DNA of 3,435 nucleotides, taken from IMG/VR virus record IMGVR_UViG_2778261688_000003, one strand, 5' to 3'. The translations under genes were made by a program, and so were the position numbers. Positions 1 to 3,435 of this stretch are shown piece after piece. The notes below the pieces were generated by a model. The model had not been told where the DNA came from. It saw nothing but the letters and a program-made list of their open reading frames with translations, and did not search any database. Positions within the stretch are counted from its first letter, which is position 1. Each line of letters starts with the position of its first letter. The stretch is from a virus. Lineage: Duplodnaviria; Heunggongvirae; Uroviricota; Caudoviricetes.

Positions 1-489
1 ATGTTGGATGTATTTACTCCATTGTTGAAACTTTTTGCTAACGAGCCACTCGAAAGACTTATGTATACGATTATCATTTTTGGTCTCACTCTCTGGCTGA
101 TACCGAAAGAGTTTACTGTCGCATTCAATGCTTATACTGAAATACCTTGGCTCTTTCAGATTATCGTTTTTGCCTTTTCTTTCGTGGTCGCCATTTCCTT
201 CTCAAGATTGCGAGCACATATTCAAAAGCATTATTCATTACTACCAGAGCAACGAGTATTGCTTCGTTTATCTGAGAAAGAAATCGCTGTATTTAAAGAT
301 TTCCTTAAAACAGGAAATCTTATTATCACTTCTCCTTGCCGTAACCCGGTTATGAAAAAATTAGAACGGAAGGGCATCATTCAACATCAGAGTGATAGCG
401 CAAACTGTTCTTATTATCTCGTCACCGAAAAATACTCCCATTTTATGAAGTTATTCTGGAACAGCAGGAGTAGACGTTTTAATCGTTAG
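1..489 (+). CDS. sieB: Superinfection exclusion protein B (SieB-like), 162 aa, small inner-membrane protein
   Basis: Complete ORF ATG(1)..TAG(487-489) from the six-frame track. Two hydrophobic helix-length segments (MYTIIIFGLTLWLIPKEF; IPWLFQIIVFAFSFVVAISF) followed by a charged C-terminal half. Size and sequence recalled as matching Rac prophage SieB; not verified by search. Confidence 0.8.
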   Translation: MLDVFTPLLKLFANEPLERLMYTIIIFGLTLWLIPKEFTVAFNAYTEIPWLFQIIVFAFSFVVAISFSRLRAHIQKHYSLLPEQRVLLRLSEKEIAVFKDFLKTGNLIITSPCRNPVMKKLERKGIIQHQSDSANCSYYLVTEKYSHFMKLFWNSRSRRFNR

Positions 490-641
490 CTTACTGTGTG
501 CTTCTCCAACCATCGGCGCGCACCAGTTTCGGTTTTAAATGTTTTGCTTTTGGTATACGTCATGGCAGTGAACGTTCCATCCTGGTTGGGGAACACGCCG
601 CACACCAGGGATTCGTTGTTGCCGAGGTCGATTTTTTGCAT
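486..641 (-). CDS. ydaF: Small prophage protein, 51 aa (YdaF-like), function unknown
   Basis: Hand translation of the minus strand: ATG at 641..639, TAA at 488..486, product MQKIDLGNNESLVCGVFPNQDGTFTAMTYTKSKTFKTETGARRWLEKHTVS. Below the size cut-off of the supplied ORF track. The 51-aa size and position between sieB and ydaG match the Rac gene order as I recall it. Only a weak SD (GAGA). Confidence 0.6.
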   Translation of the reverse strand: MQKIDLGNNESLVCGVFPNQDGTFTAMTYTKSKTFKTETGARRWLEKHTVS

Positions 642-651
642 TTTGCGAATC

Positions 652-786
652 TCACATCTTGTTGCTACGTATAGCGACTTCTGCCTGCCAGAGATCCCAG
701 TCGTTGCTGCGTAAAGCCTGCACAGCCTGGTTGTAAGTGATACCGCAACAATCCATCAAATACTGAACTACTTCGTAATGCACCAT
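652..786 (-). CDS. ydaG: Small prophage protein, 44 aa (YdaG-like), predicted single three-helix UBA-like domain
   Basis: Hand translation of the minus strand: ATG at 786..784, TGA at 654..652, product MVHYEVVQYLMDCCGITYNQAVQALRSNDWDLWQAEVAIRSNKM. Strong SD AGGGGAGAG (revcomp of 792-800) about 6 nt upstream of the ATG. Size and position match Rac ydaG as recalled. Confidence 0.7.
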   Translation of the reverse strand: MVHYEVVQYLMDCCGITYNQAVQALRSNDWDLWQAEVAIRSNKM

Positions 787-955
787 CTTATCTCTCCCCT
801 TAACGCCGGGTGGCGGAACTAACTGCTGCACTGCAAAATTTGAATCCCGCCGTCATGTTCATACGCCTCGGGCTGGCTACTTAACCCCTTACCACTGCCT
901 GGTAACTCGAAGTATTGCCCGGCGTTCTGTGGGGCGGGGTGGGTGGTATGCTGGA

Positions 956-984
956 ACTATAGGTAATGCCTAATTGATTGTCAA
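956..984 (-). promoter_or_regulatory. PL-like leftward sigma70 promoter: -35 TTGACA (984..979), 17-nt spacer, -10 TATAGT (961..956); predicted TSS near 949
   Basis: Read directly on the minus strand: consensus -35 hexamer and a 5/6 match -10 with optimal 17-nt spacing. It points toward ydaG-ydaF and is flanked or overlapped by two palindromic operator sites. Confidence 0.5.
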
Positions 985-997
985 TAGGCTATGCCTA
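960..997. promoter_or_regulatory. OL-like operator: two palindromic sites TAGGT-AAT-GCCTA (960-972) and TAGGC-TAT-GCCTA (985-997), centres 25 bp apart
   Basis: Same 5-3-5 palindrome family as the three sites between racR and ydaS. The sites sit within the promoter spacer and directly upstream of the -35, mirroring the OR arrangement. Confidence 0.5.
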
Positions 998-1094
998 ATG
1001 TTTTGAGCGTAACCTAATAGGTGATGGCGACAGCAGAAAGTGATGGGGGGGTTAAATAACGGAATCCAGGAGTTTTCCGTCAGACCATATAAGT

Positions 1095-1571
1095 TTAAGT
1101 TCCAGTTTTTGTGATGTTCTGGCTTTTCCGTTCAGATTCAAGAGCTTTCAGATACTTACCCACTTTCATTTCCATCGCTGCTATGTAGGCGCGAACATCG
1201 TGGTCAACCCAATCTGGTTCTGTAGCATTTCCAGATAACAGGAAAGCTACAATCGCTCTTATTTCATCAGAGGCTGCTTGATAAAGGTTGTTTATATCTA
1301 AAAGTTCACTTTTTGTATCTGAATTGGTGGGGGTTGGTATGGGGTATTCGTTAAGCCCCCAATGCTCTGGACCAACAACATCAGAAAAGAAACGCCATAA
1401 TTCTGGAAGTTTATCTTTACTTATAGAGCCTTTCTTAATCCAGTCATAAATTGATGGTGGTTGGACTTTAAAGTGGCGTGCGACCTCCGCCTTTGATTTG
1501 ACGGATCCCGATGCGATTTTTTTGTTAATGGCCTGCTCTATCGCTCGGCCTAAGTCTTTACCACTAAGCAT
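1095..1571 (-). CDS. racR: Prophage repressor RacR (CI-like HTH repressor), 158 aa
   Basis: ORF from the track, minus strand, ATG at 1571..1569, TAA at 1097..1095. SD AGGAG (revcomp of 1583-1587) 11 nt upstream. N-terminal HTH-like segment (KAEVARHFKVQPPSIYDWIKKG). Divergent from a Cro-like gene across an operator-rich intergenic region. Size and sequence match RacR as recalled. Confidence 0.88.
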   Translation of the reverse strand: MLSGKDLGRAIEQAINKKIASGSVKSKAEVARHFKVQPPSIYDWIKKGSISKDKLPELWRFFSDVVGPEHWGLNEYPIPTPTNSDTKSELLDINNLYQAASDEIRAIVAFLLSGNATEPDWVDHDVRAYIAAMEMKVGKYLKALESERKSQNITKTGT

Positions 1572-1593
1572 TGCTTAATATTCTCCTATGCGC

Positions 1594-1622
1594 ATTACAT
1601 TAGGCAATCCCTACCCTTACTG
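1594..1622 (-). promoter_or_regulatory. Candidate racR maintenance promoter (PRM-like): -10 TGTAAT (1599..1594) with a poor -35 region between operator sites 1 and 2
   Basis: 5/6 -10 hexamer on the minus strand about 23 nt upstream of the racR ATG, with no recognisable -35 (CAGTAA). This would fit an activator-dependent promoter with a very short leader, but it is weakly supported. Confidence 0.25.
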
Positions 1623-1664
1623 CATTAGGCACAGCCTATTGACAATTGCGTTAGGCGTCGCCTA
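1601..1664. promoter_or_regulatory. OR-like tripartite operator: TAGGC-AAT-CCCTA (1601-1613), TAGGC-ACA-GCCTA (1626-1638), TAGGC-GTC-GCCTA (1652-1664); centre spacing 25 and 26 bp
   Basis: Three 13-bp palindromes (5-3-5) read directly from the sequence. The racR-proximal site is the most degenerate (CCCTA half-site), analogous to a weak OR3-type site. Confidence 0.6.
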
Positions 1665-1668
1665 ATAT
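1639..1668 (+). promoter_or_regulatory. PR-like rightward sigma70 promoter for ydaS-ydaT: -35 TTGACA (1639-1644), 18-nt spacer, -10 TAATAT (1663-1668)
   Basis: Consensus -35 with a 4/6 -10 that retains T at -12, A at -11 and T at -7. Operator site 3 lies in the spacer and site 2 abuts the -35. ydaS SD GGAG (1683-1686) is 8 nt before ATG 1695. Confidence 0.55.
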
Positions 1669-1694
1669 TTCTGTGTGTTTTTGGAGTTCATTCG

Positions 1695-1991
1695 ATGAAA
1701 AAAGAGAACTATTCATTCAAGCAAGCTTGTGCTGTTGTCGGTGGGCAATCAGCAATGGCTAGGCTTTTAGGTGTATCACCTCCAAGCGTAAATCAATGGA
1801 TCAAAGGGGTACGTCAATTGCCTGCCGAGAGATGTCCAGCAATTGAACGTGCAACAAGAGGTGAGGTTCTGTGCGAAGAACTTCGTCCTGATATTGACTG
1901 GTCATATTTACGACGTTCGGCATGTTGTTCGCAGAATATGTCAGTGAAGCAACTAAATGACAGTAACAAATCCTCATTTGATCATACCTGA
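1695..1991 (+). CDS. ydaS: Cro-like HTH DNA-binding protein YdaS, 98 aa
   Basis: ORF from the track, ATG 1695 to TGA 1989-1991, good SD. First gene rightward of the repressor, in the Cro position. HTH-like segment (QSAMARLLGVSPPSVNQWIKG). Size matches Rac YdaS. Confidence 0.88.
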   Translation: MKKENYSFKQACAVVGGQSAMARLLGVSPPSVNQWIKGVRQLPAERCPAIERATRGEVLCEELRPDIDWSYLRRSACCSQNMSVKQLNDSNKSSFDHT

Positions 1992-2013
1992 AACATCAAG
2001 AGGCAAATGATTC

Positions 2014-2436
2014 ATGAAAATCAAGCATGAGCACATCGAATCAGTGTTGTTTGCCCTAGCAGCCGAAAAAGGGCAGGCATGGGTAGCCAATGCAATTACT
2101 GAAGAATATCTGCGCCAGGGGGGCGGCGAATTGCCCCTGGTTCCAGGCAAGGACTGGAACAATCAGCAGAATATCTATCACCGTTGGTTGAAAGGTGAAA
2201 CGAAAACGCAAAGAGAAAAAATTCAGAAGCTGATCCCAGCAATTCTGGCAATCCTTCCGCGCGAGCTGCGTCACCGACTCTGCATCTTCGATACCCTGGA
2301 ACGCCGTGCATTACTGGCGGCGCAGGAAGCGTTAAGTACGGCAATTGATGCGCATGATGATGCAGTCCAAGCCGTTTACCGGAAAGCGCATTTCAGCGGC
2401 GGCGGTTCTTCCGACGATTCTGTCATTGTTCATTAA
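2014..2436 (+). CDS. ydaT: YdaT, 140 aa, CII-position protein of the Rac early-right operon
   Basis: ORF from the track, ATG 2014 to TAA 2434-2436. SD AAGAGG (1998-2003) 10 nt upstream. Follows ydaS after a 22-nt gap. Size and sequence match Rac YdaT as recalled. Confidence 0.88.
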   Translation: MKIKHEHIESVLFALAAEKGQAWVANAITEEYLRQGGGELPLVPGKDWNNQQNIYHRWLKGETKTQREKIQKLIPAILAILPRELRHRLCIFDTLERRALLAAQEALSTAIDAHDDAVQAVYRKAHFSGGGSSDDSVIVH

Positions 2437-2499
2437 GCAAAAGTTTCCATGCTGTTTGTGCTTATTCTAAGCCACCGGGCAGCATCATACGGGGCAATT

Positions 2500-3435
2500 A
2501 TGGCCGCATTACCATACATGCAACTGTACATAGCTGATTACCTGGCTGACACCATGCATTTGTCAGCAGAGGAGCATGGTGCGTATTTGTTGCTGATGTT
2601 CAATTACTGGCAAACAGGAAAGCCAATACCTAAAAACAGGCTGGCAAAAATTGCCCGTCTGACTAACGAGCGATGGGCTGATGTTGAACCATCCTTGCAG
2701 GAGTTTTTTTGCGATAACGGCGAGGAATGGGTGCATCTTCGGATTGAGGAAGATCTGGCATCAGTCAGGGAAAAATTAACCAAAAAATCAGCCGCAGGAA
2801 AAGCATCTGTTCAGGCCAGAAGAAGCAGAAAGGAAGCAGATGTTCAAACAAAACAAGAGAGAAATTTAACAGGTGTTCAAACAGATGTTGAAGTGGTGTT
2901 TGAACATGATGTCAACACAAAGGCAACTAATAAAGATACAGATAAAGATCTAAAAACAGATCCCCCCCTAAATCCCCCCCGGGGGAATCGAGGTGTCAAA
3001 AAGTTTGACCCTCTGGATATTACTTTGCCGAACTGGATTTCTGTCTCGCTTTGGCGTGAGTGGGTTGAATTTCGCCAGGCATTGCGAAAACCGATTCGAA
3101 CGGAGCAGGGCGCTAACGGGGCGATAAGCGGTCGCGAGACGTTACGGGCTCTGGAGGCTAAAACCGGTGCATCAAGGTATTACATAAGCACTCTCGCCAG
3201 AGAACTAGTCGCCAGTGGTGATGTTTACAATTCAGGCTACGGATTATTCCCGTCTGAGCAGGCGCGTAAAGACTGGCAAAACGCCCGCAAAAAACTATCA
3301 AGGACAAAGGTGAAGAAACCGGTTGTGGTTGATCCTGACCTTATCTGGTCATTACCAGACGGAGAAATACGCCGTTACGACAGGCGTCTGAACATAATCT
3401 GTCGCGAGTGCCTGAAGAGTGAAGTTATGCAGTGA
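2500..3435 (+). CDS. ydaU: YdaU-like DUF1376-family prophage protein (putative replication-initiator position), ending at the window edge with TGA
   Basis: Long ORF 2449..3435 in the track. The start is placed at ATG 2500 (M18) because the sequence MAALPYMQLYIADYLADT... looks like the conserved family N-terminus and a G-rich SD-like element (GGGG 2491-2494) precedes it. ATG 2449 and ATG 2518 lack an SD. Start choice is uncertain. Confidence 0.75.
   Translation: MAALPYMQLYIADYLADTMHLSAEEHGAYLLLMFNYWQTGKPIPKNRLAKIARLTNERWADVEPSLQEFFCDNGEEWVHLRIEEDLASVREKLTKKSAAGKASVQARRSRKEADVQTKQERNLTGVQTDVEVVFEHDVNTKATNKDTDKDLKTDPPLNPPRGNRGVKKFDPLDITLPNWISVSLWREWVEFRQALRKPIRTEQGANGAISGRETLRALEAKTGASRYYISTLARELVASGDVYNSGYGLFPSEQARKDWQNARKKLSRTKVKKPVVVDPDLIWSLPDGEIRRYDRRLNIICRECLKSEVMQ
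2837..2919. repeat. Iteron-like cluster inside ydaU: TGTTCAAACA direct copies (2841-2850, 2874-2883), inverted copy TGTTTGAACA (2897-2906), CAGATGTT (2837-2844, 2882-2889), degenerate copy GATGTCAACA (2908-2917)
   Basis: Read directly from the sequence. Followed by an A-rich stretch (2920-2960) and two C7 tracts. Position in the linker of the putative initiator gene resembles the arrangement of lambda ori inside gene O. Confidence 0.4.

Follow-up and report, generated by a model that had tools for sequence, protein, structure and literature searches.

The sieB gene of the Rac prophage is best understood as an accessory gene that is expressed from the prophage and sits, on the opposite strand, inside the leftward operon controlled by RacR; derepression of this operon would bring antisense transcription over sieB and, with it, the shut-off or re-programming of SieB. 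The probability of this reading is estimated at roughly 60%. The anatomy of the region and its conservation are read directly from the DNA: sieB lies immediately downstream of the first genes of the leftward operon, as it does in lambda, P22 and further relatives. The RacR-dependent induction of the minus-strand genes flanking sieB is an experimental fact taken from published transcriptomes. The consequences for sieB itself, for a sas RNA of Rac and for an Esc product are proposed by homology with P22.

The window, i.e. the whole stretch of 3,435 nt that was analysed, is the immunity region of the cryptic and defective prophage Rac. Its positions 1-3126 are identical to the genome of E. coli K-12 MG1655, position 1 being the first base of the sieB start codon (genome position 1418671). 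The sieB reading frame (1-489, plus strand; b1353, 1418671-1419159, plus strand) starts with ATG, encodes 162 amino acids and faces ydaF (486-641, minus strand; b4527, 1419156-1419311, minus strand), an ATG reading frame of 51 amino acids that is the second gene of the leftward operon. The first gene of this operon is ydaG (652-786, minus strand, 44 amino acids), recognized from the annotation and from PHROG 14709 (E 2.4e-33). It is followed, in the direction of increasing coordinates, by racR, which encodes the prophage repressor (1095-1571, minus strand; reading frame and annotation), and then by the plus-strand genes ydaS (1695-1991) and ydaT (2014-2436) and a reading frame derived from ydaU (2449-3435).

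SieB is a member of Pfam family PF14163 (109.4 bits for a cut-off of 26, E 1.5e-31, residues 21-160) and matches PHROG 6399 (E 5.3e-70), which belongs to the class ‘moron’. YdaF contains the DUF1391 domain (PF07151, E 1.9e-28) and also matches PHROG 751, while YdaG displays a weak UBA-like Pfam match. The G+C content of sieB is low, at about 37-40%, compared with 47-50% for the adjoining ydaF and ydaG. A scan of the window with Rfam returned a chance match to a CRISPR repeat only (E 0.26).

The plus strand between positions 479 and 492 reads AATCGTTAGCTTAC. The stop codon of sieB (TAG, 487-489) and that of ydaF (TAA, the complement of 486-488, seen as TTA on the plus strand) have positions 487-488 in common, and the two coding sequences converge in an overlap of 4 nt (486-489; TTAG on the plus strand, CTAA on the minus strand) that leaves zero intergenic DNA. 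The overlap of the two stop codons pointed out in the preliminary description is therefore real, being seen in the sequence, in the reading frames and in the annotation of MG1655; other E. coli genomes have sieB and ydaF annotated in the same way. Since the Pfam matches of both SieB and YdaF end 2-3 residues before the C-terminus, the overlap is confined to the stop codons. No intrinsic terminator is found around the junction on either strand. Shuffled sequences fold as well as the junction does, the z-scores being −0.77 for positions 470-570 on the plus strand and +0.22 for positions 400-500 on the minus strand. In itself, a TTAG/CTAA overlap is unremarkable, because complementary stop codons favour convergent overlaps of this kind. 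It is the conservation of where sieB lies and which way it points, and not the overlap, that goes beyond chance.

Leftward transcription can be traced to a P_L-like early promoter that reads from 984 to 956 on the minus strand, with a −35 element TTGACA at 984-979, a spacer of 17 nt and a −10 element TATAGT at 961-956. Its existence had been predicted in the preliminary description, and it is upheld by 11 of 12 matches to the consensus and by RacR-type operators alongside it; the predicted transcription start is near position 949. Only two sites in the window display at least 10 of 12 promoter matches, namely this promoter and the rightward ydaS promoter (1639-1668, plus strand, TTGACA-18-TAATAT). 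The operators correspond to a 13-bp palindrome, TAGGC-N3-GCCTA, six copies of which are present in 13 kb of Rac when up to two mismatches are allowed. Two of these copies (960-972 and 985-997) bracket the leftward promoter, overlapping its −10 element and flanking its −35 element. The four others occur in the racR-ydaS region, where they form, together with the ydaS promoter, the right operator/promoter region (1565-1668). No RacR-type operator was found near kilR or KilS in the same scan of 13 kb with up to two mismatches. A version of the pattern with a 4-nt spacer gave chance matches only, as opposed to the clustered sites obtained with the 3-nt spacer. The leftward and rightward promoter regions are mirror images of each other within a 35-nt inverted repeat. 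[quoted passage not shown]

From this promoter, transcription very probably crosses sieB in the antisense orientation, as indicated by terminator scans and by the induction of the minus-strand genes that flank sieB. A pattern scan for terminator-like sites over positions 1-984 gave none on either strand, and a fold-based scan of the minus strand inside sieB gave a single weak candidate at position 227 (dG −9.2), in which the U-run is located within the stem. The first strong intrinsic terminator of the minus strand is located 261 nt to the left of the window (dG −19.5, UUUUU) and coincides with the 3′ end of KilS. Where the leftward transcript lies antisense to sieB (1-485, minus strand), it is untranslated and without intrinsic terminator. 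Its C/G ratio is about 1 or less in 78-nt bins, i.e. it is neither C-rich nor G-poor, and hence it offers no obvious Rho-loading site; such composition is weak evidence, however, and Rho-dependent termination may occur there. This stretch also contains a very stable hairpin at 190-285, with z-scores of −3.66 for the minus and −2.44 for the plus strand. It is absent from the relatives at 77% and 69% identity and is probably incidental.

Experimental data on the flanking genes come from studies in which RacR was depleted. When racR is silenced by a foreign C protein, ydaF, ydaG, ydaE and racC are up-regulated about 40-fold and kilR more than 70-fold (PMC6765115), and CRISPRi against racR induces ydaG, kilR, ydaE, racC, recE, recT and further leftward genes jointly (10.64898/2026.09.06.749655). 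With lowered RacR, minus-strand genes on both sides of sieB, i.e. ydaG and ydaF on one side and kilR, ydaE, racC and recET on the other, increase 40- to 100-fold; sieB is not mentioned in the main text of these transcriptome papers. Given the joint leftward induction and the lack of an operator near kilR or KilS, a single RacR-controlled transcript is the simplest reading. The claim that the leftward transcript must run antisense through sieB unless terminated is thereby sustained in its premises, since no stop is predicted before sieB and the genes on either side are induced, while the crossing itself is deduced from these observations.

The untranslated stretch between the ydaF stop codon and kilR amounts to about 930 nt, and long untranslated RNA normally invites Rho-dependent termination. 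Rho could accordingly end the leftward transcript soon after ydaF, in which case kilR, ydaE, racC and recET would be expressed from separate promoters, for example from the start of KilS. KilS is indeed reported to be transcribed independently, from its own start, so that part of the kilR signal may originate elsewhere than at the leftward promoter. The rise of kilR exceeds that of ydaF (>70-fold versus ~40-fold; PMC6765115), and Rac is a known hotspot of silencing by Rho and NusG (PMC4150792; PMC5793797). This explanation nevertheless leaves the RacR dependence of a separate promoter unaccounted for, in view of the operator-free surroundings of KilS and kilR, and it finds little to build on in the C/G ratio of the antisense RNA. 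It also conflicts with the accepted model of why defects in Rho and NusG are toxic, in which read-through from racR reaches kilR across this very region unless Rho stops it in racR (PMC4150792; PMC5793797). A Rho-dependent terminator within racR, called trac, limits this read-through from the racR promoter toward kilR (PMC4150792), and the model requires a transcript path across sieB. An early stop by Rho is consequently considered very improbable, and a leftward transcript that continues through sieB is preferred.

The position of sieB was compared among diverse loci obtained from a protein search, contig look-ups and annotated phage records. Searches starting from the Rac protein were of narrow reach: a tblastn search of phage genomes with Rac SieB as the query yielded three Rac-like phages only, and a locus search based on an alignment of Rac, lambda and P22 SieB found 80 loci in viral contigs, all 99-100% identical to Rac SieB, and, in species genomes, mostly lambda control DNA contaminating unrelated assemblies. 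In the 8 lineages examined, Rac included, sieB is without exception on the strand opposite to the leftward operon and convergent with it. The distance between the sieB stop codon and the converging gene varies widely. It is −4 nt in Rac (ydaF, DUF1391), −11 nt in a Rac-like prophage with a SieB 77% identical to that of Rac (a DUF1391 gene), 0 nt in lambda (sieB at 34482-35036 on the plus strand, N at 35037-35438 on the minus strand), +15 nt in HK140 (an N-like gene), +20 nt in P22 (gene 24), +30 nt in HK620 (hkaQ, then N), +167 nt in a locus with a SieB 34% identical to that of Rac (a minus-strand gene, then a repressor) and +406 nt in a Yersinia prophage (a CI-like repressor gene). The position of sieB is thus a family trait, while the size of the overlap is not conserved, and gaps ranging from −11 to +406 nt argue that the stop-codon overlap of Rac is incidental. 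In seven of the eight lineages sieB is the sole gene on its strand; the exception is the 34%-identical locus, where two genes of the same strand precede it. The 77%-identical Rac-like prophage has a leftward promoter (TTGACA-16-TATTAT) at the equivalent place and is likewise devoid of a terminator.

Variable overlap is also what neutral packing would leave behind, the overlap and the read-through being by-products of the insertion of a low-G+C gene into a compact operon, with no selected effect on sieB in Rac. The moron-like G+C content and PHROG class of sieB conform to this explanation, as do the absence of special structure at the junction and the commonness of overlapping convergent transcripts (165 pairs in MG1655; PMC12288877). 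It does not readily account for an orientation and a position of sieB that are conserved down to 34% protein identity, nor for a conserved leader whose P22 counterpart codes for a known antisense regulator. Taken together, orientation, position and leader favour a function at the level of the sieB family, and a purely neutral origin of the layout appears unlikely.

The regulator in question is best described in phage P22. In the P22 record (NC_002371), the sieB promoter is annotated at 29690-29720, the start of sieB RNA at 29727 and the sieB ATG at 29758; esc starts 72 nt inside sieB, at Met25, and is annotated as a safeguard of P22 against its own SieB. On the P_L strand lies the antisense RNA sas, which extends from sieB ATG+4 to −122 (AF217253, 11387-11513). 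Passages in PMC12197685, PMC13397905 and PMC7067206, which cite Ranade and Poteete 1993, describe how sas switches the translation of sieB from SieB to the inhibitor Esc; the role ascribed to the switch is that a phage in the course of development is shielded from the abortive-infection protein that it encodes itself. In P22, cells are reported to die when this antisense transcription is prevented. The P22 sieB promoter is weak, with a −35 element TGTACC and a long spacer. No convincing sas promoter was seen within the first sieB codons of P22, and the near-identity of lambda and P22 upstream of the sieB ATG gives way to divergence directly after it, which suggests that sas is processed from a longer leftward transcript. 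The sas RNA is made by the superinfecting or developing phage and is not known to be made by the prophage. The antisense logic of sieB, esc and sas in P22 was reportedly described by Ranade and Poteete in 1993.

The sas-coding leader is kept in Rac of K-12, directly upstream of the sieB start codon (window positions −124 to +5). Its elements occur in the same order in Rac, its 77% relative, lambda, P22, HK620, the Yersinia prophage and the 34% relative, and comprise a pair of TACCCCTACAG-type repeats spaced by about 35 nt and, farther upstream, two interleaved stems. In Rac, the leader includes the invariant core TACCCCTA, a second repeat and the two interleaved stems; in K-12, the stems span −105 to −69, and the repeats are found at −60 and −25. 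In P22, one repeat is located at the −35 region and the other at the RNA start. On the minus strand, i.e. the strand of sas, the stems can be arranged into an H-type pseudoknot (S1 ACCAC/GTGGT, S2 GCCTG/CAGGC, with an A-rich third loop), and this holds for 11/11 of the sequence variants collected. Compensatory changes are observed in both stems, from U.A to C.G in S2 of Rac and from A.U to U.A in S1 of the 34% relative. The G.U pairs that are valid on one strand only fall on the minus strand in two variants and on the other strand in one. This body of data is suggestive, without being proof, of a conserved pseudoknot in a sas-like RNA.

The coding sequence offers a counterpart to the start of esc. 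An in-frame internal ATG of Rac sieB (Met21; 61-63, plus strand) aligns with the first Met of the lambda MYM motif, and Met25 of P22, where esc starts, aligns two residues farther downstream, with the second Met. Upstream of Met21 is a weak ribosome-binding site, GAAAGA. By its position, Met21 may be regarded as a candidate start of an Esc-like product. KilS (window positions −168 to −265) was considered as the sas homologue of Rac and discarded, as it begins some 45 nt beyond the stretch equivalent to sas (−124 to +5) and resembles DicF; its 3′ part matches the DicF model with 39.1 bits (E 1.3e-6), which is below the Rfam gathering score of 48 bits.

The likeness between Rac and P22 thus involves a homologous SieB (PF14163), a sieB gene opposite the P_L operon and convergent on the first early gene, and a leader that coincides in P22 with sas RNA and with the annotated promoter and start of sieB, and that is conserved in Rac. 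The two SieB proteins share 19% identity. The systems differ in the converging gene and its distance, P22 having gene 24, an antiterminator, at +20 nt and Rac having ydaF (DUF1391) at −4 nt, and in their nature, P22 being a phage and Rac a defective prophage. They also differ in that the translational switch by sas and Esc is described for P22 and is at most putative in Rac.

Lambda has the same arrangement as Rac, in which operators and P_L are followed by an early gene and then by a convergent sieB, with adjacent stop codons. Lambda and Rac SieB share 28% identity and an N-terminal NEPLER-MY motif. Lambda-type phages have, in addition, N and nutL, and the terminator tL1 on the minus strand in the 5′ part of sieB (according to the annotation of HK620). 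In Rac, no N-like domain was detected in YdaF or YdaG with Pfam and PHROGs, and by eye the two proteins are without an arginine-rich stretch. A tL1-like terminator was also looked for, and the minus strand of positions 1-485 contains no hairpin followed by a U-run. Rac therefore departs from the antitermination circuit of lambda and HK620.

At the transcript level, sieB-ydaF has been published as one of 165 convergent excludons of MG1655, the criterion being that the transcripts of the pair overlap in 50% or more of 58 transcriptomes (ExcludonFinder, PMC12288877). The listing rests on coverage, and mutual exclusion of sieB and ydaF is no part of it; with a coding overlap of 4 nt, any two full-length sieB and ydaF mRNAs would qualify. 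It has bearing on a reversed scenario, in which the unterminated transcript of sieB would extend, as antisense RNA, across ydaF and ydaG and reach the leftward promoter, helping to keep leaky leftward transcription and the toxic kilR low. The plus strand has no intrinsic terminator after sieB until an operator hairpin at 985-997, which is followed by TGTTTTGA; judging from P22, it is sieB, of the two genes, that should be active in the lysogen, and the excludon was scored in half or more of 58 ordinary transcriptomes, where Rac is presumably repressed. By the same homology, however, the sieB promoter would be weak, with the −35 element and long spacer of its P22 counterpart, and sieB RNA is untranslated past its stop codon, where Rho may end it. 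RacR and Rho-dependent termination are, moreover, silencers already demonstrated or accepted (PMC4150792; PMC5700373). Interference in this direction is therefore held to be improbable, and antisense transcription from the leftward promoter over sieB is the direction retained.

The preferred mechanism would operate as follows. As long as the prophage is repressed, transcription of sieB would depend on a weak promoter of its own, placed just to the left of the window by homology with the P22 promoter. Upon loss of RacR, the near-consensus leftward promoter (984 to 956) would fire, and its transcript would pass through ydaG and ydaF and then through all of sieB in antisense without meeting a terminator. 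It would next cross the conserved leader of sieB, which corresponds to the sas-coding stretch of P22, and go on to the KilS terminator, kilR, ydaE, racC and recET. SieB synthesis would thereby be turned off or re-programmed, either through collision of polymerases or through pairing of sense and antisense RNAs. The most specific route would be that of a sas-like RNA that masks the sieB ribosome-binding site; in P22, SieB is blocked in this way and the shorter Esc is still made.

A broader proposal assigns several purposes to the leftward transcript, which would supply a sas-like RNA with the conserved pseudoknot as its 3′ domain and a switch from SieB to an Esc-like product (Met21), and then the DicF-like KilS and kilR. 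The model for its distal part is the dicB operon of Qin (P_dicB - ydfABC - dicF - dicB), a repressor-controlled early operon in which a DicF-type RNA precedes a division inhibitor; Rac is likened to it by description, with a leftward path that leads to the DicF-like KilS, outside the window, and then to kilR. This extension is tentative, and more doubtful than probable. Neither the pseudoknot nor the relation between KilS and DicF was mentioned earlier in the literature surveyed, although no search was targeted at either.

The preliminary description had gone on to suggest that transcriptional interference couples the expression of sieB to the repressed state. The chain of reasoning is plausible and largely consistent with the evidence, but the documented control of the family is post-transcriptional and takes place at the 5′ end of sieB. 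This control relies on RNA pairing that changes the protein translated, and differs from simple promoter interference at the 3′ overlap. Rac is defective, and the selective pressure to protect itself in a lytic cycle may have weakened.

The layout of sieB in Rac is real but ordinary, being the arrangement usually described for sieB in lambda-like phages. The overlap with ydaF figures in the reference annotation, the gene pair is a published excludon (PMC12288877), and P22 provides a described precedent for the antisense logic. In practical terms, unstranded reads over sieB after loss of RacR are probably derived from the opposite strand, which matters for the interpretation of Rac transcriptomes. 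If the proposed mechanism is true, the sas/Esc switch of P22 would be extended to SieB proteins of a remote branch, which would be a useful confirmation more than a surprise. If antisense control operates in Rac, loss of RacR would be tied to the silencing or re-programming of an abortive-infection protein that a cryptic prophage contributes to the principal laboratory strain of E. coli.

Window positions 977-1011 and 1612-1646 form a 35-nt inverted repeat (83% complementary), by which the two promoter-operator regions, leftward and rightward, mirror each other across racR, in a layout that resembles the O_L/P_L and O_R/P_R regions of lambda. On the plus strand, the sole terminator-like element beyond sieB falls within the first arm of this repeat, at 985-997, where the predicted operator palindrome TAGGCTATGCCTA is followed by ATGTTTTGA. 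Since no other such element is encountered before it, sieB transcripts may extend as far as the leftward promoter, running antisense through ydaF and ydaG. The product of the latter gene (652-786, minus strand; 44 aa) matches UBA-like domain models weakly, narrowly exceeding the cut-off for UBA_4 (24.1 bits versus 21.8), and is devoid of an arginine-rich N-like motif.

At its 5′ side, sieB is preceded by a leader that corresponds to the sas-coding stretch, sas being the P22 antisense RNA to the 5′ end of sieB, assigned to Rac by homology. This leader lies outside the window, in the K-12 flank, at window coordinates -124 to +5 (6547-6676 of the K-12 locus L001). It is kept in Rac, lambda, P22, HK620, a Yersinia prophage and a locus whose SieB is only 34% identical, and comprises two TACCCCTACAG repeats together with two interleaved stems. 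In all 11 variants, the stems are able to pair as an H-type pseudoknot on the minus strand, the third loop being A-rich. Within sieB itself, an imperfect inverted repeat at 190-285 gives a long hairpin on both strands (minus strand, -32.8 kcal/mol, z -3.66; plus strand, z -2.44). This hairpin is probably incidental, as it was sought in the 77% and 69% relatives and is present in neither.

Lambda-type sieB was also encountered within genome assemblies of unrelated taxa (loci L091-L113), including Paenibacillus, Kitasatospora, Bradyrhizobium, Capnocytophaga and Helicobacter. Several of these loci are located on contigs of ∼48 kb or on tiny contigs, and the assemblies are almost certainly contaminated by lambda control DNA.

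At the other end of the window, 1801 bp of full-length Rac genomes are missing at 3126/3127, namely the 3′ part of ydaU, ydaV, a gene with DUF1627 and the 5′ part of one with DUF977. In the resulting ORF (2449-3435; 328 aa), what is left of the DUF977 gene, its 3′ part, continues the reading frame of ydaU (DUF1376). K-12 and the window part company at this same point, and all 15 E. coli genomes among the matches listed align to the window as two pieces. The junction shows no microhomology and represents either a deletion that is rare or a join that is artificial or arose in assembly.

Left of the sieB leader, a small RNA, KilS, is annotated, and its 3′ part (L001 6411-6466, window -260 to -205, minus strand) aligns with the Rfam DicF model over the full length of the model, with 39.1 bits (E 1.3e-6) against a gathering score of 48 that is not reached. 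A strong intrinsic terminator, with a dG of -19.5, closes this part. The adjoining kilR 5′ UTR (L001 6223-6409) weakly matches STnc100 (28 bits). Judging from the DicF match, Rac would have a DicF-like RNA immediately 5′ of kilR, the gene of an FtsZ inhibitor, much as dicF is found upstream of dicB in Qin.

Follow-up and report, generated by a model that had tools for sequence, protein, structure and literature searches.

YdaG of the Rac prophage as a predicted free-standing UBA-like protein encoded by the first gene of the early-left operon

Sequence comparisons and structure prediction support a UBA-like three-helix fold for YdaG, the 44-residue product of the first open reading frame (ORF) of the leftward operon that is under the control of RacR in the Rac prophage of Escherichia coli. 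The predicted fold is a known one in an unusual setting, that of a free-standing protein encoded by a prophage. We think it probable that this acidic protein, which is predicted to fold on its own and is closest in sequence to the UBA domains of the UBA_4/p47/FAF/DCN1 type, functions as an early protein binder. The prediction gives one of the many unannotated miniproteins of the best-studied bacterium a fold, together with a surface whose role in binding can be tested, and indicates that a UBA-like domain can stand alone as a 44-residue phage protein in a host that is free of ubiquitin.

The ydaG gene and its operon

The window (the whole stretch of DNA that was analysed, 3,435 nt) is from the immunity region of the Rac prophage of E. 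coli, and many E. coli chromosomes contain positions 1-3126 with 100% identity. The plus strand contains sieB (1-489), ydaS (1695-1991), ydaT (2014-2436), and an ORF derived from ydaU (2449-3435). The minus strand contains ydaF (486-641), ydaG (652-786; 44 codons and a stop codon), and racR (1095-1571; RefSeq annotation), the repressor gene directly upstream of the PL region. ydaF encodes a 51-residue DUF1391 protein (Pfam E-value 1.9e-28) and follows ydaG, with 10 nt between the ydaG stop codon and its own start. Translation of positions 652-786 on the minus strand gave MVHYEVVQYLMDCCGITYNQAVQALRSNDWDLWQAEVAIRSNKM, followed by the stop codon. This ORF is annotated as a CDS in RefSeq and appears in E. 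coli chromosomes as the 'phage protein' WP_000233809.1, with ydaF and racR on either side. A reading of the window made from the sequence only had placed a 44-residue YdaG at exactly these positions, and the motif that it quoted corresponds to residues 6-39.

Two other aspects of the window were evident from the gene map. The stop codons of sieB (plus strand) and ydaF (minus strand) overlap by 4 nt at 486-489 and the genes are convergent, so that transcription of sieB runs against the leftward operon that contains ydaG and ydaF. In addition, none of the complete E. coli genomes that were searched was collinear with the window, and none of the 5426 genomes spans the junction at 3126/3127. In the Rac prophage of strain BR1220, there are 1801 bp between the parts of the window at 1-3126 and 3127-3435, and these run from the end of ydaU through the complete ydaV and a DUF1627 gene to the start of a DUF977 gene. 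The junction, which is without microhomology, creates an in-frame fusion between ydaU (DUF1376) and the DUF977 gene, giving the 328-residue ORF at 2449-3435, and it represents either a rare deletion or a composite sequence.

The region between racR and ydaG has the anatomy of an early-left promoter. A consensus scan identified a putative, PL-like sigma-70 promoter, TTGACA-17-TATAGT, with 11 of 12 matches on the minus strand at 956-984 (read from 984 to 956). Two operator-like palindromes, TAGGnnnnGCCTA, overlap this promoter at 960-978 and 985-1003. The palindromes (960-1003) belong to a repeat family that is also found at the racR/ydaS promoter (1652-1670), and a 35-nt inverted repeat links positions 977-1011 with 1612-1646. 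The first ORF with a Shine-Dalgarno sequence downstream of the PL-like promoter is ydaG, which is preceded by a predicted transcribed leader of approximately 160 nt, from the predicted start site to the gene (787-949, minus strand). Published RNA-seq data indicate that lowering RacR increases the amount of ydaG RNA by a factor of approximately 40 or more (PMC6765115), and derepression of ydaG upon loss of RacR was also described in two other studies (PMC11014345; bioRxiv 10.64898/2026.09.06.749655). The anatomy of the operon and the published derepression support the placement of ydaG in the sequence-only reading as the first gene of the early-left operon.

In two prophages with unrelated repressors and operators (loci L003 and L007), the leader (787-949) was conserved from just past the -10 element, indicating that there is a mosaic boundary approximately at the start of transcription. 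In two other loci (L006 and L008), the sequence up to approximately 35 nt before the ydaG ATG was replaced, and the promoter was a different one. Because these loci contain ydaG behind a different and short leader, the 160-nt leader is dispensable. The 160-nt leader had no match in Rfam and no notable RNA structure, with a folding z-score of only -1.6.

ydaG appears to be a genuine protein-coding gene. There is a Shine-Dalgarno sequence, GGGGAG, that we read at 794-799 on the minus strand, and its spacing to the ATG at 786 is 7 nt. The sequence CCGCCACCCGGCGTTAA[G/A]GGGAGAGATAA before the ATG was kept in all eight loci that were compared, with one polymorphic base, and approximately 35 nt before the ATG were conserved in the eight loci, even where the sequence further upstream was different. 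The Shine-Dalgarno sequence and the conserved stretch of approximately 35 nt favour the 44-residue start over the GTG at 831, which would give a protein of 59 residues. Pairwise pN/pS values between diverged alleles of ydaG ranged from 0.07 to 0.44, indicative of purifying selection, and the changes were concentrated in the loops and the C-terminal end of helix 3. The gene was present in 1486 of the 5426 complete E. coli genomes (at least 90% DNA identity). There were 19 alleles among 134 metagenomic and viral loci, nearly all of them full length, and ydaG was also present in induced, packaged Rac-like phages.

In three database proteins (P0019, P0020, and P0026), frameshifts or deletions have joined YdaG to sequence from further downstream. 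Among such proteins are one of 163 residues, in which the downstream sequence is unrelated, and a 97-residue form that frameshifts into ydaF. These fusions show that decay of the module is continuing in some strains.

Evidence for a UBA-like fold

YdaG matched UBA families and no other families in Pfam. The match to UBA_4 (PF14555) had a score of 24.1 bits, above the curated gathering cut-off of 21.8 (E-value 3e-5), and aligned residues 5-35 of YdaG with positions 2-32 of the 43 in the profile. The remaining matches were to UBA_8 (E-value 0.006) and UBA_HYPK (E-value 0.098), and there was nothing else. Seven of the eight natural alleles of YdaG also matched UBA_4 (E-value of 0.1 or less). As controls, we used nine shuffled versions of YdaG and the reversed sequence, and none of the ten matched a UBA family. 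For two of four divergent homologues (described below), UBA_4 was the sole Pfam match, in the same register and below threshold (E-value approximately 0.03; 14.3-14.4 bits). The other two had no Pfam matches.

The similarity to UBA domains was also detected by comparing alignments. We used hhalign to compare an alignment of 12 YdaG sequences with the UBA domains of p47, DCN1, and FAF2/ETEA (verified as PDB 1v92_A, 8or2_F, and 2dam_A). The score was 22.4 over 35 columns (P = 1.3e-4). Shuffling the columns gave scores of 8.6 +/- 1.9, and none of 400 shuffles reached 22.4, placing the real score approximately 7 standard deviations above the shuffled ones. In the hhalign register, G15 of YdaG falls on the loop glycine of p47 (G17) and NDWDL falls on GWDL. 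Positions that are typically conserved in UBA domains are a glycine in loop 1 (M-G-F/Y or T-G motif), A-L in helix 2, and A...L/I in helix 3. Within the YdaG alignment, L25 and A35 were invariant and W30 and D31 were nearly so. By contrast, position 15 was variable, with S, D, or N taking the place of glycine in every member of the divergent clade and in several natural alleles, and two sequences had V in place of A24. Based on the UBA_4 match above the gathering score, the absence of matches in the ten controls, and the hhalign score relative to the 400 shuffles, we conclude that the UBA-like pattern noted in the sequence-only reading goes beyond chance.

There was no match to the Pfam UBA/TS-N family (PF00627) at an E-value of 1 or less. 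The conserved TS-N motif of EF-Ts is absent from YdaG, and the motif positions read CCGITYNQAVQAL. YdaG has no NCBIfam family, and its PHROGs family, phrog_14709, is annotated as unknown function. Neither YdaG nor a divergent homologue matched a PADLOC defence-system model at an E-value of 1 or less. A search of the PDB with the single YdaG sequence gave no match at an E-value of 10 or less. The lone match in a profile search of the PDB was to an ankyrin-repeat word, HYEVVQYL, which we dismissed.

The predicted structure of YdaG is a three-helix bundle that most closely resembles UBA domains. Using the alignment of 12 sequences, to which the divergent clade had been added, AlphaFold2 predicted helices at residues 2-14, 18-27, and 32-43, with a pLDDT of 88 and a pTM of 0.66. 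Just one of the five models reached this pLDDT; the others were at 68-73. We searched the PDB with the pLDDT-88 model using Foldseek, and by our count, 47 of the best 50 matches were UBA or UBA-like chains. These matches had TMq values of 0.68-0.87, rmsd values of mostly 0.5-1.7 A, probabilities of 0.77-1.0, and E-values of 0.08-2, which are individually non-significant because a domain of 44 residues is tiny. They included NAC, the FAM100B UBA, EF-Ts N-domains (among them E. coli 1efu_B), the TAP/NXF UBA (TAP-C), USP5/13/28, TNK1, FAF1, Cbl-b, Ddi1, TDP2, p47, ETEA, OTUD7A, HHR23A, HYPK, and E2-25K. A first AlphaFold2 model, made with eight near-identical sequences (pLDDT of 74), gave incoherent Foldseek matches in the PDB and BFVD and was discarded.

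Together, the structure prediction, in which nearly all of the solved structures closest to the model are UBA or UBA-like, and the profile searches, in which UBA_4 and the weaker UBA_8 and UBA_HYPK were the only families assigned, bear out the guess in the sequence-only reading that YdaG has a minimal UBA-like three-helix domain. Our literature search found no paper connecting YdaG with UBA, nor any study on the function of ydaG, ydaF, or DUF1391 in E. coli. A review describes YdaG no further than as a predicted three-helix miniprotein (PMC13348028).

The ydaG-ydaF module and the predicted role of YdaG

ydaG and ydaF constitute an early module that is independent of immunity. In the metagenomic and viral set, ydaF was downstream of ydaG in 127 of the 131 loci with room for it, and ydaF also accompanied ydaG among the matches listed in complete E. 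coli genomes. The pair was found directly behind at least eight unrelated types of repressor, in the slot that is racR in Rac. These included RacR, three 139-residue HTH proteins, a type with 153 or 154 residues, a DicA-like type with 135 residues, and CI/LexA-like proteins of 212 and 215 residues. With so many types of repressor, it is less likely that YdaG targets one repressor or operator in particular. We believe that marking ydaG-ydaF as a conserved, immunity-independent early module is useful for phage biology, and that its target is worth finding.

ydaG is accessory to the repressor-ydaF slot. In loci of the Qin/DicA type (L015-L019 and L021-L024), ydfA, a DUF1391 gene that is homologous to ydaF, was directly after the repressor and there was no ydaG, indicating that the slot can be occupied without it. 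Translated in the +1 frame, the sequence directly upstream of ydfA (...GVKGK) is similar to the one that precedes ydaG (...PPPGVKGR). This similarity suggests that the two kinds of locus have a leader/RBS segment in common, and that ydaG may have entered it by insertion or been lost from it by deletion.

We found a divergent clade of YdaG by its position, by examining the sequence upstream of ydaF homologues. The clade consists of 46-residue proteins, MGRNEVIRYLMDSCSVSFSVALQALRDKGWDMVLAHCELQEQYYQG and three relatives (P0028-P0031), with 36-41% identity to YdaG, and sequence searches seeded with the Rac YdaG alone had missed it. The order of genes is repressor, YdaG-like, and YdaF-like, as in Rac (for example, L020:2349-2489 and L080:2501-2641). 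The contigs with this clade are labelled as Proteobacteria MAGs. Between the two clades, YdaF was 82% conserved, compared to approximately 40% for YdaG. The far better conservation of YdaF and the presence of ydfA without ydaG are a weak argument against an obligate YdaG-YdaF pair.

Word-indexed protein searches found no homologue outside of the YdaG family, even at an E-value of 10 or less, and in a search of 1.84 billion representative proteins, the matches beyond Escherichia were spurious and to multi-repeat proteins only (ankyrin, FN3, and Cna-B-like). A weak tblastn match in a gut contig, MT838574 (MT838574.1), was to a Firmicutes-type membrane protein in an unrelated context, and we rejected it as a YdaG homologue. 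The same contig encodes two adjacent membrane proteins (L161:64-660 and L161:820-1323) with UBA/TS-N-like starts, for example AEKLVEKCGITYEEAGEVLKEADYDLLEAMIILE. In these proteins, the UBA-like N-terminus is followed by a DUF4342-like or transmembrane part, and they are an example of a bacterial UBA-like N-terminal domain.

We propose that YdaG is an early modulator that would bind a host factor or else a phage protein that is conserved, for example YdaF. The product of ydaG, encoded in a PL-type operon that is repressed by RacR in Rac-like lambdoid prophages, would be made immediately after derepression or infection. YdaG has a pI of 4.8, with two arginines (R26 and R40) and one lysine. As a bundle of 44 residues, it would be too small to accommodate a catalytic site and would lack a basic surface, and is most likely purely a protein-binding domain. 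UBA-like domains bind via loop 1 and helix 3, and the binding face of YdaG would be the usual one, made up of loop 1 (C14-G15-I16) and helix 3. Because ydaG is kept unchanged behind many different repressors, YdaG probably binds a protein of the host, or one that is conserved in the phage (such as YdaF), and not the immunity repressor. We infer the binding role and the nature of the partner from a predicted fold that is able to do little but bind and from the position of ydaG as the first gene after PL, alongside analogues of KilR, Ral, and Gam.

Work in yeast is compatible with a UBA-type binding face on this scaffold. According to a preprint, continuous evolution of the E. coli ORFeome in yeast converted YdaG to an inhibitor that is specific for the ubiquitin ligase Ubr1, while the wild-type protein had no activity in the yeast Ubr1 degradation assay; the inhibition by evolved YdaG was presented as a de novo function, with UBA mentioned nowhere in the text (10.1101/2025.03.22.644768). 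We translated the variant described as 'A17T, V18M, C30Y, V38M' and found that the numbering includes the 16-residue ASKA His-tag, so that the evolved mutations in native YdaG are V2M, C14Y, and V22M. The supplementary table of that study gives A17M and the text gives A17T (10.1101/2025.03.22.644768); the translated variant has T. C14Y is also found in natural alleles of YdaG (P0010 and P0012). By gapless spacing to A24-L25, C14 would be at the 'M' of the canonical M-G-F ligand-binding loop of UBA domains. A UBA-like scaffold makes the evolution of a Ubr1 inhibitor less surprising and offers a simple reading of why YdaG emerged from the whole E. coli ORFeome. The site of C14Y also suggests that the UBA-type ligand face may be the functional face of YdaG.

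We considered whether YdaG might be a generic three-helix miniprotein whose likeness to UBA domains is convergent, with no shared ancestry or mode of binding. We judge this to be unlikely, though it deserves serious consideration. The family is confined to Escherichia-type prophages, neither the 1.84 billion representatives nor the word-indexed searches provided a bridge to cellular UBA proteins, and the divergent homologues are below the Pfam threshold. Moreover, this type of scaffold is the most designable of the small helical types, de novo HHH miniproteins were among the fold matches (8f53_0 and 5uoi), and the review cited above (PMC13348028) lists YdaG as a three-helix miniprotein. However, convergence does not readily account for a Pfam match above the curated cut-off with UBA families alone, for the agreement of Pfam and hhalign on the register, including G15 with the p47 loop glycine and NDWDL with GWDL, or for the 47 of 50 best fold matches that are UBA-type instead of a mixture of HTH and homeodomain proteins. 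It is more doubtful still that the ORF has no function as a protein and is either a remnant in decay or an upstream ORF that is translated only for coupling to ydaF. Rac is a cryptic prophage, the gap to ydaF is just 10 nt, truncated, frameshifted, and fused versions are known (P0018, P0026, P0019, and P0020), and the literature search gave no reported phenotype for ydaG. Nonetheless, ydaG is under purifying selection, its 19 alleles in 134 loci are nearly all full length, it has been kept in a clade with 36-41% identity and in induced, packaged Rac-like phages, and its product is foldable and family-like.

A three-helix protein that adjoins the immunity region could be a small HTH DNA-binding regulator (similar to Cro, Xis, or an antirepressor) that acts on the prophage switch, and the first, low-confidence model matched fragments of HU/IHF and FtsK-gamma, at E-values above 3. 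We consider this very improbable. There was no HTH family in Pfam at an E-value of 1 or less and no HTH protein among the best 50 fold matches of the better model. The pI is 4.8, helix 3 is acidic or neutral with no arginine or lysine in its N-terminal half, and ydaG is unchanged behind at least eight repressors and sets of operators, and so is not specific to one immunity. We give even less credence to YdaG having the function of lambda N, that of a transcription antiterminator, on account of its place in the first slot after PL. The N-like position downstream of PL and the operators, and the conservation of the 160-nt leader across heteroimmune prophages, are as expected for N, but the leader has no Rfam match or significant structure and is absent from two loci that have ydaG (L006 and L008), relatives of the Qin type have no ydaG at all, and YdaG lacks an arginine-rich motif. 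An acidic protein with two arginines, no arginine-rich motif, and no HTH match is unlikely to be either a DNA-binding regulator or an N-type antiterminator. Lastly, YdaG could be a true prokaryotic UBA domain that would bind a ubiquitin-like (beta-grasp) protein of the host, or would mimic the N-domain of EF-Ts on EF-Tu, as a counter-defence or host-takeover factor. One candidate target would be the Ubl of conjugation defence systems of the Bil type or the CBASS Cap2 type. The fold, the position in the early-left operon, and the ease of evolution into a Ubr1 blocker are what bring this reading to mind, and we regard it as highly speculative and very unlikely. We favour the early protein-binding modulator proposed above.

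Comparison with known systems

A UBA-like fold in bacteria is best known from EF-Ts, whose N-domain contacts EF-Tu and is a protein-binding module. The N-domain of E. coli EF-Ts (1efu_B) matched the YdaG model with a TMq of 0.68 and an rmsd of 1.6 A over 38 columns, and that of another EF-Ts (1xb2_B) matched with a TMq of 0.81. The alignment of the EF-Ts N-domain and YdaG is gapless, with approximately 20% identity. YdaG differs from the TS-N domain in that it is a whole protein of 44 residues with no EF-Ts core, does not match PF00627, and is without the conserved motif. The sequence-only reading had compared YdaG to the EF-Ts N-domain, and this comparison holds for the fold; the closest sequence family is UBA_4/p47/FAF/DCN1.

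The best structural matches to the YdaG model were the UBA domains of NAC and HYPK. The top NAC match (9syr_Na) had an E-value of 0.076, a TMq of 0.78, and an rmsd of 0.6 A. Other matches included an archaeal NAC (1tr8_A) and HYPK (6c95_D and 5nnp_C), along with the weak match to Pfam UBA_HYPK. NAC and HYPK are ribosome-associated factors of eukaryotes or archaea, and their sequence similarity to YdaG is below family thresholds.

In operon position, timing, and small size, YdaG is similar to CIII, Kil, Ral, and Gam of lambda and to KilR of Rac. The small early-left proteins of lambda bind and inhibit a host protein. There is no relationship in sequence or fold between any of these proteins and YdaG, and the likeness that we propose is one of functional analogy only.

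The closest likeness is to domains of the UBA_4 type (PF14555), which are the N-terminal domains of p47/NSFL1C, FAF1, FAF2/ETEA, and UBXN7, with the UBA of DCN1 being related. These domains bind ubiquitin or NEDD8 and occur within large proteins that belong to the ubiquitin/p97 system of eukaryotes, whereas YdaG is an entire prophage protein. To our knowledge, E. coli has no ubiquitin, and the fold of YdaG thus says little about its ligand. UBA_4-type structures (1v92, 2dam, 2dal, and 3e21) matched the YdaG model with TMq values of 0.69-0.82, and what YdaG has in common with this type is a length of approximately 40 residues, three helices, the hydrophobic register, the glycine that the Rac protein has in loop 1, and a third helix with the pattern '..L...nWDL..A'.

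Follow-up and report, generated by a model that had tools for sequence, protein, structure and literature searches.

RacR belongs to the small set of transcription factors that Escherichia coli K-12 cannot do without, and published accounts of its essentiality and regulon rest almost entirely on the ydaS-ydaT promoter. The question raised by its locus is how the genes on the other side of racR are kept silent, and what switches them on when RacR is lost. Lowering of racR expression by the Csp231I C protein raises ydaF, ydaG, ydaE, and racC ~40 fold and ydaC, kilR, and ralA >70 fold, with racR the only Rac gene to go down (PMC6765115; result on the Rac genes restated in PMC11014345). Separately, racR CRISPRi, which lowers racR mRNA 11-20 fold, gave the same leftward induction pattern, and the rising genes included recE, recT, xisR, and intR (bioRxiv 10.64898/2026.09.06.749655). 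RacR binding work has dealt with racR-ydaS intergenic fragments only (PMC5700373, PMC9638921): EMSA, thermal shift, and ChIP-qPCR experiments placed RacR on the 123-bp intergenic region, which contains GCCTAA/TTAGGC repeats (PMC5700373), and DNase I footprinting of the same region revealed operators O1-O3 with the consensus (T/A)TAGGC-n3-GCCTA(T/A) (PMC9638921). Here, we consider it highly probable that a short segment past the other end of racR (949-997 in the coordinates used below) is the early-left promoter/operator (PL/OL) of the Rac prophage and is controlled by RacR; such a repressor-controlled, OL/PL-like leftward promoter is supported by sequence, comparative, and published expression evidence, with which it fits.

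The stretch of DNA analysed, hereafter the window, is 3,435 nt long. Its positions 1-3126 match E. coli K-12 MG1655 at 100% identity, within the Rac prophage, and the NC_000913.3 coordinate is the window position plus 1,418,670. From the open reading frame (ORF) list and the K-12 annotation, the window holds the immunity region of this cryptic prophage, with the following features (sources in brackets):

1-489, plus strand: sieB (ORF list, K-12 annotation).
486-641, minus strand: ydaF (DUF1391), second gene of the predicted leftward operon (Pfam, ORF list, K-12 annotation).
652-786, minus strand: ydaG, first gene of the predicted leftward operon (ORF list, K-12 annotation, Pfam).
787-948, minus strand: predicted 5' leader of the leftward transcript, between the predicted start and ydaG, with a C-rich 5' end.
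949-952, minus strand: predicted transcription start, the A at 949 or 952 (K-12 NC_000913.3 ~1,419,619-1,419,622), placed by its distance from the -10.
961..956, minus strand: PL -10 hexamer TATAGT, 5/6 (promoter scan).
960-972, no strand: OL1, a RacR-type operator, TAGGTAATGCCTA, with one mismatch to TAGGCNNNGCCTA, between the -35 and the -10.
984..979, minus strand: PL -35 hexamer TTGACA (promoter scan).
985-997, no strand: OL2, a perfect RacR-type operator, TAGGCTATGCCTA, with no mismatch to TAGGCNNNGCCTA, abutting the PL -35 on its upstream side.
1004-1027, no strand: possible third or auxiliary element, made up of a degenerate site (1004-1016) and a conserved block (1011-1027).
1095-1571, minus strand: racR, the repressor gene, between both operator clusters (ORF list, K-12 annotation).
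1565-1668, no strand: right-hand operator cluster, with sites at 1565, 1601, 1626, and 1652 and the ydaS promoter at 1639-1668 (plus strand).
1695-1991, plus strand: ydaS (ORF list, K-12 annotation).
2014-2436, plus strand: ydaT (ORF list, K-12 annotation).
From 2449: ydaU-like ORF (ORF list).

Beyond the left edge of the window, K-12 carries kilS, kilR, ydaE, racC, recE, recT, ralR, rcbA, xisR, and intR on the ydaF strand; the induced leftward genes are all on the PL strand in the K-12 annotation, and sieB alone is opposed. Several observations on these genes are recorded here in their own right. YdaG (44 aa) scores above the Pfam threshold for the UBA-like family UBA_4 (E 3e-5; 24.1 bits, cut-off 21.8). 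Beyond the window, between sieB and kilR (1,418,405-1,418,502), the K-12 annotation has a small RNA, KilS, which lies on the same strand as the predicted left operon and could derive from the PL transcript; a literature search found no paper on it. The sequence ATGATTCATGAAAATCAA (window 2007-2024), which overlaps the ydaT start codon, fits the YdaT-box pattern with one mismatch and has already been reported (PMC11879457). The last 309 bases of the window (3127-3435) are absent from the K-12 Rac prophage and are not contiguous with the rest in K-12; in strain LR-03, a 100% match to the window, they form the 3'-terminal part of a DUF977 gene ~1.8 kb further on. Because each of the top ten window matches aligned as two pieces ~1.8 kb apart, we read the 328-aa ORF at 2449-3435 as an in-frame ydaU-DUF977 fusion, which makes the window either a deletion variant or a composite.

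The preliminary description of this DNA, made from the letters alone, had claimed two palindromes of one family past racR, a consensus -35 directly adjoining one of them, and a 5/6 -10 overlapping the other, and each of these elements was recovered: OL1 and OL2 have one and zero mismatches to the operator pattern with centres 25 bp apart, TTGACA directly abuts OL2, and TATAGT, after a 17-nt spacer, shares two nucleotides with OL1. Both sites consist of inverted TAGGC/GCCTA half-sites with a 3-nt gap and are flanked by A/T, as the published RacR consensus demands (aTAGGTAATGCCTAa and aTAGGCTATGCCTAa), and the operator consensus that had been derived from sequence proved to be the one published for the racR-ydaS region (PMC9638921, PMC5700373). 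At up to two mismatches, TAGGCNNNGCCTA occurs six times in the window, where 0.90 occurrences are expected and 0/200 shuffles reached six; four of these are in the racR-ydaS cluster (1565-1664) and the other two are 960-972 and 985-997. Extending the scan to 24.5 kb spanning the whole K-12 Rac prophage returned the same six as the only sites at up to two mismatches, leaving the 960-997 pair as the sole operator-like cluster in K-12 Rac besides the racR-ydaS one. In the promoter scan, PL (TTGACA, 17 nt, TATAGT) was the top sigma-70 match in the window at 11/12, and the ydaS promoter (1639..1668) was second at 10/12. The module, with its promoter at 984..956, is located 98-139 nt past the racR stop and points away from the immunity region. 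It thus has the position past the repressor 3' end, the at least two OR-type operators, and the operators overlapping or abutting -35 and -10 that mark a lambdoid PL/OL.

Between racR and this module, directly past the racR stop, there is a hairpin on the minus strand (ACGGAA...TTCCGT, followed by TATTTAA; window 1058-1081; -11 kcal/mol, z -1.45), whose stem is kept in one prophage variant (L114) by a compensating change (ACGGGAA...TTCCCGT), and which may be where the racR transcript ends, upstream of PL.

The left and right modules were also said to be mirror images of each other, and this stands. A repeat search returned a 35-nt inverted repeat, 83% complementary, pairing 977-1011 with 1612-1646; the two promoters have CATTAGGCAxAGCCTATTGACAAT in common at 23/24 positions; and, when both are anchored on the -35, each reads [site]-TTGACA-6 or 7 nt-[site overlapping -10]. 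Operators O1-O3 on the right thus have the consensus and the element order of the 960-997 pair. The two modules differ in that the right-hand cluster has four recognisable sites and also controls the racR promoters, whereas the left one has two sites, and in the promoter spacer, which is 18 nt on the right and 17 nt in PL. RacR binding has been demonstrated at the right-hand cluster by EMSA, DNase I footprinting, and ChIP-qPCR, whereas at the 960-997 pair it is predicted from sequence.

A possible degenerate third site near 1004-1016, which the preliminary description had also raised, found no such support. The candidate has three mismatches, its ATTAGGT half alone is conserved in 40 distinct E. 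coli-type sequences while the right half varies, and no consistent third site was seen in relatives outside E. coli, the betaproteobacterial loci mostly having exactly two downstream sites. As a separate observation, the block at 1011-1027 (AACCTAATAGGTGATGG) is near-invariant in the 40 distinct Rac-type sequences, both of its flanks vary, and it holds two outward-facing RacR-like half-sites that form the palindrome ACCTA-A-TAGGT.

Comparative evidence carries much of the argument. When the 40 distinct E. coli-type sequences, a set picked by pattern and so biased, were aligned, the half-sites, the -35, and the -10 were almost invariant, and substitutions fell in the N3 spacers, in the 6-nt linker from the -35 to the second site, in the flanks, and just past the -10. 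Loci missed by the pattern had intact operators and single-base -35 changes (TTGATA, TTTACA, and CTGACA). These -35 variants belong to three prophages (L068, L086, and L114; equivalent to window 979-984), in which they may weaken the promoter and so tame the left operon. Beyond E. coli, the module accompanies RacR relatives of 57-75% identity in Mixta, Morganella, Proteus, Achromobacter, and Pigmentiphaga, where the flanks are otherwise unrelated; it has the form TAGGC-N3-GCCTA, TTGACA, 6 nt, TAGGC-N3-GCCTA, ATAT, and lies on the repressor strand downstream of the repressor gene, 65 to ~2700 nt past its stop. It is present in the Rac-like Escherichia phage vB_EcoS-683R6 and in the isolated Klebsiella phage KpF5 (repressor 56% identical), in the latter 1.4 kb downstream, past a cargo gene. 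The GenBank records of two phages with RacR-type repressors hold no regulatory annotation.

Across all fetched loci, with no promoter condition imposed, the downstream same-strand pair was found in 174 of the 181 loci whose repressor has a RacR-type N-terminal domain and in 0/68 loci without it, 66 of the latter 68 being relatives through the same C-terminal domain with another N-terminus. In 42 distinct modules, the gap between the two sites was always exactly 12 nt, the hexamer right past the first site was TTGACA (37/42) or a one-base variant of it (5/42), and a -10-like hexamer shared its first two bases with the end of the second site (TATAGT in 20, TAATAT in 17, TAATCT in 3, and TATAGC and TACTAT in 1 each). 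Among 80 viral contigs akin to the long Achromobacter repressor, 14 had the RacR-type N-terminal domain and 66 a different N-terminus. All 14 had three upstream sites and 12 also the downstream module, 74-2742 nt past the stop, with the remaining two contigs ending 600 and 991 nt past it, too short to assess; no such site occurred in any of the 66 with the same C-terminal domain and the other N-terminus. Given the pair in 174/181 against 0/68 loci and the fixed register of -35 and -10, we conclude that the sites go with the DNA-binding domain, and the promoter hexamers with the sites. One locus without the pair, from Klebsiella sp. R390 (L007), has a ydaS-side promoter whose -35 also looks degraded, and we treated it as a decayed remnant.

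Two further features of these loci deserve mention. Extra sequence of 1-2.7 kb separates the repressor gene from the left promoter in several relatives (L252, 4649-5803; L173; L180; L181), and in phage KpF5 the extra sequence is an annotated DUF450 gene; in lambda, rexAB occupies the position between the repressor gene and the left promoter. In phages of the Betaproteobacteria type (L009, 4001-5098; L010, 4001-4906; L171-L184), the RacR-type N-terminal domain shows ~75% identity across residues 1-77, where many columns are invariant, and it is joined to a long C-terminal part that has the LexA/CI-like motifs GDSMEP and GLSMWP and, from its sequence, resembles an S24 self-cleavage domain. These long repressors come with the same operators and promoter module as the enterobacterial RacR, whose C-terminal part is short.

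On expression, it had been claimed that ydaG, ydaF, and genes further left would be induced on RacR depletion, visible in RNA-seq as antisense signal leftward of 949; published data bear this out at the gene level, with rises of 40-70 fold (PMC6765115) and the same pattern by CRISPRi, all obtained with YdaS and YdaT present and derepressed. We propose that a near-consensus sigma-70 promoter on the minus strand, starting near 949-952, would drive ydaG and ydaF and, beyond the window, probably also kilR, ydaE, racC, recE, recT, ralR, xisR, and intR. In the lysogen, RacR dimers on 985-997 and 960-972 would keep RNA polymerase off PL by occlusion; loss of RacR would free PL and the ydaS promoter together, and the derepressed transcript would run through ydaG and ydaF and then the left arm toward xisR/intR. 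In this scheme we infer RacR occupancy of the pair, PL activity, the start site, occlusion, and how far the operon extends. Cells with a racR-IGR-ydaS deletion survive while still carrying an intact kilR (PMC5700373), so a derepressed PL alone would not be lethal via KilR, and Rho-dependent termination has been reported to limit kil expression (PMC4150792).

The predicted leader offers some context for how far such a transcript might reach. Its first 40 nt contain 19 C and 6 G. The C-rich, G-poor stretch of the first ~30 nt (window 921-949, minus strand; AUACCACCCACCCCGCCCCACAGAACGCC) resembles a Rho loading site, and this start of the leader may be related to the reported Rho/NusG silencing of kil. 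Folding of the leader gave no significant RNA structure (z -1.6), an Rfam search of the whole window at E <= 1 returned nothing in 780-1100, and a boxA-like CGCTCTT was absent from the leader by eye. The antitermination feature of PL/OL was not seen either: no N-like antiterminator and no nut/put element was recognised in the leader. Elements of this sort (nutL or put) are typical in lambda and HK022 leaders but not universal. That none was recognised here counts against PL transcription reaching the distal genes.

Other ways of switching on the leftward genes have to be set against a RacR-repressed PL. They could be reached by read-through from the racR promoters, with Rho normally terminating in or after racR and the palindromes auxiliary or without a promoter role; a Rho-dependent terminator inside racR, trac, read from the racR promoter, has been proposed to silence kil, and cells die when it fails (PMC4150792). 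With racR transcription blocked by C protein or CRISPRi, however, racR mRNA goes down while ydaG, ydaF, kilR, and recE go up at least 40 fold, which argues against this source of transcription, and read-through gives no reason for a conserved -35 and -10 in fixed register with operators; we think it very unlikely. Induction might instead be indirect, with the Cro-like YdaS or the CII-like YdaT activating leftward transcription and the RacR-like sites as bystanders, an idea that draws on the activation by YdaT of the reverse racR promoter and of host rcsA (PMC11879457) and on the presence of ydaS and ydaT in all published induction data. It is very improbable in our judgement: the sole match to the YdaT box near 940-1030 has three mismatches (171/200 shuffles gave at least as many matches), a promoter at 11/12 to consensus should need no activator, and, across phages, the operators occur together with the RacR-type DNA-binding domain.

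The palindromes themselves also admit readings other than promoter control. As an RNA hairpin they could form an intrinsic terminator on the plus strand for rightward transcription from sieB, and a terminator scan does flag 985-997 followed by ATGTTTTGAG, while the plus-strand RNA of 950-1003 has a folding energy of -17.8 kcal/mol (z -3.65). Pairing is inevitable, however, between two copies of one palindrome, the scan flagged the identical operator at 1652-1664 in the same way, the stem of a single site has five pairs, and the U run is 4 nt with a 3-nt gap before it; the relatives, moreover, keep the sites and the promoter hexamers without the T run on the opposite strand. We thus rejected an intrinsic terminator at 985-997 as a by-product of the palindrome whose T run is unconserved in relatives, and regard this reading as exceedingly improbable. 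A reading that we hold possible, if doubtful, is that the pair is mainly a distant auxiliary operator, through which RacR loops to the right-hand cluster ~640 bp off and tightens the ydaS and racR promoters, local repression being secondary. In every complete relative two operator clusters flank the repressor gene, 0.6-3.8 kb apart, and octamers are formed by lambda CI and by CP-933P PaaR2, looping being established for lambda (as summarised in PMC8630535). Looping is nonetheless compatible with promoter control, and looping alone needs no consensus -35 and -10 in fixed register with the sites.

The RacR-repressed PL that we prefer has clear counterparts. In lambda, with equivalents in P22, 434, and HK022, OL/PL lies beyond the repressor gene from OR/PR, repeats the OR-type operators, and transcribes an early-left operon that includes kil, recombination, and xis/int genes. 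Rac resembles this design in that PL is across the repressor gene from the right cluster, points away from it, and repeats the right-cluster operators, and in that the predicted left operon would include kil, recombination, and xis/int genes, with sieB on the opposite strand inside it. Where lambda has three operators, the Rac left module has two clear ones; the lambda operator is a 17-mer and that of Rac the 13-bp TAGGC-N3-GCCTA; RacR, unlike the lambda repressor, is short and has no LexA-type cleavage domain; and Rac, unlike lambda, has no recognised N gene or nut site, its first left genes being ydaG and ydaF. The closest experimentally tested case is PL933P of CP-933P, a cryptic prophage of E. 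coli O157:H7 with the repressor PaaR2, whereas Rac PL is predicted here from sequence. PL933P, with OL1-OL3, was found by analogy with lambda, and in reporter assays was controlled by PaaR2 and YdaS (PMC8630535). The CP-933P operators are 18-bp repeats with GTTTAGTAA half-sites at three sites, against two sites of a different sequence in Rac, and CP-933P has a toxin-antitoxin pair co-transcribed with the repressor. Lemire et al. place RacR among the Gifsy-type repressors, as candidates for antirepressor control (PMC3121763).

A PL/OL in Rac is the expected, textbook lambdoid design and would not surprise a lambda specialist. The searchable literature, including the RacR papers, describes neither RacR sites nor a promoter upstream of ydaG; older sbcA/kil papers may describe them. 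Provided that those papers lack a description, a Rac PL/OL closes a real gap in the picture of this much-studied E. coli regulator. It would tell direct RacR targets apart from YdaS/YdaT effects and gives a precise site for reporter and mutational work.

If PL is directly repressed by RacR, this would account in a simple way for the 40-70 fold rise of ydaFG, kilR, recET, and xisR/intR after RacR loss and would explain Rac excision and the activation of the FtsZ inhibitor KilR and of RecET. Through a left promoter under two predicted RacR sites, one repressor would silence the killing, recombination, and excision genes too. More tentatively, the observations might be read together as a RacR loop of ~640 bp around racR (960-997 to 1565-1664), a master promoter for the left arm, and a portable cassette linked to the DNA-binding domain. 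If this combined reading were true, PL alone would drive KilR, RecET (the classical sbcA phenotype), and XisR/IntR excision, and the cassette [site]-TTGACA-N6-[site]-(TA)ATAT would travel with a compact 73-residue DNA-binding domain, joined in Enterobacteria to a short C-terminal part, probably under antirepressor control, and in Betaproteobacteria to a putative S24 self-cleaving part that would make the repressor SOS-inducible.

Follow-up and report, generated by a model that had tools for sequence, protein, structure and literature searches.

Why would the repressor gene of a prophage be enclosed by two exact copies of one short sequence in opposite orientation? The question arises in a 3,435-nucleotide stretch of viral DNA, here called the window, where ATTGTCAATAGGCT at positions 977–990 (plus strand) has its exact reverse complement at 1633–1646 and the prophage repressor gene racR lies between the two. 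As set out below, the two arms are very probably the common core of two outward-facing early promoter–operator cassettes in the immunity region of the prophage Rac. An OL/PL-like cassette downstream of racR would fire leftward into ydaG-ydaF-kilR-ydaE-racC-recET-ralR-xisR-intR, and the published OR/PydaST cassette fires rightward into ydaS-ydaT.

Identity and gene order of the window

Positions 900–1720 were 100% identical to E. coli K-12 strains, in which the annotated genes of this interval are racR and ydaS. Compared with one K-12 locus by BLAST, the whole window was identical over 1–3126 except for one extra C and, judged by this identity, positions 1–3126 come from Rac, a cryptic lambdoid prophage of E. 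coli K-12, and make up its immunity region. The Rac region is present in 1988 of the 5426 complete E. coli genomes, or about one third. A scan of the window against Rfam gave nothing relevant, and its genes are the following:

1–489, plus strand: sieB
486–641, minus strand: ydaF, the next gene leftward after ydaG
652–831, minus strand: ydaG (44-aa form at 652–786 in RefSeq), the gene that the predicted leftward promoter would reach first
1095–1571, minus strand: racR, the prophage repressor gene (158 aa), enclosed by both repeat arms
1695–1991, plus strand: ydaS, Cro-like, which heads the rightward operon
2014–2436, plus strand: ydaT
from 2449, plus strand: a ydaU-like ORF

The match to K-12 ends at about position 3126, and the junction found there was collinear in 0 of the 5426 complete genomes. 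Beyond it, the 309 nt of 3127–3435 match the 3′ end of DUF977-family genes in other E. coli prophages at 100% identity. The extra base lies in a run of C at 2974–2980, seven long in the window and six in K-12; it removes the ydaU frameshift and thereby gives a continuous 328-aa ORF with DUF1376 and DUF977 (2449–3435). The junction and the extra C could stem from recombination in a Rac-like prophage, from chimeric assembly, or from the sequence having been constructed.

The inverted repeat around racR

The exact 14-bp inverted repeat, from which the preliminary description of this DNA had started, was confirmed by reading the sequence and by pattern search. With 83% complementarity, the pairing continues over 35 nt (977–1011/1612–1646), which makes it the longest inverted repeat of the window. 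Allowing up to two mismatches, no further copies of ATTGTCAATAGGCT were found in the window, for which shuffled sequences gave an expectation of 0.03. When the window was shuffled with its dinucleotide content preserved, the longest exact inverted repeat reached at least 14 bp in 17 of 500 replicates (3.4%, P ~0.03), and the exact 14-mer, taken by itself, is no more than mildly unusual. Its significance comes from the context, namely the two best promoter matches, the operator motifs, and the conservation in relatives. A separate 19-nt inverted repeat with 89% complementarity connects the ydaG/ydaF junction (647–665) with the interior of ydaS (1851–1869) and is probably due to chance.

Known and predicted promoters and operators at the arms

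The elements on the left side, downstream of racR, are:

977–990: left repeat arm, made of the last spacer base and the half-site TAGGC (plus strand) of OL2, the −35 hexamer, and two bases
956–984, minus strand: predicted leftward early promoter (PL-like), TTGACA (984–979), 17 nt, TATAGT (961–956)
959–973: OL1-like operator ATAGGTAATGCCTAA, two mismatches to TTAGGC-N3-GCCTAA, overlapping the leftward −10
984–998: OL2-like operator ATAGGCTATGCCTAA, one mismatch, 25 bp from OL1, abutting and overlapping the −35
1003–1017: possible weak third left site TTGAGCGTAACCTAA, three mismatches, 19 bp from OL2

Those on the right side are:

1633–1646: right repeat arm, in which the last spacer base of OR2 and its GCCTA half-site are joined to the PydaST −35 hexamer and AT
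1639–1668, plus strand: PydaST (PR-like) promoter, TTGACA (1639–1644), 18 nt, TAATAT (1663–1668), published in PMC11879457
1651–1665: OR1 operator TTAGGCGTCGCCTAA, a perfect palindrome overlapping the PydaST −10, footprinted (PMC9638921)
1625–1639: OR2 operator TTAGGCACAGCCTAT, one mismatch, located 26 bp from OR1 and ending in the first T of the −35 (PMC9638921)
1600–1614: OR3 operator TTAGGCAATCCCTAC, two mismatches, in the racR promoter region (PMC9638921)
1564–1578: CTAAGCATTGCTTAA, the fourth site on the right, which overlaps the start codon of racR (PMC9638921)

A scan for sigma-70 promoters returned five hits in the window. The best was the leftward promoter, matching 11 of 12 consensus positions and with a start site predicted near 949, and the second best was PydaST with 10 of 12; these two flank racR and fire outward, and the −35 of each is located inside one repeat arm. 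In a search for TTAGGC-N3-GCCTAA with at most three mismatches, the window gave eight hits against 1.4 expected, all of them in two clusters. The left one comprises 959 and 984 plus a weak match at 1003, the right one 1600, 1625 and 1651 plus weaker matches at 1539 and 1564. The two scans bear out the earlier claim that each copy consists of one operator half-site (GCCTA) plus a −35 hexamer. The left and right cassettes can be aligned nearly base by base when each is read in its own transcriptional direction.

The right-hand elements can be compared with published experiments. RacR binds the 123-bp racR–ydaS intergenic region in gel shifts and ChIP (PMC5700373), and DNase I footprints together with start-site mapping have defined operators, PydaS, and three racR promoters (PMC9638921). 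The published operator consensus is (T/A)TAGGC-N3-GCCTA(T/A), and the site at 1564–1578 is the published “operator 3,” which is also an off-target site of C.Csp231I (PMC9638921). Repression by RacR at the right cluster is established in vitro as well as in vivo (PMC9638921, PMC5700373). In agreement with this work, the right arm lies inside the footprinted region and the consensus is found here on both sides of racR; unlike the right cluster, the cluster at 956–998 downstream of racR is absent from the accessible papers on RacR operators (PMC5700373, PMC9638921). We found no mention of operators or a promoter at 956–998 in the accessible literature, nor an experiment with RacR binding at 959–998 or a transcription start near 949; older subscription papers could hold a mention of the elements. 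The left operator–promoter of Rac thus appears to be undescribed, yet it is expected for a lambdoid design. The preliminary description had seen two divergent promoters built from one cassette, and the common order of operator, −35, operator, and −10 upholds this: the right copy agrees with the footprinted RacR operators and PydaST (PMC9638921, PMC11879457), while the left copy is backed by its conservation across genera.

The arrangement suggests how the cassettes would work. In each of them the promoter-distal operator O2 ends in GCCTA-T, with that T serving as the first base of the −35 TTGACA, and the second operator O1, 25 to 26 bp off, overlaps the −10. RacR dimers on O1 and O2 would then occlude RNA polymerase at both promoters, and we propose that one repressor could therefore silence both arms. 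YdaS probably acts through the same operator sites.

Some further features surround the left cluster. The third left site at 1003–1017 is doubtful, being seen only in Escherichia-lineage loci. It overlaps a conserved ACCTAATAGGT palindrome at 1003–1022 with the half-sites “inside-out,” and this palindrome also occurs only in Escherichia-lineage loci and is absent from Mixta, Morganella, and Proteus; it may be the equivalent of OL3 or the site of another protein. On the minus-strand RNA, 14 nt past the racR stop, a hairpin ACGGAA…TTCCGT at 1059–1080 is followed by UUAUUUAA. In variants ~87% identical, an A–T pair of this hairpin has become G–C with both sides changed, a compensatory change. The hairpin could be a terminator of racR or the immunity region; as an intrinsic terminator its fold energy was no better than that of shuffled sequences (z = −1.3).

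Conservation among relatives

Comparison with relatives separates the constrained positions from the free ones. In E. coli variants ~87% identical, the substitutions were found in the operator spacers and the linkers between operators, and the half-sites, the −35, and the −10 were invariant on both sides. We compared 89 related loci, representing 52 unique left/right combinations. The core CCTATTGA(C) of the exact repeat is invariant in them, and the repeat as a whole has a length of 8 to 24 bp. The 14-mer of K-12 was seen in 30 of the 89 loci, and a repeat of 21 to 24 bp, covering the whole O2 and the −35, in about 40.

Shortly downstream of the repressor gene, the loci of distant RacR homologues likewise have two operators at 25-bp spacing together with TTGAC(A)-17-TAATAT. 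The relatives include Mixta (62% repressor identity), Proteus (60%), Morganella (57%), Klebsiella phage KpF5 (56%, with a repeat of 44 nt at 75%), a Pseudomonas phage (42%, with TTTACA as the −35), and an Achromobacter metagenome-assembled genome (MAG; 75% identity over the N-terminal domain). The −35 and −10 are kept at 17-nt spacing in Mixta, Morganella, Proteus, Achromobacter, and KpF5, and the relatives down to 56% repressor identity all keep TTAGGC-N3-GCCTAA. In the Pseudomonas phages, at 42 to 53% identity, the half-sites have drifted to TAAGG/CCTTA; only one of these phages (locus L098) has a clear left cassette, and a search for inverted repeats gave nothing convincing in the others. 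The alignments thus establish, at the level of sequence, that the left cassette is the same as the right one and conserved across genera, and from this we infer RacR binding and repression at the left cluster.

One locus stood out by its source: the RacR encoded on a 5.2-kb contig (JARKOR010000130.1) of a “Candidatus Nanosynbacter” (Saccharibacteria) MAG matches that of E. coli Rac at 100% identity. The contig is almost certainly an E. coli contamination of the bin.

Possible DNA looping between the two clusters

The cassettes could have an additional role in DNA looping. RacR tetramers on OL1–OL2 and OR1–OR2 would form an octamer bridging clusters ~640 to 690 bp apart, and such a loop would enclose racR and tighten the repression of both promoters, the autoregulation of racR, or both, as lambda CI does. 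We consider this a serious possibility, though one short of an even chance, and one that would add to the cassette explanation rather than replace it.

The 0.6- to 0.7-kb range is an efficient distance for protein-mediated loops, and clusters of paired operators are found on either side of the repressor gene. The reported octameric state of RacR makes looping a reasonable inference: the protein elutes at 151 kDa in size-exclusion chromatography, as expected for an octamer (PMC11014345). The analogous repressor of CP-933P, PaaR2, is also an octamer and has both OL and OR sets (PMC8630535). However, the octamer could be accounted for by the right-hand sites alone, as its authors ascribe it to four dimers on four adjacent sites there (PMC11014345).

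The spacing of the clusters gives no help to this reading. Measured from O2 to O2, the distance was ~640 bp in Escherichia, where the CCTATTGA anchors are 652 to 655 bp apart, and ~590 to 630 bp in other enterobacteria, but 1211 bp in Achromobacter, 1914 bp in KpF5, and ~2200 bp in a Pseudomonas phage. Neither the length nor the helical phase is thus conserved over the range of 591–655, 1211, 1914, and ~2200 bp, and the “distance and symmetry” of the arms, which the preliminary description had taken as compatible with looping, provide no specific support for it. The long distance in KpF5 comes with an inserted gene resembling the N terminus of type I restriction R subunits. A gene of ~390 aa with an HSDR_N/DUF450 domain was found between the racR homologue and the left cluster in a Klebsiella chromosome and in phage KpF5 (L010, 2129–3304; L097, 3149–4303). 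It is likely a defence or moron gene expressed in the lysogen, since its position is that of rexAB in lambda and of paaA2-parE2 in CP-933P.

The domain composition of the repressors also bears on looping. A Pfam search with RacR gave only HTH_17, at 18.7 bits and under the cut-off, and no Peptidase_S24; without the S24 domain RacR falls outside the CI/LexA S24 family. A C-terminal fold without relation to that of CI has been reported for it, and RacR works like CI but shares no homology with it beyond the HTH fold reported in PMC11014345. In the Achromobacter MAG and in Pseudomonas phages we observed fusions of a RacR-type N-terminal DNA-binding domain to a Peptidase_S24 domain (LexA/CI-like, with GDSMEP), the N-terminal domain being 52 to 75% identical to that of RacR over ~75 residues. 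The fusion loci, of which L012 and L099 were confirmed with Pfam, are:

L012, 1501–2598: RacR-type N terminus fused to Peptidase_S24
L099, 2501–3352: same fusion
L098, 2501–3361: same fusion
L100, 2501–3361: same fusion

The C-terminal domain of the enterobacterial RacR is unrelated to Peptidase_S24, and these fusions look like a domain swap between SOS-cleavable and noncleavable repressors of one DNA specificity. The operator motif and the left/right bracket are kept in L012 and L098. As the bracket persists where the C terminus of RacR is replaced by Peptidase_S24, the left cluster goes with the DNA-binding domain and not with the RacR-type C-terminal oligomerisation domain, which argues against looping. 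That the RacR octamer bridges the left and right clusters in a ~0.65-kb loop around its own gene, convergent with the OL–OR loop of lambda, is for us a slightly more tentative proposition still.

Alternative origins of the sequence identity

Returning to the cassettes as the basis of the repeat, we asked why the two arms are identical. If a recent duplication or gene conversion kept the copies alike through concerted evolution, their identity would stem from recombination and not from functional constraint acting on each copy. The longer exact repeats of 21 to 24 bp in many Rac-like prophages are in line with such a process, and an ancient common origin of the two cassettes is probable. Co-variation of the two copies, for which the preliminary description had proposed a test by aligning homologous prophages, was not borne out: a contingency table of the 52 unique combinations indicated that the O2 spacer and the three nucleotides after the −35 vary independently on the left and the right, and the arms of distant genera share only the functional core CCTATTGA(C). 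The independent variation therefore speaks against concerted evolution and against any selection for identity as such; with the nonfunctional positions drifting on their own, gene conversion was ruled out, and we regard concerted evolution as improbable. Since the operator and −35 functions dictate the base at about 11 of the 14 positions, the exact 14-bp identity is, as read from these alignments, a by-product of shared function without a meaning of its own. The remaining three positions would match through descent or by chance in the K-12 allele.

A chance 14-bp match in AT-rich regulatory DNA, a length that 3.4% of the shuffled windows did reach, is very unlikely: the match extends to 35 nt at 83% and coincides with the two best promoters and the operator clusters, and conservation across genera rules chance out. 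Least likely of all, the arms might serve in recombination, as the terminal inverted repeats of a mobile racR cassette or as the ends of an invertible switch, given that the 14-bp repeat flanks a 642-bp segment with one gene and that Rac encodes a Pin-family invertase elsewhere; we reject this because the inverted junction, searched with a synthetic query at ≥80% coverage, was found in 0 of the 1988 genomes carrying the region, no direct repeat or target duplication flanks the segment, racR is the sole gene inside with no recombinase, and the operator and −35 elements fully account for the arms.

Proposed control of the left arm

The proposed left cassette bears on the regulation of a long series of genes. 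From ydaG to intR all genes are on the minus strand, with the exception of sieB, and when RacR is lowered ydaG, ydaF, kilR, ydaE, racC, recET, ralR, xisR, and intR go up ~40- to 100-fold (PMC6765115, PMC11014345, bioRxiv 10.64898/2026.09.06.749655). We searched the 29 kb spanning all of Rac and found operator sites with at most two mismatches only at the two clusters described here. As the left cluster is the sole other RacR-type site in Rac, it offers a reason why kilR, recET, and xis–int are derepressed when RacR falls, and one RacR-controlled leftward promoter at 956–984 would be the simplest explanation of the left-arm derepression. In principle, the derepression on loss of RacR could also be indirect, for instance via YdaS or prophage excision.

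Published work credits kilR expression to transcription that starts at the racR promoter and reads through a Rho-dependent terminator located within racR (PMC4150792, PMC5793797), and the paper describing the read-through makes no mention of a promoter at the left cluster (PMC4150792). At the predicted start of the leftward leader, the minus-strand RNA of 905–948 is very C-rich and G-poor (CCACCCACCCCGCCCCAC…), and this composition is conserved in Escherichia-lineage loci. Its resemblance to a Rho-utilisation site would be in keeping with the silencing of kilR by Rho/NusG that is already known. No nut-like boxA or boxB was recognised in the 905–948 leader, and the fold energy of the PL leader was not better than that of shuffled sequences (z = −1.2).

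Comparison with known systems and implications

The layout of Rac is the lambdoid OL/PL–OR/PR design and nearly the same as that of PL933P and PR933P in CP-933P; being the textbook lambdoid design, it is conceptually nothing new. As in lambda, where OL/PL and OR/PR surround cI (with rexAB), two outward early promoters bracket the repressor gene, tandem palindromic operators overlap each promoter, and the promoter-proximal pair covers the −35 and the −10. Operator spacings are ~24 and 20 bp on the left and 24 and 23 bp on the right in lambda, and those of Rac are similar, with 25 and 19 bp on the left and 26 and 25 bp on the right. On the right, both have a Cro-like gene (ydaS in Rac) and a CII analogue (ydaT); their left sides carry recombination, kil, xis, and int functions, and each has a repressor reported to be octameric. 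Unlike CI, RacR lacks Peptidase_S24 and has a C-terminal fold reported as unrelated; the Rac operator is 15 bp (6-N3-6) rather than 17 bp, the clusters are ~0.65 kb rather than 2.3 kb apart, four sites are present on the right with one over the racR start codon, and the loop is hypothetical in Rac.

The closest parallel is CP-933P of E. coli O157:H7, which has the same YdaS/YdaT-type immunity region (PMC8630535). Its PL933P, located downstream of the repressor operon, has the same −35 and −10 as PR and three matching OL operators, and is repressed ~100-fold by the repressor and by YdaS; looping has been proposed there by analogy to lambda (PMC8630535). CP-933P differs from Rac in having PaaR2 as the repressor, operators that are GTTTAGTAA-type palindromes, and a toxin–antitoxin pair between the repressor gene and PL (PMC8630535). 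The left promoter has been demonstrated experimentally in CP-933P (PMC8630535), whereas that of Rac is a prediction from the sequence.

Some genes of the left arm are of practical weight, recET being used in recombineering and kilR causing cell-division arrest under oxidative stress, and racR is essential because ydaST is toxic. Published models have RacR act only in the racR–ydaS intergenic region and kilR expressed via terminator read-through. A near-consensus leftward promoter flanked by operators would give RacR a direct route over the whole left arm, including the excision genes 7 kb away, and the left cluster is the DNA partner needed by any looping model of the reported RacR octamer. 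If RacR does bridge the two clusters, the silencing of the toxic ydaST, the control of the left arm (kilR, recET, xis–int), and the autoregulation of racR would be coupled, and the induction of kilR under Rho/NusG limitation or oxidative stress would use the repressible promoter at 956–984 and not only read-through from the racR promoter.

Follow-up and report, generated by a model that had tools for sequence, protein, structure and literature searches.

The 3,435-nucleotide stretch of DNA analysed here (the window) carries the immunity switch, between lysis and lysogeny, of Rac, a lambdoid prophage of E. coli, and the best explanation of how this switch works, held with a probability of about 70%, is that it is built like the CI-Cro-CII circuit of lambda, is governed by a repressor unconnected to the SOS response, and flips when active RacR falls. 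That RacR is without a self-cleaving domain is correct and already known; the different fold of its C-terminal domain, the lack of induction by mitomycin C and an antirepressor hypothesis are likewise in print, and the finding as first stated adds nothing to the field. What is added is the exchange of an S24 domain for a helical one on an unchanged N-domain and operators, evidence that the helical cassette is rare and portable, a conserved putative leftward operator and promoter region (OL/PL), and a search in which the Rac loci covered yielded neither a LexA box nor a Gifsy-type antirepressor.

Over positions 1-3126 the window is 100% identical to Rac of K-12 MG1655, and the RefSeq annotation of this identical DNA holds the same genes. 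These are racR (1095-1571, minus strand), coding for the immunity repressor of 158 aa and supported by ORF, RefSeq and NCBIfam NF049929 as the functional analogue of lambda CI; ydaS (1695-1991, plus strand), coding for a Cro-type regulator of 98 aa that matches Pfam YdaS_toxin (E=2.6e-31), P22_Cro (E=3.4e-9; 36.8 bits, cut-off 30.2) and PHROG 35, annotated as transcriptional repressor; and ydaT (2014-2436, plus strand), coding for a CII-type activator of 140 aa that matches Pfam YdaT_toxin (E=1.8e-11) and PHROG 163 (E=2.2e-37), annotated as 'CII-like transcriptional activator'. RacR is among the few essential transcription factors in K-12, and Rac is present, at least partly, in most E. coli genomes (part of the window was matched in 3917 of 5426 complete ones). 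The layout is that of a lambdoid immunity region, with divergent repressor and cro genes flanking a multi-operator region that lies over both promoters, and with a CII-type activator gene 3' of cro and a reverse promoter for the repressor; an Rfam scan of the window gave no credible RNA family. The gene positions in the preliminary description agree exactly with the ORFs and RefSeq, and its assignment of YdaS and YdaT to Cro-type and CII-type regulators is borne out by the P22_Cro score above cut-off, by PHROG 163 and by earlier work (PMC5917428, PMC8630535, PMC9986795, PMC11879457), while its account of racR as essential because derepression of ydaS and ydaT is toxic had already been published (PMC5700373, PMC5700377, PMC5917430).

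RacR scores 244.6 bits against the NCBIfam equivalog NF049929 (cut-off 200, E=4.2e-73) and is a member of that family. Its residues 1-73 (1353-1571, minus strand; end ...VVGPEHWGL) form a lambda-repressor-like DNA-binding domain with the five-helix HTH that is superposable on the N-domains of CI, 434 and P22 C2, followed by a disordered linker of residues 74-86 (1314-1352, minus strand; pLDDT below 50 at residues 79-87 in the AF2 model), where relatives have exchanged one C-terminal module for another. The C-terminal domain (CTD; residues 87-158; 1098-1313, minus strand) consists of three helices, placed by AF2 models at 87-99, 102-112 and 124-153, and a basic disordered tail ending in KTGT. 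S24 is a beta fold, and the AF2 models of RacR contain no beta strand. Peptidase_S24 (PF00717) matched neither full-length RacR at E<=1 nor, at E<=10, its residues 74-158 taken by themselves. As a positive control the same scan included four relatives with 70-82% identity to RacR in the N-domain, and these matched the profile at about E 6e-13 to 2e-21. In the 158 residues of RacR there is no Cys, the dipeptides Ala-Gly and Cys-Gly are absent, and a Ser-Lys dyad motif like the GDSM...K of the S24 relatives was not found, so that RacR stands outside the MEROPS S24 self-cleaving class by domain, by scissile bond and by the Ser/Lys dyad in a beta-rich fold. Because its C-terminal half is a three-helix domain and not S24, RecA-stimulated self-cleavage is impossible by the LexA/CI mechanism. 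The preliminary description had seen an N-terminal HTH and a C-terminal half lacking an S24 signature and had expected no RecA-stimulated self-cleavage; the lambda-CI-like five-helix fold, the negative HMM search, the all-helical models and the missing AG/CG dipeptides confirm the two observations, and every sequence and fold test run agrees with the expectation, as do published reports (PMC4632033, PMC11228462, PMC3121763, PMC11014345). The CTD is probably an oligomerisation module: RacR is an octamer by SEC, structural models put oligomerisation in the CTD, and the fold of this domain is entirely unlike that of lambda CI (PMC11014345). A phmmer search of the PDB with the RacR sequence returned a sole match at E=1.6, which was discarded as arising by chance.

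Mitomycin C does not induce Rac excision (PMC4632033), and among the cryptic prophages of K-12 LexA-dependent induction is seen for e14 and for no other (PMC11228462). Unlike e14 and lambda, Rac is indifferent to DNA damage, and the inability of RacR to answer to RecA accounts for this. Consensus scans for LexA boxes (CTGT-N8-ACAG, together with CTG-N10-CAG at no more than six mismatches to the consensus) found no LexA-like box in K-12 Rac, the fuller 55-kb Rac ON470595, BR1220 or the Klebsiella phage KpF5, and the scanner recovered the known box 5' of Gifsy-2 dinI, at 11080. In 80 further IMG/VR Rac-like loci the sole recurrent LexA-like site lay in the first codons of one ORF, the predicted N-terminus of which looks methyltransferase-like; one more exact site in these loci was set aside as within chance expectation. 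When the Rac loci were searched by tblastn with DinI, STM1020.1n and GtgR of Gifsy-2, neither racR nor the small ORFs gave a significant match, STM1020.1n being the small ORF 3' of dinI that is here taken to be the likely GftA antirepressor gene. GtgR and RacR share no detectable sequence similarity. A homologue of ydaE was the one match in the tblastn comparison of Gifsy-2 with the Rac loci. A LexA-controlled antirepressor gene within the same element, by which membership of the Gifsy class would be recognised, was not found in the Rac loci examined, and these consensus scans of a few Rac variants suggest that Rac would have no damage sensor in cis.

Between racR and ydaS lies OR (1565-1664), a row of four TAGGC-N3-GCCTA-type palindromes at 1565-1577, 1601-1613, 1626-1638 and 1652-1664, which carry 2, 1, 0 and 0 mismatches in that order and have centre spacings of 36, 25 and 26 bp; the first of them covers the racR ATG. 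The operator repeat is not due to chance, GCCTAAT being present in five copies in the window against 0.5 expected, a count reached in 0 of 200 shuffles. The rightward promoter PR (PydaST; 1639-1668, plus strand) reads TTGACA, an 18-bp spacer and TAATAT, with the operator at 1652-1664 overlapping spacer and -10 and that at 1626-1638 abutting the -35. The OR operators have been footprinted (PMC9638921, PMC11014345), operators, promoters and repression in vitro have been described (PMC9638921), and the hexamers and spacing of PR have been reported identically, together with repression of PydaST by OxyR (PMC11879457).

A mirror image of this arrangement is predicted at 956-997, outside the interval 1095-2436 covered by the preliminary description. 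The putative OL (960-997) comprises two RacR-type palindromes 25 bp apart, TAGGTaatGCCTA at 960-972 and TAGGCtatGCCTA at 985-997, and the putative PL (956-984, minus strand) reads TTGACA, 17 bp and TATAGT, matching 11 of 12 consensus positions with the operator-promoter geometry of PR. Across the 25-kb Rac locus of K-12, sites with two or fewer mismatches occur solely at OL (2) and OR (4). The same 25-bp operator pair is found 3' of the repressor gene in locus L004, in the Klebsiella phage KpF5 (L006) and in locus L089; the predicted OL/PL arrangement recurs, then, in four elements, which is new here, and the second operator set that lambdoid phages have on their leftward early promoter is present at the level of sequence. 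The region also holds one arm of a 35-nt inverted repeat, 977-1011 pairing with 1612-1646 at 83% complementarity. From the putative PL the reading direction is leftward into ydaG (annotated at 652-786, minus strand, with an ORF of 59 aa extending to a GTG at 831; UBA_4, E=7e-5) and ydaF (486-641, minus strand; DUF1391, E=1.9e-28), the small genes at the head of the leftward operon (486-831, minus strand), whose PHROGs 14709 and 751 are of unknown function in PHROGs, and from there in the direction of kilR, recET and xis-int. A mirror-image operator pair on a near-consensus PL would place this whole arm, from ydaG and ydaF through kilR and recET to xis-int, under direct RacR control. RNA-seq upon RacR depletion shows kilR, ydaE, ydaG, racC, recE, recT, ralR, xisR and intR up (bioRxiv 10.64898/2026.09.06.749655), expression of C.Csp231I raises ydaF too, and a drop in RacR raises left-arm genes 40-70-fold (PMC11014345). 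With OL and OR about 600 bp apart, a RacR octamer could bridge the two as lambda CI does.

On the other side of the switch, the YdaT-box (2007-2024), ATGATTCATGAAAATCAA, spans the ydaT start codon and is identical to the footprinted site of PMC11879457. The TTGACG at 1812-1817, inside ydaS and the sole one on the minus strand of the window, is the -35 hexamer of PracR4, the PRE analogue; its distance of 190 bp from the box is as that study describes, and the action of YdaT on PracR4 from the YdaT-box has been demonstrated there, as has, in large part, a toxicity of YdaT that works by transcriptional mis-regulation through rcsA (PMC11879457).

The CTD of RacR is a rare orphan cassette found on several unrelated HTH domains, which is new here. 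It had no Pfam, PHROG, PDB or BFVD match and no structural neighbour, and its profile gave 46 matches at E<=1e-3 among 1.84 billion representative proteins, in which the fused N-termini were HTH_3/XRE, RacR-type and others. The similarity of RacR to its S24-bearing relatives stops at about residue 77, and these relatives display SAGN, GDSM and a conserved Lys. At the locus of one of them, P0105, a YdaS-type cro is divergent to the repressor gene, and the predicted sites follow the operator grammar of Rac: TTAGGC-cat-GCCTAA, TAGGA-att-GCCTA and, across the start codon, TTAGGC-aat-GCTTAG. One N-domain and operator set is combined in some elements with S24 and in others with the helical CTD, which is also new here, and the CTD of RacR would on this sequence comparison be an exchangeable module. 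Proteins of about 90 aa such as P0092, considered as a third, 'N-domain-only' architecture of RacR, were dropped as evidence because they are frameshifted racR alleles in which the C-domain is still encoded in another frame, at 87% identity. A search for related loci with the C-domain profile yielded near-identical Rac copies only and so offered no diversity for neighbourhood analysis. The ending is TG[TS] in 45 and Ala in 40 of 104 proteins that have a RacR-type C-domain, usually with Lys at -4, and their last 15 residues contain on average 4 K/R against 1.3 D/E; in RacR, residues 155-158 have pLDDT below 50 and are predicted to be disordered. It is conceivable, though the odds are against it, that the CTD is a portable receiver and oligomerisation cassette, which lambdoid phages trade for the S24 peptidase domain while keeping DNA-binding domain and operators the same, and that its K-x-x-T/A tail is the handle for an antirepressor or protease answering a signal other than DNA damage. 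If this were true, cassette exchange would turn an immunity type from SOS-inducible to SOS-blind or back. Taken together, the module exchange, the rare and portable cassette and the conserved putative OL/PL lead one to expect that a swap of the C-terminal module would convert Rac immunity between SOS-blind and SOS-inducible, and they single out the C-terminal tail as where an input should be sought.

RacR binds the 13-bp TAGGC-N3-GCCTA palindromes via its lambda-CI-like five-helix HTH domain and, since the four sites between racR and ydaS cover PR and the racR start codon, silences ydaS, ydaT and the downstream replication genes while also regulating itself. YdaT at its box drives the reverse promoter in ydaS, as a PRE analogue, and thereby raises racR. 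According to the preferred explanation, the state would change only as active RacR drops in concentration, for example on entry into a repressor-free cell (zygotic induction), by transcriptional interference at racR, by stochastic dips or by a factor acting in trans, upon which YdaS would lock the derepressed state and expression of xis and int would bring about excision. The preliminary description had called the flipping of the switch an open question. This stands for a physiological inactivator of RacR, for which no identifying paper was found in the literature; it does not stand for triggers in general, as zygotic induction (related in PMC5917428 with reference to Low 1973 and Feinstein & Low 1982), interference by C.Csp231I, CRISPRi and overexpression of YdaS are known ones, Rac excision being induced by YdaS and not by YdaT (PMC11014345). 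Further inputs come from RpoS and H-NS, which affect xisR or excision and through which excision answers to biofilm growth and stationary phase (PMC4632033); this response shows that Rac does receive regulated input, at the level of xisR if not elsewhere. An inducer module may have been lost from the defective Rac of K-12. The conserved, disordered, basic tail (K-x-x-T/A) suggests a specific partner that recognises RacR, which a purely passive model leaves unexplained.

Such a partner could be an antirepressor, as Gifsy GfoA/GftA, 186 Tum, N15 AntC and P22/SPC32H Ant are: a small protein from an intact Rac-like phage or a co-resident prophage, possibly LexA-controlled, which pulls RacR off its operators. 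Lemire et al. 2011 listed RacR and DicA among candidate repressors of about 150 aa that are unlikely to self-cleave, and found that Gifsy-type antirepressors of one prophage can act in trans on another (PMC3121763). K-12 Rac excision is nonetheless uninduced by mitomycin C (PMC4632033). A RacR-family repressor of 56% identity is present in KpF5, a Klebsiella phage isolated as virions, and the C-domain is portable with a tail as conserved and disordered as a docking surface would be; however, K-12 Rac, ON470595 and KpF5 gave no LexA-like box and no homologue of DinI or STM1020.1n in searches whose Gifsy-2 control worked, the recurrent LexA-like site of the 80 loci occurs only at the start of the methyltransferase-like ORF, and the GtgR repressor of Gifsy-2 does not detectably resemble RacR, all of which makes control of this kind rather unlikely. 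The phage Mu repressor is a precedent for regulated proteolysis, and a ClpXP- or Lon-type AAA+ protease that reads the basic C-terminal tail in stationary phase or biofilm would fit the conserved, basic and predictedly disordered endings (45 TG[TS] and 40 Ala of 104). Tails ending in ...KKxxA-COOH presumably resemble MuA- or ssrA-type ClpX signals; KTGT, to our knowledge, is not a known degron, and a basic tail might equally touch DNA or neighbouring dimers. Proteolysis is to be regarded as a distant candidate, given that a literature search on RacR proteolysis and stability found no experimental report and that the greater excision of Rac in stationary phase and biofilm is ascribed, for stationary phase, to RpoS acting on xisR and not on RacR (PMC4632033).

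Autocleavage of RacR, RecA-stimulated or otherwise, by a cryptic non-S24 mechanism is hardly credible, the one point in its favour being the long disordered linker between the domains (about 74-86). Lambda CI is indeed cut in its interdomain linker, but in RacR an S24 signal is absent at E<=10, as are beta structure, AG/CG and a Ser-Lys motif. Nor does Rac respond to mitomycin C (PMC4632033) or show LexA-dependent induction in K-12 (PMC11228462). More can be said for a module that is primarily a toxin and its repressor, an addiction-type device that kills or arrests cells losing RacR and not a developmental switch: racR can be deleted only when ydaS and ydaT are removed with it and expression of YdaS/T is toxic (PMC5700373, PMC5700377), ydaS is confined to strains carrying racR (PMC5700373), and the Pfam families are named 'YdaS_toxin' and 'YdaT_toxin'. 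It is nevertheless very improbable in view of the full lambdoid layout, with divergent repressor and cro, CII-type YdaT, O-like ydaU, the mirrored OR/PR and putative OL/PL, and a PRE-like promoter; YdaS and YdaT are DNA-binding regulators (PMC9986795, PMC11879457), their HTH architecture argues against a type II toxin-antitoxin system, toxin-antitoxin behaviour was absent in the study of Christensen-Dalsgaard 2010 as cited in PMC5917428, and the original authors grant that the toxicity is probably incidental (PMC5917430).

As a lambda-like switch, the Rac module has in common with lambda itself a repressor gene divergent from cro, a strong rightward promoter covered by palindromic operators that lie about 24-26 bp apart, further operators on the leftward promoter (putative in Rac), a CII-type activator directed at a reverse promoter for the repressor, replication genes downstream, and the repressor octamer, published for RacR. 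It differs in that the RacR CTD is a three-helix module instead of the S24 beta-fold, hence the lack of RecA-mediated cleavage, in its TAGGC-N3-GCCTA operator and the placing of one operator over the racR start codon, in the short OL-OR distance of only about 600 bp, and in YdaS, which is reported not to repress racR (PMC9638921). The CI of coliphage 186 is likewise without S24 and obtains higher-order oligomerisation from a helical CTD; the match is dominated by the lambda N-domain, however, and a Tum/DinI-like gene was not found in Rac loci.

Closer in gene order and in both the YdaS and YdaT families is the PaaR2/YdaS/YdaT module of CP-933P in E. coli O157:H7. PaaR2 is described as CI-like with the peptidase motif absent and as unresponsive to mitomycin C, in a switch that is bistable and SOS-independent (PMC8630535), its likeness to RacR being one of module and description, and the CP-933P YdaT-box is nearly identical to that of Rac (PMC9986795, PMC11879457). 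Unlike racR, paaR2 shares its transcript with a toxin-antitoxin pair, paaA2-parE2, and the YdaT of CP-933P is non-toxic and does not bind the intergenic region. GfoR, GtgR and GftR of Gifsy-1/2/3 are small non-cleavable lambdoid repressors in elements with a recET-type left arm, a class of which RacR has been named a candidate member (PMC3121763). The class is set apart by its unit of LexA box and dinI-antirepressor, not found in Rac loci, and by a GtgR-RacR similarity below detection; GfoR and GtgR are for almost all of their length similar to the N-terminal domain of CI (PMC3121763), whereas RacR has a distinct helical C-domain. The nearest relatives by DNA-binding domain are P0103 (Pectobacterium), P0105, P0114 and P0117, which are 70-82% identical to RacR residues 1-77 and share with Rac the operator half-sites, the start-codon site, the OL pair and a divergent YdaS-type cro. 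Their downstream cII and replication modules differ from those of Rac, and in contrast to RacR they carry a canonical Peptidase_S24 domain with the Ala-Gly site and GDSM...K motifs, so that RecA-dependent cleavage is to be expected of them.

Nucleotides 1-3126 of the window are 100% identical to positions 1418671-1421796 of the K-12 MG1655 chromosome (NC_000913.3) and likewise to strain BR1220, and 3917 of 5426 complete E. coli genomes match portions of the window. RefSeq annotation of the identical DNA places sieB at 1-489 (+), ydaF (DUF1391) at 486-641 (-), ydaG at 652-786 (-), racR at 1095-1571 (-), ydaS at 1695-1991 (+), ydaT at 2014-2436 (+), and ydaU from 2449 (+); because these genes coincide with those of the preliminary description, which had delimited a racR/ydaS-ydaT module at 1095-2436, its coordinates and gene calls proved exact. 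Within the ORF at 2449-3435, ydaU (DUF1376) is joined in frame at 3126/3127 to the final 309 nt of a DUF977 gene, 1801 bp of BR1220, running from the end of ydaU through ydaV and a DUF1627 gene into the start of the DUF977 gene, being missing. This junction lacks microhomology and occurs in none of the 5426 complete E. coli genomes or of 80 IMG/VR Rac loci; it is a rare deletion or arose artefactually when the window was assembled.

RacR (158 aa) exceeds the NCBIfam RacR equivalog cut-off (244.6 bits vs 200), and membership tests placed it among RacR proteins and lambda-repressor-like HTH proteins and outside the S24 self-cleaving repressor family. The N-terminal HTH attributed to it is weak by sequence, the best Pfam matches, HTH_17 (E=0.002) and YdaS_toxin (E=0.012), both falling under cut-off. 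An AlphaFold2 model (28 homologues, mean pLDDT 81.5) predicts five helices within residues 4-71, followed by a disordered linker (~73-86), C-terminal helices at 87-99, 102-112, and 124-153, and no beta strand anywhere. Peptidase_S24 found no match in full-length RacR at E<=1 or in residues 74-158 searched alone at E<=10, in line with the preliminary description, which saw no S24 signature and so did not expect RecA-stimulated self-cleavage, and neither an Ala-Gly nor a Cys-Gly dipeptide occurs in the sequence. Weak similarity links the RacR N-domain (1353-1571) to YdaS, a Cro-type family (Pfam PF15943, E=0.012), and to Gifsy-2 Cro (7394-7633 of that locus; tblastn E=0.004); none was detected to GtgR, the Gifsy-2 repressor, despite RacR being listed as a gfoR/gtgR homologue.

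The negative S24 result is not due to low sensitivity, since four relatives sharing the RacR N-domain score for S24 in the same scan. These homologues of 227-256 aa (P0103, P0105, P0114, and P0117) are 70-82% identical to RacR over their first ~75 residues, and their C-terminal halves match Peptidase_S24 with E-values from 6e-13 to 2e-21 and carry the canonical SAGN, GDSM, and Lys motifs. In P0105, 63 of 77 residues are identical to RacR and similarity stops at about residue 77. RacR is the DNA-binding domain of a family otherwise made up of classical self-cleaving repressors, joined to another C-terminal module. The P0105 gene lies in a lambdoid prophage, divergent to a YdaS-type cro gene, and the intergenic sites TTAGGC-cat-GCCTAA, TAGGA-att-GCCTA, and TTAGGC-aat-GCTTAG, the last covering the repressor start codon, match the Rac operators in half-site and layout. 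The comparison suggests, as an incremental addition, that S24 and helical modules have been exchanged while the N-domain and the operators stayed the same.

The helical C-domain is itself seldom encountered: its profile gave only 46 matches at E<=1e-3 among 1.84 billion representative proteins, C-terminally on several unrelated DNA-binding domains, with partners including HTH_3/XRE types (P0123, P0125, and P0142), an 'MKDIDEIRR...' type (P0126, P0128, and P0136), the RacR type (P0137), and others. It thus appears to be a rare, portable orphan cassette, again an incremental addition. Size exclusion points to an octameric RacR, and the structural models published alongside place oligomerisation in this domain (PMC11014345). 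Among 104 C-domain proteins the C-terminus is TG[TS] in 45 and Ala in 40, Lys usually occupies position -4, and the last 15 residues are basic (mean 4 K/R vs 1.3 D/E). The corresponding RacR tail (residues ~144-158; 1098-1142), conserved, basic, and predicted to be disordered, may serve for docking, act as a degron, or contact DNA. Database entries for 'N-domain-only' RacR proteins of ~90 aa (L089 4001-4473; L090 457-929) are frameshifted racR alleles that still encode the C-domain in another frame at 87% identity; in L089, a complete genome, the allele adjoins genes of the ydaS and ydaT families whose ORFs are called complete, which suggests either repression by the N-domain alone or a very recent frameshift.

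The reading of YdaS and YdaT as Cro/CII-type regulators holds, YdaS matching P22_Cro over cut-off and YdaT matching PHROG 163, 'CII-like transcriptional activator' (E=2e-37). YdaT activates racR via PracR4, a PRE analogue (PMC11879457); the footprinted YdaT-box ATGATTCATGAAAATCAA lies at 2007-2024, 190 bp from the PracR4 -35 element TTGACG (1812-1817, -), as published there. OxyR represses PydaST (PMC11879457), and overexpressed YdaS, not overexpressed YdaT, triggers Rac excision (PMC11014345). Four palindromes of the TAGGC-N3-GCCTA type, at 1565-1577 (over the racR ATG), 1601-1613, 1626-1638, and 1652-1664, agree with the operators already reported for RacR (PMC9638921; as four inverted repeats in PMC11014345) and accompany PR (TTGACA-18-TAATAT, 1639-1668). 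The window has five occurrences of GCCTAAT where 0.5 would be expected, a count reached in 0 of 200 shuffles.

Downstream of racR, beyond the 1095-2436 of the preliminary description, two further RacR-type palindromes 25 bp apart (960-972 and 985-997) form a putative OL on a putative, near-consensus sigma-70 PL (TTGACA-17-TATAGT, 984 to 956, -; 11/12 consensus matches). The arrangement mirrors OR/PR, one palindrome in each abutting the -35 and another overlapping the spacer and -10, and the two regions make up a 35-nt inverted repeat that pairs 977-1011 with 1612-1646 at 83% complementarity. Outside the OL and OR clusters, the 25-kb locus of K-12 Rac has no palindrome with two or fewer mismatches, and the 25-bp pair recurs 3' of the repressor gene in L004, Klebsiella phage KpF5, and L089. 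Published RNA-seq fits direct control of the leftward operon by RacR: its depletion raises kilR, ydaE, ydaG, racC, recE, recT, ralR, xisR, and intR (bioRxiv 10.64898/2026.09.06.749655), and C.Csp231I expression raises ydaF as well (PMC11014345). A RacR operator at OL, of which no description was found in open-access RacR papers, is a prediction and a modest addition, as is a possible looping between OL and OR. The first two leftward genes, ydaG and ydaF (652-831 and 486-641, both -), have tiny products of unassigned function and sit where lambda has N; the 59-aa ydaG ORF, read from GTG, matches UBA_4, a UBA-like domain, marginally over cut-off (E=7e-5).

As to how the switch is flipped, mitomycin C does not induce Rac excision (PMC4632033), and among K-12 cryptic prophages LexA-dependent induction spans e14 and no other (PMC11228462). 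Zygotic induction of Rac is on record (PMC5917428), and when RacR is lost through C.Csp231I interference or CRISPRi, the entire element is derepressed and excision follows (PMC11014345; bioRxiv 10.64898/2026.09.06.749655). Lemire et al. 2011 listed RacR among repressors that an antirepressor might control (PMC3121763). In Gifsy-2, a small ORF downstream of dinI, STM1020.1n, was taken as the likely GftA antirepressor gene. A consensus-based scan that recovered the known LexA box upstream of Gifsy-2 dinI found none in K-12 Rac, the 55-kb fuller Rac, BR1220, or KpF5, nor were homologues of Gifsy-2 DinI or STM1020.1n found in Rac loci; these results give no support to an antirepressor encoded in cis under LexA control. 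An antirepressor acting in trans, or RacR proteolysis via the conserved C-terminal tail, is possible. The best reading is a switch without a damage sensor, which would flip once active RacR drops under a threshold, YdaS then strengthening the derepressed state.

Among 80 further Rac-like loci, only one LexA-like site recurs; it falls within the opening codons of an ORF whose N-terminus, judged by eye, looks methyltransferase-like. The sequences TGCTGTTTAAATTTACAGTA and AACTGGATATTTTTACAGTA overlap such ORF starts in L004 (3647-3666, in a called N6_N4_Mtase gene), L017 (206-225), and five other Rac-like loci, and could reflect chance or SOS control of that gene, unrelated to RacR. In the fuller Rac (ON470595), annotated FtsH-like cell-division protein and S8-family peptidase genes (26064-29457) occupy the region where Gifsy-2 has its LexA-controlled dinI and presumed antirepressor ORF, and perhaps represent an insert with a defence or accessory role.

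Since every statement of the preliminary description already stands in print, the module as such is known; the S24/helical exchange, the portable orphan C-domain, the conserved tail, and the putative OL/PL are added here, all as modest, sequence-derived proposals. The racR/ydaS/ydaT module works like the CI-Cro-CII region of lambda; of the analogues described so far, the nearest is CP-933P PaaR2-YdaS-YdaT, a bistable, SOS-independent switch whose repressor is also without a peptidase motif (PMC8630535).

Follow-up and report, generated by a model that had tools for sequence, protein, structure and literature searches.

RacR operators between racR and ydaS in the cryptic prophage Rac, and a predicted mirror-image operator-promoter cassette beyond the repressor gene

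Between the divergent genes racR and ydaS of the cryptic lambdoid prophage Rac, related palindromes recur at almost even distances, and the question raised by this locus is which molecule reads them, and whether they make up the whole of a regulatory switch or only one side of it. The DNA analysed, called the window here, is a stretch of 3,435 nucleotides from a virus of the Caudoviricetes (IMG/VR record IMGVR_UViG_2778261688_000003). Database comparison gave 100% identity of bases 1-3126 with the Rac prophage of K-12-type genomes, and of bases 850-1750 with E. coli K-12 strains, in which they are annotated as racR and ydaS. The interval under study is the 123-bp racR-ydaS intergenic region of Rac. 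On its left lies racR (1095-1571, minus strand, 158 aa), whose conserved DNA-binding module is the N-terminal helix-turn-helix domain (residues 1-77). On its right lies ydaS (1695-1991, plus strand), the first gene of the PydaS transcript, which encodes a Cro-type helix-turn-helix protein (YdaS_toxin, E = 2.6e-31; P22_Cro, E = 3.4e-9). Divergent repressor and cro-like genes, here 123 bp apart, are a feature of lambdoid right operators. The remaining genes are a SieB-family gene (1-489, plus strand; open reading frame and domain search), a small, ydaF-like DUF1391 gene (486-641) and a small ydaG-like gene (652-831), both leftward, a YdaT-family gene (2014-2436) and a DUF1376/DUF977 open reading frame (2449-3435). 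For K-12 RacR the domain search returned a weak HTH_17 match only, with no Peptidase_S24 (self-cleavage) domain, which does not place it with the SOS-cleavable LexA/CI-type repressors.

A sequence-only reading of this DNA had described three palindromes of one family in the interval 1594-1694, and every one of their coordinates holds on the sequence. Site 1 (1601-1613, TAGGCAATCCCTA) reads TAGGC-AAT-CCCTA, with one mismatch, while site 2 (1626-1638, TAGGCACAGCCTA; TAGGC-ACA-GCCTA) and site 3 (1652-1664, TAGGCGTCGCCTA; TAGGC-GTC-GCCTA), the latter published as O1, are perfect. The operator is not tripartite, as that reading had it, since K-12 Rac has four inverted repeats (Wisniewska, 2023; PMC11014345). 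The fourth, published as O3, occupies 1565-1577 (TAAGCATTGCTTA; TAAGC-ATT-GCTTA), centred on the racR ATG (1571..1569), and thus lies closer to racR than site 1, which had been taken for the nearest. It is a perfect palindrome with two mismatches to the consensus, and it also holds CTTAG, a published off-target site of the regulator C.Csp231I (PMC6765115). Inside racR, 1548-1553 reads GCCTAA (minus strand TTAGGC), a lone half-site that the literature already lists as an additional one (PMC9638921). Sites 1, 2 and 3 are spaced by 25 and 26 bp from start to start, and 36 bp separate 1565 from 1601, so that the four starts at 1565, 1601, 1626 and 1652 show the lambdoid right-operator feature of several related, imperfectly symmetric sites at about 2-2.5 helical turns. 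When TAGGCNNNGCCTA was searched with up to two mismatches, six matches were found in the 3435 bp against 0.90 expected (standard deviation 0.99, maximum 5), a count that none of 200 dinucleotide-preserving shuffles reached. These six are the four right-hand sites and a left-hand pair at 960-972 and 985-997; the pair and 1565-1577 lie outside the interval read before.

As to the molecule, the answer is largely in the literature. Krishnamurthi et al. (2017) found three palindromic repeats in the 123 bp between the genes. On this DNA RacR formed three complexes in EMSA, and a single one on a 49-bp fragment with one repeat; RacR was enriched there in ChIP-qPCR, and an intergenic-region::gfp fusion was repressed in a RacR-dependent manner (PMC5700373). 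Wisniewska et al. (2022) showed that purified RacR protects the racR-ydaS region from DNase I; the lowest RacR concentration sufficed for the PydaS part, and higher ones protected the part near racR as well. The same work gave ATTAGGC as the logo of the RacR monomer or half-site, and named the inverted repeats (T/A)TAGGC-n3-GCCTA(T/A) O1-O3, with O1 in PydaS and O3 across the racR ATG (PMC9638921). The later study that counted four repeats found RacR to be an octamer by size exclusion (Wisniewska, 2023; PMC11014345). The locus, the motif and the promoter boxes of the window match this published operator set of K-12 Rac. The literature search returned nothing relevant in the way of RacR ChIP-exo or SELEX data. 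Nothing was found that contradicts RacR binding, and as the best explanation of the whole it is considered very probable that the palindromes serve as operators for RacR, the prophage's repressor of CI type. The footprinting or EMSA and the start-site mapping that the sequence-only reading had suggested had thus already been reported, with an outcome in its favour (footprints, EMSA and ChIP-qPCR for the binding sites; PMC9638921, PMC5700373). The palindromes, the PydaS promoter and the analogy to lambda are all published, with footprints and mapped start sites; a reading of the letters alone recovered a real, experimentally verified operator, and these sites add nothing to the literature.

The product of the neighbouring gene has also to be weighed, as the palindromes could be mainly operators of the Cro-like YdaS, with RacR acting elsewhere or indirectly. 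The helix-turn-helix segments of the two proteins are alike (RacR 18-46 and YdaS 9-37, 29 residues, 41% identity, pairwise E = 2e-5) and share a PPS(I/V)..WIK motif, which is compatible with shared sites, and RacR-type proteins weakly match the YdaS_toxin Pfam model. YdaS-like Cro genes are co-conserved with the sites, following the rightward promoter in eight of nine compared loci, all but a decayed Klebsiella one. YdaS is moreover a published autorepressor that acts on its own promoter and reportedly not on racR (PMC9638921), and in the prophage CP-933P the footprints of YdaS and of the repressor PaaR2 overlap (PMC8630535). RacR alone, however, shifts and footprints this DNA at 50 nM or less (PMC9638921, PMC5700373), and a switch run mainly by YdaS is judged very unlikely. 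A lambdoid switch is expected to have repressor and Cro share their sites, and binding of YdaS there would therefore add to the RacR explanation and be no alternative to it.

RacR operators in this region would be expected to bear on promoters, and the placement of the promoters agrees with this. PydaS, the PR equivalent, consists of TTGACA (1639-1644), an 18-nt spacer and TAATAT (1663-1668), and thus spans 1639-1668 on the plus strand with 10 of 12 consensus positions in the promoter scan, which found only two sigma-70-like sites in 800-1800, this being one. Site 2 ends at 1638, directly adjoining the -35, and the spacer holds site 3, which has its final TA in common with the -10 (a 2-bp overlap), so that the operators cover a rightward early promoter, as in a lambdoid right operator. 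The scan bears out the arrangement proposed from sequence, and so does experiment: primer extension found a single ydaS start site, assigned to TTGACA/TAATAT, and replacement of TAATAT by CCCGGG abolished the promoter, which drives ydaS (PMC9638921). The published run-off of 81 nt, obtained with a template that ends at -184, puts the calculated start at about G1675, 7 nt after the -10, which confirms the -35/-10 assignment. In transcription in vitro, PydaS was repressed only when RacR preceded the polymerase, and in vivo it was nearly inactive even without Rac (PMC9638921), which implies that it is subject to other factors. Footprints of YdaT, too, cover PydaS, and YdaT binds at a YdaT-box on the ydaT ATG as well (PMC11879457); occupancy of PydaS in vivo therefore involves several proteins.

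On the minus strand, three racR promoters have been mapped (PMC9638921). The published run-offs for PracR1-3 (111, 145 and 154 nt) do not quite agree with the stated -10 boxes, differing by 2-4 nt, and only the published boxes were therefore used for placement. The PracR2 -10, AGTAAG, falls at 1621..1616, between sites 1 and 2 (box from PMC9638921), and the -10 region of PracR3, the PRM equivalent that gives a leaderless mRNA, at 1578-1585, with the published box GAGAAT at 1585..1580 (PMC9638921). The TGTAAT that had been proposed as the racR -10 (1599..1594, read as ATTACA at 1594-1599 on the plus strand) does not fit: it is absent from the three analysed promoters (PMC9638921), and in its place the O157 locus, 87% identical, has TGCGAT and phage 683R6 has TGCAAT. 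What is conserved instead is an xAxxAT box that aligns across relatives. In K-12 it reads GAATAT (1583..1578), overlaps the published GAGAAT and lies 6 nt ahead of the ATG; Proteus has GATAAT and Achromobacter TAGAAT. All relatives keep the same minus-strand order, namely TTGCCT within an operator half-site, 17-18 nt, xAxxAT, six bases and ATG; in K-12 the -35-like TTGCCT lies at 1607..1602, inside site 1. The leaderless racR promoter thus has its -35 built into one operator and its start point at the centre of another.

These relatives came from a scan with the RacR protein, one genome per species, which yielded diverged homologues in Mixta, Morganella, Klebsiella, Proteus, Achromobacter and Pigmentiphaga, and from BLAST, which added an O157 prophage, Klebsiella phage KpF5 and Escherichia phage 683R6. 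Across ten RacR-type loci, from Enterobacterales to Burkholderiales, the sites keep their positions relative to -35, -10 and repressor ATG. The rightward cassette recurs in all ten as TAGGC-N3-(G/T/A)CCTA, TTGAC(A), 5-7 nt, TAGGC-N3-GCC and TAATAT, with the position of site 3 kept throughout; the rightward promoter hexamers of the Klebsiella locus (-35 and -10) are decayed. A second cassette, downstream of the repressor gene and pointing away from it, is found in eight of the ten loci with a spacer of 17 nt each time; of the other two, phage 683R6 is identical to K-12 there, and in the Klebsiella locus no second cassette was found within the range examined. The ATG-spanning site is conserved over the repressor start codon in 10 of 10 loci. 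Its in-gene half is always GCTTA, with the Leu codon CTT followed by a codon beginning with A in every locus, and GCTTA is the sequence nearest to GCCTA that still encodes Met-Leu.

The protein shows a matching division. Residues 1-77 of RacR are 74-96% identical across the loci, while the C-terminal part retains 10-44% in the diverged loci (28-44% for residues 78-158 in the diverged enterobacterial ones) and 88% in the close O157 locus; in Achromobacter and Pigmentiphaga it is replaced by a longer tail with Peptidase_S24 (E = 1e-13 and 4e-15). Given a conserved N-terminal domain and a diverged or replaced C-terminal part, the operator code tracks the N-terminal domain alone, and the co-conservation of this domain with the sites supports it as the probable DNA binder. 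Loci L014-L016, with only marginal protein matches, have no site clusters. With a DNA-binding domain that stays fixed and a C-terminal oligomerisation or cleavage domain that is swapped, these proteins form a natural series of domain swaps in which to follow the exchange of induction mechanisms while the operator code remains the same.

The same comparison bears on whether the palindromes act as nucleic acid structures, that is, as RNA or DNA hairpins such as intrinsic terminators, and not as sites for a protein. A scan does flag 1650-1666 and 985-997 as terminator-like, with 5-7 base pairs in the stem and a T-rich tail behind it. Site 3, however, is upstream of the mapped PydaS start at about 1675 and so outside that transcript, the stems are no longer than 5-7 pairs, and the arms are invariant without covariation across relatives while the 3-nt loop varies; the terminator reading was rejected on position, short stems and missing covariation. 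In a set of 96 non-redundant half-sites, positions T1, A2 and G4 vary hardly or not at all (1.9-2.0 bits), conservation is strong at G3 and C5, A-T is favoured in the flank, and the centre takes 13 different triplets. Invariant arms around a free centre, in fixed register with the -35/-10 hexamers in both cassettes, indicate a site for a dimeric protein and not an RNA hairpin, and direct RacR footprints have been published (PMC9638921). An Rfam scan of the whole window (E up to 1) placed no RNA family at the palindromes or at the leftward leader, its sole match being a chance CRISPR-repeat match at 3328-3366. A hairpin function is regarded as extremely unlikely.

In the distant relatives, the right-hand operator has three sites, located in the PR spacer, against the -35 and over the ATG, and spaced by 25 and 35 bp. 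By sequence, site 1 of K-12 corresponds to the ancestral site that abuts the -35 in these three-site relatives (TAGGCAATTCCTA). An extra 25-bp unit, which in K-12 consists of CCCTTACTGCAT plus TAGGCACAGCCTA, is present only in E. coli-type loci (K-12, O157, phage 683R6 and E. ruysiae), and K-12-type Rac gained its fourth right-hand site through it. This additional unit, together with the 25-26 bp periodicity and the repeat family D2, would be compatible with a tandem duplication, and the likeness of the repeats could then be a functionless leftover, or else chance. A site count that no shuffle reached speaks against this, as do half-sites conserved across hosts of two proteobacterial classes while linkers and centres diverge, and RacR binding shown by experiment (PMC9638921, PMC5700373). 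A functionless repeat, already refuted by the published footprints and the conservation pattern, is left with a probability close to nil, and the palindromes are treated in what follows as RacR operators.

The geometry suggests how such operators could work. RacR, shown by footprints to bind the palindromes, occupies each 13-15 bp site, (A)TTAGGC-N3-GCCTAA(T), as a dimer and through the N-terminal helix-turn-helix domain. On sites 3 and 2 it blocks RNA polymerase, as the transcription in vitro shows, and silences the ydaS-ydaT transcript, whose products are cro/cII-like. At higher RacR, the sites nearer racR (site 1 and 1565-1577) would be filled, with a presumed order and cooperativity. As site 1 covers the -35 of the leaderless promoter and 1565-1577 its start point and the ATG, racR would be self-regulating, and this geometry and the concentration dependence of the footprints point to RacR repressing its own gene when it is abundant. 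Published work also reports that low RacR activates PracR3, which the arrangement of site 1 and 1565-1577 does not explain. Positive autoregulation, if real, needs another geometry, because site 1 sits on the -35 of the main racR promoter, unlike lambda OR2.

Whether the switch has a second side is a question on which the left-hand pair bears. The putative OL-type site at 985-997 (TAGGC-TAT-GCCTA) is perfect and abuts the -35 of a predicted leftward promoter of PL type; that at 960-972 (TAGGT-AAT-GCCTA, one mismatch) lies in the spacer of this promoter and overlaps its -10 by 2 bp. The promoter itself (956-984, minus strand) has TTGACA at 984..979, a 17-nt spacer and TATAGT at 961..956, with 11 of 12 positions matching, and its predicted start near 949 would read into ydaG and ydaF and on towards kilR. 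The segments 977-1011 and 1612-1646 form an inverted repeat (I1, 35 nt, 83% complementary). It is inferred that 956-997, downstream of racR, is a mirror-image second copy of the operator-promoter cassette and the OL/PL counterpart, which would give Rac the lambdoid feature of a matching operator set on a leftward promoter beyond the repressor gene. A third left-hand site at 1004-1016 (TGAGCGTAACCTA) was rejected, having three mismatches and lying 19 bp from 985, out of phase; counterparts with two mismatches occur in loci L003 and L007. At about 1011-1021, ACCTAATAGGT forms a different palindrome. No description of a Rac left operator or leftward promoter was found in the full-text papers searched, the main RacR papers included, and the pair at 960-997 with its promoter is apparently undescribed, a statement that is provisional, as several relevant sources lie outside the literature search.

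The surroundings of this cassette mark an edge. The transcribed leader (about 795-947) shares 85-98% identity with the one that precedes a ydfA-type gene in phages Tritos and 606R7, which are of a different immunity type and carry dicB/dicF. This homology stops immediately downstream of the Rac leftward -10, and the two phages have promoter-like hexamers of their own at the same position. Such a stop means that the immunity region ends on its left side at about 950, and the alignment makes the Rac leftward promoter the positional counterpart of dicBp of Qin. A structured RNA in the leader was also considered and rejected, the z-score of -2.2 from RNA folding of 786-949 on the minus strand being too weak.

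In published transcriptomes (including PMC11014345), ydaG, ydaF, kilR, ydaE, racC and recET are strongly induced on loss or antagonism of RacR, and loss of RacR derepresses ydaG, ydaF, kilR, racC and recET by 40-70 fold or more. The silencing of kilR has been attributed in a published account to Rho-dependent termination within racR. RacR on the left pair would, judging from the sequence, repress the leftward promoter for ydaG-ydaF-kilR and the genes beyond; if true, the OL/PL counterpart would directly explain the derepression of the leftward genes on RacR loss. More speculatively, a RacR octamer might join the left operator to the right one over a distance of about 650 bp, a proposal made because of the published RacR octamer and the lambda precedent. 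Taken together, the family that shares the RacR N-terminal domain, from Enterobacterales to Burkholderiales, may carry a complete two-operator switch built from one duplicated cassette, in which 960-997 of K-12 would directly silence ydaG-ydaF-kilR out to recET and the octamer would bridge to the four-site right operator. This combined proposal is favoured only slightly over its being wrong in some part.

Among known systems, the closest is the published operator set of K-12 Rac itself, which has the same DNA, motif, logo, TTGACA/TAATAT promoter and analogy to lambda CI/Cro. The likeness to lambda OR/OL consists of divergent repressor and cro genes, related palindromic operators with a spacing of about 2.4 helical turns, of which the strongest covers the PR spacer and -10, a leaderless repressor mRNA, a repressor octamer and, as predicted for Rac, a second operator set on a leftward promoter past the repressor gene. 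The lambda-like layout put forward by the sequence-only reading stands for the operators over PR as an analogy of function, but an incomplete one, as YdaS reportedly does not repress racR and K-12 RacR is without the S24 self-cleavage domain. Rac differs from lambda further in its sites of 13-15 bp with a 3-bp centre (17 bp in lambda), in its four right-hand sites in K-12, one over the repressor start codon (three in lambda), and in having the site near the repressor promoter on the -35 of that promoter, not beside it. The distance between left and right operators is only about 650 bp in Rac, while that of lambda is about 2.4 kb.

Qin, with dicBp and DicA, resembles Rac in that the leader downstream of the Rac leftward promoter is like that of the DicB/DicF phages, with a promoter at the same position; it differs in that repressor and operators are unrelated and the homology ends at the -10. 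A fuller parallel is CP-933P of E. coli O157:H7, with PaaR2, YdaS and YdaT (Jurenas et al., 2021; PMC8630535). It shows the same order of repressor, divergent ydaS and ydaT, four evenly spaced intergenic palindromes, a leaderless repressor gene and an octameric repressor, while its palindromes are of an 18-bp GTTTAGTAA type, its repressor is another protein, and a toxin-antitoxin pair lies downstream of paaR2 (PMC8630535). In CP-933P a PL/OL counterpart has been identified and shown to be repressed (PMC8630535), whereas the left operator of Rac is predicted.

A second candidate operator-promoter cassette, directed leftward, is located downstream of racR at 956-997, where RacR-type sites at 960-972 and 985-997 are placed on a predicted TTGACA-17-TATAGT promoter. 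The cassette is a mirror of the one at PydaS, the promoter between racR and ydaS, it is kept in eight diverged RacR-type loci, and it coincides exactly with the limit of homology to phages of other immunity types. In the literature searched, no earlier description of it was found. Just past the left-hand pair, at 1011-1021, lies the palindrome ACCTAATAGGT, with the order of its half-sites reversed (CCTA..TAGG), which is shared with two E. coli-type relatives, the O157 prophage locus and Escherichia phage 683R6.

The predicted leftward transcript would carry a leader at ~786-949 on the minus strand, with 85-98% identity to DicB/DicF-type (Qin-like) phages, and part of this leader is present in 3701 of 5426 complete E. 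coli genomes. The C-rich 5' end of the leader (CCACCCACCCCGCCCCAC) resembles a Rho loading site. The predicted fold of the minus strand has an energy of -53.8 kcal/mol (z = -2.2), and the leader had no match in Rfam.

Both cassettes, along with TAGGC-N3-GCCTA operators, are retained in the loci of Achromobacter and Pigmentiphaga, where the RacR-type genes (L012, 2501-3595, and L013, 2501-3403, respectively) encode repressors of another architecture. The N-terminal DNA-binding domain of RacR is 74-75% identical in the two, and its C-terminal domain is replaced by a Peptidase_S24 domain of the LexA/CI self-cleavage type. In Klebsiella sp. R390 (L010, 2360-2520), all three right-hand sites are retained and the hexamers of the rightward promoter have decayed to TTTTAT and TAATGC; no Cro-like ORF follows this promoter, and the left-hand pair was not found within range. 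This locus looks like a degenerating prophage that still holds its repressor.

The operator at 1565-1577 covers the start codon of racR and contains CTTAG (minus strand, 1568..1564), published as an off-target site for C.Csp231I, a regulator of restriction-modification (PMC6765115). This overlap may account for the reported interference between RacR and C.Csp231I. Another start codon, that of ydaT (2014), is spanned by the inverted repeat ATGATTCATGAAAATCAA at 2007-2024, which is the already published YdaT-box (PMC11879457).

Identity to K-12 ends at base 3126. In K-12, as in nearly all complete E. coli genomes, 3127-3435 does not follow on directly from the sequence before it. This makes the ORF at 2449-3435 an in-frame fusion of DUF1376 (YdaU) and DUF977. 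The junction at 3126/3127 points either to a source strain with a deletion or recombination, or else to a composite sequence.

In Klebsiella phage KpF5 (L002, 928-2082), a DUF450 gene separates the left-hand operator pair from the gene for the RacR-type repressor, and in Pigmentiphaga this pair lies ~2.1 kb from the start of the repressor; both observations suggest cargo genes between the two elements. In lambda, the slot held by the DUF450 gene in KpF5 is filled by rexAB.

Follow-up and report, generated by a model that had tools for sequence, protein, structure and literature searches.

The ydaU gene of the Escherichia coli Rac prophage contains, between the two parts of its protein-coding sequence that encode recognizable domains, a cluster of direct and inverted repeats followed by an A-rich tract. 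This raises the question of whether the DNA has a role of its own or only reflects the peptide that it encodes. The window analyzed here is a stretch of 3,435 nucleotides that covers the immunity and replication region of Rac. An initial annotation of the window had proposed that the cluster is a candidate replication origin, located in the linker of a gene at the initiator position as lambda ori is located in gene O. That proposal is supported by position, synteny, a predicted winged-helix fold, and a DnaT-like C-terminus. Based on comparative sequence evidence, we consider positions 2837–2963 to be a Rac-type replication origin within the initiator gene ydaU, most probably the sequence behind oriJ, with a probability of roughly 0.72. 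The features are listed below by window position.

2500–2805, plus strand: part of ydaU encoding the N-terminal DUF1376 domain, a predicted winged-helix origin-binding domain
2677–2689, plus strand: GCTGATGTTGAAC, a possible auxiliary site within the part encoding the N-domain, with an exact copy of the family core, GTTGAAC, at 2683–2689
2841–2850, plus strand: repeat copy 1, TGTTCAAACA, exact, core GTTCAA at 2842–2847
2874–2883, plus strand: repeat copy 2, TGTTCAAACA, exact, aligning with the conserved family sequence CGTTCAACG
2886–2895, plus strand: repeat copy 3, degenerate, TGTTGAAGTG, core GTTGAA
2897–2906, minus strand: repeat copy 4, inverted TGTTCAAACA, reading TGTTTGAACA on the plus strand and encoding VFEH
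2908–2917, plus strand: repeat copy 5, degenerate, GATGTCAACA, a CAAC half-site
2922–2963, plus strand: GGCAACTAAT plus an A-rich degenerate hexanucleotide repeat (AAAGAT ACAGAT AAAGAT CTAAAAACAGATCC), candidate DNA-unwinding element
2962–2985, plus strand: C7-TAAAT-C7-G5 block encoding PPLNPPRG, start of the exchangeable C-terminal module
2965–3126, plus strand: what is left of the C-terminal module of YdaU, its DnaT-like part (aa 210–285 of 285) mostly deleted
3126/3127, unstranded: junction of a 1801-bp natural deletion, placed by junction mapping

All repeat coordinates in the initial annotation were correct, including both direct copies and the inverted copy of TGTTCAAACA. The repeated CAGATGTT (2837–2844 and 2882–2889), the degenerate copy GATGTCAACA, and the A-rich segment at 2920–2960 were likewise borne out. 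The 10-mer TGTTCAAACA has no further exact copy anywhere in the window, and a repeat search returned a four-copy family, AAGCAGATGTTCAA, at 2801, 2834, 2867, and 2879 (spacings 33, 33, and 12). The repeats exceed chance expectation: a 10-mer reached three or more copies in 0 of 20,000 samples when synonymous codons of the linker were resampled with the peptide held fixed, and in 61 of 20,000 when its bases were shuffled.

The copies differ in how well they are kept within the species. Copy 2 is unchanged in all six E. coli sequences compared, and together with copy 4 it forms a dyad (hairpin potential of 2868–2912, z = −2.8); in strain 7_26_9A, an IS600 insertion breaks copy 4. Copy 1, which adjoins 11 inserted nucleotides that other enterobacterial homologues lack, has a single substitution in E. 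coli PapM-36-2. Among E. coli variants copy 3 keeps GTTG with the following AA variable, and copy 5 differs. This variation of copies 1, 3, and 5 between E. coli alleles counts against an origin.

The domain structure of YdaU places the repeats between two modules. The ydaU start with homologue support is the ATG at 2500 (the RefSeq start is 2449), and the protein matches Pfam DUF1376 (PF07120) with 92.1 bits against a gathering cutoff of 30.1. DUF1376 is the only family that Pfam gives at E values up to 0.1, and no sequence similarity to lambda O was detected; YdaU is thus no member of the lambda O family (Phage_rep_O), though apparently working alike. The predicted N-domain ends at aa 102 (nt 2805), and a module shared with other initiators begins at aa 173 of 285 (~nt 2965); the repeats occupy the gap. 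A search of the PDB with the N-domain profile gave no significant match, so its fold had to be predicted; the prediction is a winged helix that at the level of fold resembles the ones in ORC/Cdc6, RepA_N, and DnaD. According to tblastn, the module from aa 173 is common to many “replication protein O” genes, and its terminal part (aa 210–285) resembles the C-terminal domain of DnaT (PDB phmmer: 2ru8, E = 0.003; 9zbt, E = 0.01; weak matches over ~70 residues). PHROGs assigns YdaU to “primosomal protein / replication initiation O-like,” with the O-like matches covering the C-terminal part only, and YdaV to the DnaC-like loaders. In intact Rac, ydaV comes right after ydaU, and the order cro/cII, ydaU, loader is also found in Pseudomonas and Bordetella phages. 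This context, in which cro/cII-like genes precede ydaU and a DnaC-like loader follows it, fits an initiator.

Natural alleles show where the modules meet. In E. coli M15 and 2013C-3277, N-domain and repeats are retained to ~2948, after which comes a different C-domain, with a “replication protein P” gene following; homology to the P-type E. coli alleles stops at ~2944–2950, just ahead of the C7-TAAAT-C7-G5 block. Similar blocks, CCCCCTA(A/C)CCCCCGCAAGCGGGGG, are present in Achromobacter and Bordetella homologues. A hairpin formed by C7...C7G5 at 2955–2990 was considered and rejected, as it scored no better than shuffled sequence. Detection of C-domain and loader types by BLAST gave no clean correlation, the one clean link being between a GFRG tail and a YdaV-like gene: all nine non-redundant loci encoding proteins that end in GFRG have such a gene downstream (at least 50% identity).

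Homologues were collected to determine what is conserved. The initial search with the Rac N-terminal part returned 1,894 database matches and was saturated with near-identical E. coli proteins, so a profile search was needed for diversity; the N-domain profile gave 465 additional diverse matches. The resulting set comprises 71 non-redundant loci with protein identities of 23–100%, and counts over it refer to phylogenetically non-independent loci. Across these loci the motif GTTSAAC occurs at 21 per kb at +360..389 nt, versus at most 0.5 per kb in the flanks, a more than 40-fold enrichment. The 10-mer of the initial annotation is present in Rac, but the conserved unit is this 7-bp core, phased at 11–12 bp. 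Copy spacings are multiples of 11 bp in 32 of 34 cases (11 bp, 19; 22 bp, 8; 33 bp, 2; 44 bp, 1; 55 bp, 2), the other two being 34 bp. The Rac copies each deviate from the family core at one of its 7 positions (GTTCAAA, GTTGAAG, TTTGAAC) and are spaced 12 rather than 11 bp apart, so that the frame is kept; both properties count against an origin in Rac.

Absence of the repeats from otherwise conserved ydaU homologues, which the initial annotation had named as a refuting result, was not observed. They are present in homologues from Gamma-, Beta-, and Alphaproteobacteria, and the DNA pattern by itself predicts the domain: a reverse search with the pattern alone found 36 IMG/VR viral contigs, and in 34 of them a DUF1376 domain encoded on the same strand ends 11–63 nt upstream. 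The remaining two contigs extend only 207 and 259 nt upstream of the pattern, so that every contig long enough on that side encodes DUF1376. In a divergent DUF1376 subtype there are 8–9 copies of AACCCAG, also phased at 11 bp, together with (CCCAAT)n, and phage 673R7, with an unrelated N-domain and the same C-domain, carries GTTAC/GTAAC repeats. In these comparisons, the repeat sequence is seen to co-vary with the N-domain subtype.

These data bear directly on a caveat of the initial annotation, namely that the repeats may be a by-product of a low-complexity, disordered linker, with DVQT/GVQT/DVEV and KDTDKD generated by slippage and no function at the DNA level. The region does lie between two folded domains, the Rac period of 12 or 33 bp keeps the frame and yields (G/D)V(Q/E)(T/V) peptides, and (GATACA)n tracts in homologues are read as Asp-Thr in every case, which implies some protein-level constraint on the linker. 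However, repetition of a peptide cannot account for the inverted copy, which reads V-F-E-H instead of DVQT or GVQT, and the synonymous resampling described above, with the peptide held fixed, never yielded a 10-mer in three copies. Homologues read the same core in all three frames (23 copies in frame 1, 36 in frame 2, and 23 in frame 3) and in both orientations, at an 11-bp spacing that shifts the frame, and the encoded peptides include RST, PLN, VQQ, CST, VEQ, and others. The TGTTCAAC-type copies of Rac are read in a frame different from that of the homologous Citrobacter DNA, (AACCAG)n occurs in two frames (as NQ and as EP/PE), and alignment of the homologues reveals DNA that is kept where the peptide is not. 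The frame analysis thus largely refutes the linker explanation, which is excluded as a sufficient account and to which we give very little credence; it indicates that the element is one of DNA and not a peptide repeat.

The A-rich segment was also confirmed, although it is better described as a degenerate hexanucleotide repeat (TRF period 6 at 2930–2949). The segment at 2920–2960 has a GC content of 0.33–0.37 and an AT skew of up to +0.5, and the tract at 2922–2963 holds two GATC sites. Positions 2924–2963 are the least stable 40-mer of ydaU, at −43.3 kcal/mol, whereas the mean for the window is −53.3 (sd 4.2). In strain BR1220, whose ydaU-to-DUF977 module is intact, no other 40-mer of the module is less stable, and the tract is 3.6 sd less stable than the module mean. 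Within it, CAACTAATAAAGATACAGAT is nearly invariant among enterobacterial homologues. More widely, a hexanucleotide repeat (GATACA, AACCAG, or others) invariably follows the core copies; counterpart tracts in other homologues are (GATACA)n, (AACCAG)n, (AACCAT)n, and (GAAGA)n.

We propose that the DUF1376 winged helix of YdaU would bind the GTTSAAC-type repeats, which in Rac are TGTTCAAACA and the degenerate copies. Since the repeats are about one helical turn apart and in both orientations, several initiators would line up along one face of the DNA. Their assembly would cause melting of the adjoining A-rich hexamer tract, the least stable segment, and the DnaT-like C-module would then bring in host DnaB via the phage DnaC-like loader YdaV. 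Binding, melting, and helicase recruitment are steps that we infer, as is identity with oriJ.

Lambda provides the closest model for such an arrangement. Lambda ori lies inside gene O, between the DNA-binding N-domain and the loader-recruiting C-domain; it consists of repeated sites of dyad type followed by an A/T-rich, strand-asymmetric tract, with the loader gene P directly downstream, and the N-domain and origin form one inherited module, the C-domain a second. The ydaU locus shares the position between domains within an initiator reading frame, the dyad character of its sites (three exact and two degenerate), the adjoining A/T-rich asymmetric tract, the loader gene next to it in intact Rac, and the modular N- and C-terminal parts. 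It differs in having a 7-bp core phased at 11–12 bp in place of four 19-bp iterons, in having a hexanucleotide repeat as its candidate melting tract, and in a DnaT-like C-module paired with a DnaC-type rather than a P-type loader. Origins within organizer genes are also known from P22 (gene 18 / gene 12) and from Bacillus phage SPP1, whose oriL lies in gene 38 (G38P/G39P). In these phages too, repeats lie inside the organizer gene and a loader or helicase gene is adjacent, but the protein families and repeat sequences are other than those of YdaU, whose N-domain resembles the DnaD type and RepA_N at fold level only. The host offers a parallel for the C-terminal half: YdaU resembles DnaT at its C-terminus and YdaV resembles DnaC, and the host gene order dnaT-dnaC is mirrored by ydaU-ydaV. 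DnaT differs in acting in PriA-dependent restart and not at a sequence-specific origin, and it is without a DUF1376 domain.

A sequence-specific role does not by itself specify an origin, as the link between DUF1376 and the repeats shows only that the two belong together, not what their complex does. The repeats could be sites for DUF1376 or another protein that serve autoregulation or a roadblock of ydaUV, centromere-like partition, packaging, or recombination. Centromere and operator arrays, too, are typically phased at 11 bp, with plasmid R1 parC as a resembling case, and the possible extra sites inside the coding sequence could suit looping or repression. Such roles are nonetheless unlikely in our judgment: the gene is at the position of a lambdoid initiator with a helicase loader next to it, the C-domain is DnaT-like and common to annotated O-like initiators, no partition genes adjoin the ydaU locus, and the least stable tract always comes after the repeats, which neither an operator nor a centromere needs. 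Another possibility is that the block is a patch of homology kept at the module boundary to aid the exchange of N- and C-modules among phages. Module boundaries do fall at the end of the block, and many differing C-terminal modules are fused behind the same N-domain, repeats, and hexamer tract. An exchange patch leaves unexplained the 11-bp phasing and dyad arrangement, the co-variation with N-domain subtype, and the persistence across Escherichia, Pseudomonas, and Achromobacter, which differ in G+C. Module boundary and origin coincide in lambda-type initiators, so the exchange patch is a consequence of an origin at this position and not an alternative to it; as an explanation in its own right it is highly improbable.

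Other kinds of element were also sought. A DnaA-dependent, oriC-type origin was rejected, as no DnaA box within one mismatch occurs in or near ydaU; oriC-like 13-mers, including GATCTGTTTTTAG at 2950–2962, had six matches in the window versus two expected, barely above chance. An Rfam search of the whole window at E ≤ 1 returned only a chance, sub-threshold CRISPR-DR match elsewhere, so no known RNA explains the repeats. A promoter and terminator scan of 2400–3435 found nothing within the repeat region.

According to one report (PMC3945230), Rac possesses an active origin, oriJ, and oriJ plasmids were studied by Potrykus et al. (2000), as cited in PMC11014345. Counting against the origin reading, recent authors term the Rac of K-12 replication-defective (PMC11014345), and the primers that De Paepe et al. 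described as “framing oriJ” actually amplify within ydaV, ~650 bp downstream. That ydaV amplicon contains no origin-like features. In the accessible literature we found neither a nucleotide-level mapping of oriJ nor a study of DUF1376 function, and NC_000913.3 has no origin feature annotated and describes ydaU only as encoding a DUF1376 domain-containing protein. The block is probably oriJ, as both belong to one prophage and 2834–2965 is 100% identical in K-12 MG1655 (NC_000913.3), where oriJ was defined. The same block is also identical in phage vB_EcoS-683R6.

In the window itself, the proposed origin is probably an inactive relic, because the deletion truncates ydaU and removes ydaV. The 1801-bp deletion joins ydaU codon 226 in frame to codon 24 of a DUF977 gene, so that YdaU loses its C-terminal 59 residues, and it takes out the DnaC-like loader gene and one DUF1627 gene. 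With ydaU a truncated fusion and ydaV gone, the origin cannot fire on its own; firing could only occur with both an intact initiator and a loader supplied in trans. The junction does not occur among 5,426 complete E. coli genomes, and for this reason an artificial splice was suspected; it was rejected because the exact 328-aa fusion protein is present on at least 21 draft contigs. The relic adjoins racR-ydaS-ydaT, an addictive module, within a ~4-kb remnant of the prophage.

If ydaU does contain the Rac origin, DUF1376 gains a function in origin recognition, and oriJ, long known but unmapped in accessible sources, is pinned to ~130 bp. The conservation of the repeat core across distant hosts is unusual among phage origins, and provides a simple DNA signature for predicting prophage origins. 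The natural domain-swap sets would be useful for studying how initiators couple to DnaC-type versus P-type loaders. A more speculative and rather improbable extension is that DUF1376 and the DNA downstream of it form a portable cassette of initiator domain and origin, of a kind so far undescribed and spread across phages and prophages of Gamma-, Beta-, and Alphaproteobacteria, in which GTTSAAC, phased every 11 bp, is the recognition core and the hexanucleotide repeat is a specific single-strand landing pad instead of a generic A/T-rich melting region. Either the DnaT-like module or the loader and helicase would read the repeat in a register of 3 or 6 nt, and a landing-pad role would account for a tract sequence that is kept even in G+C-rich hosts, e.g., (AACCAG)n at 50% G+C.

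Sites of the same type may extend into the N-domain coding sequence. Family-wide, GTTSAAC has a second density peak at +180..210 nt, which supports the possible auxiliary site at 2677–2689; a copy related to it, GCTGATGTTCAA, lies at 2592–2603. At the auxiliary site the Leu codon is TTG in 13 of 15 loci, versus 19% elsewhere, and 14 of 15 have G as the third base just before it. From this codon usage, the site may act at the DNA level.

In the E. coli Rac prophage, the 3435-nt window corresponds to the region for immunity and early replication, with the following genes:

1-489, plus strand, sieB
486-641, minus strand, ydaF
652-831, minus strand, ydaG-like ORF
1095-1571, minus strand, racR
1695-1991, plus strand, ydaS
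2014-2436, plus strand, ydaT
from 2449 or 2500, plus strand, ydaU

The initial annotation proposed a replication origin inside ydaU, as lambda ori lies inside O, based on a 10-mer found twice in direct orientation (2841-2850, 2874-2883) and once inverted (2897-2906), and allowed that the repeats might only reflect a low-complexity linker in the protein. Its coordinates were all correct on re-check, and the 10-mer has no further copy anywhere in the window. Three copies of any 10-mer arose in 61 of 20,000 base-shuffling trials, and in 0 of 20,000 when synonymous codons were resampled with the peptide fixed. The inverted copy encodes VFEH and therefore lies outside any peptide repeat. The A-rich tract (2924-2963) has the lowest duplex stability of all ydaU 40-mers, and is also the least stable 40-mer (by 3.6 sd) in the intact ydaU-to-DUF977 module, represented here by E. 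coli strain BR1220 (locus L001).

DNA conservation was assessed across 80 loci, one genome per species, plus several phage loci; counts refer to 71 non-redundant loci. Nearly all loci carry a three-part DNA block directly past AGKAS, the conserved end of the N-terminal DUF1376 domain (N-domain). It begins with a cluster of CGTTCAACG or CGTTGAAC copies in both orientations, with GTTSAAC as the 7-bp core, and continues with CAAC-TAA(T/C) and a hexanucleotide repeat, often followed by a C-rich/G-rich block. The repeat units found in the second part are:

(GATACA)n, enterobacteria, Pseudomonas, Azotobacter, Alphaproteobacteria
(AACCAG)n, Achromobacter, Bordetella, Polaromonas
(AACCAT)n, Acinetobacter
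(GAAGA)n, some Pseudomonas

Counted from the gene start, exact GTTSAAC 7-mers reach a density of 21 per kb at +360..389 nt, compared with at most 0.5 per kb in the 1.5-kb flanks. The 82 copies in the linker are spread over codon phases 1/2/3 (23/36/23) and encode at least 12 different tripeptides. Successive copies are spaced by a multiple of 11 bp in 32 of 34 cases, a period that shifts the reading frame at each unit; the repeat is one of DNA, in phase with the helix, and not of protein. Depending on the gene, (AACCAG)n is translated as NQ or as EP/PE; DT is the only translation of (GATACA)n.

Alignment with enterobacterial homologues identifies copies 2-5 of the Rac repeats (2874-2883, 2886-2895, inverted 2897-2906, and 2908-2917), together with CAACTAATAAAGATACAGAT, as the conserved array; copy 1 (2841-2850) adjoins an 11-nt insertion. 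A 1-nt insertion in Rac changes GTTCAAC-G to GTTCAAACAG and the period to 12 bp, so that Citrobacter reads the homologous DNA as C-S-T and Rac reads it as V-Q-T. Rac is a slightly deviant member of the repeat family. K-12 MG1655 and phage vB_EcoS-683R6 carry the 2834-2965 block without any difference; among 5,426 complete E. coli genomes it is present in 865 (at least 99% identity in 729). Copies 2 and 4 (a dyad) and CAACTAATAAAGATACAGAT are constant among variant alleles, and copies 1, 3, and 5 are variable. Some strains have the array interrupted by an IS600 element (inserted in copy 4 in strain 7_26_9A) or by truncation; divergence of the gene starts directly past copy 4 in E. coli ECMA0423 and Shigella flexneri. 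The exchangeable C-terminal module (C-module) starts with a block at 2962-2985 that holds two C7 runs and one G5 run (CCCCCCCTAAATCCCCCCCGGGGG, translated as PPLNPPRG); Achromobacter and Bordetella homologues carry similar CCCCCTACCCCCCGCAAGCGGGGG blocks. The hairpin potential of the 2962-2985 block was no better than chance, and its homopolymer runs could be prone to slippage.

We also searched IMG/VR in the reverse direction, from DNA only, for two GTTSAAC copies 11 bp apart followed by GATACAGATACA within 30 nt. The pattern matched 36 contigs, 34 of which have a DUF1376 domain on the same strand ending 11-63 nt before the first repeat; in the remaining two, the sequence before the repeats is too short to judge (207 and 259 nt). 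Past the repeats, the ORF in these matches runs on into many different C-terminal modules. Two groups of homologues carry other repeats:

gene nt 300-520, AACCCAG subtype (L071, L073, L082)
gene nt 380-720, T5orf172-like insertion group (L032-L038)

The former is a divergent DUF1376 subtype (Pusillimonas, Brachymonas, Corticimicrobacter) with 8-9 AACCCAG/CTGGGTT copies in the same place, spaced by 11, 33, 11, 17, 17, 11, and 11 bp and followed by (CCCAAT)n. In the latter, GTAGCTAC-type palindromic repeats precede (GATACA)n. Phage 673R7 combines an unrelated N-domain and GTTAC/GTAAC repeats with an 87%-identical C-domain. E. coli M15 and 2013C-3277 (L088, L089) keep the Rac-type N-domain and repeats to ~2948, beyond which come another C-domain and a lambda-P-like "replication protein P" gene. 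The N-domain and the repeats move as one unit; the C-terminus and the loader gene (ydaV or its counterpart) appear to move as another, the one clean link being between a GFRG tail and a YdaV-like loader. These two units match the known modular pattern of lambda-type initiators. A YdaV-like loader (at least 50% identity) lies downstream in 9 of 9 non-redundant loci whose protein has a (P/D)GFRG C-terminus. The full tail, ...(I/V)P(P/D)GFRG, directly followed by a DnaC-like loader gene of the YdaV type, was seen in L005, L006, L011-L017, L033, and L034, and the pairing holds in phage 673R7 despite its unrelated N-domain; the loader may use this tail as a docking peptide.

The DUF1376 domain spans YdaU residues 1-104, numbered from the ATG at 2500. 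AlphaFold2, given 84 diverse homologues, predicts with confidence (pLDDT 91.7) a helix-helix-helix-wing topology followed by a long helix. Over residues 210-285, intact YdaU shows weak similarity to the C-terminal domain of the primosomal protein DnaT; from residue 173 on, its C-module recurs in many phage proteins that have unrelated N-domains and are annotated as "replication protein O." PHROGs classes YdaU as "primosomal protein," with matches to "replication initiation O-like" in its C-terminal part, and YdaV as "DnaC-like helicase loader." The order cro/cII-like gene, ydaU-like gene, loader recurs in phages of Pseudomonas and Bordetella. YdaU thus matches a lambdoid initiator in position and architecture, although it is not homologous to lambda O. 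The RefSeq start of ydaU is the ATG at 2449 (285 aa in intact strains), and distant homologues all start MAALPYMQLY, equivalent to the ATG at 2500; the protein probably lacks the 17 residues (MLFVLILSHRAASYGAI) that the upstream start would add.

Two extended repeat copies lie within the N-domain coding region:

2592-2603, GCTGATGTTCAA
2677-2689, GCTGATGTTGAAC

These may form an auxiliary binding site. The second coincides with another family-wide density peak (+180..210), where homologues have two GTTGAA(C) copies 11 nt apart over a conserved DVE..LNEFF peptide. The Leu at this site uses the rare codon TTG in 13 of 15 loci vs. 19% elsewhere, a bias that suggests selection at the DNA level, not cleanly separable from coding constraint.

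Comparative evidence thus strongly supports the proposed placement of an origin inside the initiator gene. The winged-helix domain would bind the phased repeats and oligomerize on one helix face, the neighboring least-stable hexamer or A-rich tract would melt, and the DnaT-like C-module and loader would then recruit DnaB; we infer this binding, melting, and recruitment, and what we document is the anatomy, conservation, modeled fold, and synteny. The ydaU element would be a further example of an already known kind, the lambdoid origin embedded in its initiator gene. Its initiator is from a different fold family, and it has an 11-bp-phased 7-bp core and a putative melting region made of a hexanucleotide repeat.

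An active Rac origin, oriJ, has been reported (PMC3945230). De Paepe et al. describe primers as "framing oriJ" (PMC3945230, supplementary table); these define a 155-bp amplicon inside ydaV (L001 6570-6724), ~650 bp downstream of the repeat array, in a stretch absent from the window. Examination of the amplicon revealed no origin-like features; it encodes GKPGTGKN, which resembles a nucleotide-binding-loop motif. The K-12 record NC_000913.3 has no origin feature and annotates ydaU as a DUF1376 protein. Potrykus et al. (2000) reportedly studied oriJ plasmids. Nucleotide-level mapping of oriJ was not found in the accessible literature, and among papers mentioning DUF1376 none addresses its function in title or abstract. 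Recent papers call K-12 Rac replication-defective (PMC11014345), so the activity of even the intact version is in question.

Window positions 1-3126 are identical to L001 3001-6126, and 3127-3435 to L001 7928-8236; relative to L001, the window thus lacks precisely 1801 bp:

3126/3127 (L001 6126 / 7928), deletion junction, in-frame, no microhomology

The deletion joins ydaU codon 226 to codon 24 of the DUF977 gene and removes the last 59 ydaU codons, all of ydaV, and the DUF1627 gene. The putative origin in this window is probably a relic, since its initiator is cut short and the loader gene is missing. None of the 5,426 complete E. coli genomes has the junction. At least 21 draft contigs (e.g., GCA_002228955.1, GCA_012088795.1) encode the identical 328-aa fusion protein, within a ~4-kb prophage remnant flanked by an integrase fragment and a GmrSD gene; Rac is reduced there to the integrase fragment, sieB through ydaT, and the fusion, with the GmrSD gene downstream. 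The deletion is natural. Elsewhere in the window, GCCTAAT occurs five times (0.5 expected), with clusters flanking racR at 968-999, ~100 bp past its 3' end, and at 1599-1666, in the racR-ydaS intergenic region. Such a layout resembles OR/OL-type operator sets for RacR.
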